A DNA stretch of 60,270 nucleotides from Candidatus Cloacimonadota bacterium (GCA_035402645.1 DAONDQ010000005.1:1-60270), one strand, 5' to 3'; shown: positions 1-60,270, counted from the stretch's first letter. The notes: generated by a model not told the origin, from the letters alone. Program-made: numbers and translations.

Positions 1-2
1 TG

Positions 3-425
3 TGTGATGATATATTTTGGCTGATCAGAAAAACTATGTTTGATGAGATTGGCGGATATGATTTAAATTTCTTTCTCCAGTCCGAAGATTATGAATGGCA
101 GGCCAGGGCAAAGAAATACGGTTACAGGATTTTCTACACTCCTTACGCAAAACTATGGCATAAAGTCAGTATGACAATAGGTAAGTATTCTCCACTCAAA
201 GCATATTATGATGCGCGCAACCCCATGATCGTGATTCTCATGTATAAATCCCCCCAGTTTTTCAAACGATTTTTCCGGGATTACGTAAAAAGAATCGTTA
301 TCAGTTCCCTAAAAAATCTTCGGAAACTACAGATAAGGATGGCTTTTAATCAATGTCGAGGTTTGTGCTCGGGAATCCTATGGGGATTTAAAAACCATAA
401 ATTTACTTGGAGTCATTTTATATGA
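3..425 (+). CDS. Glycosyltransferase family 2, C-terminal part (5'-truncated by window)
   Basis: Frame open from position 3; GGYD..FF..SEDYEW and A.LWHKVS motifs typical of GT2 C-termini. Confidence 0.8.
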   Translation, partial: CDDIFWLIRKTMFDEIGGYDLNFFLQSEDYEWQARAKKYGYRIFYTPYAKLWHKVSMTIGKYSPLKAYYDARNPMIVILMYKSPQFFKRFFRDYVKRIVISSLKNLRKLQIRMAFNQCRGLCSGILWGFKNHKFTWSHFI

Positions 426-1414
426 TAAAGATCATTCGGAAACCTTATATCAATCTTACTCAAGAGGACCTCAAGAACATTGAAAAGATAAATGCCGATT
501 TCGGAGGCTTGATATTTCATGAAGTTCAGTTCAATGTGATCGTAAAAGAAACATTTAGAACAGAACTATTTTATTGGTTAGCTATTTCAAATGAGGGCAA
601 ACTAATTGGATTTTGTCCTATGCATACTGAAAAACGCGGTTTGTTGAAATATACTTTTTCAAGTCCTTCGCATTTGGGTGTACCATATGGTGGATGGATC
701 TTCGATTCTTCACAAGTGTCTCACGATGAGCTGATAAAAGGCATGAAACTTAGTTTTAATGAAATCAGTTTATACTTTTCATCAATTCAATATCCCTCTG
801 ACACGTTATCTCAGACACAACTACCCATGAAACGGCTGGCAACTCCCATCATTGATCTTTCTCAATCAGAAGAAGACATATGGTCAAAATCCCTTAAATA
901 TGCAAGAAGAAATAGAATTAGAAAAGCTCAGAAAGAAGGAGTGGTTTTAAAAATCTATGGGGTGGAAGGATTTGATAAGTTCTACCCTTGTATGCAGGAT
1001 CTTCATAAAAGAATTAATGTGCCAGTAAAACCAGAGGCTTATTATCGTAAAATTCTAGATTACTATGCTCCTAGAAACCAGGCTCGTCTCTTCATTACAG
1101 AAAAAGATGGAGAAGTTCTTTCCGGTGGTCTCGTTGTTGGAAATCAGAAATTTATGCATGGCTGGGAAGCTGGAATCAGGGAGAATGCACCATCGATTGG
1201 ACTGAATGAAACTATGTATTGGGAGATAATTGTCTGGGCTAAACAAATAGGTACATCCTTCGTTGACTTTTGTGTAATCGACGAAGTGAATCTTCCCAAT
1301 ATTGCTTTTTTTAAATTAGAATTTACCAGATTGGTTGTTCCATTTTATCATATTGTTAGGTCTTCTTTAAGTTCAAAAATAATATCTAAGCTACAAAAAA
1401 GATTAGGTAAATAG
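422..1414 (+). CDS. FemAB/FemX-like GNAT-fold protein (putative aminoacyl transferase)
   Basis: IIDLS.SEEDIW..L....RNRIRKAQKEGV and GLNETMYWEII.WA motifs; ATG422 overlaps the upstream TGA (ATGA). Confidence 0.7.
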   Translation: MIKIIRKPYINLTQEDLKNIEKINADFGGLIFHEVQFNVIVKETFRTELFYWLAISNEGKLIGFCPMHTEKRGLLKYTFSSPSHLGVPYGGWIFDSSQVSHDELIKGMKLSFNEISLYFSSIQYPSDTLSQTQLPMKRLATPIIDLSQSEEDIWSKSLKYARRNRIRKAQKEGVVLKIYGVEGFDKFYPCMQDLHKRINVPVKPEAYYRKILDYYAPRNQARLFITEKDGEVLSGGLVVGNQKFMHGWEAGIRENAPSIGLNETMYWEIIVWAKQIGTSFVDFCVIDEVNLPNIAFFKLEFTRLVVPFYHIVRSSLSSKIISKLQKRLGK

Positions 1415-1480
1415 ATAGTTGACAACTGAATAGTTTGCGGAATTAACAAATCAGCAAGTTTTGCGATCTAATTTGCTTAT

Positions 1481-2827
1481 TTATTTTTCCTTTGAATTAA
1501 GGTAGTTTGCCCATCCCTTAGGAGCTTTAGTGGAAATTGCTGCAGTGTTGAGCTCATCCGAAGATACTTCGTGTCCATTAAGATAGACAGAAGTATTTGC
1601 GGTGGGAAACAAATCTTCGCTTGCATTAAGCAAGGGGAATTTGCGATTATCAAAACCCATTAGAATAGCTAAAGTTTTATCCATGATCGTAGCGTTTTCG
1701 GATATCATTATGATTCCAAGGGGAAGAGGTTCAGGTCTGAGAGGTCCATTTCCCTGTCCACCAATAATACCATCGCAAATGTAGAGAATGGATCTTTCCT
1801 GCTTATCTGAAAGCGTACCATCAGGTTTTCCATTGATTGCTATTTTGTTCAGATCCATCACCATTCTCCATGTTGTATCATTACCATACCACCCAGCAGA
1901 AAGATTTTGTTCAGCTGAAGGTCTGCTCAGCCGACAGATCATTTTCACCAATAAAGAGAGTGGTCTATACGTAGGTGAGGATATTTTATGATTCGCTTTA
2001 TCAGAAATTATTTCTGCCATATGCATCATGAAATTCTTCCCTGGATAGCAGTCACCACCCTGTTTTGTGCTTCCGAACCTGTGATGGGGCAGAAAATCTT
2101 TGTCTCCATTGAATCCAACAAGAAGCTTTAAAGCATTGGTAATTCCAGCCTTCTGGTGTGTTTTAGCTTTTGGCAGGGCAATAATATAATCTGCTTCAAA
2201 TAGCTCCTTTGCGATGCAATAGAGATGCTTACCTTTTTTATGGGATTGGGCTAGTCGTCTGGGATCATAATTTGTTACTCTAAATAATGGTGTTTCAGTT
2301 GTGATTGGTTCCAGGTAACTCTTTTCAGCCATATCAAAGATCACATACTTTGAGAGGTCTCTAATTTCCTCCTGAAAGCTACTCATTTTGCCATTGAAAA
2401 TGGTTCTTCTGAAATCGATTATCGAGATTGGAATACGGTATCGTTCGGAAAGATCATAAATGTGCTTTTTGAAAGTATCAGTGACTAACGCATTCCAATC
2501 ACAGCCTTGAACTGGAGCATCAGCAATGATGACTTTAGCTGGTTGATTCTCAAGGACTATTTGCACAATGGCAAGGATAAAGTTGGGATGGGTCGTGAGG
2601 CACCATTTATCATGTTCTTTGAGATTATGTCTTACCCAATTTGGTTTGATCAGAACACTCTTTCCACGTAATTTTGCCAAGTCAATACCTGCATCTCTAA
2701 CCATATCGCATAAAATCTGACATAATTTATTGGTATCCAAGTATATTTTGGAAAGAAAATCCAAGTTTCTTTCAGTCAAACTTGAATATAAGGTTTTTAT
2801 ATTAAGATTACTTTGATTGTCTGCCAT
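1481..2827 (-). CDS. DUF362 domain protein
   Basis: VLIKPNWV, TTHP, PKAKTH..AGITNALK, DGIIGGQGNGP motifs; start placed at ATG2827. Confidence 0.75.
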   Translation of the reverse strand: MADNQSNLNIKTLYSSLTERNLDFLSKIYLDTNKLCQILCDMVRDAGIDLAKLRGKSVLIKPNWVRHNLKEHDKWCLTTHPNFILAIVQIVLENQPAKVIIADAPVQGCDWNALVTDTFKKHIYDLSERYRIPISIIDFRRTIFNGKMSSFQEEIRDLSKYVIFDMAEKSYLEPITTETPLFRVTNYDPRRLAQSHKKGKHLYCIAKELFEADYIIALPKAKTHQKAGITNALKLLVGFNGDKDFLPHHRFGSTKQGGDCYPGKNFMMHMAEIISDKANHKISSPTYRPLSLLVKMICRLSRPSAEQNLSAGWYGNDTTWRMVMDLNKIAINGKPDGTLSDKQERSILYICDGIIGGQGNGPLRPEPLPLGIIMISENATIMDKTLAILMGFDNRKFPLLNASEDLFPTANTSVYLNGHEVSSDELNTAAISTKAPKGWANYLNSKEK

Positions 2828-2861
2828 AACTTCTTCCAAACTATTAATTTATTTATAATCT

Positions 2862-2890
2862 ATTATACTTATGCATAAAGGATATGTCAA
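2862..2890 (-). promoter_or_regulatory. Consensus sigma70 promoter upstream of the DUF362 gene
   Basis: Minus strand TTGACA (2890-2885), 17-nt spacer, TATAAT (2867-2862). Confidence 0.8.
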
Positions 2891-3101
2891 GTGAAACATC
2901 CAAAGTAAATTGGAATATCCTATGAGCAGATTGAATAATCTAAGATGTTTTATTGAATTCCTACATATCAATTTGTATGGGTTGCTATCAGAAACAACTG
3001 CATTTAATCTTATCAAATTCCTTGACTCAAAGAGGGTCGGATAATATACAGAATTCAGATATCATAAGCTTTTCAGCTATGAAGTTAAAGGAGAAATTCA
3101 A

Positions 3102-4127
3102 ATGCAAGACATTTATCTTCTTTTAGATTATCGGGGCAATTTTGGATCAAAATACACAGCAGTACCTTATCGCAGTGGTATGGACAAAGCACTTTTAACA
3201 GAATATTTCACTGCCCTGGATTACAATCCCATTTTTATGAGTTTTACTGATATAGACTTAGCCAATGATTCGTATAAAGATAAAATCATTCTGTATACAT
3301 CTTCTGAGGATGAAGGGCATTATTATAAAAGTTTTATTGAGGACGTTATCTTAGCTTTGGAATTAACAGGAGCAATCGTCATTCCCAATTTTAAGTATCT
3401 CAGGGCACATGATAACAAGGTTTTTATGGAATTTCTAAGGAATATGTCAGATTTGAATGAGATTAAGAACATCCAATCTCGAGGGTTTGGGACGTGGGAA
3501 GAACTAAGAAAGAACATTAGTTCCCTACCTATTCCATGTGTGATAAAAAAAACTGCAGGTGCGATGAGTAGCGGGGTGACCAGAGCTCTTACGAAGAACG
3601 AATTGCTGAAGAAGACAGCAGTATTTAGTCAATCTGTTCATCACAAGACAGATCTCTTAGATATGGTAAGATCATACCTCCATAAAGGATACGTCAAAAA
3701 CTCAACCAATCGGCGGAAATTTATTGTGCAAAATTTTATTGGAGGATTACAAAATGATTGGAAGGTTCTCATTTTTGGGGATAAGTATTATATTCTTTAT
3801 CGCGGCACACGCGATAACGATTTTCGAGCAAGTGGGAGTGGGAAGTTTGTTTTTACAAAAGAGATACCAGCAGGAATATTAGACTTTGCCCTTAGAATCT
3901 TTCAAGCAATGGAAGTCCCATGTCTCTCAATAGACATAGCTTATGATGGTCATCAATTCTATCTGATTGAATTTCAAGCTCTTTATTTTGGAACGACCAC
4001 AATTGAAAAATCACCGTTCTATTTTGCATTTAATCATAGTTCTTGGGATTTGATCGAAGGAAAATCAATATTGGAAAAAGAATATGTGTCAGCACTTCAT
4101 CAATACATATTGGATCATGTAAAATGA
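3102..4127 (+). CDS. RimK-like ATP-grasp ligase
   Basis: P.VIKK..GAMSSGV, FIVQNFI, DWKVLIFG, DFRASGSG, SIDIAYDG..FYLIEFQ motifs; RBS AAGGAG. Confidence 0.75.
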   Translation: MQDIYLLLDYRGNFGSKYTAVPYRSGMDKALLTEYFTALDYNPIFMSFTDIDLANDSYKDKIILYTSSEDEGHYYKSFIEDVILALELTGAIVIPNFKYLRAHDNKVFMEFLRNMSDLNEIKNIQSRGFGTWEELRKNISSLPIPCVIKKTAGAMSSGVTRALTKNELLKKTAVFSQSVHHKTDLLDMVRSYLHKGYVKNSTNRRKFIVQNFIGGLQNDWKVLIFGDKYYILYRGTRDNDFRASGSGKFVFTKEIPAGILDFALRIFQAMEVPCLSIDIAYDGHQFYLIEFQALYFGTTTIEKSPFYFAFNHSSWDLIEGKSILEKEYVSALHQYILDHVK

Positions 4128-4517
4128 AATCAGTATTTCGAAGCAGAGAGGAGGTTTGATTTTTAAGATTTTATTGATATTGGATTTCCCTTCTTGATAA
4201 TCATTCAATTGCTATAGAAAAAGCCTTAACTAATAAGTGCTTAAGCAACTTGAATTTTTACTTGACAGTCCTCAATGAAATTCAAATCAGTGAAAACATG
4301 TACATGTTTATTGTATGATAATTCTTTTAAAAGTTAAATTTTATTATTATATAAAATTATTCATGATATTGAACATGGATCATATTGAAAACTCCGTTCT
4401 CAATTTCAATGAATTTAAGGAGATTCGTGATTAAATTCGATAGACATTCCATTCTACCATATTGTCAGTTCATATTTTGTTTAAGATATTCAAAGATAAA
4501 AGGATTTTGTAAATAAT

Positions 4518-6125
4518 TTGTTAAAACAAAAGTTTGTTTTGAGTTATTCCACCCAGGTGGTCAACCAAATATTACAAATGGTTGCAAGCATTATTGTTGC
4601 TCGTATCGCAGGTCCTTCTGTATTGGGTACGATTGCATTTGGATTAGCTTACGTTGGGATGTTTGGGTTTATTGCACAATTGGGCTTAGGCAGTGCTCAT
4701 ATGAAAATGATTTCGGAAGGGAAGGATCTAGGAAATTGCATTTCTACCTATAGGGTCATGAACTATTTTACGACAGCATTATTTATTGTTGTTACCTTGG
4801 GGTTTTTAACATTCCAGAAATTCATATTACATACAAATTTTGAAACATCTGATCATATCTTCGTCGTCATTGTCTTTACAATGGTTTATGGCATCCAAGC
4901 TTTATTAGGTGTTGCTAAAACGACTTTCTCTGCCAGAATTGAACAGGCAAAACTGGATATCCCTGAACTGGTAAGGAATGTTCTTTTGCAAATTGGTCGT
5001 ATAACCATTGTTCTAATAGGACTTCGCACAAAAACGTTGGCTGTCTTTAATCTTGCTACAGTAATTCTTGTTGCCGTCTGGATCACATATTTATTTAAAG
5101 AATATCCGCGCGGGAATTATGACAAAGAATTGGCGAAAGCATATATTAAAATAGGTATCCCTATCGTGATCTTAGGTTTTGCTTCAGGGATGATATCAAA
5201 CTTGGATAAAGTACTGTTGCAATTTTACACGAATTCTGAACAAGTGGGTTACTATGGAGCCAGTTTCCGTTTAGGTGGGTTTATATCGGTGATAGGTGCA
5301 AGTATTGGAATGCTTTTCTTCCCTTTATTTTCTAAAGCTGCTGTGGCAAAAGATTGGGAATTTATCAAATCCAAGATATCTACTTTTGAAAAATTTTCTG
5401 ATTTGATCGTATTCCCAATGGTCTTATTCGTCGCTATTTATTCAGATACAATCGTCTACTGGCTTTTGGGAAACAAGTATCTGCATTCCGTGATTCCATT
5501 GAGCCTCATCACGTTTGGCCTTTACATCAATATACAAACAATGCCCTATGGAAATGTGATAGCGGGTTTGGGCTATTTTGTACTGGATGCCGTTTGGAAT
5601 ATCATTACAGTGGCATACTTTGTTCTCGTTTTAATCTTATTCATTCATCCATCCTTGTTAAACATGGCAGCTCACGGAGCCGCGATTGCTCTCTTATCAA
5701 CTTACATTTTTTCAGGGATTTGGAACAGATATTATGCAAAACGTCTCATACCAAGTTTGAATCTTACCAAAAACCTCCCCCTGGTTTCCCTGATATTTTT
5801 AATAGCCAGTGTAATGTTCCTGGTTTATAGGTATGTCCTCGGCAATCCAGTTGATTATTTTAGATATGTCATTTTGGATCCAAAGGTTACATCCGAGATG
5901 GCATTTGGATCCCCAGGTCATTATTTTCGTTTTGTATTCCCCTTCCTCTATTTTGGTTTGATGTATGGGGTACTCTGGATTTCTAAAAATATAGGTAAAC
6001 CGGATATACAATTAATTCTTACCCTTGTAAGTCCCCGTAAGCTGAAGAATTACGTCGTATCAGAAATTGTTCCCACTTCATTTGCTGAAGAAATTCCAGA
6101 TGATCCAACTTCCAATGATCAATAA
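4518..6125 (+). CDS. Polysaccharide flippase (Wzx/MOP family)
   Basis: Many TM segments; IIVARIAGP..LG and NLDKVLL....EQVGYY motifs; TTG start. Confidence 0.8.
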   Translation: MLKQKFVLSYSTQVVNQILQMVASIIVARIAGPSVLGTIAFGLAYVGMFGFIAQLGLGSAHMKMISEGKDLGNCISTYRVMNYFTTALFIVVTLGFLTFQKFILHTNFETSDHIFVVIVFTMVYGIQALLGVAKTTFSARIEQAKLDIPELVRNVLLQIGRITIVLIGLRTKTLAVFNLATVILVAVWITYLFKEYPRGNYDKELAKAYIKIGIPIVILGFASGMISNLDKVLLQFYTNSEQVGYYGASFRLGGFISVIGASIGMLFFPLFSKAAVAKDWEFIKSKISTFEKFSDLIVFPMVLFVAIYSDTIVYWLLGNKYLHSVIPLSLITFGLYINIQTMPYGNVIAGLGYFVLDAVWNIITVAYFVLVLILFIHPSLLNMAAHGAAIALLSTYIFSGIWNRYYAKRLIPSLNLTKNLPLVSLIFLIASVMFLVYRYVLGNPVDYFRYVILDPKVTSEMAFGSPGHYFRFVFPFLYFGLMYGVLWISKNIGKPDIQLILTLVSPRKLKNYVVSEIVPTSFAEEIPDDPTSNDQ

Positions 6126-6137
6126 CGGAAATATACG

Positions 6138-7397
6138 ATGAATATGGACAGAGTTCGAGCTATGGTAAAAAATACATACTTCGTTAATTTAAATACGATT
6201 AAGGATCCGACGATACTCAATACCCAAGTCTTGAATTGGATTAAAGTATACGATGAATATGGCATCCATTTTGATTTAATCGTTATTGAAAGTGTCCTAA
6301 ATCTAATGACCGGGAGGCTTTTTTTTAATGAACAATTGGTGCGTAGGAATTTCAGTAATCGTATGATGAGAATTTATCTGGCAAAAGCAGGTTCTATCAT
6401 TTTCACCGTTCTAGTATTGATATTTCTACCTTGGTTGTTAAGAAAACCCTTACTTAAGAAACAGACGATTATTCTCCAAACCCGTTCAGAAATATTCGAG
6501 AAACCCCTACGTATATTGAAGAATCTAATTGGGCAGAGATTCAAGATCATATATGATTCCAGAGGCTCATCTCCTGAAGAATATAGATATGTTTTCCTGA
6601 AACAAAGTAAAAATCCGAAGATTAAGAAAAAGATAGAATCAATGCGTCATTTGGAGAAAGAAATGGTCGTCCTTGCTGACCGTGTTTTTTGTGTATCCAA
6701 TGCACTTAAACAATACCATATGCGTAATAACCCCCAAATCCCAGATTCCAAATTCTTCGTTTCGCCATGTAATGCTGATCCAACATTGTTTTTCTATGAT
6801 GCAGATATACGCGCAAGAGTAAGAGAAAAACTTGAAATCACTGATAAAAAGGTGATCATCTACTCCGGTGGACTGAAAATGCCATGGCATATCCCCGATG
6901 GAGTTTTTGAATTATTTGCGCGCTTAACCGAAACATGTCATGATATTTTTTTATTGATGCTTACCTCTGATATTAACATGGCAAGGGAATTTCAGCAAAA
7001 ACACAAGATTCCAGATGAGAAGATAAAGTTATTGAATCTCGATAATACGGAAGTAAGTGCTTATCTTAATGCTGCTGATTGGGCTATTTTACTCCGACAT
7101 GATATGCCCGTGAATAATGTTGCATCCCCAACTAAATTTGCTGAATATCTCATGGCAGGCTTACCTGTTATAATCTCACCGAATGTGGGGGATTTCTCTG
7201 ATTTTGTTGTTGAAAATGATGTTGGTTTTGTGATTCCCACACCTTATCGCGATGAAGATTTGCAGCAATTGAAAAGCTATCTACTCAAACCTATCAAATC
7301 CAAAGATGAAATTGCTCAACTCGGTGCTTTAAACTTTTCTAAAAAAGCGAATATAGAACAGAAGATTGATCAGTACCTTCAGCTTACTGTCCGCTAA
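6138..7397 (+). CDS. Glycosyltransferase family 4
   Basis: SPTKFAEYLMAGLPVI motif; GT-B organisation. Confidence 0.8.
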   Translation: MNMDRVRAMVKNTYFVNLNTIKDPTILNTQVLNWIKVYDEYGIHFDLIVIESVLNLMTGRLFFNEQLVRRNFSNRMMRIYLAKAGSIIFTVLVLIFLPWLLRKPLLKKQTIILQTRSEIFEKPLRILKNLIGQRFKIIYDSRGSSPEEYRYVFLKQSKNPKIKKKIESMRHLEKEMVVLADRVFCVSNALKQYHMRNNPQIPDSKFFVSPCNADPTLFFYDADIRARVREKLEITDKKVIIYSGGLKMPWHIPDGVFELFARLTETCHDIFLLMLTSDINMAREFQQKHKIPDEKIKLLNLDNTEVSAYLNAADWAILLRHDMPVNNVASPTKFAEYLMAGLPVIISPNVGDFSDFVVENDVGFVIPTPYRDEDLQQLKSYLLKPIKSKDEIAQLGALNFSKKANIEQKIDQYLQLTVR

Positions 7398-7436
7398 CGA
7401 ATTACAGGGATAGCAAATAGCCGTATGTCTGAATTT

Positions 7437-7455
7437 CTCCCTTTTGTAAAGGGAG
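7437..7455. repeat. Short palindromic REP-like hairpin
   Basis: CTCCCTTT-TGT-AAAGGGAG just downstream of the GT4 gene. Confidence 0.4.
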
Positions 7456-7717
7456 GTGCACTTCTGAGGAGAGTATTAGTTCTGCCTTGCTTTTGCTAAT
7501 GATTAAATATAACGAGGGACAGTATCTAACTCTCCTGGTGTTACGTTTCAACCTTCCATAATATTCGGGAAGAACTGGGGCGGGTAATCCATATTTCTTT
7601 CTAACATATTTCTTGCCATCGCTGGAAGCAATGTTATTTAATCAATTAAAATACATGGGATGCAGGTAAATGTATATGAGTAGCAAACTAGAAGTGGAGT
7701 TACACTTAGAGTAAAGC

Positions 7718-10700
7718 ATGGATACTTCTGAAAGATTTAACAATGGTTATACGGAAACTATCAGCTGTCTTACAATAGACTATCATTGTAGTCATCCGGA
7801 AGCCCGAAGCGCACTCATTGCAAGAGCCAGTAAAAATGAAAACGTTTTTTCGTGGAAGACTGGGAACCTGCTTCCGTCACCTGATGGAAAAATCAGGATC
7901 GTATGGTGGGCGGACTGGCTGTTTGTCAGGATGACCCACACCATTTTGAGTTGCTCTGCGAAGGAAGAAAGATTATTGATATTTCTACCGGAGACCCTTT
8001 ACACGGGATCGATCAGGTTACAAGAGCTGAAAACGGCACTGAACTGCATTTTGACCAACAACTGATCGATATGTATGGTGACTGCTTTGGCTGGTTTTAT
8101 CTGACTGTTCCTTCGAACATTATCCAGGGGAAAGAAAGTATCGTGCTGGAAGTTAAGGGAGAAGAAGCTGGCAGCCAAGATTGGATGATGGTATTTCAAT
8201 ACTCTTAGGATAATGTACCCATGCTACGTGTTGATCCTGTACTGGCGAAGAACGAAGTTCTTCCAGTTCAAATCTTGAACATAAGTATAGATAGTTTCTC
8301 ATCTTCAGGGCACCTAAGCATCGAAGTACTTGAAAAAGAACAAATCACAGAACAACTGCATTATGGCTTGAATACTTTTCAAGTTGAGCTTCCCCAAGTG
8401 GACCAGGAGCAGGATATTTCAGTTGAATTTTTACTAAATAAATCTTTGATAAAGGAACAAAAAGCTACTTTAAAACCTGTAATACCTCGTACGGTATTCA
8501 TACTGCCCTATTCACACAACGATATCGGTTATATTGATATCCAAAGTCATGTCATGGAGAAGCAGTGCCAGAATATTGATTTGGAATTGCAAATGGCTGA
8601 AGAGACTTCGGAATATCCCAAGGAAGCGATGGCAAAATGGAACCTGGAAGTAATATGGGCTCTTGAGCATTGTGGGAGAGAGCGAATGAGACAGACCACC
8701 AACAATTCATACAAGCAGTTCATTCAGGCAATATAGGTTTAAATGCTTTATATGAGAACTTATTAAGTGGCTTATGTAATTTGCCTGAGTTGAATCATCA
8801 TTTCGATTTAGCACATAGGATAAACTCCTTGGTTGGTAAGGATATCACGACAGCTACCGTACAGATATACCCGGTTTTGTTTGGAGTCTGCAAATAGCAT
8901 TATTCGATAATGGAGTGACGTATTTTTCCACAGAACCGAATGCAGGAGACAGAACCGGTCATCTCTATAAGGGATTAGGGGATAAACCCTTTTATTGGGT
9001 TTCACCTAATGGAGATAAACGAGTACTTACCTGGGTTAAAGGAGCAAGCTACTCGTTATTTTACAGGGAGAAAATAACGACTACGGCATTCGAAAGCTGA
9101 CGCAATACCTGCGAGAATTGGATGCCAAAGATTTTCCTTATAACATCGTTGCCTTACCCTTCACAATTGGGGGGAGATAATGGAGGACCAGATAAGGATT
9201 TGCCAAATTTCGTAAAAGCTTGGAATGCGCGTTATGAATCACCACAATTGGTAATTTCCACTCATGAACATTTGTTTACTGAATTTGAGGTAAAATATGG
9301 GAATCTTATTCCCAAGTTGGAAGGAGAAATGACTCCCTTTTGGGAAGACGGAGCATTCTCAACAGTTCAGGAAACCATGCTGGTTCGTAAGGCTGCTGAC
9401 AGATTGATCCAGGCTGAGGCATTGTATTCTCTATATCATCCCGAATCTTATTCTAATGAAGCCTTTTATAAGGCTTGGCAGCAGGTCATTCTTTGGGATG
9501 AGCATACTTGGGGAGCGTGGAATTGCGTTTCTGACCTTGATCTGTCTTTTGTCAAAGAACAGTGGCAAATTAAGCAATGCTTTGCTATCCAAAGTGATAA
9601 GCTATCAAAAGAACTTATAAATCATTTAATGCATGGCGATGAATTATCTTACGATTCAAAAGCAGTCGTTCTTTTCAATACTTCATCGCAGCCATGTGGG
9701 GAAGTAGTTCTATTACCAAATGGTTTCATTCCCCAAAGTAGGAACGTATTATGTCAAACGGTTGAGGATGGGTATGTAGCAGTAATGGTAGTGTTTGATA
9801 AGGGATGGCAACAAAAAGTCTTAATAGTCAATCACGAGATGAGACAGGAACAACCCAAAATAGAAGCAAGCAGTTCAATATTGGAAAATGAACAGATGAG
9901 GATTTGTTTTGATGAGAACAATGGGACTATAACTAGTCTTTGGCATAAGGTTCAGAAGAAGGAATATGTTGCGCAGGAGAAGCATTTACTGGAGTTAATC
10001 TATCTTTCCGGTAAGTATCAGCAAGAGTCATCAGTTATAACTGATGTCTGCATCCCGAAGACAGCGAAAGGACAGCTGTTTGACCAACTTGAATTTACAG
10101 GTAAATTGAAAGGATGCAATAATGTTCAGATATCCCTGAAGCTCAATCACTATTTAGATCGCCTTGATATTGACTTGATTATTGATAAACAAGCAATTCG
10201 AAAGAAGGAAAGTCTGCATTTTGCATTCCCAATCGGGTTGGATGAAGGTGTTCTGCGCTACGATTGTGCAGGGAAACCAATTGAACCTGAAATTGACCAA
10301 TTACCGGGATCGTGTAAAAATTTCTTTTCTCCAACAAGCTATGTAGATGTTTCCGATGAAGAATGCGGAATTACTGTTTCATTACCGGATGTGCCCTTAA
10401 TAGAGATCGGCGACATAACTGCAGAAATACCTTGGAAAGAGAGTATTGAACCTTCTACAACTTTCTATTCTTATGTTTTAAACAATTATTGGCATACGAA
10501 TTACAAAACAAACAAGTCAGGAGTGATGACTTTCAGGTATAGTATCCTTTTACATGGAAAGCTTAATGAAGGTGAGTTGCATTGCTTTGCCCAATCTCAG
10601 CGATAACCAGTGCTAGTTGGAGCGGGTCAACAGAATTTATACGACGTAAAATTCCCACTGGCACCTCCAGATAGTCCTATTATTGTTTTATCCCTGAAAC

Positions 10701-10891
10701 CCTTGGAAGGCAAGCAATCATGGGTGTTACAGGTATTGAACACTTTCGCAGAGAGTAAAGAATGGGAGTTTTACTAGAATAATAAGACAGCATTTGTTTA
10801 TCTTTGCCTACCTCAAGGAGTTAAACTGGGGCAGAATATAACTTCTGTCACCATACATCCATATTCTCAAGTATATCTCTGTGTAGAATAA
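7718..10891 (+). pseudogene. Degraded glycoside hydrolase family 38 (alpha-mannosidase-like) gene
   Basis: Successive fragments carry PYSHNDIGY, TDIPG, PFYWVSPNG, WDEHTWG and NNYWHTNY; about 5 frameshifts (~7905, ~8670, ~8860, ~9090, ~9170) and in-frame stops at 8206, 10604 and 10775. Confidence 0.8.
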
Positions 10892-11227
10892 TTCAGATGA
10901 TGCTTGCCACTAGAAGGATATTCTATTTAACATTGCCAGCCAAAATTACTTGACTGATTCAATGATTTGGTATTACAATGACTTAATGGATTCACTGTGG
11001 AGATGAATCGTAAATTTTGATAGGATGGCAAATTGGGGAACACTTAAAAATACTAAAAATTATCGTTTCTCATTATGATAGTTCCAAGAGTAACTCGGCA
11101 GAAATCCTTTCAGATTACTATGAGATAAGTCGAGTAAATTCCATACTGAAGGAACTTCTTCAGTCTGAGATTGTGACACAAAAAGGAATACTAAAGAAGC
11201 ATTTTATTTAAGCGTAAATAAATAATT

Positions 11228-12295
11228 ATGCCTGATTTTAAAAAAGGGAAAATGCTCGATATGATGTTAGCAATACATGAACACCAGGGAAGCTTTAGTG
11301 ATCGTTGGATCAAGTACTGTGATGAGAAATCTATCCCATATAAAATAGTAAATTGCTATGATTCTGATATCATTGCGCAGTTAAAAGTATGTGACGGCTT
11401 GATGTGGCATTGGAGTCATGATGATTATCGAGATCAAAATTTTGCACGTCAGTTGATCTTTGCTGTTGAAAAAATTGGAATTAAAGTATTCCCTAATTTT
11501 GATTCCTGCTGGCATTTTGATGATAAGGTAGGGCAAAAATATCTTCTTGAATCGATAGATGCCCCCTTGGTTCCTTCTTATGTATTTTTTAATAAAGAAG
11601 ATGCTTTGAAATGGATATTCAAAACAAGCTTCCCCAAAGTATTTAAATTAAGGGGTGGAGCCGGCTCGCTAAATGTTAAACTAGTAAAAGATAGAAACGT
11701 AGCGATCAAGCTTACTCAAAAAGCATTTAGGACTGGATTTCCTCTTGTTGACAGGTTCTCAGGGCTAAATCAACGGTTTTGGATACTTCGCAGGGACAAG
11801 AACTTCAAATCTCTCATAAAACTGTTCAAAGGTTTTTTACGTCTTTTTTGGCAAAGGACTGGAGTTGATCTACTGCAACGCCAAAAAGGCTATGTTTACT
11901 TTCAGGAGTTCGTACCAAACAATCAATTTGATGATAGAATAATAATTATCGGAGATCGAGCCATAGCCCTTAGGAGATTTGTTCGGACTAACGATTTTAA
12001 AGCTTCCGGAAGTGGTATTTTCCAACATGCAAAAGAATTATTCGATCCAAGAGCTATAGATATTGCATTTAAAATATCAAAAGCTTTAAATGCTCAGTCA
12101 CTTGCTTTTGATTTTGTATATGATTCCGATAATACTCCCTTTATCGTTGAAGTAAGCTATGGCTATGCAATGGGCGAAGCTTATGACAGTTGTCCCGGTT
12201 ATTGGGATAATGATTTGAAATGGCATGTGGAACCTGTCAATCCACAAGTGTTTATTATAGAAGACTTTGTTAATTCGATTAACCATCAGGATTAA
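11228..12295 (+). CDS. RimK-like ATP-grasp ligase (second copy)
   Basis: HFDDKVGQKY, FPKVFKLRGGAGS, YFQEF, DFKASGSG, AFDF.....VEVSY motifs. Confidence 0.8.
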   Translation: MPDFKKGKMLDMMLAIHEHQGSFSDRWIKYCDEKSIPYKIVNCYDSDIIAQLKVCDGLMWHWSHDDYRDQNFARQLIFAVEKIGIKVFPNFDSCWHFDDKVGQKYLLESIDAPLVPSYVFFNKEDALKWIFKTSFPKVFKLRGGAGSLNVKLVKDRNVAIKLTQKAFRTGFPLVDRFSGLNQRFWILRRDKNFKSLIKLFKGFLRLFWQRTGVDLLQRQKGYVYFQEFVPNNQFDDRIIIIGDRAIALRRFVRTNDFKASGSGIFQHAKELFDPRAIDIAFKISKALNAQSLAFDFVYDSDNTPFIVEVSYGYAMGEAYDSCPGYWDNDLKWHVEPVNPQVFIIEDFVNSINHQD

Positions 12296-12409
12296 ATGAT
12301 GCTATTTAATTCAATACAATTCATCTTTTTGCTATTTCAGCAATGCACTGAGATTGCATCTTCAAAACTTGATTATTATAATTTAAACATCAAGGTGAAA
12401 TAGACTTTA

Positions 12410-13522
12410 ATGAAAATACTCTTCTTCACAGATATTTTACGTGCAGGTGGTAAGGAACGCAGGATCGTTGAGTTATTAAAGAGCCTTAGTCAACAGGGTA
12501 TATCCTGCGAAATAATAGTTATGAGTGAGAAAATAGAGTATCCTCTGATTTATCAGCTTGGTATTCCCATTCATTTAATGACATATAAATTTAGAAAAGA
12601 TCCGAGTCCGCTCTGGCGTTTCTATAAAGTCTGCCGAGCATTTCGACCTGACATTGTTCACAGCTGGAGTCCCATGTGTACCTTCTATGCACTTCCAACT
12701 GTAAAAATACTCGGCATCAAGTTGGTTATCAGCCAGATTGTCAATTCACCTGGTTATGTGAAACCTTTCAGCAAAACATGGTTTGCAAATAACCTAATCT
12801 ATCCGTTTACTGATAAAATCGTTAGTAATTCTTACGCAGGTCTGAAAGATTATCACCCACCAATTTCAAAAAGTGTATGTATTCATAATGGATTTGACTT
12901 CCTGAGAACGCATAATATGGGTTCGGTGGAAGAGATTCGCAACAAATTTGAGATCGATATGCCCTATGTCGTGGGAATGGTTGCCTCCATGGGTGCCAGC
13001 AAGGATTGGGAGAGCTATTTTAAGGCAGCCGGACTGGTGCTGGATAAAAGAAGAGATATTTCCTTCCTCGCTGTCGGTGATGGTCCGAATTTTCATAAAC
13101 TGAAAGAATCGATTCCAAACCGTTTAAAGCCATTTGTTCGGTTTCTTGGGAAGCAGAATAATGTGGAAGAGATCATGAACATCTGCGACATTGGAGTTCT
13201 TTCGACCTACACGGAAGGGATATCGAATGCGATCCTTGAATTCATGGCATTGGGAAAGCCGGTCATTGCAACAGATGGTGGCGGGACGAATGAGATCATC
13301 GTCGATGAACAGACAGGATACCTGGTGAAGATCAAAGCTCCGTACTTCATTGCAGAAAAAATAAGTTATCTGCTTGATAATCCGAATCTATGCAAGAAGA
13401 TGGGGATGGCAGGGAAAACGAGAGTTGAGAACGAGTTTAGCCTAGGTAAAATGAACCAGGAATTTATAAATCTATATACGAATTTGCTTTTCAGCAAGAA
13501 AAGGAAGCATGGAGAAGAATGA
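12410..13522 (+). CDS. Glycosyltransferase family 4
   Basis: AGGKERR and EGISNAILEFMALGKPVIAT motifs. Confidence 0.9.
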   Translation: MKILFFTDILRAGGKERRIVELLKSLSQQGISCEIIVMSEKIEYPLIYQLGIPIHLMTYKFRKDPSPLWRFYKVCRAFRPDIVHSWSPMCTFYALPTVKILGIKLVISQIVNSPGYVKPFSKTWFANNLIYPFTDKIVSNSYAGLKDYHPPISKSVCIHNGFDFLRTHNMGSVEEIRNKFEIDMPYVVGMVASMGASKDWESYFKAAGLVLDKRRDISFLAVGDGPNFHKLKESIPNRLKPFVRFLGKQNNVEEIMNICDIGVLSTYTEGISNAILEFMALGKPVIATDGGGTNEIIVDEQTGYLVKIKAPYFIAEKISYLLDNPNLCKKMGMAGKTRVENEFSLGKMNQEFINLYTNLLFSKKRKHGEE

Positions 13523-14613
13523 AAGTCTTAATTTATTTAGGGCATCCGGCCCATTTTCACTTTTATAAATATGTCATCCGGGAACTCGAAAAAAAGAATC
13601 ATTCGGTTTTAGTTGTAATCAAGAAAAAAGAAATTCTGGAAGAGCTGCTGCAATTGGCGAATATGAAGTATATCAATGTCATGACTGAAGAAAGAAAGAA
13701 CTCACGATTTGCCATTGCCTGGAGCCTTTTGAAGCGTGATTTAAAGGTACTGACAATCAGTATGAAATTCCATCCCGATCTAATGATAGGTTCTTCCGTG
13801 GAAATTACACATGTTGGAAAAATTCTTAATATTCCTTCCATTGTAACCGTTGAAGATGATATAAATCATGTAAAATTCCTCGCCAAAATAGGTTACCCCT
13901 TAGCTACACGCATATTGGTTCCTACTGGTTGTAAAGTAGGTAAATTTGCATATAAAACCAACTTTTATAATGGTTATCAAAAATTAGCCTATCTGCACCC
14001 AAATTGGTTTACCCCTGATCCGGAAAAAGTTAAGCATCTTTACCAAGGAGAAAAACGTTACTTTATTCTTCGCTTAGTAGGCTTTAATGCTTATCATGAT
14101 GCCGGAGAAAGAGGCATAGATGATGCATTGGCGGAGACGATCATACATTATTTGGAACCACATGGGAAAGTATATATCAATTCGGAAAGACCGATACCAG
14201 CTCATCTTGAATCTTACCGTTTACCTATATCAGTAGATGATATACATCATGCGATGTATTACTGTTCCCTGTTTATAGCTGATTCAGGAAGTATGTGCAC
14301 TGAGTGTGCTTTGTTAGCAACACCTTCCATCAGACATTGTTCTCTGATAGGATATCAGGCATTGTTACTTGAGTTGGACCATCGTTTTCATCTGACTTTT
14401 GGAATTGAGCTATCTGAACCTGAATTAATGTTCCAGAAGATTGATGAAATTCTGGCTTTACCGGATATCAAAGCAGAATGGATGAAACGGAGAGAGGTTA
14501 TGCTTGCTGATAAAATTGATGTTACAGCATTTTTTGTTTGGTATATTGAGAATTTTCCGAAAAGTGTGGACATCCTGAACACTGATTCAGATTATCAATT
14601 TCGATTCAAATAA
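13519..14613 (+). CDS. DUF354 family GT-B fold protein
   Basis: GHPAHFHFYK, AYLHPNWFTPD, AYHDAG, DSGSMCTECALL motifs. Confidence 0.75.
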   Translation: MKVLIYLGHPAHFHFYKYVIRELEKKNHSVLVVIKKKEILEELLQLANMKYINVMTEERKNSRFAIAWSLLKRDLKVLTISMKFHPDLMIGSSVEITHVGKILNIPSIVTVEDDINHVKFLAKIGYPLATRILVPTGCKVGKFAYKTNFYNGYQKLAYLHPNWFTPDPEKVKHLYQGEKRYFILRLVGFNAYHDAGERGIDDALAETIIHYLEPHGKVYINSERPIPAHLESYRLPISVDDIHHAMYYCSLFIADSGSMCTECALLATPSIRHCSLIGYQALLLELDHRFHLTFGIELSEPELMFQKIDEILALPDIKAEWMKRREVMLADKIDVTAFFVWYIENFPKSVDILNTDSDYQFRFK

Positions 14614-14626
14614 TAGAGGAAGAATT

Positions 14627-15271
14627 ATGGGAAAAGTATTTCAGAAAGTCCTGATCCTCGCCCCCCATACGGATGATGGTGAATTTGGGTGTGGGGCCAC
14701 AATAAGTAAAATGATCAGTAGCGGTGCGGATGTGTATTATGCTGCATTTTCGACAGCAGAAGCTTCTGTTCCTGATCCATTTCCAAAAGATATTTTAAAG
14801 ACAGAAGTGAAGAATGCAACACGAGAACTCGGAATAAAACCGGAAAATCTACTGATCTTCAATTATCCGGTCAGGAACTTTGCACATCATAGGCAGGAGA
14901 TTTTGGAAGATCTGGTGGTATTGAATCGGGATATTAAGCCTGACCTTGTTTTCATGCCCTGTCTCGGTGATTTGCACCAGGATCATTCAACTCTATCACA
15001 TGAGGGGATACGTGCTTTTAAAAGGACGACCATTCTTGCTTATGAAATTCCATGGAACAATATGACCATTCATACACAGTGCTTCATCCCCGTAAGTGAG
15101 GATAACCTACAGAGGAAGATCGCTGCTCTTGATTGCTATAACTCACAGAAAGGCAGGAATTATGCATCAGAGTTGTTTATCCGTAGCTTGGCAATTACAA
15201 GAGGTACCCAGATTGGTACAACTTATGCAGAAGTTTTTGAAGTTATACGCTGGGTGATGATTGATAATTAG
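14627..15271 (+). CDS. PIG-L family N-deacetylase
   Basis: LAPHTDDGEFGCG and HQDH metal-binding motifs. Confidence 0.85.
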   Translation: MGKVFQKVLILAPHTDDGEFGCGATISKMISSGADVYYAAFSTAEASVPDPFPKDILKTEVKNATRELGIKPENLLIFNYPVRNFAHHRQEILEDLVVLNRDIKPDLVFMPCLGDLHQDHSTLSHEGIRAFKRTTILAYEIPWNNMTIHTQCFIPVSEDNLQRKIAALDCYNSQKGRNYASELFIRSLAITRGTQIGTTYAEVFEVIRWVMIDN

Positions 15272-15297
15272 AATTTAAAACCCTAAATGAGGTATAT

Positions 15298-16290
15298 ATG
15301 AAACAAATCGTAAGAAGTGTAAAGATTATTGGAACAGGTTCATACCTACCGGAAAAGATTTATACAAACGAATATCTGGAAACGGTTGTACCCACCAATG
15401 CGCAATGGGTTTATGAGAATTTGGGAATCAGGGAGAGACGTGTTGCAGAACCTGATCAACCGACAAGTGACTTAGCCGCGAAGGCTGCCTTGAAAGCAAT
15501 TGAAAATGCCAATATCACAGTTGACGATATCGATCTGATCATCGTGGCTACAGCAACTCCTGACAGGCTTGCCCCATCCACTGCCTGCTTCGTTCAGGAC
15601 AGGATCAAGGCATATAATGCAGTTTGCTTCGATATATCTGCAGTATGTTCGGGTTTTCTATATGCCATGTCAACAGCTTCACAGTTCATCGCTGCCGGTA
15701 TTTACGACCATGTCCTGGTAATCGGAGCCGATACTTTCTCCAAGATCATTGACTGGGAAAGAAGAGACTGTGTGTTCTTCGGTGATGGCGCAGGTGCAGC
15801 CATTCTGACACATACATCGGATGATGAAGGATTCCTGGCATTCAGATTGTACTCTGATGGCAGGGGAAAATACAATTTCACAATTCCTGCAGGTGGTTCA
15901 GAGATGCCTGCATCCCAGAATACACTCGATGAAAGATTGCATTATTTCCAAATGGTGGGAAGAGAAGTCTATGAAACAGGGACAAAGGTATTACCGCAGG
16001 CAATCATGCAGGTTTTAAAGGATGCCGGTATGACCATCGATGATGTGGATTACCTCATCCCGCACCAACCCAGTATTGCAATATTGAAAAAGACGGCAGA
16101 AGTAATCAATCTTCCCTTTGAGAAGGTGATGACCAATATGGATAAATACGCCAATACTTCAGGCGGAACCATTCCCATCCTGCTGGATGAAGTCAATCGG
16201 GCAGGCAAACTGAAACCGGGGAATATCATCCTGTTTGCTTCTGTTGGTTCAGGATGGACTTGGGGCGCCTCCATCATGAAGTGGGCGTAG
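15298..16290 (+). CDS. fabH: Beta-ketoacyl synthase III (FabH-like)
   Basis: Catalytic triad contexts AVCSGF, PHQPS, ANTSG; FGDGAGA motif. Confidence 0.9.
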   Translation: MKQIVRSVKIIGTGSYLPEKIYTNEYLETVVPTNAQWVYENLGIRERRVAEPDQPTSDLAAKAALKAIENANITVDDIDLIIVATATPDRLAPSTACFVQDRIKAYNAVCFDISAVCSGFLYAMSTASQFIAAGIYDHVLVIGADTFSKIIDWERRDCVFFGDGAGAAILTHTSDDEGFLAFRLYSDGRGKYNFTIPAGGSEMPASQNTLDERLHYFQMVGREVYETGTKVLPQAIMQVLKDAGMTIDDVDYLIPHQPSIAILKKTAEVINLPFEKVMTNMDKYANTSGGTIPILLDEVNRAGKLKPGNIILFASVGSGWTWGASIMKWA

Positions 16291-16298
16291 GAAAAACC

Positions 16299-16982
16299 AT
16301 GATCATCATAACAGGTGTATCAAGAGGCATTGGCAGATACCTTTGGAATCAGTTCAGGAACAGCGGGGAAGATGTCATCGGTGTGGATAAGGTCATCGCA
16401 GATGACCTGGCAAATGAACCCTCTGTTTATTACCTGGATATCACGCGTCCTCATGAGCTTGAACTATGGATAGAGAAGGTTCAGACTAAGTTATCCAAAG
16501 TTGTGCTGATCAATTGTGCAGGAATCAATTACAATGCTTTTGCGCATAAATCAGACCTCGAACAGTGGAGCAGAGTGATCCAGGTCAACCTGATCGGGAC
16601 ATTCTTTATGATTCATGCCCTGCTTCCTGTGATGAGGGAACAGAATTGGGGAAGGATCATCAATTTTGCTTCTGTTGTTGCTCAGGCAGGTGTACCTGGT
16701 ACTACTGCATATGCGGCTTCTAAAGCAGGTTTATGGGGATTATCCAAGAGCCTTTCCAAGGAAAATGCCTCAAAGGGAATCACTGTCAATTCATTGAATC
16801 TTGGTTACTTCGATGTCGGAATGATCCAAGAAGTCCCTTCCGAGATGCAGGCAAAGATCAAGGAACAGATACCGACAGGTAACTTTGGTAACCCAATGAA
16901 TATTTACAATGCCATTCGTTTTCTAATCGCATCTGATTATGTGAATGGCACGACCATAGATTTGAATGCAGGTTTATATTAG
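16299..16982 (+). CDS. SDR oxidoreductase (FabG/PhaB-like)
   Basis: TGVSRGIG, NCAG and YAASK motifs; start set at ATG16299. Confidence 0.85.
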   Translation: MIIITGVSRGIGRYLWNQFRNSGEDVIGVDKVIADDLANEPSVYYLDITRPHELELWIEKVQTKLSKVVLINCAGINYNAFAHKSDLEQWSRVIQVNLIGTFFMIHALLPVMREQNWGRIINFASVVAQAGVPGTTAYAASKAGLWGLSKSLSKENASKGITVNSLNLGYFDVGMIQEVPSEMQAKIKEQIPTGNFGNPMNIYNAIRFLIASDYVNGTTIDLNAGLY

Positions 16983-16991
16983 GAGACATGT

Positions 16992-17822
16992 ATGGCAGTA
17001 TTTGAAGTACCCGAAAAGAATATCAGGATTGTTGCGAAAGAGATCAATATAGATGAGAAGACCGAATTCGGGAGGAACATCAATATCAAATTGAAGGGTG
17101 AATTCCGAATGGGTAAGTTCAGTAATCTGGGGAACAATACTTCGATACTGGGTAATAATGTCTCCATTGGCATGCACCTGTTCAACAGTTCCGGACTTAC
17201 AATCGGTGGTGGCGGTAGACAGCATCCGAATGCAAATTTCAGTATAGGTGACCGATGCACGATCCACAATAACTTCATCAATGTTTGTGAAGAAGTTGTG
17301 ATTGGGAATGATGTTGGTCTATCACCGGATACTTCCATTCTGACACACGGTTACTGGCTTTCTGTATTAGAAGGCTTTCCGGCTACATTTTCGGGTGTCA
17401 AGATAGGGAATGGCGTGATTGTAGGTTATCGGAGCTTGATCATGATGGGAGTGGAAATTGCAGATTACTGTGTGGTCGGTGCCCAGTCCGTCGTTGCCAA
17501 GAGTCTTACACAAAAAGGCATTTATGCCGGTGTTCCCGCAAAGTTCATCAAGGAGATCAAACCCCTTGAACCGGAAGAAAAAGTGAGAAAGACACAGGAT
17601 ATTATCGATCATTATCTACCAATTGCCAAGTATCATGAACTTAACCCCAATATTGTTTTGGATTATCCATACATCACGGTGAACGATTTCAGGGTGAATG
17701 TAGAGACTTTCGAATATTCAGGAATCGAAGACGATGTATCAGATGACTTTCGTGATTATGTAAGGAAATGGGGAATCCGAATCTACACAGAAAGACCTTT
17801 TAGAAGTCATTTCACATTCTGA
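16992..17822 (+). CDS. Hexapeptide-repeat (left-handed beta-helix) acyltransferase
   Basis: Repeated [IV]G.. hexads, VVGAQSVV, YAGVPAK; RBS AGGAG. Confidence 0.85.
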   Translation: MAVFEVPEKNIRIVAKEINIDEKTEFGRNINIKLKGEFRMGKFSNLGNNTSILGNNVSIGMHLFNSSGLTIGGGGRQHPNANFSIGDRCTIHNNFINVCEEVVIGNDVGLSPDTSILTHGYWLSVLEGFPATFSGVKIGNGVIVGYRSLIMMGVEIADYCVVGAQSVVAKSLTQKGIYAGVPAKFIKEIKPLEPEEKVRKTQDIIDHYLPIAKYHELNPNIVLDYPYITVNDFRVNVETFEYSGIEDDVSDDFRDYVRKWGIRIYTERPFRSHFTF

Positions 17823-17833
17823 GTGGTCATGAA

Positions 17834-18907
17834 ATGAAAATACTATCTGTCATTGGTGCCAGACCACAATTCATCAAAGCTGCACTTCTTTCGAAGGAAA
17901 TTCGCAAGTATCACGAGGAAATCCTTGTTCATACAGGCCAACATTATAATGAGGAGATGTCTGATATTTTCTTTGAACAATTGGATATTCCTCAACCTTC
18001 ATATAATCTTGGTGTCGGTTCAGGAACGCATGGTTACCAAACAGGGCACATGATCATTGAATTGGAGAAAGTACTTCTCAGGGAAATGCCTGATTTTGTC
18101 CTGATCTATGGCGACACCAATTCAACGGTGAGCGCATCGCTTGCTGCAGTGAAACTCCATATCCCTGTTGGGCATGTGGAGGCAGGTTTACGGAACTTTG
18201 ACCTCAACATTCCCGAAGAAGTGAATCGTCTTGTGGCAGACCATATTTCAACCCTTCTTTTTGCACCTACGGAGACAGCAGTTGATAATCTGGCGAATGA
18301 AGGACTCTCTGATAAGACGTTCCTGACAGGGGATGTCATGTATGATATTCTCCTCAGGAGTTTGGATGTTTCCGAAAAGCAATCAGGGATCATGACTGAA
18401 TTGGGGCTGCGAGATAAGGACTACATACTTGCCACGATTCACAGACCGGACAATACGGATAATTCCGACAATCTGAAGAACATTATCAAAGCATTTGAGA
18501 CCTGTGGTGAAAATGTAGTAGTTCCTCTTCACCCGCGTACGTTGAAGGAAATGACGAAACAGAATATAAAAGTTGAATCTGATCATCTTAAGATCATTAC
18601 ACCTTTGGGATATATGGATTTCCTGAAACTGCTGCATCATGCGAAAAAAGTAATCACCGATTCAGGTGGGGTTCAAAAAGAGTCATATTTGTTAAAAATT
18701 CCTTGCATTACTATTTATGAATCGACATCATGGATAGAAACTGTAAGGGATGGCTGGAATATCCTAGCAAAACCTGATGTTGAAGATATCATGGATAAGA
18801 TCAGGAACTTCAATCCTTCCGGGAAACAGGGTAATTACTTTGGAGACGGCCATTCCTGTGAAAGGATTGTGGAAATCATAAATCAGTATTTGAATACCAG
18901 ATCCTGA
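17834..18907 (+). CDS. wecB: UDP-N-acetylglucosamine 2-epimerase (non-hydrolysing), copy 1
   Basis: GARPQFIK, HTGQHY, GDTNS, HVEAGLR, PEEVNR, TDSGG.QKE motifs. Confidence 0.85.
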   Translation: MKILSVIGARPQFIKAALLSKEIRKYHEEILVHTGQHYNEEMSDIFFEQLDIPQPSYNLGVGSGTHGYQTGHMIIELEKVLLREMPDFVLIYGDTNSTVSASLAAVKLHIPVGHVEAGLRNFDLNIPEEVNRLVADHISTLLFAPTETAVDNLANEGLSDKTFLTGDVMYDILLRSLDVSEKQSGIMTELGLRDKDYILATIHRPDNTDNSDNLKNIIKAFETCGENVVVPLHPRTLKEMTKQNIKVESDHLKIITPLGYMDFLKLLHHAKKVITDSGGVQKESYLLKIPCITIYESTSWIETVRDGWNILAKPDVEDIMDKIRNFNPSGKQGNYFGDGHSCERIVEIINQYLNTRS

Positions 18908-18953
18908 CATTTCATCTGGATATTGCACAATCTTGTGATGGAGATGTAGGTCT

Positions 18954-20543
18954 ATGAAATATAAAGTTACATCGTTTTTGTTCTTCTTAATCGATTTCGT
19001 TTTTGTTTATTTCTCATTTCTCTTTATCGTCAAATTGAGGGGTGGTTCTCACGTTATTATCCAGAATTACCTGATTCCGTTGATCTCATTCGGTGTGATC
19101 TGGATCATTACTTCCATGATGGGTGGCAAGTATAGGATTCATCGGGAAATGTCTTACGGAGAAATGCTTATACAGGTGCTGAAGACTGATACATATGCCC
19201 TGACAATTTGCCTTTTTCTCATTATATTCCTCCAGAAATTCTATTATTCAAGAATGCTGGTTTTCGGAACCATAATCCTGACGACAGTATCAGAGTTGGT
19301 GATCTACTCCATCATCTATTTTTCACTTCGTTTCAAACATGATGATGCTGCATATGCGAATACATCATTGGTTGCGACTGAGGATAAGATAAAGGTTTCC
19401 GAAACATCGTTGGATGATTTAACGAAACAGAAAATCATCAAGCTTCCCTATGCGCCAGAATTCCAGGTTAGCAATACTGAAGAAGCAGTGATTGTAAAAC
19501 TCTGGCAGTCTTATTTATCCAACCAGCAGCAGTTATTCGATTTCATAGATGAAAGTATTGATTTAACGAAATTCTCAAAGAATAGGACTTATGTTATCAA
19601 TAGTGAGGTGTTTTACAATATTGAGACAATTGATACCAATTCCCAGGAGTTGTTCATCAACCTGCACAAGATCAACGACCTGAGACGTTTGAACCGTTAC
19701 TTCATCAGGGTTAATCAAAATTTGGTACAGGGCGGTGTCTATGTTTTGAAAGCAGAGACAATCAGGGAAAGAGCAATGAAAATATACTCCACAGTTGGTT
19801 TGATTCTCGGTAAGATCATCTACCTGTTTGATTTTATATTCAATCGTGCCTTCCCTAAGATTCCCATGCTGCAGGGATTGTATTTTGCCATCACGCATGG
19901 CAATAATCGAGCCTTACCGGAACCGACAATCCTGGGAAGAATGTACTACTGTGGATTTGAACTGATCAGTCAAAGGGAAATCGAAGGCTATACCTATTTC
20001 ATATTCCGAAAGATCAAGGTACCCAGTACCGACGAACATCCATCCTATGGACCACTTATAAAACTGAAACGTACCGGTAAGGACGGGAAGATCTTTTACG
20101 TATATAAATTGAGAACGATGCATCCGTATTCGGAATACCTTCAGGAATTCATCTATAAGCGAAACAAACTGGAAGACTGCGGGAAGATATTCAATGACTT
20201 TCGAATCACTGCTTGGGGAAAGATTCTTCGTAAATTCTGGATCGATGAGATTCCACAAGTCATCAACCTGATCAAGGGCGATATGAGCATTGTAGGTGTC
20301 AGACCCTTAAGTGAACACTTCCTCAGTTTATATCCCGATGATGTGAAGCAATTACGGATGAAGTTCCGACCAGGAATTTTGCCTCCGGGTGTTGCAGAGG
20401 ATATTCCAAAGAGTTTTGAAGGAACTTTGGATGCTGAAAGGCAATATCTTCTTAAAAAAATGAAAAGTCCATTTATGACAGATTTTGTCTATTTCTGGCG
20501 TATTCTTTATATGATTCTATTCAATAAGACAAGAGGACAATGA
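18954..20543 (+). CDS. Initiating sugar transferase (phosphoglycosyl transferase) with N-terminal TM region
   Basis: YKLRTM, LRKFWIDEIPQ..N, GDMSIVGVRP motifs. Confidence 0.85.
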   Translation: MKYKVTSFLFFLIDFVFVYFSFLFIVKLRGGSHVIIQNYLIPLISFGVIWIITSMMGGKYRIHREMSYGEMLIQVLKTDTYALTICLFLIIFLQKFYYSRMLVFGTIILTTVSELVIYSIIYFSLRFKHDDAAYANTSLVATEDKIKVSETSLDDLTKQKIIKLPYAPEFQVSNTEEAVIVKLWQSYLSNQQQLFDFIDESIDLTKFSKNRTYVINSEVFYNIETIDTNSQELFINLHKINDLRRLNRYFIRVNQNLVQGGVYVLKAETIRERAMKIYSTVGLILGKIIYLFDFIFNRAFPKIPMLQGLYFAITHGNNRALPEPTILGRMYYCGFELISQREIEGYTYFIFRKIKVPSTDEHPSYGPLIKLKRTGKDGKIFYVYKLRTMHPYSEYLQEFIYKRNKLEDCGKIFNDFRITAWGKILRKFWIDEIPQVINLIKGDMSIVGVRPLSEHFLSLYPDDVKQLRMKFRPGILPPGVAEDIPKSFEGTLDAERQYLLKKMKSPFMTDFVYFWRILYMILFNKTRGQ

Positions 20544-21667
20544 TTAATGGAGATTTCTCTTATATGAAGAAAATACATTTGATTGTCGGTGCTCGTCCGA
20601 ATTTCATGAAGATGGCACCCCTTTACAAGGAATTTCGGAAGTTCCCAAATGAATTTGATGTGAAACTGATTCATACAGGTCAGCACTATGATGAGAAGAT
20701 GAGTCAATTCTTCTTTGATGAACTTCAGATGCCAATTCCTGATGCCTACCTGGAAGTTGGTTCCGGGTCTCATGGAGAGCAAACTGCACGTGTTCTGGAG
20801 AGGTATGAAGTTGTCTGTTTGAATGATCACCCAGATTTGGTTATTGTGGCGGGAGATGTCAATAGTTCAATGGCTTGTACCCTGGTTGCTGTCAAATTAC
20901 ACATCCCAGTGGCACATCTTGAGGCTGGTCTTCGGAGTCATGACCGTAGGATGCCCGAAGAGATCAATCGATTAGTGATAGATGCAATCTCAGATCTCTT
21001 ATTTACACCCTCTCGGGATGGGGATGAAAACCTGCTTCACGAAGGTGTATCCCCCGAAAAGATCGTATTTGTGGGAAACATCATGATTGATTCGCTCGTT
21101 GAGTATCGGTCACTTGCTGACAAATCTACAATCATGGACCAGAACGGTCTTCTTAAAGGTGAGTTCGCCTTGATCACTCTACATAGACCGTCTAATGTCG
21201 ATGAAGAGAAAGGACTTACTACGATTCTCAACGCTTTCAATGAAATTTCTGAGAAAATAAAACTAGTATTTCCCATACATCCACGAACTAGGAAGAACAT
21301 TGAAAAATTAGGTTTAGATCACATGGTGAAAAAGATGAAGAATCTACTTCTCCTTGAACCTGTAGGATATTATGATTTTATGAAGCTTCAGATGAATTCA
21401 AGCTTTGTATTAACTGATTCTGGGGGTATACAGGAAGAAAGCACCTTTTTTGGAATCCCTTGCTTAACACTACGGGAAAACACGGAAAGACCGATTACAA
21501 TCTTGGAGGGAACAAATCAATTAGTGGAGCTGAAAACAGATATTATTATAGCGAAAGTAAATGATATACTGGAAGGAAATGTCAAAAAAGGCAAGATTCC
21601 TGAATATTGGGACGGTCATACTGCGGAACGTGTGGTACAGTACTTTCTTAAGCATGGCATACAATAA
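20540..21667 (+). CDS. wecB: UDP-N-acetylglucosamine 2-epimerase (non-hydrolysing), copy 2
   Basis: GARPNFMK, HTGQHY, HLEAGLRS, PEEINR, TDSGGIQEE motifs; start may be 20564. Confidence 0.85.
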   Translation: MINGDFSYMKKIHLIVGARPNFMKMAPLYKEFRKFPNEFDVKLIHTGQHYDEKMSQFFFDELQMPIPDAYLEVGSGSHGEQTARVLERYEVVCLNDHPDLVIVAGDVNSSMACTLVAVKLHIPVAHLEAGLRSHDRRMPEEINRLVIDAISDLLFTPSRDGDENLLHEGVSPEKIVFVGNIMIDSLVEYRSLADKSTIMDQNGLLKGEFALITLHRPSNVDEEKGLTTILNAFNEISEKIKLVFPIHPRTRKNIEKLGLDHMVKKMKNLLLLEPVGYYDFMKLQMNSSFVLTDSGGIQEESTFFGIPCLTLRENTERPITILEGTNQLVELKTDIIIAKVNDILEGNVKKGKIPEYWDGHTAERVVQYFLKHGIQ

Positions 21668-21675
21668 GGATAACG

Positions 21676-23547
21676 ATGCCTAATAATAAGTATTTCTTAA
21701 TGATCTATGGACCTCATGCTACAGAGATAATGAAAGATCATAGACATTTGTTTCATAATGATGAGAAGATCATTTCCGAAGACAATACTCAAATAGTTGT
21801 AAATAATATATATCCTACCGGGCTTCCTGATAGAATTGTTTGGCATGATAATTTAGGGCTCATTATGCATGGAATAGTTTTTCCCAAAGATGCAGGGATT
21901 GACGAGCTTGCAGCTAATCCTGACCAAGTTTTTGGTAACATGCTCAGAGAATATCGTGACAAACCTTATCTTATCCCATTTGCCATATTGAACGGTTCTT
22001 ACATAGGGGTTGTGATTGATAAGATAAACAGGAAAGTATTTGCTTTCACCAGTTTCCTTAATTCAATTCCCCTATACTATGCTTTGTTGTATGATACACT
22101 GATTCTATCAACAAGCTATTCAAAGATTTCCGCCTTGCTGGAGAAATCAATTGATCATGTGACTTATGGAATGATTGAGTATTATCAATTAGGAACGAAC
22201 ATATCGGCTTTAACGCCTATCGATGAAATTAAAACCGTTGCAAAAGGGGCTTATTTAGAGTTTGATGGATACAGGATCGTACATGATTTTTATTACAAGA
22301 TGCCCTTGAATGAAGAATCTCGCAGCTTTGATTCTTGGGTGGATGAGTTTGCATCCTTATGGGACAAGTCTATCAATGGTCTTCACAGTCATTTATTTAA
22401 ATATGGCTTGGGTTTGACCGGTGGTATTGATTCACGTGTGATCCTGGCTGGAATCAAGGAAAAAGAAGATGTACTCTATTTTACTGGTGCCCACAAAGAC
22501 AATCCGGATTACATTCTTGCTAAGAAAATTACGGCTTCATTAGGTCTCTCAGAACATCATATATTGGAAGATTATACGCAATCCAACTATTCCCAAGGGT
22601 ATCTTGATTATTTGGCAATTTCGGATAACCCAATTTATAATAATAAAGTGTATAATCTAGATCAACTGAAATTTCGCGCTGATCATCATCTGACTTTCGA
22701 ATTAATGGGTCTTACCGAATTCCTGGGTGGAGTGTACCATTATACTGACAGACGGAAAATCAGCAATATGATCAATATGAGCATGCCCTTAAGAATGCAC
22801 AAGTTAGACTCTAATTCACCGGATAGTTTCATGAATCTTGCATTTATGGGGCTAAGAAACACTATTTTGAATGATTTCCAGTCTTTACTTTCTTCAGAAC
22901 AAAACCTGGAGTATAAGAACAATCTTCAATCGGCGATTATGTTCCTGAATCAACAAATCAATTCTCATTCAACACTTGAAAATTATCTGGAGAGATTCAG
23001 GCATATTCACAAAATGGCAAATCTCTTGTCCTGGAACAGGATAAATGGTAGATCTTATGTAGAATTACTTTCTCCTTCCATGAATATTGACATGACTGAC
23101 CTCGCAGCACGAATACCTCTTAAGTACCGTGATAATCGTAGAATTCTGTTAGCATACCTGAAAAGGTATCATCAACGCTTAAGTAAGATCGTATTATCCG
23201 GTTATATCTTCTCGGCAAATGCTCCCTGGTGTCTGTATAAGGGGCTTTCACCTTATATCAAAGTGCTAAATCATTTAGGAGTCAACATTCCAATATTGCA
23301 ATGGTACATGAATCCAAATTCGAAGCAGAATTTCATAGATCAACGTCAGATCAGGAATATTCAGACCCATGTTGTAAACGAATCTGAGCTTATAAAGAGT
23401 TTTATACACGAATCCGAGGACGTGAATTCCATAAATAGTTTGAAATTGATGAGATTATGTAATCTTGCTTTGTTGGAAAAGCGTTTGAAAAGTGATGAAA
23501 CTACTTATCAAACCTATTTGCTAGAATTATATGCGATAATAAAATAG
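21676..23547 (+). CDS. Asparagine synthase-like (PP-loop) amide ligase
   Basis: GLGLTGGIDSR PP-loop variant; degenerate Ntn-like N-terminal half (NGSY, PLYY) without an N-terminal Cys. Confidence 0.65.
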   Translation: MPNNKYFLMIYGPHATEIMKDHRHLFHNDEKIISEDNTQIVVNNIYPTGLPDRIVWHDNLGLIMHGIVFPKDAGIDELAANPDQVFGNMLREYRDKPYLIPFAILNGSYIGVVIDKINRKVFAFTSFLNSIPLYYALLYDTLILSTSYSKISALLEKSIDHVTYGMIEYYQLGTNISALTPIDEIKTVAKGAYLEFDGYRIVHDFYYKMPLNEESRSFDSWVDEFASLWDKSINGLHSHLFKYGLGLTGGIDSRVILAGIKEKEDVLYFTGAHKDNPDYILAKKITASLGLSEHHILEDYTQSNYSQGYLDYLAISDNPIYNNKVYNLDQLKFRADHHLTFELMGLTEFLGGVYHYTDRRKISNMINMSMPLRMHKLDSNSPDSFMNLAFMGLRNTILNDFQSLLSSEQNLEYKNNLQSAIMFLNQQINSHSTLENYLERFRHIHKMANLLSWNRINGRSYVELLSPSMNIDMTDLAARIPLKYRDNRRILLAYLKRYHQRLSKIVLSGYIFSANAPWCLYKGLSPYIKVLNHLGVNIPILQWYMNPNSKQNFIDQRQIRNIQTHVVNESELIKSFIHESEDVNSINSLKLMRLCNLALLEKRLKSDETTYQTYLLELYAIIK

Positions 23548-23550
23548 CAA

Positions 23551-23576
23551 AAAGGACGTTCAATCGAACGTCCTTT
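23551..23576. terminator. Bidirectional intrinsic terminator
   Basis: AAAGGACGTTC-AATC-GAACGTCCTTT between convergent genes. Confidence 0.8.
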
Positions 23577-23589
23577 CTATATACTATGA

Positions 23590-24792
23590 TTATGAATTCA
23601 GTAATTCAACTGTATCTATAGCTATCATCAGTTCTTCATTGGTCGGAACCTTCAGAATCTTGACCTTTGATCCTTCTCCTGTGAGATTCAGGATTCCAGG
23701 AGCAAACTGGTCATTTTCCTTCTTATCCAGGATGATTCCCATCCAATCCAGATCATCGCATACCAGTTCACGAAGGATCGCCATATTCTCACCTACACCA
23801 CCTGTGAAGACTATCACATCCACACCGTTCATGGCTGCTGAATAAGAGCCGATATACTTCTTTATGCGATATGCATAGGTTTCAAATGCCTGGATTGCAA
23901 GAGGGTTCTTTCGTTCGAGGATCTCTTCCTCAATTTGACGCATGTCATTGGAAAGATGTGAAAGTCCAAGCATTCCGCTTTTCTTATTCAGGACAGTATT
24001 CACTTCATCGACACTCATACCCAGGTTCTGCTGCATATAAATTGGGATGGCAGGATCGAGATCACCGCAGCGTGTTCCCATCATCAAACCTTCAAGTGGT
24101 GTGAAACCCATGGATGTATCTACTGATTCACCATTTTTGATTGCGGTGATGGAAGCGCCATTTCCCAAATGGCAGGTAATGATCTTCAGGTTATGAATGT
24201 CCATGCCAAGGTATTCCGCGGCTTTACGGCTGACATATTTGTGGGATGTGCCATGGAATCCGTAACGGCGAATTTTTTTCTCTGTGTAGTAATCCAACGG
24301 AAGAGCATAGAGATATGCTCTTGAAGGCATGGTCTGATGGAATGCCGTATCGAAAGTACCACATTGAGGAATATTCGGCAGAATCTTCTTCACTGCTTCT
24401 ACACCCATGATATTGGCTGGATTATGTAAAGGAGCGAGACTGATGCATTCCTTCATAACGCGAATCACTTCGTTATTGATAATGACGGAATTGGAATAAT
24501 GCTCACCCGCATGAACCAGTCTATGACCAACCGCATCGATCTCATCGAAGTTTTTGATCACGCCATGCATCGGATCTATCAAAGATTCAAGAATGAGCTG
24601 CATACCCTTTTCATGGTCTTCGATCACCATTTCACGTTTCTTTTTCGTATATACTTCACTCTTGTATGTAAAGAGGGAAATATCTTCACCAATGCATTCA
24701 ACGATACCATCGGCAAGAACGGTCTGGGTTTCCATCTGGATAAATTGGAATTTAATGGACGAACTTCCGCAATTAAGAACGAGGATATCCAT
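23590..24792 (-). CDS. ackA: Acetate kinase
   Basis: LVLNCGSSSIK, GHRLVH, APLHNP, FDTAFH, RYGFHGTSH, HLGNG, GVGEN, TNEE motifs. Confidence 0.97.
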   Translation of the reverse strand: MDILVLNCGSSSIKFQFIQMETQTVLADGIVECIGEDISLFTYKSEVYTKKKREMVIEDHEKGMQLILESLIDPMHGVIKNFDEIDAVGHRLVHAGEHYSNSVIINNEVIRVMKECISLAPLHNPANIMGVEAVKKILPNIPQCGTFDTAFHQTMPSRAYLYALPLDYYTEKKIRRYGFHGTSHKYVSRKAAEYLGMDIHNLKIITCHLGNGASITAIKNGESVDTSMGFTPLEGLMMGTRCGDLDPAIPIYMQQNLGMSVDEVNTVLNKKSGMLGLSHLSNDMRQIEEEILERKNPLAIQAFETYAYRIKKYIGSYSAAMNGVDVIVFTGGVGENMAILRELVCDDLDWMGIILDKKENDQFAPGILNLTGEGSKVKILKVPTNEELMIAIDTVELLNS

Positions 24793-24928
24793 GTTTTCTC
24801 CTTCAAAGATATATATTTATGAAGACTGATTGATTGAATCTGATTTTCCTGTCCAGAAAAACAATATGGTTGGATAGTCTTGTTTGTCTATGCTGCCATT
24901 CCGCAAAAGACTGAAAGGCTATGCTATT

Positions 24929-25004
24929 AGTCCGTAGGACGTTATCACTTAGCCCAGGAATTCATTCCTGGGACGATTGACAAAGATAGGGAGTCCAGCG
25001 GACG
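24929..25004. repeat. REP-like palindromic element at left flank of island
   Basis: AGTCCGTAGGACG ... CCCAGGAAT-TC-ATTCCTGGG ... AGTCCAGCGGACG; layout resembles repeats found with IS200-like/RAYT tyrosine transposases (from memory). Confidence 0.5.
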
Positions 25005-25099
25005 ATACTCTCGTTGAAAATTATAAAGAATCCATTCGAACAAGGTATCTATGATCAAGTCAGACATAGAGTATCGCTTTAGACAAATTAATTAATTAA

Positions 25100-25141
25100 T
25101 TATAACATAGATATAGATATATATCTATATCTATGTTATAA
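25100..25141. repeat. Perfect 42-bp AT-rich palindrome
   Basis: TTATAACATAGATATAGATAT|ATATCTATATCTATGTTATAA with no loop; preceded by (AATT)4. Confidence 0.95.
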
Positions 25142-25335
25142 AGTATGTTAAGGTTGTTCTCAAATTGGAAACCTTGTTACAATCTTGGAAATAATAATCT
25201 TTTTTCTTGCTTTGTTTTCGCATTTGTCTATTTTGTCTTCATAGTATGAAAATATCATCCTATATAAGTTTGTTTAGTTTAACGTCAATGAATTAGTGGG
25301 GGGAATCATGGAGATATTGAGAAAAGTGAGTAGGG

Positions 25336-25647
25336 ATGAAAATACTCGGAAATTGTGTTCTAGATCAATTTGTACAACAGCATCCTGATGCAGAGAATGC
25401 AGTAAAAGCACTCCTAAAGGAAGTTTTGGATGCTCTATGGCAAAATCCCAATGAACTAAAAGCAATGTATGGGAATGCGAGCATTCTTAGTGATGGTTGC
25501 GTTATATTCAACATTTGTGGAAACAAATACAGAGCTGTTGTAAAAATAGACTATCAAAGTCAAATTCTGCGCATAAGATGGGCAGGAACACACAAGGATT
25601 ACGATAAACTGGATATTAGAGGTACAAAATGTTTGAGCTCAAAATAA
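25336..25647 (+). CDS. higB: Type II TA toxin HigB (RelE superfamily)
   Basis: W..P.ELK..Y..AS, IFNICGNKYR, IRWAGTHKDYDK motifs. Confidence 0.88.
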   Translation: MKILGNCVLDQFVQQHPDAENAVKALLKEVLDALWQNPNELKAMYGNASILSDGCVIFNICGNKYRAVVKIDYQSQILRIRWAGTHKDYDKLDIRGTKCLSSK

Positions 25648-26840
25648 TCAAGACAGACGATGACTACAAAAGTGCATTAAAACGCCTTGATGAGCTTATG
25701 GATCAAGATGAGCTTTCCACAAAGGAAAGAGATAAAATGGAATTGATAGCTCATCTCATTAGCGAATATGAGGAAGAAAAGTACCCAATATCACTACCAT
25801 CTCCCATTGCTGCCATCGAATTTCGCATGGATCAAATGGGATTCAAGCAAAAAGACTTGGTTCCATACATTGGCAGTAAAAGCCGAGTCTCTGACGTGTT
25901 AAGTGGGAAACGTCCCTTAACCTTGGAAATGATTAAAGCATTGCACACTGGGCTTAATATCCCTCTGGAATCACTGATGAATGATGAAGAAATCATGTAT
26001 AAGGAAGGAGATGAAGATATCGATTGGGATAAATTCCCAATCAAGGCAATGTACGAACAAAAGCAAGCGTATTTCCCGAATATCAAAGCTTCATACGATG
26101 AGATCAAAGGCAAATTTGTTTACTACTTTAGGCATATGATTGATCCCTTGCGAAACATGGGCATGAATTATGGATATCTCCGTCAGAATGTTCGTATGGG
26201 AGGTAAGACAGATAAATATGCCTTGGCAGCTTGGATAGCAGCTTGTTATTACAAAGCAGATCAGGAAGAATTACCTTATTCATATGATAACAACAAATTC
26301 GATTTGATTGTAAACCAACTTCGAGCAATCAGCGTGTTGGATGAAGGACCTCTTCAGGCTGTCAATTTCCTGAATAAGGTTGGTATACATGTTATCACTC
26401 TTCGTCATCTTCCCAAGACACATCTCGATGGAGCTACCTTCGTCGGAAAAGACAAGAATCCTGTCATTGCTCTGACTTTGAGATATGATCGTATTGATTA
26501 TTTTTGGTTTACCCTATTTCATGAATTAGGTCATATCCATTATCACCTTTTTGATGATAGTGATGAAACGTACTTCGTGGATGACTTATCAATCAAGACT
26601 AGCGATTCACTTGAAGAGGAAGCAGATTCATTCGCTGCGGATAATCTAATATCAGATGATGAGCTTGATGAAAAGGGTCTCTTTATAGACTGTTCACCCG
26701 AAAAGGTTAAGGAAATAGCCAACCAAATGTACATACATCCTGCAATCATAGCAGGTAGATTGAGACATCACTTCGACAATTTCTATATCCTGTCAAACCT
26801 GATAGGAAATGGAGAAGTAAGGAAATTGTTTGAATATTAA
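25629..26840 (+). CDS. higA: HigA antitoxin HTH fused to ImmA/IrrE (M78) metallopeptidase
   Basis: IIKT..DY..AL, QKDLVPYIGSKSRVSDVLSGKRPLT (XRE HTH), FWFTLFHELGH (HExxH), EEEADSFA motifs. Confidence 0.88.
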   Translation: MFELKIIKTDDDYKSALKRLDELMDQDELSTKERDKMELIAHLISEYEEEKYPISLPSPIAAIEFRMDQMGFKQKDLVPYIGSKSRVSDVLSGKRPLTLEMIKALHTGLNIPLESLMNDEEIMYKEGDEDIDWDKFPIKAMYEQKQAYFPNIKASYDEIKGKFVYYFRHMIDPLRNMGMNYGYLRQNVRMGGKTDKYALAAWIAACYYKADQEELPYSYDNNKFDLIVNQLRAISVLDEGPLQAVNFLNKVGIHVITLRHLPKTHLDGATFVGKDKNPVIALTLRYDRIDYFWFTLFHELGHIHYHLFDDSDETYFVDDLSIKTSDSLEEEADSFAADNLISDDELDEKGLFIDCSPEKVKEIANQMYIHPAIIAGRLRHHFDNFYILSNLIGNGEVRKLFEY

Positions 26841-26846
26841 ATAAAA

Positions 26847-26978
26847 GACCGCTTCCAAGCGAGGCTTGCAAACGGTCAGTGACTTTATAAAAGTCTGAGT
26901 AACTAAAGATATGATAATGTCACTGACTTTTTAGTCAAGATTTTACTTCTTAACTAAAACAGACCTTGCTTGGAGCGG
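26847..26978. other. Structured intergenic element (candidate sRNA / operator pair / RNA switch)
   Basis: Hairpin 26847-26877; palindromic GTCA-N-TGAC at 26875 and 26919; inverted repeat 26929-26959; 26849-26864 complementary to 26964-26978. Confidence 0.5.
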
Positions 26979-27001
26979 ATTACTAAAAAGGAGGTATCAA
27001 T

Positions 27002-27223
27002 ATGGTACCTAAACTGAAAGTGATCGATGAAAGCCCAACGGGTCTGAATCGGGAGTTCGAATATACTCCCACAGGGGAACATCTTACTCGTGGACAAGTT
27101 GCCGATCTGATTGACCGGGGGAAGATTCCTGGTTATCACAACATGCATGTAGAAAGAGATGGTAGAACGTATCGTATTCCCCGTTCAAACCCTGATTCGT
27201 CAACAAAGAACAATCTTGATTAA
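27002..27223 (+). CDS. Small protein, DUF3892-like
   Basis: Strong RBS AGGAGG; C-terminal RSNPD....NNL motif recalled as typical of DUF3892. Confidence 0.65.
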   Translation: MVPKLKVIDESPTGLNREFEYTPTGEHLTRGQVADLIDRGKIPGYHNMHVERDGRTYRIPRSNPDSSTKNNLD

Positions 27224-27234
27224 GGAGAAAACAG

Positions 27235-27363
27235 ATGGCAAAAACAGCAGCAAAGCCCCCCGCAACTGTGAATCGTAACGCTAAAGATGGTCGATTTGTC
27301 ACCGACAAATATACTAAGCACCATCCTGCAACGACAGTCACAGAAACTATCAAAAAGAAATAG
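27235..27363 (+). CDS. 42-aa basic microprotein absent from the ORF track (MAKTAAKPPATVNRNAKDGRFVTDKYTKHHPATTVTETIKKK)
   Basis: RBS AGGAGA, ATG27235, TAG27361; R.AKDGRFV...P.TTV.E.I pattern resembles a widespread small-protein family; hairpin follows. Confidence 0.7.
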   Translation: MAKTAAKPPATVNRNAKDGRFVTDKYTKHHPATTVTETIKKK

Positions 27364-27377
27364 TAAACTACACGAAA

Positions 27378-27402
27378 TGGAGGGTAGTTCCCCTGCCCTC
27401 CA
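27378..27402 (+). terminator. GC-rich hairpin between microproteins and hsdR
   Basis: TGGAGGGTAG-TTCCC-CTGCCCTCCA; no good U-tract, so it may be a leaky terminator or stabiliser. Confidence 0.45.
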
Positions 27403-27420
27403 AATATTATGGTGGTATTT

Positions 27421-29781
27421 ATGCTTTTTAGAGATGAACATCTTACAAGAAGAGATTTAATTGATCCTATCATTATGCGTCGTGGGTGGACAGCCGACCT
27501 GATTAAGATTGAAAAGACTCCTGGTGGTGTTGATATCGTTGATGGGAAACCTATTAAACGCAAAGGACGCTGTGATTATCTTCTTTGTCTGCCGATCAAG
27601 GATGGTAAATCGCCACTGCCTGTTGCAATCCTGGAAGCTAAGAAAGAGTCTTTGCATGCAAGTATGGGACTTGCCCAAGCAAAGAAATACTGCCAACAAT
27701 TTCATGTGCCTTTCGCATTTTCCACTAATGGTCATTTATTTGTGGAATATGCCGAAGATACAGATATGATAACTAATGAAAGACCATTAATCGAGATGCC
27801 CAATCCAGATGAATTACGTCATCGGTATGAAACATATAAGCAAATCAAACTTGAATCATCTGCGTCTGATGCATTATTTTCCAGTTACAAGGGCGGTGAG
27901 GGCGTAAGAAGATATTATCAGGATGCTGCGATCCGTGCAACCCTTGAGAAAATTGCACAAGGTGAAAAGCGATGCTTGTTATCCTTAGCAACAGGAACAG
28001 GCAAAACAGTGATAGCCAAACAACTGCTTTATAAAATCGCTTTATCAGGACAATTAACCAAAGCACTGTTTTTATGTGACAGAGATGAGCTACGCACCAA
28101 TGGCATCGGTCACATGAATGATGTATTTGGAGATGATGCTCAAATCGTAGATACATCTAATCCTCATCCTAATGCCAGAGTTTTAGTTGCAACATATCAG
28201 ACTTTGAATGTATCCGATGAAGATTCCACACCGGTATTTTGGAAAGAGAACTTCCCTCCAAACTATTTCAGTCATATCATTATTGATGAATGTCACCGTA
28301 GTGCCTGGAGTCGTTGGAGCGTTGTGCTTACCGATAATCCAAACGCTGTGCAAATTGGTTTGACCGCTACACCAAGAATTGTTGTTGGCGGGAAATCAAA
28401 TACACCCGAGTTTCAGGAAGATGCTGAAATCACAGCGAATAACGTTAAGTATTTCGGAGAACCAGCTTACGAATATACGATTTCACAAGGTCAAAACGAT
28501 GGTTATTTGGCTGCCTGTGAAGTTATCCGTCGCAGTGTGGATTTAGATAAAAAAGGACTCGTTCGTGAAGATATACAGGAATTATCCGTAGTTGATGTAT
28601 TTACCGGTAAAAAAGTCAATCCTTCTGAGATCGATGAAGCTTATACTGCAGAACGTTTTGATGTAGATTTATTACTGGAAGATCGTATGAATGCCATGTC
28701 ACAGGATTTGTTTGATTTGTTCCTGGATACTGGTGGTCCTCATCAGAAAACTATCATATTCTGTGCCAGTGAATACCATGCGGAACAAATTGCAATCAAA
28801 TTACAAAATATATATACACAGTGGTGCCACGATAATCTACGTACACCGCATAAGAATTATGCCTTCAAATGCACTTCCGGCAATACAGGTGACAAAGCAA
28901 AATCACTGATTCCGGAACTACGTGGTGCAATCATGTCCCATTATATTGCTACAACTGTGGATTTATTATCTACAGGTGTTGATATTCCCAATCTGCAGAA
29001 CGTTGTATTTTTCAAGTACATTAAATCACCTATCCTCTTTTATCAGATGGTGGGACGTGGAACACGTACAGGTAATCCGATTGGCTCTAAAATGATGTTT
29101 CGTCTCTACGATTATACCAATGCGACTCGTCTGTTTGGGGAAGAATTTGTGAGCAGAGCAACCCCAACAAAACCTGATGATGATATGCCAATTCAACTTA
29201 AGCAGATAAAAAAGATTAAAGTACTTGAGAATGAATTCGAAATCCAGATTCAAAACGAGGGAAAATCTATTCTCTGCAATGAAGATGGTATTGATACACT
29301 GATTCCTTATGAAGAATATAAAAAACGTCTTAGTAATCGACTCATCGAAGAGGTATCTTCAGTAGATGAGTTACGTAGTCATTGGGTCGTATATAATAAG
29401 CGTCGAGCATTACTAGACAGTTTGCCGGGAGGAGAGTCTGCCATTCGTCTGATTCGGGAACTGGAAGATGAACAGGAATGTGATCTCTACGATGTCTTGG
29501 CTGAGGTAGGATTTGGTTATGAGCCAAAATCAAGAGCAGAACGAGCTTCTGCTTTTGGTTATCAAAATAAGGATTGGCTTATAAAGTATCCTGAAAATAC
29601 AAGAAAAGTACTTGAGGCAATTGCTAAACAATTTGAACATGGCGGTATTGATGAATTGGAAAGCGATTCACTCTTTGATGTGCAGGAAATCAAAGCAAAT
29701 GGCGGTTTTACTTCATTATTGAGATTACCAATGCAACCAAATGAACTAATCAATGAAACAAAAATAAGGCTGTTGAGATGA
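27421..29781 (+). CDS. hsdR: Type I restriction enzyme R subunit (EcoEI-like)
   Basis: DY....LEAKK nuclease motif, ATGTGKT, DECH, GLTATP, QMVGRGTR; start 27409 or 27421. Confidence 0.92.
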   Translation: MLFRDEHLTRRDLIDPIIMRRGWTADLIKIEKTPGGVDIVDGKPIKRKGRCDYLLCLPIKDGKSPLPVAILEAKKESLHASMGLAQAKKYCQQFHVPFAFSTNGHLFVEYAEDTDMITNERPLIEMPNPDELRHRYETYKQIKLESSASDALFSSYKGGEGVRRYYQDAAIRATLEKIAQGEKRCLLSLATGTGKTVIAKQLLYKIALSGQLTKALFLCDRDELRTNGIGHMNDVFGDDAQIVDTSNPHPNARVLVATYQTLNVSDEDSTPVFWKENFPPNYFSHIIIDECHRSAWSRWSVVLTDNPNAVQIGLTATPRIVVGGKSNTPEFQEDAEITANNVKYFGEPAYEYTISQGQNDGYLAACEVIRRSVDLDKKGLVREDIQELSVVDVFTGKKVNPSEIDEAYTAERFDVDLLLEDRMNAMSQDLFDLFLDTGGPHQKTIIFCASEYHAEQIAIKLQNIYTQWCHDNLRTPHKNYAFKCTSGNTGDKAKSLIPELRGAIMSHYIATTVDLLSTGVDIPNLQNVVFFKYIKSPILFYQMVGRGTRTGNPIGSKMMFRLYDYTNATRLFGEEFVSRATPTKPDDDMPIQLKQIKKIKVLENEFEIQIQNEGKSILCNEDGIDTLIPYEEYKKRLSNRLIEEVSSVDELRSHWVVYNKRRALLDSLPGGESAIRLIRELEDEQECDLYDVLAEVGFGYEPKSRAERASAFGYQNKDWLIKYPENTRKVLEAIAKQFEHGGIDELESDSLFDVQEIKANGGFTSLLRLPMQPNELINETKIRLLR

Positions 29782-30962
29782 AACAAGTAAAACTAGGTAA
29801 TAAAGAGTATTTTACAATCATAATTGGTCAATCGCCCCCCAGTGATTCTTATAATAAACATGGCGATGGACTACCCTTCTTCCAAGGTAAAGCTGACTTT
29901 GGATTATTGAATCCTATCCCAACAGTATGGTGTAATGCACCTTCTCGTATTGCAGAAACTGGAGATATACTTCTTTCAGTAAGAGCACCTGTTGGACCTT
30001 TGAATATTGCATCTGAAACTTCATGTATTGGCAGGGGACTTGCTGCCATTCGGACAACAGACAAAGCATATTCAAAATATGTTTATTGGGTATTGAGGAA
30101 CTTCGAAACAACTATAGCTAAAGATGGTAGCGGGTCTATGTTTAACTCAATTACGAAAGAACAAGTATATAATATCAGGATTCCTCTTCCCGATACTTAT
30201 GAAGAACAAGTGGCAATCGCTAACAAGTTAGATGCAAAGCTTGCTCAAGTTGATCAAATAAGCCAAGCGATTCTTAAACAAAATGAGGCTACTCAAAACC
30301 TACACATGTCTATGTTACTGGAAGTATTTCCTCAGGAGTATTGTGATCAGGTCGAAGACGGATTGAAATTTACCAAAACTTCCTCATTGAAAAGTTTGTG
30401 CTTAGAAATTGCAGGTGGAGGTACACCTGATACAACTAATTTAGAATATTGGACAGGTACAGTTCCGTGGATTTCAAGTGCGGATATCTTGGATATACAT
30501 ACGATAACTCCACGAAGATTTATTACTCAGAAAGCAATTGAAGATTCGGCAACTCATTTGGTGCCCAAAGGTAGTATTATCTTTGTTACAAGGGTGGGAG
30601 TAGGAAAAATCTGTATTGCTCCATTTGATTTATGTTTCAGTCAGGATTCTCATGGCTTGATACTTGATCCTAAAAAAGTAAATGTTGAATATCTTCTCTT
30701 ATATCTTTTATCGATCATGCCTTCAATCAAAGATTCGATGCAAGGATCAACGGTAAAGGGTATAACTCGTGATATGTTAGAATCATTAATCATACCACTA
30801 CCGGAAACATATCAAGACCAAATCTCATTAGCAAATCAACTTTATTTGAAACTAGCTCAAATTGAGCAAATGCTCAAAGCAAATGAACTACAATTAAGTG
30901 CTTCAAATGCATTACCTTCTACTATTCTCAAGGAAGAATTTAATTTTCTAAAGGAACAATAA
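29778..30962 (+). CDS. hsdS: Type I RM specificity subunit
   Basis: Two TRDs each followed by a IPLP(D/E)TY..Q..(I/L)AN.L..KLAQ helix. Confidence 0.9.
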   Translation: MKQVKLGNKEYFTIIIGQSPPSDSYNKHGDGLPFFQGKADFGLLNPIPTVWCNAPSRIAETGDILLSVRAPVGPLNIASETSCIGRGLAAIRTTDKAYSKYVYWVLRNFETTIAKDGSGSMFNSITKEQVYNIRIPLPDTYEEQVAIANKLDAKLAQVDQISQAILKQNEATQNLHMSMLLEVFPQEYCDQVEDGLKFTKTSSLKSLCLEIAGGGTPDTTNLEYWTGTVPWISSADILDIHTITPRRFITQKAIEDSATHLVPKGSIIFVTRVGVGKICIAPFDLCFSQDSHGLILDPKKVNVEYLLLYLLSIMPSIKDSMQGSTVKGITRDMLESLIIPLPETYQDQISLANQLYLKLAQIEQMLKANELQLSASNALPSTILKEEFNFLKEQ

Positions 30963-32548
30963 TGAAAACGAATAAAACCAAAGGGAAAAGCATCAATAGT
31001 CAAGCCTCAATGGATAAAATGGTCAGACAAATCTGTGATATCATGCGTCGGGATAAAGCCAAAGGTGCACGCCTGTATGTACCGGAATTGACATGGGTAC
31101 TCTTCTTATGTTATCTGGATATCATAGAGATTGAACAGTTACAGCGTGCTCAGGCATTGGGCAAGGAATATACTCCCATCCTTGAATCTCCTTACCGATG
31201 GTATGATTGGGCAGCACCTTATGACAGAAAGAAAAATCCGGAAGAGATCATCAAGCATAAGGGGCAGGGATGGAAGCGTCTTGAACTTCGTAACCAACGC
31301 ATGGGTTCGTTTCTCAAATTCGTGAATGAAGAGTTATTTCCTTACTTGATGAATTTGAAAAATAATCCATCTGTCTCACATAAACAGAAAATCACTTCTG
31401 AGATTTTTAGCACCAAGAAAAATACGATTCTTGATTCTGAGAATAATCTCCAGGATGTTCTTGATAAAGTACATGATATGGCTCATTCACAAATTGATGA
31501 AACACACATGTTTCCAATTTCCCAAGCATTCGAAGGGATTCTTCCCAGCCTTGGTGAAAAGAAAAATGATGGCGGACAATTCTTTACGCCACGAGAGGTC
31601 ATCCGCGTCATGGTGGATATAGTACAGCCACATCTTGGGTGTACAGTATATGATCCGTGTTGTGGTACAGGTGGTTTTCTTATCGAAGCTTACAAACATC
31701 TTCTCCAACAACATCCAACTTCTACCCAAATTGAGGAATTGAAGACAGGAGCTTTCTGGGGACGTGAGGATGCTGATGAAGTCATTCCCATTCTCTTAGC
31801 CAATCTTCTATTACATGACATCGATTTACCGCATATATGGCATGGAAATACATTGACCGATAAGACAACCTATGGTGAGTTATTCCTTGGAGCACCCAAT
31901 CAATTCGATTATATCCTGACCAATCCGCCTTTTGGCAGCAAGGAGAGCTTATCTGCTCAAGCCAGGTTTGCATACAAATCAGGTAAAGCCCAGATTCTCT
32001 TTTTACAGCATATCATAGACAGTCTTGCCGAGAAAGGTACCTGCGGCATGGTAATAGATGAGGGTGTTCTGTTTCACACCAAGACTAAAGCCTATGAGCA
32101 AACTAAACGCAAGCTCTTGAATGAATGTGACCTTTTCTGTATCATTAGCTTACCAGGCGGTGCCTTTGTAAATGCAGGTGCAGGAGTGAAAACAGACTTA
32201 TTGTTCTTCAAAAAAGGCAAGAAAACTGAGAGAGTATGGTATTATGATATGACCTTAGGTGATGATTTCAAACTACGCAAGGTCAATAAGGGTAATCCTC
32301 TCCTCTCATCCCATTTTTCTGATTGTGTAAGACGTTTATCCTTACCACAAGATGATAAAGATAGAATCAGTGAACGTAGTTGGTTCCTCACAAGGGAAGA
32401 GATAGAAGACAGAAACTATGACTTGAAAGCCGTCAATAACAATGCTCCTGACTTTTCCGATAAGCGTACTTCAAAAGAATTACTGGAAGTGATACGGAAA
32501 GCACAGGAGGAGATAGGGGAATTACTAAAGGAATTGGAGGAAAAATGA
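30962..32548 (+). CDS. hsdM: Type I RM N6-adenine methyltransferase
   Basis: GQFFTPR, YDPCCGTGGF (motif I), TNPPFG (motif IV). Confidence 0.93.
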   Translation: MKTNKTKGKSINSQASMDKMVRQICDIMRRDKAKGARLYVPELTWVLFLCYLDIIEIEQLQRAQALGKEYTPILESPYRWYDWAAPYDRKKNPEEIIKHKGQGWKRLELRNQRMGSFLKFVNEELFPYLMNLKNNPSVSHKQKITSEIFSTKKNTILDSENNLQDVLDKVHDMAHSQIDETHMFPISQAFEGILPSLGEKKNDGGQFFTPREVIRVMVDIVQPHLGCTVYDPCCGTGGFLIEAYKHLLQQHPTSTQIEELKTGAFWGREDADEVIPILLANLLLHDIDLPHIWHGNTLTDKTTYGELFLGAPNQFDYILTNPPFGSKESLSAQARFAYKSGKAQILFLQHIIDSLAEKGTCGMVIDEGVLFHTKTKAYEQTKRKLLNECDLFCIISLPGGAFVNAGAGVKTDLLFFKKGKKTERVWYYDMTLGDDFKLRKVNKGNPLLSSHFSDCVRRLSLPQDDKDRISERSWFLTREEIEDRNYDLKAVNNNAPDFSDKRTSKELLEVIRKAQEEIGELLKELEEK

Positions 32549-33330
32549 GAAATACTATTTCGAAATATAAAATGGATATAGATAATCTTATTAAGAAGGG
32601 CCAGCTTCTTAAAGCTGTAATATTTTATGAATGCTATCCCGAAAAATTGAAGGCAGAGCCCAAAAAGGCTGAAATTATTAAAGATCTTCCTTCTTTTAGT
32701 TCAGAGTATCAAACATGGTATTCAGAGGCTAAAGTAATAATTAAGAATCTACTTCACGATAGATCAGATGATTTTCAAAGATATTATGAAGCCCAACGAA
32801 ATAGAAAGAGCATCGATGCTGATAGTTATCGAATTGAAGATTATTTGAAGGGTTTAACTGTATCAAAAGGATCAGTTAATATTGTTGATAAAACGGCTGC
32901 AATTCCAGCTTTTGAACAGCAACTAGCAATAGTAAAGGCACTAAAGACAAGATTCGAGAGCTCTTTATTTGACATTAGATTGCACCTACAAGGAGAGATG
33001 TTTGATGATGAACTTGAAGCAGCAGAATATTTACTAAAAAATAAGTTTATCAGAGCTGCAGGAGCTATGGCTGGAGTTGTTTTAGAAAGACACTTAAAGC
33101 AAGTATGTGTGAATCATGAAGTGAAAATACCTAAAAAGAAGAATTTCTCAATAAGCGATTTCAATGATGCTTTAAAAAATTCGGATGTCATTGATATATC
33201 AGATTGGAGAAGAATACAACTTTTAGGGGACTTCAGAAATAATTGTGACCATGATAAGAAGGAACCTAAATCAGAGGAAGTACAAGAGCTAATTGATGGC
33301 GTAAAGAAAGTAATTAAGACACTTTTTTAA
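32545..33330 (+). CDS. HEPN-domain (DUF4145-like) protein
   Basis: AAGAMAGVVLERHLK helix and RNNCDH (Rx4H) motif; ATGA overlap with hsdM stop. Confidence 0.7.
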   Translation: MRNTISKYKMDIDNLIKKGQLLKAVIFYECYPEKLKAEPKKAEIIKDLPSFSSEYQTWYSEAKVIIKNLLHDRSDDFQRYYEAQRNRKSIDADSYRIEDYLKGLTVSKGSVNIVDKTAAIPAFEQQLAIVKALKTRFESSLFDIRLHLQGEMFDDELEAAEYLLKNKFIRAAGAMAGVVLERHLKQVCVNHEVKIPKKKNFSISDFNDALKNSDVIDISDWRRIQLLGDFRNNCDHDKKEPKSEEVQELIDGVKKVIKTLF

Positions 33331-33374
33331 CCAAGAAAAAGACTAAAAATAGTATAACTTACCCCTACTAAACA

Positions 33375-33430
33375 AGAGACGCCCGTATAGGGCGTCTCTA
33401 CATTAAGGCATCCATTCCGGATGCCCTTAC
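33375..33430 (-). repeat. Two REP-like hairpins at right flank of island
   Basis: Minus strand GTAG-AGACGCCC-TATAC-GGGCGTCT and GTAAG-GGCATCC-GGAAT-GGATGCC. Confidence 0.65.
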
Positions 33431-33850
33431 TTTATATCGCATATATAAGACTAGTTGAATCTTCCATCTGAAACAGTAATCCTGCCCTCATGGTTTCTGC
33501 CACGGTCTGGCAGGATATGCATTTTCATTGATTTCCTCAAGTGTGATTTTATCCAGATCGATATTTGGGTAAAGTCATTTCAAAGTTCATATCATCTTGG
33601 AGAACAAAGACCAAGATCTTAGTGGTAATTTGCTTTGAGTTGGTACTTTGGTCTGAAGTAAAAGACAATATGAAATAGTCCTTTGCATCTCGTAGCTCTA
33701 AATAGCCATTCTCAAACATTTTCCATGAATAAACGAGAACAAATAAAATGGTACCGGTATCCATACAGCATCCTGATATGCTTTTTTACTGTTCTACTTT
33801 TACCTTCATCATGATTTTTAACTTTTTACATTTCATGGAGTAGACCAAAG

Positions 33851-33966
33851 ATAAGTTAAGAGATAAGAACTAAAAACTAATAGTTGCAGAGCAGAAGGTT
33901 ACTGGTGACCGGTTACCGATGGCATCATAAGTTAAGAACTAAGAAGTAAGAACTAAAAGTTGCAGA
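33851..33966. repeat. Pair of 40-bp direct repeats built from heptamers (TAAGAAC-like)
   Basis: 33851-33890 and 33927-33966 match at 35/40 positions; the 36-nt spacer has a second heptamer run GGTTACT/GGTGACC/GGTTACC. Confidence 0.75.
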
Positions 33967-33994
33967 AGGGCTGAAAAAGATAACTTAGGATAAT

Positions 33995-34028
33995 AAAAAA
34001 GTCCCGAAGGAGAATCCTTCGGGACTTT
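33995..34028 (-). terminator. Intrinsic terminator of degP
   Basis: GTCCCGAAGGA-GAA-TCCTTCGGGAC stem with a T-run on the minus strand. Confidence 0.85.
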
Positions 34029-34043
34029 CTATGTATTTGATTA

Positions 34044-35498
34044 TTAACCCATGTTCAGGGTCACATATCTGAAATTCCCGGTTCTATCTTTGATATAGAG
34101 CAGGATGATCTTGTTATCTGACTTGGTAATAACATTCTTCGCATCTTTCAGCGCCTGATTATATTCAGAGATGCTGTTCACTTCGGAATCATTGATTTGG
34201 ATGATGACATCGCCTACATTCAAGCCGGCTTTTGCAGCTGGGGTGTTAGGCTCGATACGGGAAATGACGACTCCCTTATCACTATCCACTTTCAGTTGTT
34301 TGGCGATGGCACTGTCACGGGTGTCTACCGATAAGCCGGTTGCGACAGAAGATCCACCGTTATCATCCGTTTTAGCAGCCACATCATCATCAGGATATGC
34401 CTCAAGTTGCACTGAAAGAGTCATTTCCTTCTTATTTCGAATGATCTTCACAGGAACAGTCGATCCGACTTTACTTTCTGCAACAGCAATCCGGAATTTT
34501 GCAACAGAAGTGACAAGAATTCCATTGAATTCCATGATCACGTCACCATTCTTCAAACCGGCTTTGCTGGCAGGAGTTTTGTCTTCAACTTTGGCAACCA
34601 GGACACCGGCAATATCAGGTAAGTTGAAACTGGATTTGAGTTCAGGTGTGATCTCCTGTGGGGAGATTCCCATGTAGGCACGCACCACCTTACCTGTCTT
34701 CATCAGGTCATCTGCAACCCTTTTTGCAAGGTTGATGGGAATGGCGAAGCCGATACCGTTGTTTCCCCCGCTGGGACTGGTTATGGCAGCATTAATGCCA
34801 ATGACTTCACCCCTGATATTGATGAGCGGTCCGCCGCTGTTACCGGGATTGATGGCTGCATCAGTCTGAATGTAGTCCTGATAGACAGGGGAATCATTAC
34901 CGAAGTTCAGGTTTGCCCTGCCGATAGCGGAGATGACGCCAACAGTCACAGTACGTTCCAAGCCTTCATCAAAAGGATTACCGATGGCAATTGCCCAATC
35001 GCCAATCTCGAGATTGGAGGAATCACCAAGCGGAAGAACGACAATCTTGTCTTCCTTCTTCACCTTGACCTTCAGGACACCGACATCCGTCATACGGTCT
35101 ACGCCCACGATCTCGCCGGTATAGTTCGCCTTGTCGGCAAGGGTGACTGTGATGGTGCCGTCTTTGCCGGGTGCGATCACGTGGTTGTTGGTAAGGATGT
35201 AAACTTCCTGTTTAACCTGGTCATACTTGAATATGAACCCGGAGCCTCTATATACAGCCTGTTGGGGTTGTTGCGGCATTTCGGGAAAGAAGAATTTAAA
35301 GAAGTCGTTGGGATTTGAATTATTCAATGTTGTTGTGATCTTTGCTTCAACTTTGATCTGGACGACAGCATCGCGTACATTTTTTACTACGCTCACAAAT
35401 GGGCTTTGTCCATTATCAGTAACGGGAAGTGCCAAAACAAGGGCAGGAACCGTTATAATTATGAAGCAGATGAGAGATATGAGTCTTGCTCTGTTCAC
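34044..35498 (-). CDS. degP: DegP/HtrA serine protease with two PDZ domains
   Basis: GSGF, TNNHV, IQTDAAINPGNSGGPL motifs; signal peptide; GGAGG then GTG at 35498. Confidence 0.93.
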   Translation of the reverse strand: MNRARLISLICFIIITVPALVLALPVTDNGQSPFVSVVKNVRDAVVQIKVEAKITTTLNNSNPNDFFKFFFPEMPQQPQQAVYRGSGFIFKYDQVKQEVYILTNNHVIAPGKDGTITVTLADKANYTGEIVGVDRMTDVGVLKVKVKKEDKIVVLPLGDSSNLEIGDWAIAIGNPFDEGLERTVTVGVISAIGRANLNFGNDSPVYQDYIQTDAAINPGNSGGPLINIRGEVIGINAAITSPSGGNNGIGFAIPINLAKRVADDLMKTGKVVRAYMGISPQEITPELKSSFNLPDIAGVLVAKVEDKTPASKAGLKNGDVIMEFNGILVTSVAKFRIAVAESKVGSTVPVKIIRNKKEMTLSVQLEAYPDDDVAAKTDDNGGSSVATGLSVDTRDSAIAKQLKVDSDKGVVISRIEPNTPAAKAGLNVGDVIIQINDSEVNSISEYNQALKDAKNVITKSDNKIILLYIKDRTGNFRYVTLNMG

Positions 35499-35649
35499 TT
35501 TTTCCTCCAGAATATGAGTAATATCATACTTTTCGAAAAACATCATTCATTCGAATGTCATATCAATAACTGCTTAGCATAACCTCCACAATTAGATTTT
35601 AATGCAAAAAATAAGTGATACATTGAATTGTCAAAGAAAAATCTTTGTG

Positions 35650-36246
35650 TTATCTCGTAAATGTATGCACGTGATAACTTCCAATGTTATCAATCCAATA
35701 GATGTTATCCTTGTCCATGGGGATGGAAATGATAACACGCGCGAATTGGGCATTTGGTTTGAAAAACCCTGTCGAAAGGAGGATTTCATTCCAAGTGGAA
35801 TTAGACTTCAGTTTACTGGTAAAATTATCTTTTCTCGCTCCTATTTTATCAAATGTACGGAAGTACATGACCACAGGAGTGATGGAAGGATATTTGGAAC
35901 GGACAAAACAGCGGTTCAGGTAGGCAGAGCGGTTATCGATGGGGAATGATTCGGATACGAGCAATACCTTCTGTTCAGGATACTTGATCATCAGGGATTT
36001 CTTCCCGTTCTGCACAAAGAGAGAATCCCATGAAATAGCATTGCGATAATCGAAATTTGAAAGGAACATCCAACTGTTGGGTGTCTGGTTACCTGTTTGA
36101 TGTGCTATTTCGAAATCACCGTCCGGAATCAGGTTCGGCTTCCCATCTGCATCCCGATCAAAAAACAGCAGACTGGGACCGAAAAAGCAACTGGTAAGCA
36201 ACATCAATGGAATCACCGCAATTAAAGGATAAAAGAACCGTTTCAT
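35650..36246 (-). CDS. Putative lipoprotein with carbohydrate-binding-like domain
   Basis: Lipobox LLTSC; NLIPDGDFE and YWIDNI patterns typical of CBM4/9-like folds. Confidence 0.55.
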   Translation of the reverse strand: MKRFFYPLIAVIPLMLLTSCFFGPSLLFFDRDADGKPNLIPDGDFEIAHQTGNQTPNSWMFLSNFDYRNAISWDSLFVQNGKKSLMIKYPEQKVLLVSESFPIDNRSAYLNRCFVRSKYPSITPVVMYFRTFDKIGARKDNFTSKLKSNSTWNEILLSTGFFKPNAQFARVIISIPMDKDNIYWIDNIGSYHVHTFTR

Positions 36247-36270
36247 ATGCTCTCTCCTAATCATCCTATC

Positions 36271-37491
36271 CTATTTCATAAATCCGCGTTCAAGCAGATA
36301 TTTCATTACCATCCCCACTGCCAGGGAATTTATGAGCAGGTTTGAACCACCGTAACTGATAAATGGTAGTGGAATACCCGTTGTGGGTACCACACCGATA
36401 TTCATTCCAATATTGATGAATATCTGGAAGGAAAGATATGCCATAATTCCGGCAGTGGCTATCTTTCTTTCCCTTACATTCAGTTTGCCAACGGCAAGAG
36501 AAAGGCGCCATAAGAACATGAAAAAGACAAGCAATAAAATGCTGCTTCCCACAAAACCGAATTCTTCTCCAATCACAGAAAAGATGAAATCGGTATGATG
36601 TTCTGGCAGAAAGTTCATGTTCTTCTGTGTGCCGAGTAGGAATCCCTTTCCCAAAATACTTCCCGATCCGATGGCAATCTTCGCCTGGATGATCTGATAT
36701 CCCGCACCTAAAGGATCGAGGGTCGGATCCAGGAAAGTAAGGATTCTGTTCTGCTGATACGTTTTCAATCCCTGCCAGATAAATGGCGTTATGAGAGAAA
36801 TGAACACGTTGATCACGACAGCAATCGAGATACCAACCCAAGACAGACGATATTTTATGAGTAGATAAATTAAAAGCAAGATAAAAATAATAAAATATAA
36901 TAAATAAAAAGATGTTATGATACTTAATATTGGACTAACGATGAGAAGGATGTAAATAAACGGGATATCAGCAGCCGCAAACATGGCTAACAAACTGATA
37001 CAGAAAACAACAGTGGTACCGAAATCCGGCTCGATAATGATTAATGCAACGGGAAGCAATGTTACCAGGAAACCTCGCAACATGATGGACAATTCACCCA
37101 TATAAGGCTTTGAGATGATCTTAGCCACCATTAGGATCGTACAGAGTTTTGCCATTTCAGACGGTTGGAAATGAAGGAAGCCGAATTGGAACCAACGATG
37201 AGAGCCATTGATCGTAGGTAGGAATAACACCACTACAAGCGTGAGTAAGCTGAAGATGTATGCAGGGACGATCAAGAGATCGATGACAGCGAAGGGGATC
37301 CTGAATAGAAAGTAGAGGGTGAGAAGGACAAATATAACGAATATTGCCTGTTTCCACCAGAAGTTCTTAACATTGTATGTATCCCCGATCTTGGTAGTGG
37401 AAGCGCTGTAAATGGCAAAAACTCCCATCATCAGTAAAATGAGGAGAAGTACGAACAGTGTCCAGTCAAAATTCTTGCTTTTTGTGAACAT
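36271..37491 (-). CDS. rodA: Rod shape-determining protein RodA
   Basis: FQPSE, EPDFGT, GAGYQ, LPEHHTDFIF, PFISYGGS motifs. Confidence 0.95.
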   Translation of the reverse strand: MFTKSKNFDWTLFVLLLILLMMGVFAIYSASTTKIGDTYNVKNFWWKQAIFVIFVLLTLYFLFRIPFAVIDLLIVPAYIFSLLTLVVVLFLPTINGSHRWFQFGFLHFQPSEMAKLCTILMVAKIISKPYMGELSIMLRGFLVTLLPVALIIIEPDFGTTVVFCISLLAMFAAADIPFIYILLIVSPILSIITSFYLLYFIIFILLLIYLLIKYRLSWVGISIAVVINVFISLITPFIWQGLKTYQQNRILTFLDPTLDPLGAGYQIIQAKIAIGSGSILGKGFLLGTQKNMNFLPEHHTDFIFSVIGEEFGFVGSSILLLVFFMFLWRLSLAVGKLNVRERKIATAGIMAYLSFQIFINIGMNIGVVPTTGIPLPFISYGGSNLLINSLAVGMVMKYLLERGFMK

Positions 37492-37493
37492 CT

Positions 37494-39284
37494 TTATTTC
37501 TCCGCTACCATTTTCGTCTTGTTATTCTCGATATGGTCATGATAATATCTCATGATCTGACCAGCGATCGGTGCAGCAGATGAACCGCCATGACCTGCAT
37601 TTTCCATGAACACGCACACAGCGATCTGGGGTGTATCGGTGACATAATAACCAACAAACCAGGCATGAGTGGGACTTCCGACATGGTTTTCCGCTGAACC
37701 GGTCTTTCCATAAACATCAGCTCCTTCCACGCGAGCAGCACCACCTGTTCCTCCTGGTGCATTCACCACCTTATACAGACCTTCATGGATGATGCGAAGC
37801 GTATTGGCTGATACAGGCAACTGCGTCACCAGTTTTTGATTCAAATCCCGGTACAGGATTGTTTTATTACCTATGGCACGATCAAGCAGGTGAGGTCTGA
37901 TCCACTTTCCGTTATTCGCCAATGCTGCATAATATGCGCATATCTGGAGCGGCGAAACCTGAATTTCACCCTGTCCGATGGAAAGATTCACTTTCGGTCC
38001 GATGATACCGGTGTATTTTCCATAATGCTTTTTGTACCATGCTGTATTGGGGAACAAGCCCTGTCTCTCATTGGGAAGATCGATGCCTGTTCGCTGGGCA
38101 AGATGATTGGCAAATACAAACTTCTGGAAGTCATCGAGATTCAGTTTCAATGACAAGTCATAGAAAAAGACGTCACAAGATACTCGAAGCGCATCCTCGA
38201 CGGAAAGTGAGCCATGCCCTGCCCGGCTCCAGCAGCGGAAGAAACGATTTCCTATCATCAATCCACCAGTGCAGGGACGGTCCAGTGAATATTGCGTAAT
38301 CACTCCCCGTTCCAATCCTATGCTGGCTGTCAATGCCTTGAATACGGATCCTGGAGGATAAACACCATGAATGACCCGATCGAGCATCGGTTTATTTGGA
38401 TCATTGGAAATTCGATTCCAGTCATCCTTATTGATCTTGGTCATCATCATATTCTGGTCAAAGTCCGGCTTACTTGAATACGCCAAAATACCACCCGTTT
38501 TCACATCGATGACTGCAATGGCTCCATTCACACCACCCGGGAAGACCGAAGAGGCATATTTTTGGAGATCTGAATCCATTGTCAGGACGAGACTCAATCC
38601 GTTCTCGGGCTGCTGCACGAGATTATTCTTGAAGAGGTTCAGGCTTTTACCGGTGGCATCCACCTGGATGATCTCATTACCATCCTTCCCGTGGAGAAGA
38701 ACCTCATAGTATTTTTCCAGACCGGTCTTTCCGATACTGCTGTTGATGGAATAGCCTTCTTCCTTCACTCTACTGTATTCATCGGCATTAATACGTCCCA
38801 CATAACCGGTGAAATGGTTCGGGATCAGGTATTGCCTGGTCGTTTCCACTTTGAAGTTGAGAGAAGGATAATAGTTCAAATCCTCTGAAACACGCATCAT
38901 GGTATCATAATCCGTATTTTCTGCAATGAGGATATCCTGGTATGAGCGAAACCTGTTATTATAAACCAGTGAATCCACTTCCGCGGGGTCAATTCCGTAA
39001 TTGAACTGAAGGAATTGCATGAGGCTTTTCACGTTCTTGATCTTAGCAGGTGTCAGATACAGGTTCAAGGAAGGGATATTGATCACGACAGGTTTATAAT
39101 TCCTGTCGTAGATTTCACCTCTTGTGGCTGGAATGCGATTCAAGCGAACGAAATTACGCTCTGCGATCTGATGATAGTAATTACCCTTGATGATCTGAAG
39201 TTCAAACAGAGAACTGATCAGGAACAGGAAGAGAACTGCCAGGATGATCTTAAAAACGTTTGGTGGATCGAGATTAGTCTTCAT
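37494..39284 (-). CDS. mrdA: Penicillin-binding protein 2
   Basis: RGEIYDR, YPPGSVFK (SxxK), SCD, KTGSAE motifs. Confidence 0.95.
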   Translation of the reverse strand: MKTNLDPPNVFKIILAVLFLFLISSLFELQIIKGNYYHQIAERNFVRLNRIPATRGEIYDRNYKPVVINIPSLNLYLTPAKIKNVKSLMQFLQFNYGIDPAEVDSLVYNNRFRSYQDILIAENTDYDTMMRVSEDLNYYPSLNFKVETTRQYLIPNHFTGYVGRINADEYSRVKEEGYSINSSIGKTGLEKYYEVLLHGKDGNEIIQVDATGKSLNLFKNNLVQQPENGLSLVLTMDSDLQKYASSVFPGGVNGAIAVIDVKTGGILAYSSKPDFDQNMMMTKINKDDWNRISNDPNKPMLDRVIHGVYPPGSVFKALTASIGLERGVITQYSLDRPCTGGLMIGNRFFRCWSRAGHGSLSVEDALRVSCDVFFYDLSLKLNLDDFQKFVFANHLAQRTGIDLPNERQGLFPNTAWYKKHYGKYTGIIGPKVNLSIGQGEIQVSPLQICAYYAALANNGKWIRPHLLDRAIGNKTILYRDLNQKLVTQLPVSANTLRIIHEGLYKVVNAPGGTGGAARVEGADVYGKTGSAENHVGSPTHAWFVGYYVTDTPQIAVCVFMENAGHGGSSAAPIAGQIMRYYHDHIENNKTKMVAEK

Positions 39285-39783
39285 GCAGAGAGATTTTCAT
39301 CCGGAAAAGAACGGAAAGGATGAATGTAAAAACAATCGAAAAAGCGATATTATAGATGATATTGAAGAAAAATAACGGGATAAGCTTTATGGAATAACCC
39401 GTCATCACCAACTGTACGATAAAGAAAATGAAGCCGTAAATGAGATTCACGATCCCGATGATAATGAGATGTGATAGGAATTTCTCCTTATCGAGGCTCT
39501 CATGATAACTGCTTACGATCCAGGCAAGGATGATATAACAAAGCGTATTGATCCCGAGAAGGTTCGGGGTAGTGATATCCTGCATCACACCCACTATGAA
39601 CAGCATGGTCATTGATGCCAGGAATGAAACATTCATGCTGAGGAAGATGACAAATGCCAACATGATATTGGGGACAATCCCAAATATGGAGAGATCCGGA
39701 GCAATAATGACCTGCAGATACAAAAGCAGGATTCCCATCACTCCTAATCGGAAGATATTCCAGAATTGCGATTCCCGGTTCAA
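39274..39783 (-). CDS. mreD: Rod shape-determining protein MreD
   Basis: Small polytopic membrane protein, PNI, G...D motifs; position before mrdA. Confidence 0.8.
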   Translation of the reverse strand: MNRESQFWNIFRLGVMGILLLYLQVIIAPDLSIFGIVPNIMLAFVIFLSMNVSFLASMTMLFIVGVMQDITTPNLLGINTLCYIILAWIVSSYHESLDKEKFLSHLIIIGIVNLIYGFIFFIVQLVMTGYSIKLIPLFFFNIIYNIAFSIVFTFILSVLFRMKISLHED

Positions 39784-40475
39784 ATGGTCTCCTCCGCCAC
39801 TCTTCTGATGATACAGAACGGAGTCAGTTCATCACCCTGTCCCTGTGGATTATCCTTCATCACTTTTTGCATAAAATCCTTATCAATTCCCGAACTTCCA
39901 CCGATCATCCAGCATCCGCCGATGTCATTGATATCCATGACAGCAGTTTCATAGCCCAGGGCATCTTTGATTTTCTGGGATTCCTTCTCCGGATGAAGAG
40001 GACCCTTGATCACACAATCATCGTAAGGTGGAACAGGTGAAGTATGCGCAGCATCGATCAAGGCTGCCTGCATACCTGCAATACGGTAGAAATCTCCCTT
40101 TCTGCCGACCAGTTTCCCCAAGGCTCCTACAAAAGCAGCAAGCAGGATTCTTCCTGCACCGCATTCATCGATCGCACACTGCATGCTTGTGGGTGCGCGT
40201 AAGCCGATGCCATATGGAACTTTGGCTACGAATCTCCAAAGAATCCGGGCAAGTAAGCCTATCTTCAGTTGTGAGACAGGAACTGCTCTGCCCTGCGTGA
40301 TTGCCATTGGGCTTTCACTGATGGATATGATATCTCCTTTTTGCAGGATGTTTCCTGCTGATTCCCTGATGATATCAATAAATGAATCACCCGGCATGAG
40401 GATCCTCGTTTTTACCGGAATCCGTTCATACTGGATACCATTGACTTCAATATTCGGCTGGCGGTTCTTGCTCAT
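39780..40475 (-). CDS. CofE-like (F420-0:gamma-glutamyl ligase family) protein
   Basis: PVKT.IL, GDII.ISES, G..A.ID, VMDINDIG, DNP.GQG.E.TP motifs; overlaps mreC and mreD. Confidence 0.7.
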   Translation of the reverse strand: MSKNRQPNIEVNGIQYERIPVKTRILMPGDSFIDIIRESAGNILQKGDIISISESPMAITQGRAVPVSQLKIGLLARILWRFVAKVPYGIGLRAPTSMQCAIDECGAGRILLAAFVGALGKLVGRKGDFYRIAGMQAALIDAAHTSPVPPYDDCVIKGPLHPEKESQKIKDALGYETAVMDINDIGGCWMIGGSSGIDKDFMQKVMKDNPQGQGDELTPFCIIRRVAEETI

Positions 40476-41238
40476 TTGAAAGCTCCCTGTTACCCTTCAG
40501 GACAAAGACTGTCTCTGAATTCTCGATTAATGCAAAAGGCTGGATCTCGGCTTTCAGGAACATATTGTCCTGTGATTCCTTGAGTTTGATCACCTTTCCT
40601 ATCGGATAGCCTTTTGGAAATATCTGCGATATATTCGAGGTGACCAGTGTGTCACCTATATTAACCTGTGAACCGAGTTTGATCATGCCCATATATACAC
40701 GCCCGTAATAATCGGTCTCTAATACACCTTGTACACTTGAGTTCTTGTCCATGATGGCAAGCTTGAACAGGTTGTGCGATATGGGCAGCACGATGGAATA
40801 ATTCCGTGAAACCATCACCACCTTGCCAACGACACCTTCAGCAGAAATGACGGGATCATCCTGCCGGATACCATCCCTATTGCCTTTGTTGATGATGAGA
40901 TTCCTCTCCCAATAATTGCCTGTGAACCGAACGACCTCAGCGACGACAAAGTTCTTCCCTGCAAGGAAGGTGGGAATCTTCTGGCTGTTTTCAAGTGAAT
41001 GAAGGCGATTTTCGAGGTTCATTATATAGAGGGTTTGCTGGGCGATTTTCTCGTTCAGGTGGAAATTCTTTTCTTTCAATACCTTTGCAGTTTGAATATT
41101 CGATATGCTGCTGATATAGGGCGGAAAGACATAATCACTGAGCCACTGTGCTTTTTTTATCCGTGTTTCAGTTGTTCCCATCAGAAGGAACAGTGCTAAA
41201 AGAATGTACAGAATAGCAACAATGCGTTCCCTGGTCAC
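40447..41238 (-). CDS. mreC: Rod shape-determining protein MreC
   Basis: N-terminal TM plus coiled coil; INKG..DGI, GVVGKV, VTS....FPKGYPIG motifs. Confidence 0.9.
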   Translation of the reverse strand: MTRERIVAILYILLALFLLMGTTETRIKKAQWLSDYVFPPYISSISNIQTAKVLKEKNFHLNEKIAQQTLYIMNLENRLHSLENSQKIPTFLAGKNFVVAEVVRFTGNYWERNLIINKGNRDGIRQDDPVISAEGVVGKVVMVSRNYSIVLPISHNLFKLAIMDKNSSVQGVLETDYYGRVYMGMIKLGSQVNIGDTLVTSNISQIFPKGYPIGKVIKLKESQDNMFLKAEIQPFALIENSETVFVLKGNRELSNEQEPPAEY

Positions 41239-41243
41239 GATGC

Positions 41244-42281
41244 TCAGTCTTCAATTTTTTTAATCAGGACTTCTCTATAACTTTCGATGTCGTCAAGTAT
41301 CTTGCCTGCACCTTTGACCACTGCAGTTAAGGGGTCAGGAACGACATGAACAGGTAAATCGACAGTATTGCGGATTCTTTCATCGAGTCCTTTCAGAAGA
41401 GCACCACCACCGGTTAGGAAGATACCGCGTTCTGCAATATCTGCTGCAAGTTCGGGGGCTGTTCTTTCGAAAAGACGCTTGATTGCATCGATCATGGCAG
41501 TCACTGTTTCCGAGAGGGCTTCCCGAATTTCTTCAGAACCCATCTTGATGGTAATGGGGTAACCAGTGACAATGTCACGTCCTCTCACTTCCATCACTTG
41601 TTCCTGCTTCAGGGGATAGGCGGAACCGATTTTGAGTTTTATCTTTTCTGCTGTTTGAATACCAACAAACAGGTTGTTCTTCTTCCTGAGATAATTTACC
41701 ACATCCAGATCCAGCTTGTCACCACCGATACGGATGGAATTATGAACCACGATGTGGGAAAGAGAAATGACGGCAATCTCGCTTGTTCCTCCACCGATAT
41801 CCATGATCAGGTTCCCGTAGGGCTTATCGATGGGAAGGTCTGCACCAATGGCAGCAGCAATCGGTTCGGAGACAAGAAAGACTTCTCTTGCACCAGCATG
41901 CAATGCACTGTCACGTACGGCACGCTTTTCCACTTCCGTAATGCCGGATGGTACACATACAATGACTCTTGGGCGAACCAGGAGTCTCTTCTTCTGAGCA
42001 CGGAGGATCAGGTTTCTGAGCATGAGCTCAGTGACTTGGAAGTCAGCGATCACACCGTCTTTGAGCGGTTTGATCACTCTTACTTCATCCGGGCTCTTAC
42101 CCAGCATTTCCTTCGCAGGACCGCCGATGGCAATCATTTTCTTGCTATCAGCCGACATGGCGACAACAGACGGTTCATCTATAACAACACCGGAGTTCTT
42201 TTTATATACAAGGGTATTGGCGGTTCCAAGGTCAATTGCAATGTCGTTCGCCAAAACACCGAAGAATTTGAGAAAATTCAT
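41244..42281 (-). CDS. mreB: Actin-like protein MreB
   Basis: IDLGTANT, PLKDGVIADF, DIGGGTSE, LTGGGALL motifs. Confidence 0.97.
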   Translation of the reverse strand: MNFLKFFGVLANDIAIDLGTANTLVYKKNSGVVIDEPSVVAMSADSKKMIAIGGPAKEMLGKSPDEVRVIKPLKDGVIADFQVTELMLRNLILRAQKKRLLVRPRVIVCVPSGITEVEKRAVRDSALHAGAREVFLVSEPIAAAIGADLPIDKPYGNLIMDIGGGTSEIAVISLSHIVVHNSIRIGGDKLDLDVVNYLRKKNNLFVGIQTAEKIKLKIGSAYPLKQEQVMEVRGRDIVTGYPITIKMGSEEIREALSETVTAMIDAIKRLFERTAPELAADIAERGIFLTGGGALLKGLDERIRNTVDLPVHVVPDPLTAVVKGAGKILDDIESYREVLIKKIED

Positions 42282-42410
42282 ACTGTCTCCAAAAGCTTAC
42301 TCATTTTTACACAATAAGATAGTTTAAATAAACATATTTCTGCCCTTTTATGGAGAATCTCCAATATGTCAAGCAGAAATGTACTACGGTCTGGCAATAT
42401 GAGGTTGTAT

Positions 42411-42884
42411 CTACTCTTCCACCAATCCGTTCAACTCCGAAGGATCATACCAACTGATCAACCCCTGGATACGCTGAATCTCCGTTTGGAGTATGGTTTT
42501 ATGATTTGATTCCTCTTCTGCAAATTGCAGGAAAAGTTCTTTCATGTCTGCATGCACACAACCCTGTGCCAATCTCAGGTACGCTTCATGCGCCAATTCT
42601 TCACGCCCGACGGCAAACTCAAGGATGCTTTTCGGATCATTGACAATATCCGCAGGGACATCGTGCTTCACTTTCTCTTCATCGATCGCCAGCGTCTCAT
42701 TCGGAAATTCCCTCTGAAAACCATCACGAAGTTTCTCTTCATGCATTTCTTCCAGCGGTACAAGATTGAGAAATGTCCTGCTAACATTCTCCTGTTTGAA
42801 GCTCTTCGCCAGAGATCTATATAAATTCTGTGACTTGATCTCGTAATGAATTGCAAGAATATATGCTTCTTTCCTGGATTCCAT
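42411..42884 (-). CDS. Ferritin-like / rubrerythrin family protein
   Basis: Paired E...ExxH motifs (EEMH, ESNH). Confidence 0.8.
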   Translation of the reverse strand: MESRKEAYILAIHYEIKSQNLYRSLAKSFKQENVSRTFLNLVPLEEMHEEKLRDGFQREFPNETLAIDEEKVKHDVPADIVNDPKSILEFAVGREELAHEAYLRLAQGCVHADMKELFLQFAEEESNHKTILQTEIQRIQGLISWYDPSELNGLVEE

Positions 42885-42991
42885 TCCAAACCTCCAATAT
42901 AAGATATGATAAGTGATAATTTCAATTTATCCCTGTCAATGAAAATAAACGTGGGGATAGATAATTTAACAGGGAACAGGGAATACTTATG

Positions 42992-43038
42992 CGCAGCGCC
43001 GCATAGCATGCGGTGGACACTTCGCATAGCATGCGAAT
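42992..43038 (+). repeat. Cognate REP doublet, copy 1
   Basis: CGCAGCG-CCGCAT-AGC-ATGCGG-TGGACAC-TTCGCAT-AGC-ATGCGAA-T, immediately past the transposase stop. Confidence 0.9.
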
Positions 43039-43042
43039 TTTA

Positions 43043-43669
43043 TCAAAACTCATCGCTTATCCACGAGTATTTCCACTCTTCAGGTTCATTAACAAGCTTC
43101 GCTTTCACCGGATTCATTAAAATGTAATTCGCTATATTCATCGCCTCTTTTCCGCTGCGTGCACAGTAATCATAATACTCTCTCTGCCAGGTCGAACCTG
43201 TCTTCTTCAAAAGCAAGTTGATATCATGTGTGGTTATACTCTTGATCTTCTTTACAATAAAGCTGAGTTGATGATACTCACCTTCTTCTCTTTCCTTCAA
43301 TCGCAACAAGATATGAACATGATTCGGCATGATTGTAAAACAGAAAAGATCATACAGGTCTTTATCAAATTTCTGCAGTGTATTCATAATGATCTCTGCT
43401 ACTCCGGGATTTGTCAGGTAATCAGTGTCCTTTCGGTATTCAGTAAGCAATGTATCATAAAAATCAAATACCCTCTTTCTAATCACATTTTGATAATACG
43501 ACCCTTGTTTTGTTTTGCTGCTGATCTCAAGCTTATATTCATTTAGTTTTGCAATGAAATCTGCTGGAAGTGAATTGTTCAATCTGAACGTGATAAAAAG
43601 CACACCATTCTCCGGCTGATAATGGGGCATTCGCCTGTAATAAAATTGTGAGTCTTTGTTATTATTCAT
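43043..43669 (-). mobile_element. REP-associated tyrosine transposase (RAYT, IS200/Y1 HUH family)
   Basis: RMPHY..FITFRL, IMPNHVHIL (HUH), WQREYYD, YILMNPVKA (catalytic Tyr), W.YS motifs; flanked by inverted REP doublets; no tnpB. Confidence 0.9.
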
Positions 43670-43692
43670 ATAGCCCTCCTCTAATATTGATC

Positions 43693-43740
43693 TATTCGCA
43701 TTCTATGCGAAGTGTCCACCGCATGCTATGCGGCGCTGCG
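43693..43740 (-). repeat. Cognate REP doublet, copy 2 (inverted)
   Basis: Reverse complement of copy 1 with one loop substitution (AGA). Confidence 0.9.
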
Positions 43741-43745
43741 TAGTG

Positions 43746-44888
43746 TTATTCTTTCATTTTGTATTCGAGATATTGTACTGCCTTATCTGCTTTTTTCACA
43801 GCATATCGAATCTCTTTTGCATCTTTCGAAATCTGGACTCCAAGAATTTTTGTATTTCGTAAACTTATCGCGTTACTATGATCCGTAAAATCTTGAATCA
43901 ATTTGCCTGATAGAACATCAAATACAACCACAAACGGACCATTCCCAATTATTGCAATCAACGTGCTGTCAACTTGCGTCATATCAATGCAGTCATAATC
44001 AAAACCAGCAACAATATTGCCGCTTGAATTATCCAAAATACACTTGTTTGTTTTCCACTCTGTTCGCAAGAGAGAAAAATCAGGTGCGTTTTTATAAAAT
44101 CCAATACCGTTCCCTGGATCAAAATCTGAGAAGTCTTTATACATTCTCTCTTTCGTTGATAGCAAGAAGAGTCTTCTGATCCTTTCTGTTTTGTCATATG
44201 AAATCACGATATACTTCTGAGTTGGGGTAATTTCAATACAAGATGGTTGTATCATTCTTGTATCTGTTTTATAAAGAAATCGTATGACTCCATCGAAAGA
44301 TACTACTGCAATTTCAAAGTTCAATTTTTCTCCATATTGTCCGAAAAGGAAATTATCTCCTAAATTACCGATTATATTCGATAAGTTGCGATAATTCCCG
44401 ATCTCTTGCGGAAAAGTGATCTCTTCACCAGTATCCTTTTTCAATACATATCTTTTATGTTCTATATCATACAGCAAAAGACCATCTTTGGTTTCATTTA
44501 TACATGAAACTACATATTCAACGTTTGGCAATGGACTCTCGGCTTGATCTCCCCAAGTATCATCATTTTCAAATGCGTAAAGTGTAGACGTTTTCCATAG
44601 AACACGACCAGCAAAGTCAGTACATTTCAAGTAATATGGATTGTAACACTTATATAGGAAACCATTAAAAGCATGTGGAGTAGGAAATTCAAACATATTC
44701 GAAGTGGTCTCATCATATTCTTTTTTACTTATCTCTCCCAGCAGAGCAAACTTATGGGATGCACTTTTAGCATTACTCCTATCCAATCCCTTAAAATCAG
44801 CACTTTCAAAATGATAAATCGGATATGCCCATAACGATAATCCAAACAACACTGATGATAGAATCAATAAACAACTTTTATATCTCAT
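43746..44888 (-). CDS. Secreted hypothetical protein (beta-rich, possibly propeller)
   Basis: 380 aa, signal peptide, AT-rich coding; no recognised family. Confidence 0.6.
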   Translation of the reverse strand: MRYKSCLLILSSVLFGLSLWAYPIYHFESADFKGLDRSNAKSASHKFALLGEISKKEYDETTSNMFEFPTPHAFNGFLYKCYNPYYLKCTDFAGRVLWKTSTLYAFENDDTWGDQAESPLPNVEYVVSCINETKDGLLLYDIEHKRYVLKKDTGEEITFPQEIGNYRNLSNIIGNLGDNFLFGQYGEKLNFEIAVVSFDGVIRFLYKTDTRMIQPSCIEITPTQKYIVISYDKTERIRRLFLLSTKERMYKDFSDFDPGNGIGFYKNAPDFSLLRTEWKTNKCILDNSSGNIVAGFDYDCIDMTQVDSTLIAIIGNGPFVVVFDVLSGKLIQDFTDHSNAISLRNTKILGVQISKDAKEIRYAVKKADKAVQYLEYKMKE

Positions 44889-44895
44889 GATCCCC

Positions 44896-44994
44896 TCAAT
44901 GATTTCTCAAGAAATCTTCAGCATTACCAATTGGATCGAAAGCCTGTTTGAGAAAGTTTGCCAACATTTTATTGCTATTTACTGCTTTAAACAT
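44896..44994 (-). CDS. 32-aa small ORF (MFKAVNSNKMLANFLKQAFDPIGNAEDFLRNH)
   Basis: AGGAGG 4 nt upstream of ATG; stop overlaps the RBS of the next gene. Confidence 0.4.
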   Translation of the reverse strand: MFKAVNSNKMLANFLKQAFDPIGNAEDFLRNH

Positions 44995-45129
44995 GCATCC
45001 TCCTATATCCACCATAGATAACTCAAAATCCGCATAGAGATTAAATGCTGATGTGAATATTTATTATATGATTAATACTTGTAAAGTAAATTCCAATTTC
45101 CCTTTGCCCTTCAACCGGGTGCAATCCAA

Positions 45130-45176
45130 GCAGCGCCGCATAGCATGCGGTGGACACTTCGCATAGAATGCGAATA
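45130..45176 (+). repeat. Cognate REP doublet, copy 3
   Basis: GCAGCGCCGCATAGCATGCGGTGGACACTTCGCATAGAATGCGAATA; identical to the reverse complement of copy 2 over 47 nt. Confidence 0.9.
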
Positions 45177-45178
45177 TA

Positions 45179-45323
45179 CTTACTTCTTTGACGATACAAA
45201 GAAGTAAGATATCCAATTCGTGGGTTGGGAAACCCACTCCAAAAACAGGTTGGGAAACCTGTGGTACAGAAAAGTTTGCAACGCACGGGGTGCGTTGAGC
45301 CACCTCACGGGGTGAGGCGTTCC
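45179..45323. repeat. Cluster of hairpins from other REP-like families
   Basis: 12-bp stem at 45179-45208; two GGTT-GGGA-AACC hairpins at 45220-45267; two CAC-GGG-GTG hairpins at 45279-45319. Confidence 0.8.
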
Positions 45324-45339
45324 GAGAATTTCCTTACGC

Positions 45340-45451
45340 ATACCAATCCCTTTCCAATGGGATTCCAATCCCATACCAATCTCTTTCCAATCTCTCAGGA
45401 TTGGTATGAGATAGGTAAGGCATTGCTATTGCTTTGGATTTAGATTGGATT
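45340..45451. repeat. Head-to-head array of degenerate 11-bp repeats
   Basis: Five nnnCCAATnnn units then about five inverted nnnATTGGnnn units at 11-bp period. Confidence 0.7.
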
Positions 45452-45479
45452 TCTTAAGGATGTGGTTAGATTATTCCTT

Positions 45480-45514
45480 TAGCAGGTAGCTGATAGCTTG
45501 TAGCTTATAGGGGA
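45480..45514. repeat. Heptamer tandem repeat (TAGCTnn)
   Basis: TAGCAGG TAGCTGA TAGCTTG TAGCTTA TAGGGGA. Confidence 0.7.
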
Positions 45515-45537
45515 AAAGAGACGAGATATTGGAATAA

Positions 45538-46797
45538 TTAATTGCGGATGGTTTCGATCGGATTCAAATGCTCGATCTTTCGGGAAGGATAGAGGACGCT
45601 GATGAACGATATCAGGAGGCTGATCAAAGGCACAATAATGAAATCAAGGGTCTTGATCTGTACCGGCAGGGCAACCAGGGGGAAAGTGCCCATGGGAATC
45701 TTAAAAAACTGAAGATGCATTTGAAGGGATAGCAGAACATATGCTGCAATTCCGCCAATCAGGATACCCAGGAGTGTATGGATCAGTCCCTGGAGCAGGA
45801 AGATATTACGAATCGACAAGTTGGTGACGCCAATTGCCTTGAGAATCCCGATTTCCCTTCGTTTCAGGACTGTCAGTTTAAGCAGGTTTCCTGTCATATT
45901 AAATGCTGTGATTAGAAGCATCAAACTCAGAACGGAGATCATGACGATCTTTTCCATCTTCATTGCGCTGAAAAGATTGGGATCGAAGTGGCTCCAATCC
46001 TCCACCATGAATGCAGGATATTCCTGTTTCAGTTTCTGTGCTGTCTGCTGGAGGTCTTTGTCGCTATTTGCCTTGATTTGAACATAATCGATGGCTTCAG
46101 GGTCTTTGCTGAAAAACTGACCGTTCGGTAGGGAAATATAACTGAAAAGGCGGTCATATTCGGGCATGCCTGAGACAAAGGTGGCAATCACCAGCATATT
46201 CCTGCTTTGAGGGATCATACCGAGTGGAGTGGGAATGGTTTTTATCGGTGAAACAACTTGAATCGTATCTCCCACACTCACCTGCAACTGAATGGCTAAA
46301 TCCATGCCGAGAATGATCCCGTCCTGCTCGAGTAATTGTTTATCCGCCATCCCGTTCACCACACCACGCAATACAGCTTCTTTTTTCTGCTGTGTTTTAT
46401 CGGGGATGGGGTTGAAAATTTGCGTTACCTTACGATGCCGGTCCAGGTCAATCGCATAAATAACGCTTCCCTGCATGTTCTTGCCATTCAGGAGCATTAA
46501 TTCGTTTTCAACGACTGGAGAGGCACCTTTAACCAAAGGATCATGATCCAGTTTCTGTAGCAGGGAAGTATAGTCATGCAGAGGTTTATGATTCGGATTG
46601 AATAGTTTGATCTCAGCCTTGGTTCCAATGATCCGGTTGGTGATATCCTGGTCGAATCCGTTCATGACGGAAGAAACGACGAGCAGTGAAAAGACGCTGA
46701 GGACGATGCCGCCCAGGCTTAGCATATTCGAGCCATGAATGAGGAATTTACTCCTGCCTTTCAAGTAATGGAATGCAAGCCTGGTACTGAATCTCAT
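45538..46797 (-). CDS. LolC/E-family ABC transporter permease
   Basis: VVSSVMNGF, MKMEK, REIGILKAIG motifs. Confidence 0.85.
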   Translation of the reverse strand: MRFSTRLAFHYLKGRSKFLIHGSNMLSLGGIVLSVFSLLVVSSVMNGFDQDITNRIIGTKAEIKLFNPNHKPLHDYTSLLQKLDHDPLVKGASPVVENELMLLNGKNMQGSVIYAIDLDRHRKVTQIFNPIPDKTQQKKEAVLRGVVNGMADKQLLEQDGIILGMDLAIQLQVSVGDTIQVVSPIKTIPTPLGMIPQSRNMLVIATFVSGMPEYDRLFSYISLPNGQFFSKDPEAIDYVQIKANSDKDLQQTAQKLKQEYPAFMVEDWSHFDPNLFSAMKMEKIVMISVLSLMLLITAFNMTGNLLKLTVLKRREIGILKAIGVTNLSIRNIFLLQGLIHTLLGILIGGIAAYVLLSLQMHLQFFKIPMGTFPLVALPVQIKTLDFIIVPLISLLISFISVLYPSRKIEHLNPIETIRN

Positions 46798-48293
46798 TAT
46801 GTTCTTTTCATCTGCGGGAAGAAGATGACTTCCTTAATGGAAGTGTTATCTGTAAGTAGCATGACCAGGCGATCGATACCGATTCCCATGCCACCCATTG
46901 GCGGCATGCCGTATTCGAGCGCTTCGAGGAAATCTTCATCCACATCGGTTGCTTCCAGGTCGCCCAATGCTCTTAATTGTGCCTGTTTTTCCATGCGTTC
47001 CCTCTGGTCGAGCGGATCATTCAACTCGGTAAAAGCATTTGCATATTCATTCCCATTGATGAAGAGTTCAAAGCGTTCCACCAATTGAGGATACCCGGGC
47101 TTTGACTTTGCAAGCGGGGAAACTTCCTTCGGGTAGTCATAGACAAAGGTCGGCTGAATAAGAGTTTCTTGGACGAACGCATCGAAAATCTCGGCAATCA
47201 GCTTACCGGGTCCGGCATTCTTTGGAATTTCGACCTTATGCTGTTTCAGGAAGGCTTCGAGTTTTTCCGTATCGAAATCGGAAGCATCGAGACCTGTCTT
47301 TTCTTTTATCAGTTCCAGCATGGGTGCCCTTCTCCACGGTTTTGCCACAGAAATGACCTGTCCCTGGTAGGGAACCTGGTCGGTACCGAGTACAGCCATT
47401 GCTGCTTCATGTACCATATTCTCCGTGATGTCCATCATGCCTTCCAAATCAGAGTAAGCCTGGTACATTTCGAGTAAAGTAAATTCAGGGTTATGGCTTC
47501 TGTCCATGCCTTCATTGCGGAAATTCTTGCCGATTTCATAAACTCTCTCATATCCGCCGACAATCAGTCTTTTCAGATAAAGTTCAGTCGCAATCCTGAG
47601 ATAGAGATCCATATCCAGCGTGTTATGATGGGTAATAAAAGGACGTGCATTGGCACCGCCGTAGAGAGGCTGGAGGATGGGAGTTTCCACTTCCAGGAAT
47701 CCCTGCTTATCGAGAAAACTGCGTATGGTTGTCACGACTTTTGCCCTGTTCTCGAACACTTTGCGGTTCTCGGGATTCAGCAATAGGTCGAGATATCTCT
47801 TCCGATAACGCAATTCGATATCGGAGAATTCATCATAACGTACAGTCTTCCCGTCTTCCACCTTTTCCTTCACAGCAGGAAGCGGACGTATATTCTTACC
47901 AAGTATGGTAATTTGTTTTGCCTTGATGGAGTATTCACCTGTTTGCGTGATAATGCAGGTTCCATCCACCTGGATGAAATCACCGGGATCGCAGAGCTTG
48001 AAGAGTTCGTAATTCTGCTCTCCGAGTTCATCCTGCTTCACGAATATCTGTATCTTACCACTGTCATCGAGGACATTGCCGAAACCAATCTTGCCCTGGC
48101 GGCGCATTGCCACAAGCCTTCCGGTGATGGAAACCTTTTCTTCCGAAGCCAGGAGTTGTTCACGATTCGCGAGCAATTCTCCAATTTTATGAGTTCTATG
48201 GCTTGTTGTCGGATAGGGATTGATTCCCATTTCACGAATTTTAGCCATCTTTTCCAATCTCAATTTGATAAATTGATTATTTGCATCAAACAT
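46797..48293 (-). CDS. lysS: Lysine--tRNA ligase (class II)
   Basis: RYRKRYLDL, FLEVETP, FRNEG...HNPEFT, YGMPP.GG.GIGIDRL motifs. Confidence 0.97.
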   Translation of the reverse strand: MFDANNQFIKLRLEKMAKIREMGINPYPTTSHRTHKIGELLANREQLLASEEKVSITGRLVAMRRQGKIGFGNVLDDSGKIQIFVKQDELGEQNYELFKLCDPGDFIQVDGTCIITQTGEYSIKAKQITILGKNIRPLPAVKEKVEDGKTVRYDEFSDIELRYRKRYLDLLLNPENRKVFENRAKVVTTIRSFLDKQGFLEVETPILQPLYGGANARPFITHHNTLDMDLYLRIATELYLKRLIVGGYERVYEIGKNFRNEGMDRSHNPEFTLLEMYQAYSDLEGMMDITENMVHEAAMAVLGTDQVPYQGQVISVAKPWRRAPMLELIKEKTGLDASDFDTEKLEAFLKQHKVEIPKNAGPGKLIAEIFDAFVQETLIQPTFVYDYPKEVSPLAKSKPGYPQLVERFELFINGNEYANAFTELNDPLDQRERMEKQAQLRALGDLEATDVDEDFLEALEYGMPPMGGMGIGIDRLVMLLTDNTSIKEVIFFPQMKRT

Positions 48294-48407
48294 GGGTACT
48301 CCTTCCTTTGAACATGGGGTCTAAATTAGCAGAAGTCTCTTAATGTCAAGCAAATCTGATATCAATAAACGTTCAGTCAACACTCTTCGATGTAGGACAG
48401 ATGCTTT

Positions 48408-49724
48408 CTACAGGATAAAATAGCGCAGCAGGATATATGCTGTGGACATGATAAGCGATACCATCGTGAAGATGATGCCGTACTTGGTAAAATCCCAGAA
48501 ACTGATCGTATGACCGGCTTTCTTTGCCAACCCGACTGAAACAACGTTTGCAGATGCACCGATAAGGGTCATATTTCCACCCAGACATGCACCGAGTGAG
48601 AGTGACCACCATAGGGGCTGGATCACATGCGCAACCTGTTGAGGATTCAAATGCTGCTGAATACCGACCTGGGCCCCGATATCCTTGATAATGGGGATCA
48701 TGGTGGCTACAAACGGAATATTGTCGATGACACCGGATGCAAAACCTGAAATCCAGACAAGGGCAACGGAAGTTTTCATCAGGCTTCCACCTGTCACCTT
48801 GGTCAGCCAGACGGCAATCAATTCGATGATACCGGTTTTATCTAGACTGCCAACAACGATGAAAAGACCCATGAAGAATACGATTGTACCCCATTCGATT
48901 TCTTCCATGATGAGTTTCTCGACGTGTTTATGACCACTGATCAGGACCAGAATGGCTGCACAGAATAATGCCATGGTAGCAGCTTCAAGATGATGGATAC
49001 TCTGGGTGAACAGACCTGCGAGAAACAGCATGAATACGATCCCGGATTTGTACAGGAGCGGGTAATCTGCTATGGCATCGCGTTCATTGAATTGCATGAT
49101 GTTTGCTTTCAGGGCATCGGAAACGTGGAGTTTCTTTTTGAATATGAAATACGCCAAACCCAATGATACAACCATAATCGCAATCACCACTGGTGCTAGG
49201 TTTGTAATAAAAGTCAGGAATTCGAGTTTCGCAGCGCTGCCGATCATGATATTGGGTGGATCGCCGATCAGGGTCGCTGTACCACCGATGTTGGAAGCGA
49301 TTGCCTGGGTGATGATAAAGGGAATGGGAGAGATGTTCAATTCAGTTGCCACGAGCATGGTAACGGGAATTACGATCATGATGGTTGTGACATTGTCGAG
49401 CAGCGATGAAACGAATGCTGTGATGATAAAAAGCAGGAGCATGATGGTGATTGGATTACCCTTCGCTATTTTTGCAGTCTTGATGGCAATATATTGAAAG
49501 ACACCTGTATGCTTCATGATCCCAACGATGATCATCATACCTGAGAGTAGGAACAACACATTCCAATCAATGAAATTAAATGCTTCCTTTTGCTCCATGA
49601 CCCCGGATATAATGAGGATGGTGCTCCCGAGAATTGTTGCAACCACCTTATGGATCTTTTCGCTGGAAATCAGAATAAACGTGATGATAAAGACGACGCC
49701 GGATATCATCATGGCATGACTCAT
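48408..49724 (-). CDS. ArsB/NhaD (IT superfamily) permease, copy 2
   Basis: DNVTT, SNIGGTATLIGDPPN, DNIP, GGN.TLIGASAN motifs. Confidence 0.85.
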   Translation of the reverse strand: MSHAMMISGVVFIITFILISSEKIHKVVATILGSTILIISGVMEQKEAFNFIDWNVLFLLSGMMIIVGIMKHTGVFQYIAIKTAKIAKGNPITIMLLLFIITAFVSSLLDNVTTIMIVIPVTMLVATELNISPIPFIITQAIASNIGGTATLIGDPPNIMIGSAAKLEFLTFITNLAPVVIAIMVVSLGLAYFIFKKKLHVSDALKANIMQFNERDAIADYPLLYKSGIVFMLFLAGLFTQSIHHLEAATMALFCAAILVLISGHKHVEKLIMEEIEWGTIVFFMGLFIVVGSLDKTGIIELIAVWLTKVTGGSLMKTSVALVWISGFASGVIDNIPFVATMIPIIKDIGAQVGIQQHLNPQQVAHVIQPLWWSLSLGACLGGNMTLIGASANVVSVGLAKKAGHTISFWDFTKYGIIFTMVSLIMSTAYILLRYFIL

Positions 49725-49835
49725 CCATTACCTCCGCTGCGGATTTTGCATGCCAAAAATGGTCATTTGTCCGGAATCATGCAAGGAATATCTGTTGCCT
49801 ACCCGAAGATAAGCAACAGATAATGCAAAATGGGA

Positions 49836-51155
49836 TTATGTTAAATAGCGGAAATAAACGTATATTGTGCTTATTATAAGAGAAACGACGGTATAGATGA
49901 TACCATATTTCGTAAATTCCCAGAAAGTGACCTTATGACCTGCCTTATTGGCAATTCCAACAGAGACAACATTTGCAGATGCACCGACAAGAGTTCCATT
50001 ACCACCCAAACAGGCACCAAGTGATAATGACCACCAGAGGGGTTCGATCATTACCTTGATCTGGTCAGGCGTCATCCCGGGATGCATGAGGGCAATCTGA
50101 GCCCCCATGTTCTTAATCAGGGGAATCATCGTAGCTACATAAGGGATATTATCGACAATAGCGGAAAGAATCCCTGACATCCAAACAATGGCGATGGAAG
50201 CGATAGTCATATTGCCATGTGTTGAGTTCATGAAGAGAACGGAGAGTTTATCGATAACACCAGTTTCCACTAAACCACCAACAATAATGAATAACCCGAT
50301 AAAGAAGAAAATGGTGCCCCATTCGATATCTTCGGTCAACAACTTTTCAACATTATGGTATTTACTGATGATCATTAATAAAGTGGCGGCAAGCATAGCA
50401 AGTGTGGCAGCTTCCAGATGCAGGATACCCTGAAATAGAAAGCTGGTAAGAAGAAGTCCCATTACGATAAAAGACTTATACATAAGACCACGATCCGTGA
50501 TCGCATTTTCTTCATTGAAAGCCATGATCTTGCGTTTGGATTCTTCAGTTACCTTCATTTTCGATGCAAACATCAGATAGCTTAAAGGTAGAGAAACCAG
50601 CGTGATAATTATGACTACAGGTGTCAGATTATAGATAAAAGACATGAAGTCATATCCGGTAGCACTGCCGATCATGACGTTGGGTGGATCACCGATTAAG
50701 GTGGCGGTTCCACCGATGTTGGATGCAACAGCCTGGCTGATCATAAATGGCACCGGTGAGATTTTCAATTCTGTAGCAATCAGGATGGTGACAGGGGCAA
50801 CGATCATGATGGTCGTTACGTTCGGCAGAAAAGCGGAGATCACGGCTGTTACGACGAACATGAACAGCATGATCTTGACGGGTTCACCTTTTGCTATTTT
50901 AGCAGTCTTGATGGCAACATACTGGAACATACCGGTTTGTTTAGCCAAACCAATGATCAGCATCATGCCAATCAACAGAAAAAGCACATCCCAATCAACA
51001 TAATGACCGAAGGCTGTTTTTTCGGACATAATGCCGACAGCGATCATAAGGAGTGCTCCGCATAGGGAAGCAATGATCTTATTTATGATTTCGGATGAAA
51101 TAAAAAAATAAGCAATAAGAAAAATACCAATTGATACGAACATGGTGGGAGTCAT
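49836..51155 (-). CDS. ArsB/NhaD (IT superfamily) permease, copy 1
   Basis: Same motifs, but PNVTT in place of DNVTT. Confidence 0.85.
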   Translation of the reverse strand: MTPTMFVSIGIFLIAYFFISSEIINKIIASLCGALLMIAVGIMSEKTAFGHYVDWDVLFLLIGMMLIIGLAKQTGMFQYVAIKTAKIAKGEPVKIMLFMFVVTAVISAFLPNVTTIMIVAPVTILIATELKISPVPFMISQAVASNIGGTATLIGDPPNVMIGSATGYDFMSFIYNLTPVVIIITLVSLPLSYLMFASKMKVTEESKRKIMAFNEENAITDRGLMYKSFIVMGLLLTSFLFQGILHLEAATLAMLAATLLMIISKYHNVEKLLTEDIEWGTIFFFIGLFIIVGGLVETGVIDKLSVLFMNSTHGNMTIASIAIVWMSGILSAIVDNIPYVATMIPLIKNMGAQIALMHPGMTPDQIKVMIEPLWWSLSLGACLGGNGTLVGASANVVSVGIANKAGHKVTFWEFTKYGIIYTVVSLIISTIYVYFRYLT

Positions 51156-51160
51156 GGTAA

Positions 51161-52060
51161 TTAACCTCGAATCAGTTTTTTAAAGATATCACTGGCAAAC
51201 AGGATTCCTGCAAACTTTCCATCCTGGAAAACCGGAAGTAATCTGCGCTGATGCTTCACCATCAGATAAACAGCTTCAGCAATGGAGGAATTTACATCGA
51301 GAAATATGGATATGGGTGACATGATCTCTGAAACAGTCAGAGTGTTTTCATGTTTGAAAATATCTGCCAGCGGTTCAATCGTTCTGGGGAATTTGACGTG
51401 GTCAAGCAGGAGAGCATATTTCGGTACTCCCACTTTCAAATAATCAAGCAATGTTACTTCTCCTACAACTTTTCCTTCTTTATCCTGCACTGGGAAGTAT
51501 TGATATTGCTGCTTATAGAACATATCGCTCAGAAGACTCAGGGGTGTATCTGTTTTAACAGTCTTGAAATGAATCGTCATGACATCGCCGACATTGACTT
51601 CGTCCAATACCAGAATACCCTGGTTTCGAATCAGTGAAATAAAGGATTCAGCAGTTTGCTGTTTACACAGGTCTTCAAATAATTCCTTATTCTTTGCAAT
51701 GCCCATAAAGGCTTTGACGAGATTCAGGTAGAGTTTGGATGCAGCCTTGTCACTAATGATGACAAAGAACATTCGAACATCTAAATTATTAATATTCAGC
51801 GGTGTTTTGGGTACAATGATCGCAATTACAGGATCACCCAGATGCTCAAGGCGAATGTGGGGAATCCCGATTCCTGCAGGAAAGATGGTTGTCTGTTCTG
51901 CTTCACGGGTTTTGAACATGTTCTCGATATCTGTATTGGATAATTCCAAATGTAAATCTTGAGTCATCAGTGGTATGATTTGTGACATCATATCTGACCA
52001 GTCTTGGAAGTCTTTGTCCAAGATGATCAATTGTTCTTGTAGAAAACTTGATAAATACAT
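51161..52060 (-). CDS. PTS EIIA-like domain fused to a CBS pair
   Basis: RE...TT...GIGIPHIR (phospho-His context) followed by V.DVMT, FPV, LPV CBS repeats; start set at ATG52060. Confidence 0.8.
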   Translation of the reverse strand: MYLSSFLQEQLIILDKDFQDWSDMMSQIIPLMTQDLHLELSNTDIENMFKTREAEQTTIFPAGIGIPHIRLEHLGDPVIAIIVPKTPLNINNLDVRMFFVIISDKAASKLYLNLVKAFMGIAKNKELFEDLCKQQTAESFISLIRNQGILVLDEVNVGDVMTIHFKTVKTDTPLSLLSDMFYKQQYQYFPVQDKEGKVVGEVTLLDYLKVGVPKYALLLDHVKFPRTIEPLADIFKHENTLTVSEIMSPISIFLDVNSSIAEAVYLMVKHQRRLLPVFQDGKFAGILFASDIFKKLIRG

Positions 52061-52236
52061 TTTTGCCTCGATTTCTGCTAAAAAAAAATCAACAGAATTT
52101 TCATTTGAGGTCAAACCATTGAATTGAATAAAGTGTCAATTTTTATTTATTATGACCAGTCTGAATGTGTATTTATAACAAGTATCCACCTGAAAAATGA
52201 AAACCTTACAAATTTGGTATTCCTCAAAATTCCCAT

Positions 52237-52266
52237 AAAAAAAGCCCTGCTTAGTGCAGGGCTTTT
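52237..52266 (-). terminator. Intrinsic terminator of rpsA
   Basis: AAAAGCCCTGC-TTAGT-GCAGGGCTTTT with a T-run on the minus strand. Confidence 0.85.
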
Positions 52267-52280
52267 CATTTATCAGTTCT

Positions 52281-53738
52281 TTACAGAATGTTGAACGGAT
52301 TGTCTTCAGGTACGCTGTTCTTTTCGTTTGCGTATTTCTTCCATTCGCCATCGTCTTTTCCACGACCACGAGGTCTTCTTTCCCTGCGGTCACGATCCTG
52401 GAAGTTGGATGACTGTTCCTGTCTTGCAGGACGTTCTTCCGGAACATAATCGAGAGTCTCGAGAGAAATTCTCTTTAGTTCCTTATCAACGGAAGAGATG
52501 CGAAGCGTGATGCTGTCTCCGTTGTTGTAAGAAACACCGCGGGGGACTCTGGAACGTGGGAGTAAACCAGTCACTCCATCTTTAATGGAAACGAAAATAC
52601 CAAAATCTGTGGTGTTTTCGATAATTCCTTCCACTTCTTCACCGACCTTTGCAATTTCGTCGATGTTATCCCATGGGTCCTGCTGAAGAGCTTTCATGGA
52701 AAGGGATATTTTCTTGTCCTTGGGATCAAGTCTCAGAATCTGAGCTTCTACCAAATCACCTTCCTTGATCAATTCACGAGGATGGTTGATTCTTCTACCG
52801 CGTGTCATCTCAGAAAGAGGAATCAGACCTTCTACGCCAGGGGTCAGCTCAACAAAGGCTCCGAAGTTCTGCAGACGCAAAACACGGCAGTTGACAAGGT
52901 CACCTTCCTTATAAATTTCGAATGCCTTGTCGGTTGGATTTTCCATTAATTGACGACGGGAAAGGGATATCTTTTCGCCATCCACTTTCAGAACCTTTAC
53001 TTCTATCTCTTCGCCTATTTTCAGAATTTCTTCAGGTTTTCCCACGTGGGACCATGAAATTTCTGAAACGTGCAGGAGACCTTCGATACCACCGAGGTCA
53101 ACAAATGCGCCGAAATTCGTCATTCTTGTAACGATTCCTTTCAGTACGGCGCCAACCACGATGGAACTCATGATCTTTTCTCTCTTTTCGGCATTGACTT
53201 TGTCTAAAAGTACTCTACGTGAAACGATGATGTTTCTTCCGTTTTCAGAATATTCCGTGACCTTGAAATCATAACTTTGATTCAGATATTGTGCGGGATT
53301 ATCTGTAGGACGAAGATCGATCTGGGAAACAGGACAAAATGCTCTGGCACCGAGGATATCAACACTGAATCCACCTTTAACCTGTCCGAATACCTTGCCT
53401 TTCACCGGAATTTCCTGCTCAAAAGCGTCTTTCACCGCTTTCTTGTCCACATGGGACTTGTTGAGACTGGGCGCAACCACAATACCGGTATCATTGATAT
53501 CGATAATGAAGCCCTTTAAAACAGTACCAACTTCATAAGGCAGATTGCCCTTGTCATCGGTATAATCCGTTTTATCCGCGTAGGCGTCGTATTTGCCGTC
53601 CAGGCTGATGAATAAATGATTATCGGAAATAGTCACGATTTTACCTTCCACAACGTCGCCTTTGCTCCATTGTGCAGTTTTCGTAAACGATTCTTCCAAT
53701 AGTTTCTTGTAGTCTTCTTGCATGTTGCTTTCACTCAT
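52281..53738 (-). CDS. rpsA: 30S ribosomal protein S1 (five S1 domains)
   Basis: Repeated FGAFV..GLLHVSE S1 motifs; start set at ATG53738. Confidence 0.85.
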   Translation of the reverse strand: MSESNMQEDYKKLLEESFTKTAQWSKGDVVEGKIVTISDNHLFISLDGKYDAYADKTDYTDDKGNLPYEVGTVLKGFIIDINDTGIVVAPSLNKSHVDKKAVKDAFEQEIPVKGKVFGQVKGGFSVDILGARAFCPVSQIDLRPTDNPAQYLNQSYDFKVTEYSENGRNIIVSRRVLLDKVNAEKREKIMSSIVVGAVLKGIVTRMTNFGAFVDLGGIEGLLHVSEISWSHVGKPEEILKIGEEIEVKVLKVDGEKISLSRRQLMENPTDKAFEIYKEGDLVNCRVLRLQNFGAFVELTPGVEGLIPLSEMTRGRRINHPRELIKEGDLVEAQILRLDPKDKKISLSMKALQQDPWDNIDEIAKVGEEVEGIIENTTDFGIFVSIKDGVTGLLPRSRVPRGVSYNNGDSITLRISSVDKELKRISLETLDYVPEERPARQEQSSNFQDRDRRERRPRGRGKDDGEWKKYANEKNSVPEDNPFNIL

Positions 53739-53994
53739 GTGCGCACCCTCTATGTATTTGATTGATGTAAAATTACATCTTGCCATGGCAAGTCATTGCT
53801 TTTGCTGACCTGTATTTTGTCCAGATTATTTTGTATTATCTTTAAAAAAATGAAATTTACTTTGCCAAAAATCACGCATCGAAAGGTTATGGTCTTTTCA
53901 TGTCAAAGGCGTTTATTATGCATGCAAATGCAGTCATGATGCAGTTGCAGGAAAATAAAAAAACATGTTATCCCTTGTGAAACGGAGTTAAAAA

Positions 53995-54756
53995 ATGAAA
54001 ATTGTTGAAACACATGCCCATTTGGATCTGCCCGATTTTGATGGTGACCGAGAACACCTGATCAAGCAGTGCAGACAGGAAGATATTATCAATATCATCG
54101 ATATCGGTTATAATAAAGAGACCTCGGAAAATGCCACCCAACTTGCTGAGAAATATGATTTCATCTATGCGACGGTTGGTTATCATCCGCATGATGCTTC
54201 TGATTATCAACCGGATGTCATCAAACAACTTGCACGGCATAAAAAAGTCGTTGCCATCGGTGAAATCGGTCTGGACCTGTTCCGCAATATATCACCGATC
54301 AAGACACAGAAAGAGGTGTTCGAAGATCAGATCATTCTTTCCCTTGAGTACGATCTGCCCGTGGTCATACATGACCGTGATGCCCACGAGGACTGTTACA
54401 ATCTTCTCAAGAAGCATAATCTGAAGAATGTGGTCTTTCATTGTTTTTCAGGTGATGTCATATTTGCGGAAAAACTGTTGAAGGAAGGCTGGAAGATGTC
54501 TTTTACCGGTAATATCACATACAATAATCCGAATCTCCATGATGTGATCCGCATGCTGCCAGAGGATTCCTTTTTTGTAGAAACAGATTGCCCCTACCTT
54601 TCTCCACTTCCATTGCGGGGAAAAAGAAACAGTCCGCTGAATCTGCATCTCATCGTCGGTCAGATAGCCGATATTCGTATGCAGACACCCAAGGAAATAG
54701 CAGAAATCACGACAAGGAATGCTCTGAAGTTCTTCAACATTCCGGAACCTAAATAA
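53995..54756 (+). CDS. tatD: TatD family DNase
   Basis: ETHAHL, GYHPH, AIGEIGLD, IHDRDA, HCFSG, ETDCPYL motifs. Confidence 0.93.
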   Translation: MKIVETHAHLDLPDFDGDREHLIKQCRQEDIINIIDIGYNKETSENATQLAEKYDFIYATVGYHPHDASDYQPDVIKQLARHKKVVAIGEIGLDLFRNISPIKTQKEVFEDQIILSLEYDLPVVIHDRDAHEDCYNLLKKHNLKNVVFHCFSGDVIFAEKLLKEGWKMSFTGNITYNNPNLHDVIRMLPEDSFFVETDCPYLSPLPLRGKRNSPLNLHLIVGQIADIRMQTPKEIAEITTRNALKFFNIPEPK

Positions 54757-54776
54757 AGACAGATAGTTCAAGATTG

Positions 54777-54803
54777 AAAGGGCGTTACCACACGCCCTTT
54801 TTT
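54777..54803 (+). terminator. Intrinsic terminator of tatD
   Basis: AAAGGGCGT-TACCAC-ACGCCCTTT followed by a T-run. Confidence 0.85.
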
Positions 54804-54966
54804 ATTTATTACTTGCATCCGGAATGCGAATTATTATTTTGCCGAATACGTGTACCAATATAATGGAATTCGGGTGATATGATGGATTCATCTGGAAAAT
54901 AATATACTGGAAAAACAGGTTCCGAATGTTCTATAAATTAGTAGTGCCATTGAAAAGGAGATTCCC

Positions 54967-56337
54967 ATGAAGAAGAGATACGTATGGATAATCATCATAC
55001 TGCTTATTGTAATTGCATTTTTTGCTTTTGGCAAAAAGATGATCTTCAAAAAGGAAAAAACAGAATATAGAACTGCAGAAGTGACAAAAGGTGAGATTCG
55101 TGAAACAGTAACTGCCACAGGTTCACTCGGAGCAGTGGAAACAGTGAATGTGGGTACCCAGGTATCGGGAACGATTGCCAAGATCAATGTGGATTTCAAC
55201 TCCAAAGTAAAGAAAGGACAAGTCATTGCTTTGATCGACCCTACTCCATTGCAGATTAGTGTTGCATCAGCAGAAGCAAATCTTCAGAAAGCCAAGTTAT
55301 CAGCTCAACTTGCAAAACTGCAAATGGATCCCGTCTTGACTTTAAAGAAACAGGATCTGGTTTCCCAATCTGATGTGGATAATGCGAGAATTGCGTATGA
55401 TGTTGCCTTAGCCAATGTAAAAACGGCTGAATATCAATTGCAGCTTGCAAAAACCAATCTCAGGAATGCAACGATATTAGCACCTATCAGCGGTGTCGTT
55501 ATTTCAAGAGCCGTTGATCCCGGGCAGACAGTTGCTGCAAGTTTCAATACACCTACATTGTTCAGCATTGCAAATGACCTGAGAAATATGCAGGTAATCG
55601 CAAGCGTAGATGAAGCGGATATTGGAAAAGTAAAAACAGGACAGAAGGTCACATTTAATGTAGATGCCTTCCCGGACAGAGAATACGATGGAATGGTCAC
55701 ACAAATCCGCATGCAGCCTTCAACCGATAATAATGTGGTTACATACAATGTTGTCGTTAGTGTAGTTAATGAAGATCTGAGCCTGTTGCCAGGTATGACA
55801 GCCAATCTTACAATTCTGGTTACCTCGAGAGAAAATGTCTTCAAGGTTCCGGTTGCTGCTCTTCAATTCAAACCTCCATTTACGAAGGGAAATAATAAAG
55901 GGGCAAAGTCAGATTCATCTTTCAACGGTATGGGACAGAGCCAGAATTCCAATAATACAGGTTCATCCAATTCCTCGAATGGCGGAAGACAATGGCAAGG
56001 CAATGGTCAAAACCAAGGACAGAAACAACAAGTAGCAGGCATGGGACAATGGCCTGGACGACATCGCGGAATGGCAGGCAGAGATAGCATCAAAAGCGCT
56101 CAAAACCAGCAGGTGATGGAACCGGGGAAGGTTTATCTCCTGGTGAACGGGCAACCGCAGAAAGTAAAGGTTATGACTGGAATCTCTGACGGGACTTATA
56201 CGGAAGTGAAGGGTGAATTGAAGGAAGGAGACCAGGTAATTATCGGTGTTGTGCCTAATTCCAAATCCAAGAATGGCAACTCATCTTCGAATTCAGCACC
56301 GGGCTTCGGTGGTTTCGGACCTGGACGGGGACATTAA
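54967..56337 (+). CDS. MacA-like periplasmic adaptor (MFP)
   Basis: V.VGTQVSG, I.APISGVV, GQTVAAS, VDEADIG motifs; N/S/G/Q-rich insert. Confidence 0.9.
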   Translation: MKKRYVWIIIILLIVIAFFAFGKKMIFKKEKTEYRTAEVTKGEIRETVTATGSLGAVETVNVGTQVSGTIAKINVDFNSKVKKGQVIALIDPTPLQISVASAEANLQKAKLSAQLAKLQMDPVLTLKKQDLVSQSDVDNARIAYDVALANVKTAEYQLQLAKTNLRNATILAPISGVVISRAVDPGQTVAASFNTPTLFSIANDLRNMQVIASVDEADIGKVKTGQKVTFNVDAFPDREYDGMVTQIRMQPSTDNNVVTYNVVVSVVNEDLSLLPGMTANLTILVTSRENVFKVPVAALQFKPPFTKGNNKGAKSDSSFNGMGQSQNSNNTGSSNSSNGGRQWQGNGQNQGQKQQVAGMGQWPGRHRGMAGRDSIKSAQNQQVMEPGKVYLLVNGQPQKVKVMTGISDGTYTEVKGELKEGDQVIIGVVPNSKSKNGNSSSNSAPGFGGFGPGRGH

Positions 56338-56338
56338 A

Positions 56339-57082
56339 ATGAACCTCGTCGAAATCAAGCATTTGGTGAAGACTTATAATCCTGAAGGTATGGCTGTTCA
56401 TGCCTTAAGAGGAATCGACCTCGAGATCCAGGAAGGTGAGTTTGTTGCCATCATGGGTGCCTCCGGCTCGGGGAAGACCACTTTTATGAACATCATTGGT
56501 TGTCTGGATACTGCCACGAAAGGCGAGTATTTTCTGAATGGACAGGAGATTGGCGGTTTTACGATGGAAGAACTTGCGCAAGTGCGAAGTGAACGTATCG
56601 GTTATGTATTCCAGTCCTTCTTTTTACTTCCCAGAACATCAGCCATAGAAAATGTCATGCTTCCACTGTTATATGGACAAAAGAAGAAACATCATGAAAT
56701 GATTGAAATTTCCCAAGCTGCCCTCGATAGAGTGGGATTGAAAGAGAGATCTCATAATATGCCCAACCAGTTATCAGGTGGGCAGCAGCAACGTGTTGCA
56801 ATAGCCAGGGCATTGGTGAATCAACCGATTCTGATCCTTGCTGACGAACCAACGGGAAACCTCGATACACATACAAGTTACGAGATCATGGCAATATTCC
56901 AGGAACTGAACAAGATGGGGAAGACTATCATCCTGATCACTCACGAACCCGATATTGCCCAATTTGCAAAAAGGAATGTGATCTTCAGGGATGGGAAGAT
57001 CAGCCGTGATTTCCAGGTAACCCAGATCAAGGATGCTCGCATAGAACTGGAAAAGATACCTCCCTTGGAGGACTCACAATGA
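56339..57082 (+). CDS. MacB/LolD-like ABC ATPase
   Basis: GASGSGKT, LSGGQQQRVAIARAL, ADEPTGNLD motifs; start set at ATG56339. Confidence 0.92.
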   Translation: MNLVEIKHLVKTYNPEGMAVHALRGIDLEIQEGEFVAIMGASGSGKTTFMNIIGCLDTATKGEYFLNGQEIGGFTMEELAQVRSERIGYVFQSFFLLPRTSAIENVMLPLLYGQKKKHHEMIEISQAALDRVGLKERSHNMPNQLSGGQQQRVAIARALVNQPILILADEPTGNLDTHTSYEIMAIFQELNKMGKTIILITHEPDIAQFAKRNVIFRDGKISRDFQVTQIKDARIELEKIPPLEDSQ

Positions 57083-58296
57083 ACTTAGCACAAACATTCA
57101 TCATCTCGACACATTCTCTAAAAAGAAATCGAACGCGTACATTTCTAACGATGCTCGGCGTCATCATTGGTGTAGCAGCAGTGATCTCTGTTCTTGCCAT
57201 AGGGCAGGGAGCCAGGAACCAGGTACAAGCCCAAATTGCAAGTATGGGAACCAATGTCCTCATGGTATTTCCGACATTTGGGAATACCTCGGGAGCAAGA
57301 GGTGAAGCAGGTACTGCTTTGAGCATCAGTGAAGATGATGTGAAGGCAATTGAGCAACAGGCAATTCGTGTTGATGCAGTTTCTCCCGTAATGAGAACCG
57401 GAGCTCAAGTTATATATGGCAATCAAAACTGGCGAACTTCTGTCATGGGTGTTTATCCATCCTACATGACAATCAGGGATATGCAGCTTTCTGATGGCAT
57501 TTCTTTTACAGATAATGATGAGCGTGGTGCCACCAAAGTATGCGTGATTGGTCAGACGGTCGCCACCAATCTGTTTGGCTCTGATGAACCTATAGGAAAG
57601 ATCATCAGGGTAAGAAGCATTCCGTGTAAGGTTATCGGTGTCATTGCATCCAAAGGACAGAATGCCATGGGACAGGATCAGGATGATGTTATTCTTGCTC
57701 CGTTCTCAACGGTTCAGAAGCGATTGATAGGTGAATGGAGACCCATGTCCATCCAATTATCCTGCTCGAATCAGTCAGATATTCCTTATGTCGAGAGTGA
57801 AGTTGAACAGATACTTCGAACAAGACATAAGATTGCCCAGGGTGAATCTAATAATTTTGAGATCAGATCACAAACTGATATTGCCCAAGCCGCAGATTCA
57901 ACGTCCAAGACCATGACCATCCTTCTGGCAAGCATAGCAGGAATATCTCTCCTTGTTGGTGGTATCGGTATTATGAATATCATGTTTGTATCTGTTACCG
58001 AAAGAACGAAGGAAATAGGGATACGTCTCGCCGTAGGCGCTCGGAAAAGAGATATTCTTTTGCAATTCCTTGTTGAATCAGTATTAATCAGTTTTCTAGG
58101 TGGATTCATAGGCATTGCTCTCGGTTCGGTTTTAACGCAGATCATATCCAAGACGCAGGGATGGCCTGTCAGCATCAGCGTCTTTTCCATCATCCTTGCA
58201 TTCTGTTTCTCTACAGCGGTAGGTGTTTTCTTTGGATGGTATCCAGCGAGAAAGGCTGCCAATTTGAAGATCATCGACGCATTGAGATACGAATAA
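57079..58296 (+). CDS. MacB-like ABC permease
   Basis: LTMLGVIIGV, VGGIGIMNIM.VSVTERTKEIGIR motifs. Confidence 0.92.
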   Translation: MNLAQTFIISTHSLKRNRTRTFLTMLGVIIGVAAVISVLAIGQGARNQVQAQIASMGTNVLMVFPTFGNTSGARGEAGTALSISEDDVKAIEQQAIRVDAVSPVMRTGAQVIYGNQNWRTSVMGVYPSYMTIRDMQLSDGISFTDNDERGATKVCVIGQTVATNLFGSDEPIGKIIRVRSIPCKVIGVIASKGQNAMGQDQDDVILAPFSTVQKRLIGEWRPMSIQLSCSNQSDIPYVESEVEQILRTRHKIAQGESNNFEIRSQTDIAQAADSTSKTMTILLASIAGISLLVGGIGIMNIMFVSVTERTKEIGIRLAVGARKRDILLQFLVESVLISFLGGFIGIALGSVLTQIISKTQGWPVSISVFSIILAFCFSTAVGVFFGWYPARKAANLKIIDALRYE

Positions 58297-58435
58297 TCGG
58301 ATTTTCAGCTAACAGTTTTCAGTCTACCGAGGAAAAGTGCAGGCTCTTGACTGTTAGCTGAATGCAATAAAAATTGACAATTCATTCAGTAGATTGATTT
58401 TTGAAAAAACACGAATAGCATGCGAGGAGACTTGA

Positions 58436-59665
58436 ATGGCTCTTTCCACCAAACACGTATCAGGACTGGTGTTGATACTTTTTTGTATGATTATTCCTGC
58501 ATGGGCAGGAAATTCTATTTTTTCCTTCGATGGCTTTCCCAATCAATACTATGGAAATGATATCTATGGTTTGAGCATGGGTGATACAGGTATGGCGGAT
58601 ACATATCGCTTGAACACTGGTTTTGGTAATCCGGCTCTCATAGCCAGAACGAAGAATGCTGTTTTTTCCACAGGGGTCATGTTCGGTTACACGAACTATA
58701 AAGACGATACAAATAAGAAATTCCGTGATAATTCCCTGGATTTTCCCTATTTCAATATGGTGATCCCCATCTCGAATCATAAACTCGGATTTCAATTTCA
58801 ATCCCTTTCCTCTGGTATCGTGAATGATCAGAGAACCATCACTCCTGCCGATACGACCGAAATTTCCTATACCGAACGAAATGCTGTAGATTCATATCTA
58901 TATCGTGTGGATTTCATGTATTCCTACCCATATAAGTATTTTGATTTCGGCATTGCCCTGAATTACTACCTTGGACACGAAACCCATTCCATCAGCCAAG
59001 ACTCTGGCAATAGCCCATTCAATACATTCTATTCACTCTATAAGACTTATGATAATCCGGGGGTATCAATCGGATTCATCAAGAAAATGAAGAAGATGAG
59101 CACTGCCCTGACCTATGTTTCAGCAGCGAAACTGACAGGGGATTCCGAGCTTAAATCGATCCAGATTACCAATGACCTTGGGAAGTCAGAATACAACTTG
59201 CCCAATCGATTCAGTTTAGGTATGACTTTGAATCACAATGACAAATTCAGATCGTCATATGAAATTCATTACGATATGTGGAACGCGGCAAATAATCCTG
59301 AGAATACGGAAGATAGTTGGAAGATTGGCGTTGGAGCTGACTACATTGCCAATAACAATGCAGATCATTTCCTTGCCAGAATGCCATTGCGTGCAGGTCT
59401 TTCCTGGCGTCGGCTTCCTTTCCTGAAGAATGGGAATGCCATTGATGAAAAGAGTGCTTCCATTGGTTTGACACTTCCTCTCAAGAATCCTGATAATAGG
59501 ATTGATTTGGGATTTATATTCTCCATGCGGGGTGACAAATCGAAGAATCTTGTGCAGGAAAATTCCGCCATGTTCCTTCTCGGTATCACCGGTTTTGATA
59601 TCTTCACTCGTGAACACAGACGCACAGAACCCAGAGAAATACCCAAAGTCGAGGAAATCGAGTAA
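58436..59665 (+). CDS. Outer-membrane beta-barrel protein (FadL/OmpP1-like)
   Basis: Signal peptide, SMG..G...NPA hatch motif, alternating beta-strands. Confidence 0.65.
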   Translation: MALSTKHVSGLVLILFCMIIPAWAGNSIFSFDGFPNQYYGNDIYGLSMGDTGMADTYRLNTGFGNPALIARTKNAVFSTGVMFGYTNYKDDTNKKFRDNSLDFPYFNMVIPISNHKLGFQFQSLSSGIVNDQRTITPADTTEISYTERNAVDSYLYRVDFMYSYPYKYFDFGIALNYYLGHETHSISQDSGNSPFNTFYSLYKTYDNPGVSIGFIKKMKKMSTALTYVSAAKLTGDSELKSIQITNDLGKSEYNLPNRFSLGMTLNHNDKFRSSYEIHYDMWNAANNPENTEDSWKIGVGADYIANNNADHFLARMPLRAGLSWRRLPFLKNGNAIDEKSASIGLTLPLKNPDNRIDLGFIFSMRGDKSKNLVQENSAMFLLGITGFDIFTREHRRTEPREIPKVEEIE

Positions 59666-60270
59666 TGAACCTAAGATGGGTCCTTCCAGAACCATCATCA
59701 GTTCCTATTTTTGACCAGATTCTCGCACAGAGGAATCTCACAAAAGATGCCTTGCGTGCGGGTATTGAAAGTCTACCTGATGAAGCACTGCTCACAGATA
59801 TAGATAAGGCTGCTTCTCGCATCATCAATGCCCTTTATCGAAAGGAAAAGATCGCAATCTTCGGTCATGATGATGCTGATGGCTTGACCAGTACATACCT
59901 CCTCTTCGATTTTCTGGAACGCTGTGGCTTCCAAAACCATCACTTCTACATCCCGAATCGAATGATTGAATCACACGGTATTCAGGACAGTTTTATCCGT
60001 TATGTAGAGCAGGGGAAGTTCAAACTCGTTGTTACTGTCGATAATGGTATTGTTGCCTTCGAAGGTGTTGAAAAACTCAATCAGCTTGGTTGCGATGTCG
60101 TTATCACCGATCACCACCTTACGTACAACGACCAGTTGCCAAATGCCTATGCGGTTGTAAATCCCAAACGTGCAGATGATAAATATCCATACAAAATGCC
60201 TGCTGGTGTGGGCATGACTTTGCTGCTCATCCGCTATCTTGCTCGTATGCTGAAAGTGGAAGTCCCACAG
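59665..60270 (+). CDS. recJ: ssDNA exonuclease RecJ (DHH family), 3'-truncated by window
   Basis: Own translation: IAIFGHDDADG, IPNR...HG, VTVDNG, ITDHH, VVNP, AGVG; TAATG overlap with the upstream stop. Confidence 0.88.
   Translation, partial: MNLRWVLPEPSSVPIFDQILAQRNLTKDALRAGIESLPDEALLTDIDKAASRIINALYRKEKIAIFGHDDADGLTSTYLLFDFLERCGFQNHHFYIPNRMIESHGIQDSFIRYVEQGKFKLVVTVDNGIVAFEGVEKLNQLGCDVVITDHHLTYNDQLPNAYAVVNPKRADDKYPYKMPAGVGMTLLLIRYLARMLKVEVPQ

Follow-up and report, generated by a model that had tools for sequence, protein, structure and literature searches.

Capture of genes by REP units has been proposed, and we found no demonstration of it in the literature searched. The locus described here does not by itself settle whether such capture occurs. 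In the window, a stretch of 60,270 nucleotides deposited as Candidatus Cloacimonadota bacterium (GCA_035402645.1 DAONDQ010000005.1:1-60270), a RAYT gene is accompanied by three copies of one REP-like repeat, two of which also enclose an accessory gene (the cargo). A sequence-only reading had proposed that these two copies delimit a captured or exchangeable gene cassette. Our analysis identifies a real REPtron of a noncanonical type, in a lineage for which we found no such description in the literature searched, and a third repeat copy that is genuine and has counterparts at roughly three of every ten related loci. At this locus the claim of a cassette is unproven, and a sister system, built on another repeat (R8), is the better place to pursue it.

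The RAYT Gene

The RAYT (TnpA-REP) gene occupies positions 43043–43669 on the minus strand and encodes 208 amino acids with intact NHVH, WQ, and YILMNP motifs. The protein scores 85.7 bits against the curated model NF047646 (cut-off 80), and its best sequence match in the PDB is the TnpA-REP of E. coli (PDB code 4ER8, E 2e-5). In an alignment of 13 sequences, His-117, His-119, Tyr-182, Asn-186, and Pro-187 of the segments N116-H117-V-H119 and Y182-I-L-M-N186-P187 are invariant. The tyrosine signature of class 2 TnpA-Y1 enzymes is Y---NP, according to the accessible text of PMC6006769, and the protein encoded at 43043–43669 carries both this signature and the HUH motif. The IS200 model NF033573 yields 22.3 bits against a cut-off of 55, and the Y---Q signature and multiple copies of IS200/IS605 elements are absent. 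Also absent is the C-terminal helix-turn-helix extension of TIRtrons and subclass 2.1: the RAYT ends 21 residues past the NP motif, and a search of the protein for helix-turn-helix families gave no match.

The gene has no near-identical duplicate in its genome, where eight other tblastn matches reach at best 45% identity. Two relatives, P0002 and P0003, encoded on contigs of 13.0 and 8.6 kb, are 71% identical to this RAYT. A metagenome scan with the RAYT alignment returned 80 loci of 26–47% identity, with no close relative among them, and a scan of viral contigs for the RAYT returned no relative. In the assembly that contains this locus (G000, 3.19 Mb), 10 sequences match the RAYT model (6 over the cut-off), and in a complete congener genome (G001) there are 15 (8 over the cut-off). 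Nine of the 10 matches in G000 have a repeat common to both flanks; the tenth is located at a contig end.

R5, a Low-copy Repeat with a Noncanonical Foot

We use the name R5 for the 47-nt REP-like family around the RAYT at 43043–43669. Copy 1 (positions 42993–43038, plus strand) consists of a GCAG foot, an 8-bp hairpin, 5 nt, and a 7-bp hairpin, with the foot directed away from the RAYT. Copy 2 (43693–43739, minus strand) follows the cargo stop codon foot-first and ends 24 nt before the RAYT start; the RAYT does lie between two inverted copies, as had been read from the sequence. The distance from the cargo stop, previously given as 5 nt, is 6 nt to the GCAG foot, and 5 nt only if a C common to copies 1 and 2 is counted. 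Copy 3 (45130–45176, plus strand) is identical to copy 2, is directed away from the cargo, and heads a stack of other repeats. Copies 2 and 3 are complementary at 47 of 47 positions and have 1390 nt between them, confirming a third copy 1.4 kb off that encloses the cargo. Copies 1 and 3 are indeed direct repeats around 2.2 kb (2137 nt apart, 45 of 46 positions identical), copy 1 differing from copies 2 and 3 by a single loop base in 46. With copies 1 and 2 on the flanks of the gene and other copies dispersed between genes, the locus has the arrangement that defines a REPtron.

The two tandem hairpins of 8 and 7 bp have 3-nt loops and a common GCAT-AG(C/A)-ATGC sequence; the 8-bp hairpin contains a G-T pair close to its base, and five bases separate it from the 7-bp hairpin. 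The units had been described as REP doublets. This holds for the two tandem hairpins and their common sequence, but the two hairpins belong to one unit that has only one foot, which is different from an inverted pair of REPs (REPIN). REPINs are two inverted REPs with a short spacer, dispersed as a unit, whereas the R5 copies away from the RAYT are all single. The canonical REP foot GT[AG]G, taken as a defining feature, does not describe R5, in which the foot is GCAG in 8 of 12 copies, GTAG in 2, GAAG in 1, and GCAT in 1. Because the foot is mostly GCAG and not GT[AG]G, we class R5 as REP-like and not as a canonical REP.

A count across the 3.19-Mb assembly (99.8% complete) with the 25-nt core of R5 finds 11 copies at ≤4 mismatches, or 12 with one looser copy; 8–9 of them are found on other contigs, besides this locus. 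This is too few for copy 3 to be expected by chance: if copies were placed uniformly, a free R5 copy would fall within 1.5 kb of the RAYT with a probability of 0.007–0.009. Copy 3 is not a chance occurrence. Five distant two-hairpin copies match copy 2 at 34–43 of 46 positions (3–12 differ); as copy 3 is identical to copy 2 and the distant copies have diverged, copy 3 appears young and local. The public contigs break at each repeat, and no contig crosses an entire copy and extends far to either side of it, which could point to an assembly artefact. However, with a chance placement below 1%, the divergence of the five distant copies, and a contig of run X1 (possibly the source sample) that spans the cargo into copy 3 (44311–45159) with no differences, we regard chance or artefact as a very improbable origin of copy 3.

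Several other R5 copies likewise adjoin repeats of other families. On contig C157, R5 is located 19 nt behind the stop codon of a core gene that has a 90% orthologue in G001, and proximity to a stop is therefore not peculiar to the cargo. In a collection of species genomes, the exact R5 core has two matches, both within long open frames; lacking the second hairpin and a RAYT, they were taken as chance matches and not as true R5. A search of Rfam gave nothing near threshold.

The repeats in the clade of this RAYT have in common a G-N-A-R foot and a CGCC/GGTG stem base, and the upper stem varies with pairing kept. In hairpin 1 of four related RAYT-repeat pairs, 98% of cells are paired, five of eight pairs are changed on both sides, and none of 500 shuffles reaches the score, in a set of eight hand-picked copies from four RAYT loci plus one dispersed site whose relatedness is not controlled. 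Covariation inside R5 alone is weak, with hairpin 1 invariant in seven distinct copies and one pair of hairpin 2 changed on both sides. Because hairpin 1 covaries across the RAYT clade, R5 is likely the cognate REP-like unit of the RAYT. The enzyme is predicted to cleave and rejoin single-stranded R5.

The Repeat Stack behind Copy 3

Four other repeat families come immediately after copy 3, past the end (45176) of the interval first described. The first is a hairpin module, H (45180–45212), which has 13–17 copies in the genome and here is without the left part present in most others. It is followed by an R32-like two-hairpin repeat (45214–45267, minus strand; 28–32 copies), akin to the repeat that flanks the RAYT gene of contig C32, and by R8 (45279–45324, minus strand; 19–22 copies), which flanks the RAYT gene of contig C8 and has the same foot-plus-two-hairpin plan as R5. 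The stack ends with a long imperfect inverted repeat (45326–45450), the most abundant family tested, found at 57 places. The RAYTs of C32 and C8 belong to distant branches of the RAYT tree.

The order H, R32-like, R8 recurs elsewhere in the genome without R5. An R32-like repeat precedes R8 in 11 of 19 R8 copies, with a spacing of 14–15 nt and related spacers, and the reverse order never occurs; H precedes the R32-like repeat in 8 of 13 H copies. Because a stack of fixed order recurs and several other R5 copies adjoin repeats, copy 3 looks like one more arrival at a spot where repeats gather.

Genome-wide, 36 of 255 low-GC3 genes are located beside repeats, compared with 142 of 1355 others (p 0.10). 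The same repeat family is present on both sides of 6 non-transposase genes out of 1610.

The Cargo Gene

The cargo gene (43746–44888, minus strand) encodes 380 amino acids with a putative signal peptide, recognized by eye, and belongs to a small, patchy family. Searches of Pfam, NCBIfam, and PADLOC returned no match. The AlphaFold model (pLDDT 68) matches propellers at a TM score of about 0.3, and a comparison with the Atlas yields propeller matches with TM scores up to 0.61. We thus predict, with moderate confidence in the fold, a secreted β-propeller protein.

The cargo had been called an AT-rich orphan. Its GC content (0.34) and GC3 (0.28) are low, but an orphan it is not: the same genome contains four clear paralogues, a match is present in 6 of the 231 remaining genomes of this phylum (full-length in three, at about 30%), the homologue P0122 (2.7-kb contig) is 48% identical, and the family comprises 16 cluster representatives at E < 1e-30, the cargo and its own paralogues counted in. 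Low GC was considered as proof of a recent capture and rejected, as the paralogues are equally AT-rich (GC3 0.30–0.33). Neither a RAYT nor R5 is found within about 1.5 kb at any of 10 cargo-homologue loci, three of which are weak matches. Two paralogue loci have other repeat families on their flanks, and one partial homologue is located 6.8 kb from a RAYT whose repeat has no detached copy.

A putative small ORF (44896–44994, minus strand) would encode 32 amino acids from an ATG behind GGAGG, or alternatively 39 amino acids from position 45015. The genome contains no paralogue of this ORF, and nothing similar precedes eight cargo homologues. A tRNA search found none in the window, and a promoter scan did not exceed chance (11 vs 10.4).

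The Insertion Site in a Congener

The block is inserted between two core genes. On the left, a rubrerythrin-like gene (42411–42884, minus strand; PF02915, E 1e-15) has a 62% orthologue in G001, and on the right, a lolC/E-like ABC permease gene (45538–46797, minus strand) has a 69% orthologue. Seven genes from a rodA-like to the rubrerythrin-like gene, followed by lolCE and lysS, are syntenic in G001. The gap between the rubrerythrin-like gene and lolCE measures 2653 bp here versus 74 bp in G001, where the RAYT, the cargo, and all repeats are absent together and no REP remains. G001 as a whole contains no match to the cargo and no match to the R5 core at three mismatches; at about 75% DNA identity, it is too distant for breakpoint mapping. 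The whole block between lolCE and the rubrerythrin-like gene is hence accessory, and the piece absent from G001 exceeds the interval first proposed.

In 232 genomes, with few candidates scored per genome, DNA of R5 plus the stack matches only G000 and, in its R8 part, G001. In seven sequencing runs, all present as assembled contigs, in which rare forms are dropped, we found no excision or inversion joint at R5, an absence that carries no weight in such data. Among the pieces listed for an RNA run, none covers the RAYT or the cargo. The comparison thus revealed neither an R5 abundant enough to place copy 3 by chance nor a cargo gene syntenic in a REP-free relative, because R5 is low-copy and the RAYT and cargo are both absent from the congener site.

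Detached Copies and RAYT Addresses at Related Loci

Related RAYTs occur in 116 of 232 genomes. We surveyed 40 of 219 RAYT matches (all 11 of G001 and 29 chosen on score and length of contig) together with 7 loci of G000. A flanking repeat common to both sides is present at 45 of these 47 loci, and 14 of the 45, this locus counted in, possess a detached cognate copy. Detached copies are found at 17 sites, 14 at 0.9–4 kb and 3 at 4–7 kb (p 0.012 vs available length).

Among the genes enclosed by detached copies are those for a class I tRNA synthetase, an aminotransferase whose syntenic orthologue is 87% identical, a phosphoglucomutase, two IS transposases, McrBC, GmrSD, a type ISP enzyme, a Bro-N protein, secretion-tail proteins, unannotated proteins, and, on C30, a pair that is aspartase- and HydF-like by eye only. 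Two sites enclose no ORF of 90 amino acids, and at roughly half of the 17 the enclosed genes are of the defence or secreted type or lack annotation. GC3 is lower inside than outside the detached copy at 6 of 11 evaluable sites (4 skipped; p 0.58), and no general step is apparent; a sharp step at the outer REP is seen at this locus (−0.25) and on C8 (−0.20).

Local REP spread accounts for this pattern without capture. Together with the cargo homologues, which lie apart from RAYTs and R5, the survey leaves the proposed cassette between copies 2 and 3 without support: copy 3 is part of a recurring stack, and detached copies are common and enclose core genes, too. An argument from orientation (the cargo, unlike the RAYT, lies between the feet of its repeats) was given little weight because REP orientation varies around related RAYTs.

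A further reading is that the 2.2-kb block delimited by copies 1 and 3 in direct orientation moves itself and its passenger gene, as an active single-strand transposon similar to IS200/IS605. Direct repeats on one strand do enclose both enzyme and passenger, and most RAYT sites differ between G000 and G001, from which it follows that RAYT genes change address over long times. However, the block exists in one copy only, the nearest paralogue is 45% identical, the IS200 model gives 22 bits where 55 are needed, and viral contigs hold no relative, all of which makes such a transposon very unlikely. Of the 11 RAYT loci of G001, one is clearly at the same site in G000 with an orthologous RAYT, one is near the same core gene, and one is at the same site with a RAYT of a neighboring branch. 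At least four of the sites are RAYT-free in G000, and two of those contain a related REP; these two fit loss by deletion, as described for E. coli; the accessible text of PMC3333891 reports REPtron loss by deletion or by hicAB replacement. The address pattern fits slow gain plus loss by deletion, and not active self-transposition.

Gene-plus-REP Units in the Sister R8 System

The cassette idea is kept alive because the sister R8 system shows cassette-like gene-plus-REP units. In G001, mcrB-mcrC is located beside the R8 RAYT, between two inverted-pair units of 211 nt that are 99% identical; unlike R5, R8 does form inverted pairs in this genome. In G001, the final codons of two whole type ISP restriction-modification genes and of one fragment lie within R8. 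Such an overlap with R8 also exists at the ends of a type ISP homologue on C8, an Eco57I-like gene, McrC, and the RAYT of R8 itself. The type ISP gene of C8 is 76% identical to one of the G001 genes, with homology through the REP, and the two are found at different sites; the G000 site that matches that of the G001 type ISP gene has neither gene nor REP. At L235, the gene overlaps the REP in a frame other than the one ending in ERLTP.

R8 sites are clustered, with 6 observed at distances of 1–10 kb versus 1.85 expected (p about 0.009), and the 5 clustered sites away from the RAYT are all in direct orientation. Foot-side genes lack a G000 orthologue at 26 of 37 R8 copies versus 125 of 262 in the background (p 0.013, with copies that are not independent). 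Sixteen of the 37 copies are located ≤60 nt from a stop, and in 5 of these cases the gene has an orthologue; the accessory excess among these stop-proximal REPs (11 of 16) is not significant (p 0.13).

These observations would suit a REP-mediated accretion of genes, in which accessory genes gain a 3′ REP and the RAYT, or else host recombination, then inserts the gene with its REP where a REP already resides, such that gene modules pile up beside the RAYT between repeats. At the locus studied here, the cargo, copy 2, the RAYT, and copy 1 would have entered at a copy 3 that was already resident, and copies 1 and 3 would have become direct repeats around them. The clean joint absence in G001 is in line with such an event, as are, for R8, the enclosed mcrB-mcrC, the overlapped gene ends, the REP-tailed type ISP gene at different sites in two genomes, and the clustering, direct orientation, and excess of foot-side genes without orthologue. 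In addition, the accessible text of Ton-Hoang 2012 (PMC3333891) proposes that BIME units may sequester neighboring genes.

However, this evidence stems from a sister family, whereas the cargo is a single occurrence with no homologue next to R5, and no joint was seen in the contigs of the seven runs. Each point on R8 also has a plainer reading. A preference for 3′ ends is also seen at core genes, and the stop-proximal excess falls short of significance; strand-biased insertion and insertion-tolerant islands likewise yield direct orientation and an island bias; and a REP tail may ride along with a gene moved by other means. We therefore consider accretion a possible but rather doubtful explanation of this locus.

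Proposed Mechanism

On balance, we favor a local spread of REPs around a variant REPtron, with the cargo as a likely bystander, and hold this reading to be fairly probable. By analogy to the biochemistry of the TnpA-REP enzymes of E. coli and Stenotrophomonas, the RAYT would bind the foot plus hairpin on single-stranded DNA, nick it via Tyr-182, and rejoin the strands. The guide rule given in PMC8266576 tentatively suggests CT as the cleavage site. New copies would then arise preferentially close to the RAYT gene and to hairpins that are already present. Copy 3 itself is likely the product of a recent short-range hop into an accumulation of other repeats. The junction between lolCE and the promoter of the rubrerythrin-like gene may tolerate insertions and so have collected the RAYT unit, an accessory gene, and five repeat families. 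Several observations speak against local spread. The joint absence of RAYT, cargo, and repeats in G001 is a single step if they arrived jointly, GC3 steps occur here and on C8, about half of the detached sites enclose genes of defence or secreted type or without annotation, and R8 forms gene-plus-REP units.

Relation to Known Systems

IS200/IS605 elements with passenger genes resemble the locus in that hairpins bound an HUH enzyme and one additional gene, and integron cassettes are gene-plus-3′-repeat modules, as in the sister R8 system. In contrast to IS200/IS605 elements, the locus has a different tyrosine motif, a single-copy block, and no TnpB. Unlike an integron, it has no integrase on its contig (none of eight tyrosine recombinase matches is located there) and no second cargo site.

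A close counterpart is the REPtron of E. coli (PDB code 4ER8), as described in the accessible text of Ton-Hoang 2012 (PMC3333891) and Corneloup 2021 (PMC8266576). Both have an HUH/Y1 enzyme with YxxxNP and no close duplicate, inverted cognate hairpin repeats on the flanks that are also dispersed between genes, and REP scars at sites that carry the RAYT in a relative. Here, however, the foot is mostly GCAG (G-N-A-R in the clade) in place of GT[AG]G, two tandem hairpins make up each unit, R5 has about a dozen copies and not hundreds, short inverted R5 pairs are absent, and the RAYT model has 10 matches in G000 and 15 in G001. Within the TnpA-Y1 classification, as far as the accessible text of Quentin 2018 (PMC6006769) describes it, NHVH, WQ, and YIxxNP fit subclasses 2.7/2.4, an assignment made by motif only; the 208 residues compare with a median of 213 for subclass 2.7, and the paralogues have low intragenomic identity in both cases. 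The long canonical GT[AG]G REPs given there for these subclasses differ from R5.

Hybrid REP dimers with composite TIRs (Di Nocera 2013; PMC3733652, in its accessible text) and BIMEs resemble the stack in that joined REP families are amplified together, and those genomes, too, contain several repeat-specific REPtrons. Unlike in hybrid dimers, the repeats of the distant-branch RAYTs of C32 and C8 share one orientation in a head-to-tail junction, and further modules lie on both sides. The picocyanobacterial procA genes beside TnpA-REP (bioRxiv 10.1101/2020.03.09.984088, accessible text) also are accessory genes by such an enzyme, with a role that is proposed and unproven, as here; there, the enzyme is of subclass 2.1 and an entire gene family is involved, whereas members of the cargo family show no other link to RAYTs. 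Further literature on REPs and RAYTs was covered as accessible text (PMC3686654, PMC3116915, PMC5581495, and bioRxiv 10.1101/2021.07.10.451892). In this search, which included few subscription journals, we found no REPtron with cargo, no RAYT with a passenger gene, no heterologous mosaic REPs since 2019, and no RAYT from Cloacimonetes.

A broader and tentative idea, which we consider improbable, is that RAYTs and their REPs act as a single-strand, integron-like gene collector that inserts REP-tailed genes at resident REPs. The collected genes would be those for defence and secreted proteins, and this locus would represent one capture, with the cargo and the RAYT between the direct copies 1 and 3. 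If this were true, the “domesticated” RAYTs would gain the host-beneficial job that is expected of them.

The 47-nt substrate with its noncanonical foot offers a simple in vitro test of recognition rules. In this lineage (likely Cloacimonadota), RAYTs are common and each has its own low-copy repeat; therefore, repeat traffic can be traced copy by copy. Particular features of the lineage are chimeric units assembled from the REPs of different RAYTs and REP-ended restriction genes that change their address.

Chimeric REP unit in the repeat stack

The repeat stack headed by the third R5 copy (window 45130-45176) includes a chimeric unit (window 45214-45324), in which two REPs cognate to distant RAYTs, those of contigs C32 and C8, are joined head to tail. 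In G000, the 3.19-Mb assembly that holds the locus, this combination occurs with a fixed spacing of 14-15 nt in 11 of the 19 copies of R8, the flanking repeat of the C8 RAYT. Chimeric units lie at C21:28825, C45:17383, and C47:233-340, as well as on contigs C48 (two), C52, C73, C88, C178, and C197. The hairpin module H often precedes the chimeric unit, and a long inverted repeat often follows it. The latter (window 45326-45450) is imperfect, contains CCAATCC units, and is found at 57 places in G000; no cognate enzyme was identified for it.

Genes associated with REP arrays and stacks

The complete congener genome G001 carries an array with the order unit-RAYT-unit-mcrBC-unit (locus L167:3393-7870); the window's orthologous site lies 7 kb away. 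The units bracketing mcrBC are 99% identical across 211 nt, and their spacer features a promoter-like TTGACA box. Restriction-modification genes (type ISP, Eco57I-like) have their 3' ends inside the R8 repeat at L228:2272-5447 (G000 C8), L235:4185-7464, L236:863-4182, L248, and L229:505-4281. The C8 gene, which is split into two ORFs, is 76% identical to that of L235, but their sites differ.

Three accessory-looking genes (GC3 of 0.22, 0.38, and 0.24) at G000 C58:5744-10873 are separated by mixed repeat stacks, each of which includes the repeat of the C10 RAYT, distant from that RAYT itself. The REP array beside the G001 RAYT at L168 is interrupted by Mutator-family and IS110-family transposase genes (5378-6820 and 9686-10963).

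Neighboring genes and RAYT sites in G000 and G001

Within the mreB-mreC-mreD-pbp2 run, the window encodes an F420-ligase-like gene (39780-40475; PF01996, E 2e-7) that is kept in the corresponding G001 run (88%). After lysS, the window possesses a tandem pair of membrane-transporter-like paralogues (48408-51155; 438 and 439 aa), whereas G001 has an R8 RAYT island.

At L221:1531-1577 (G000 C157) and L223 (G000 C30:13190-13230), G000 contains a REP without a RAYT, exactly at the positions where G001 carries a RAYT of the same clade; these lone REPs are possibly deletion scars. At G000 C75:13721 and L171, both genomes have a RAYT at the same gene junction. The C75 RAYT nevertheless clusters with another G001 RAYT, that of L170 (support 99/99), which suggests that the RAYT at this junction was replaced.
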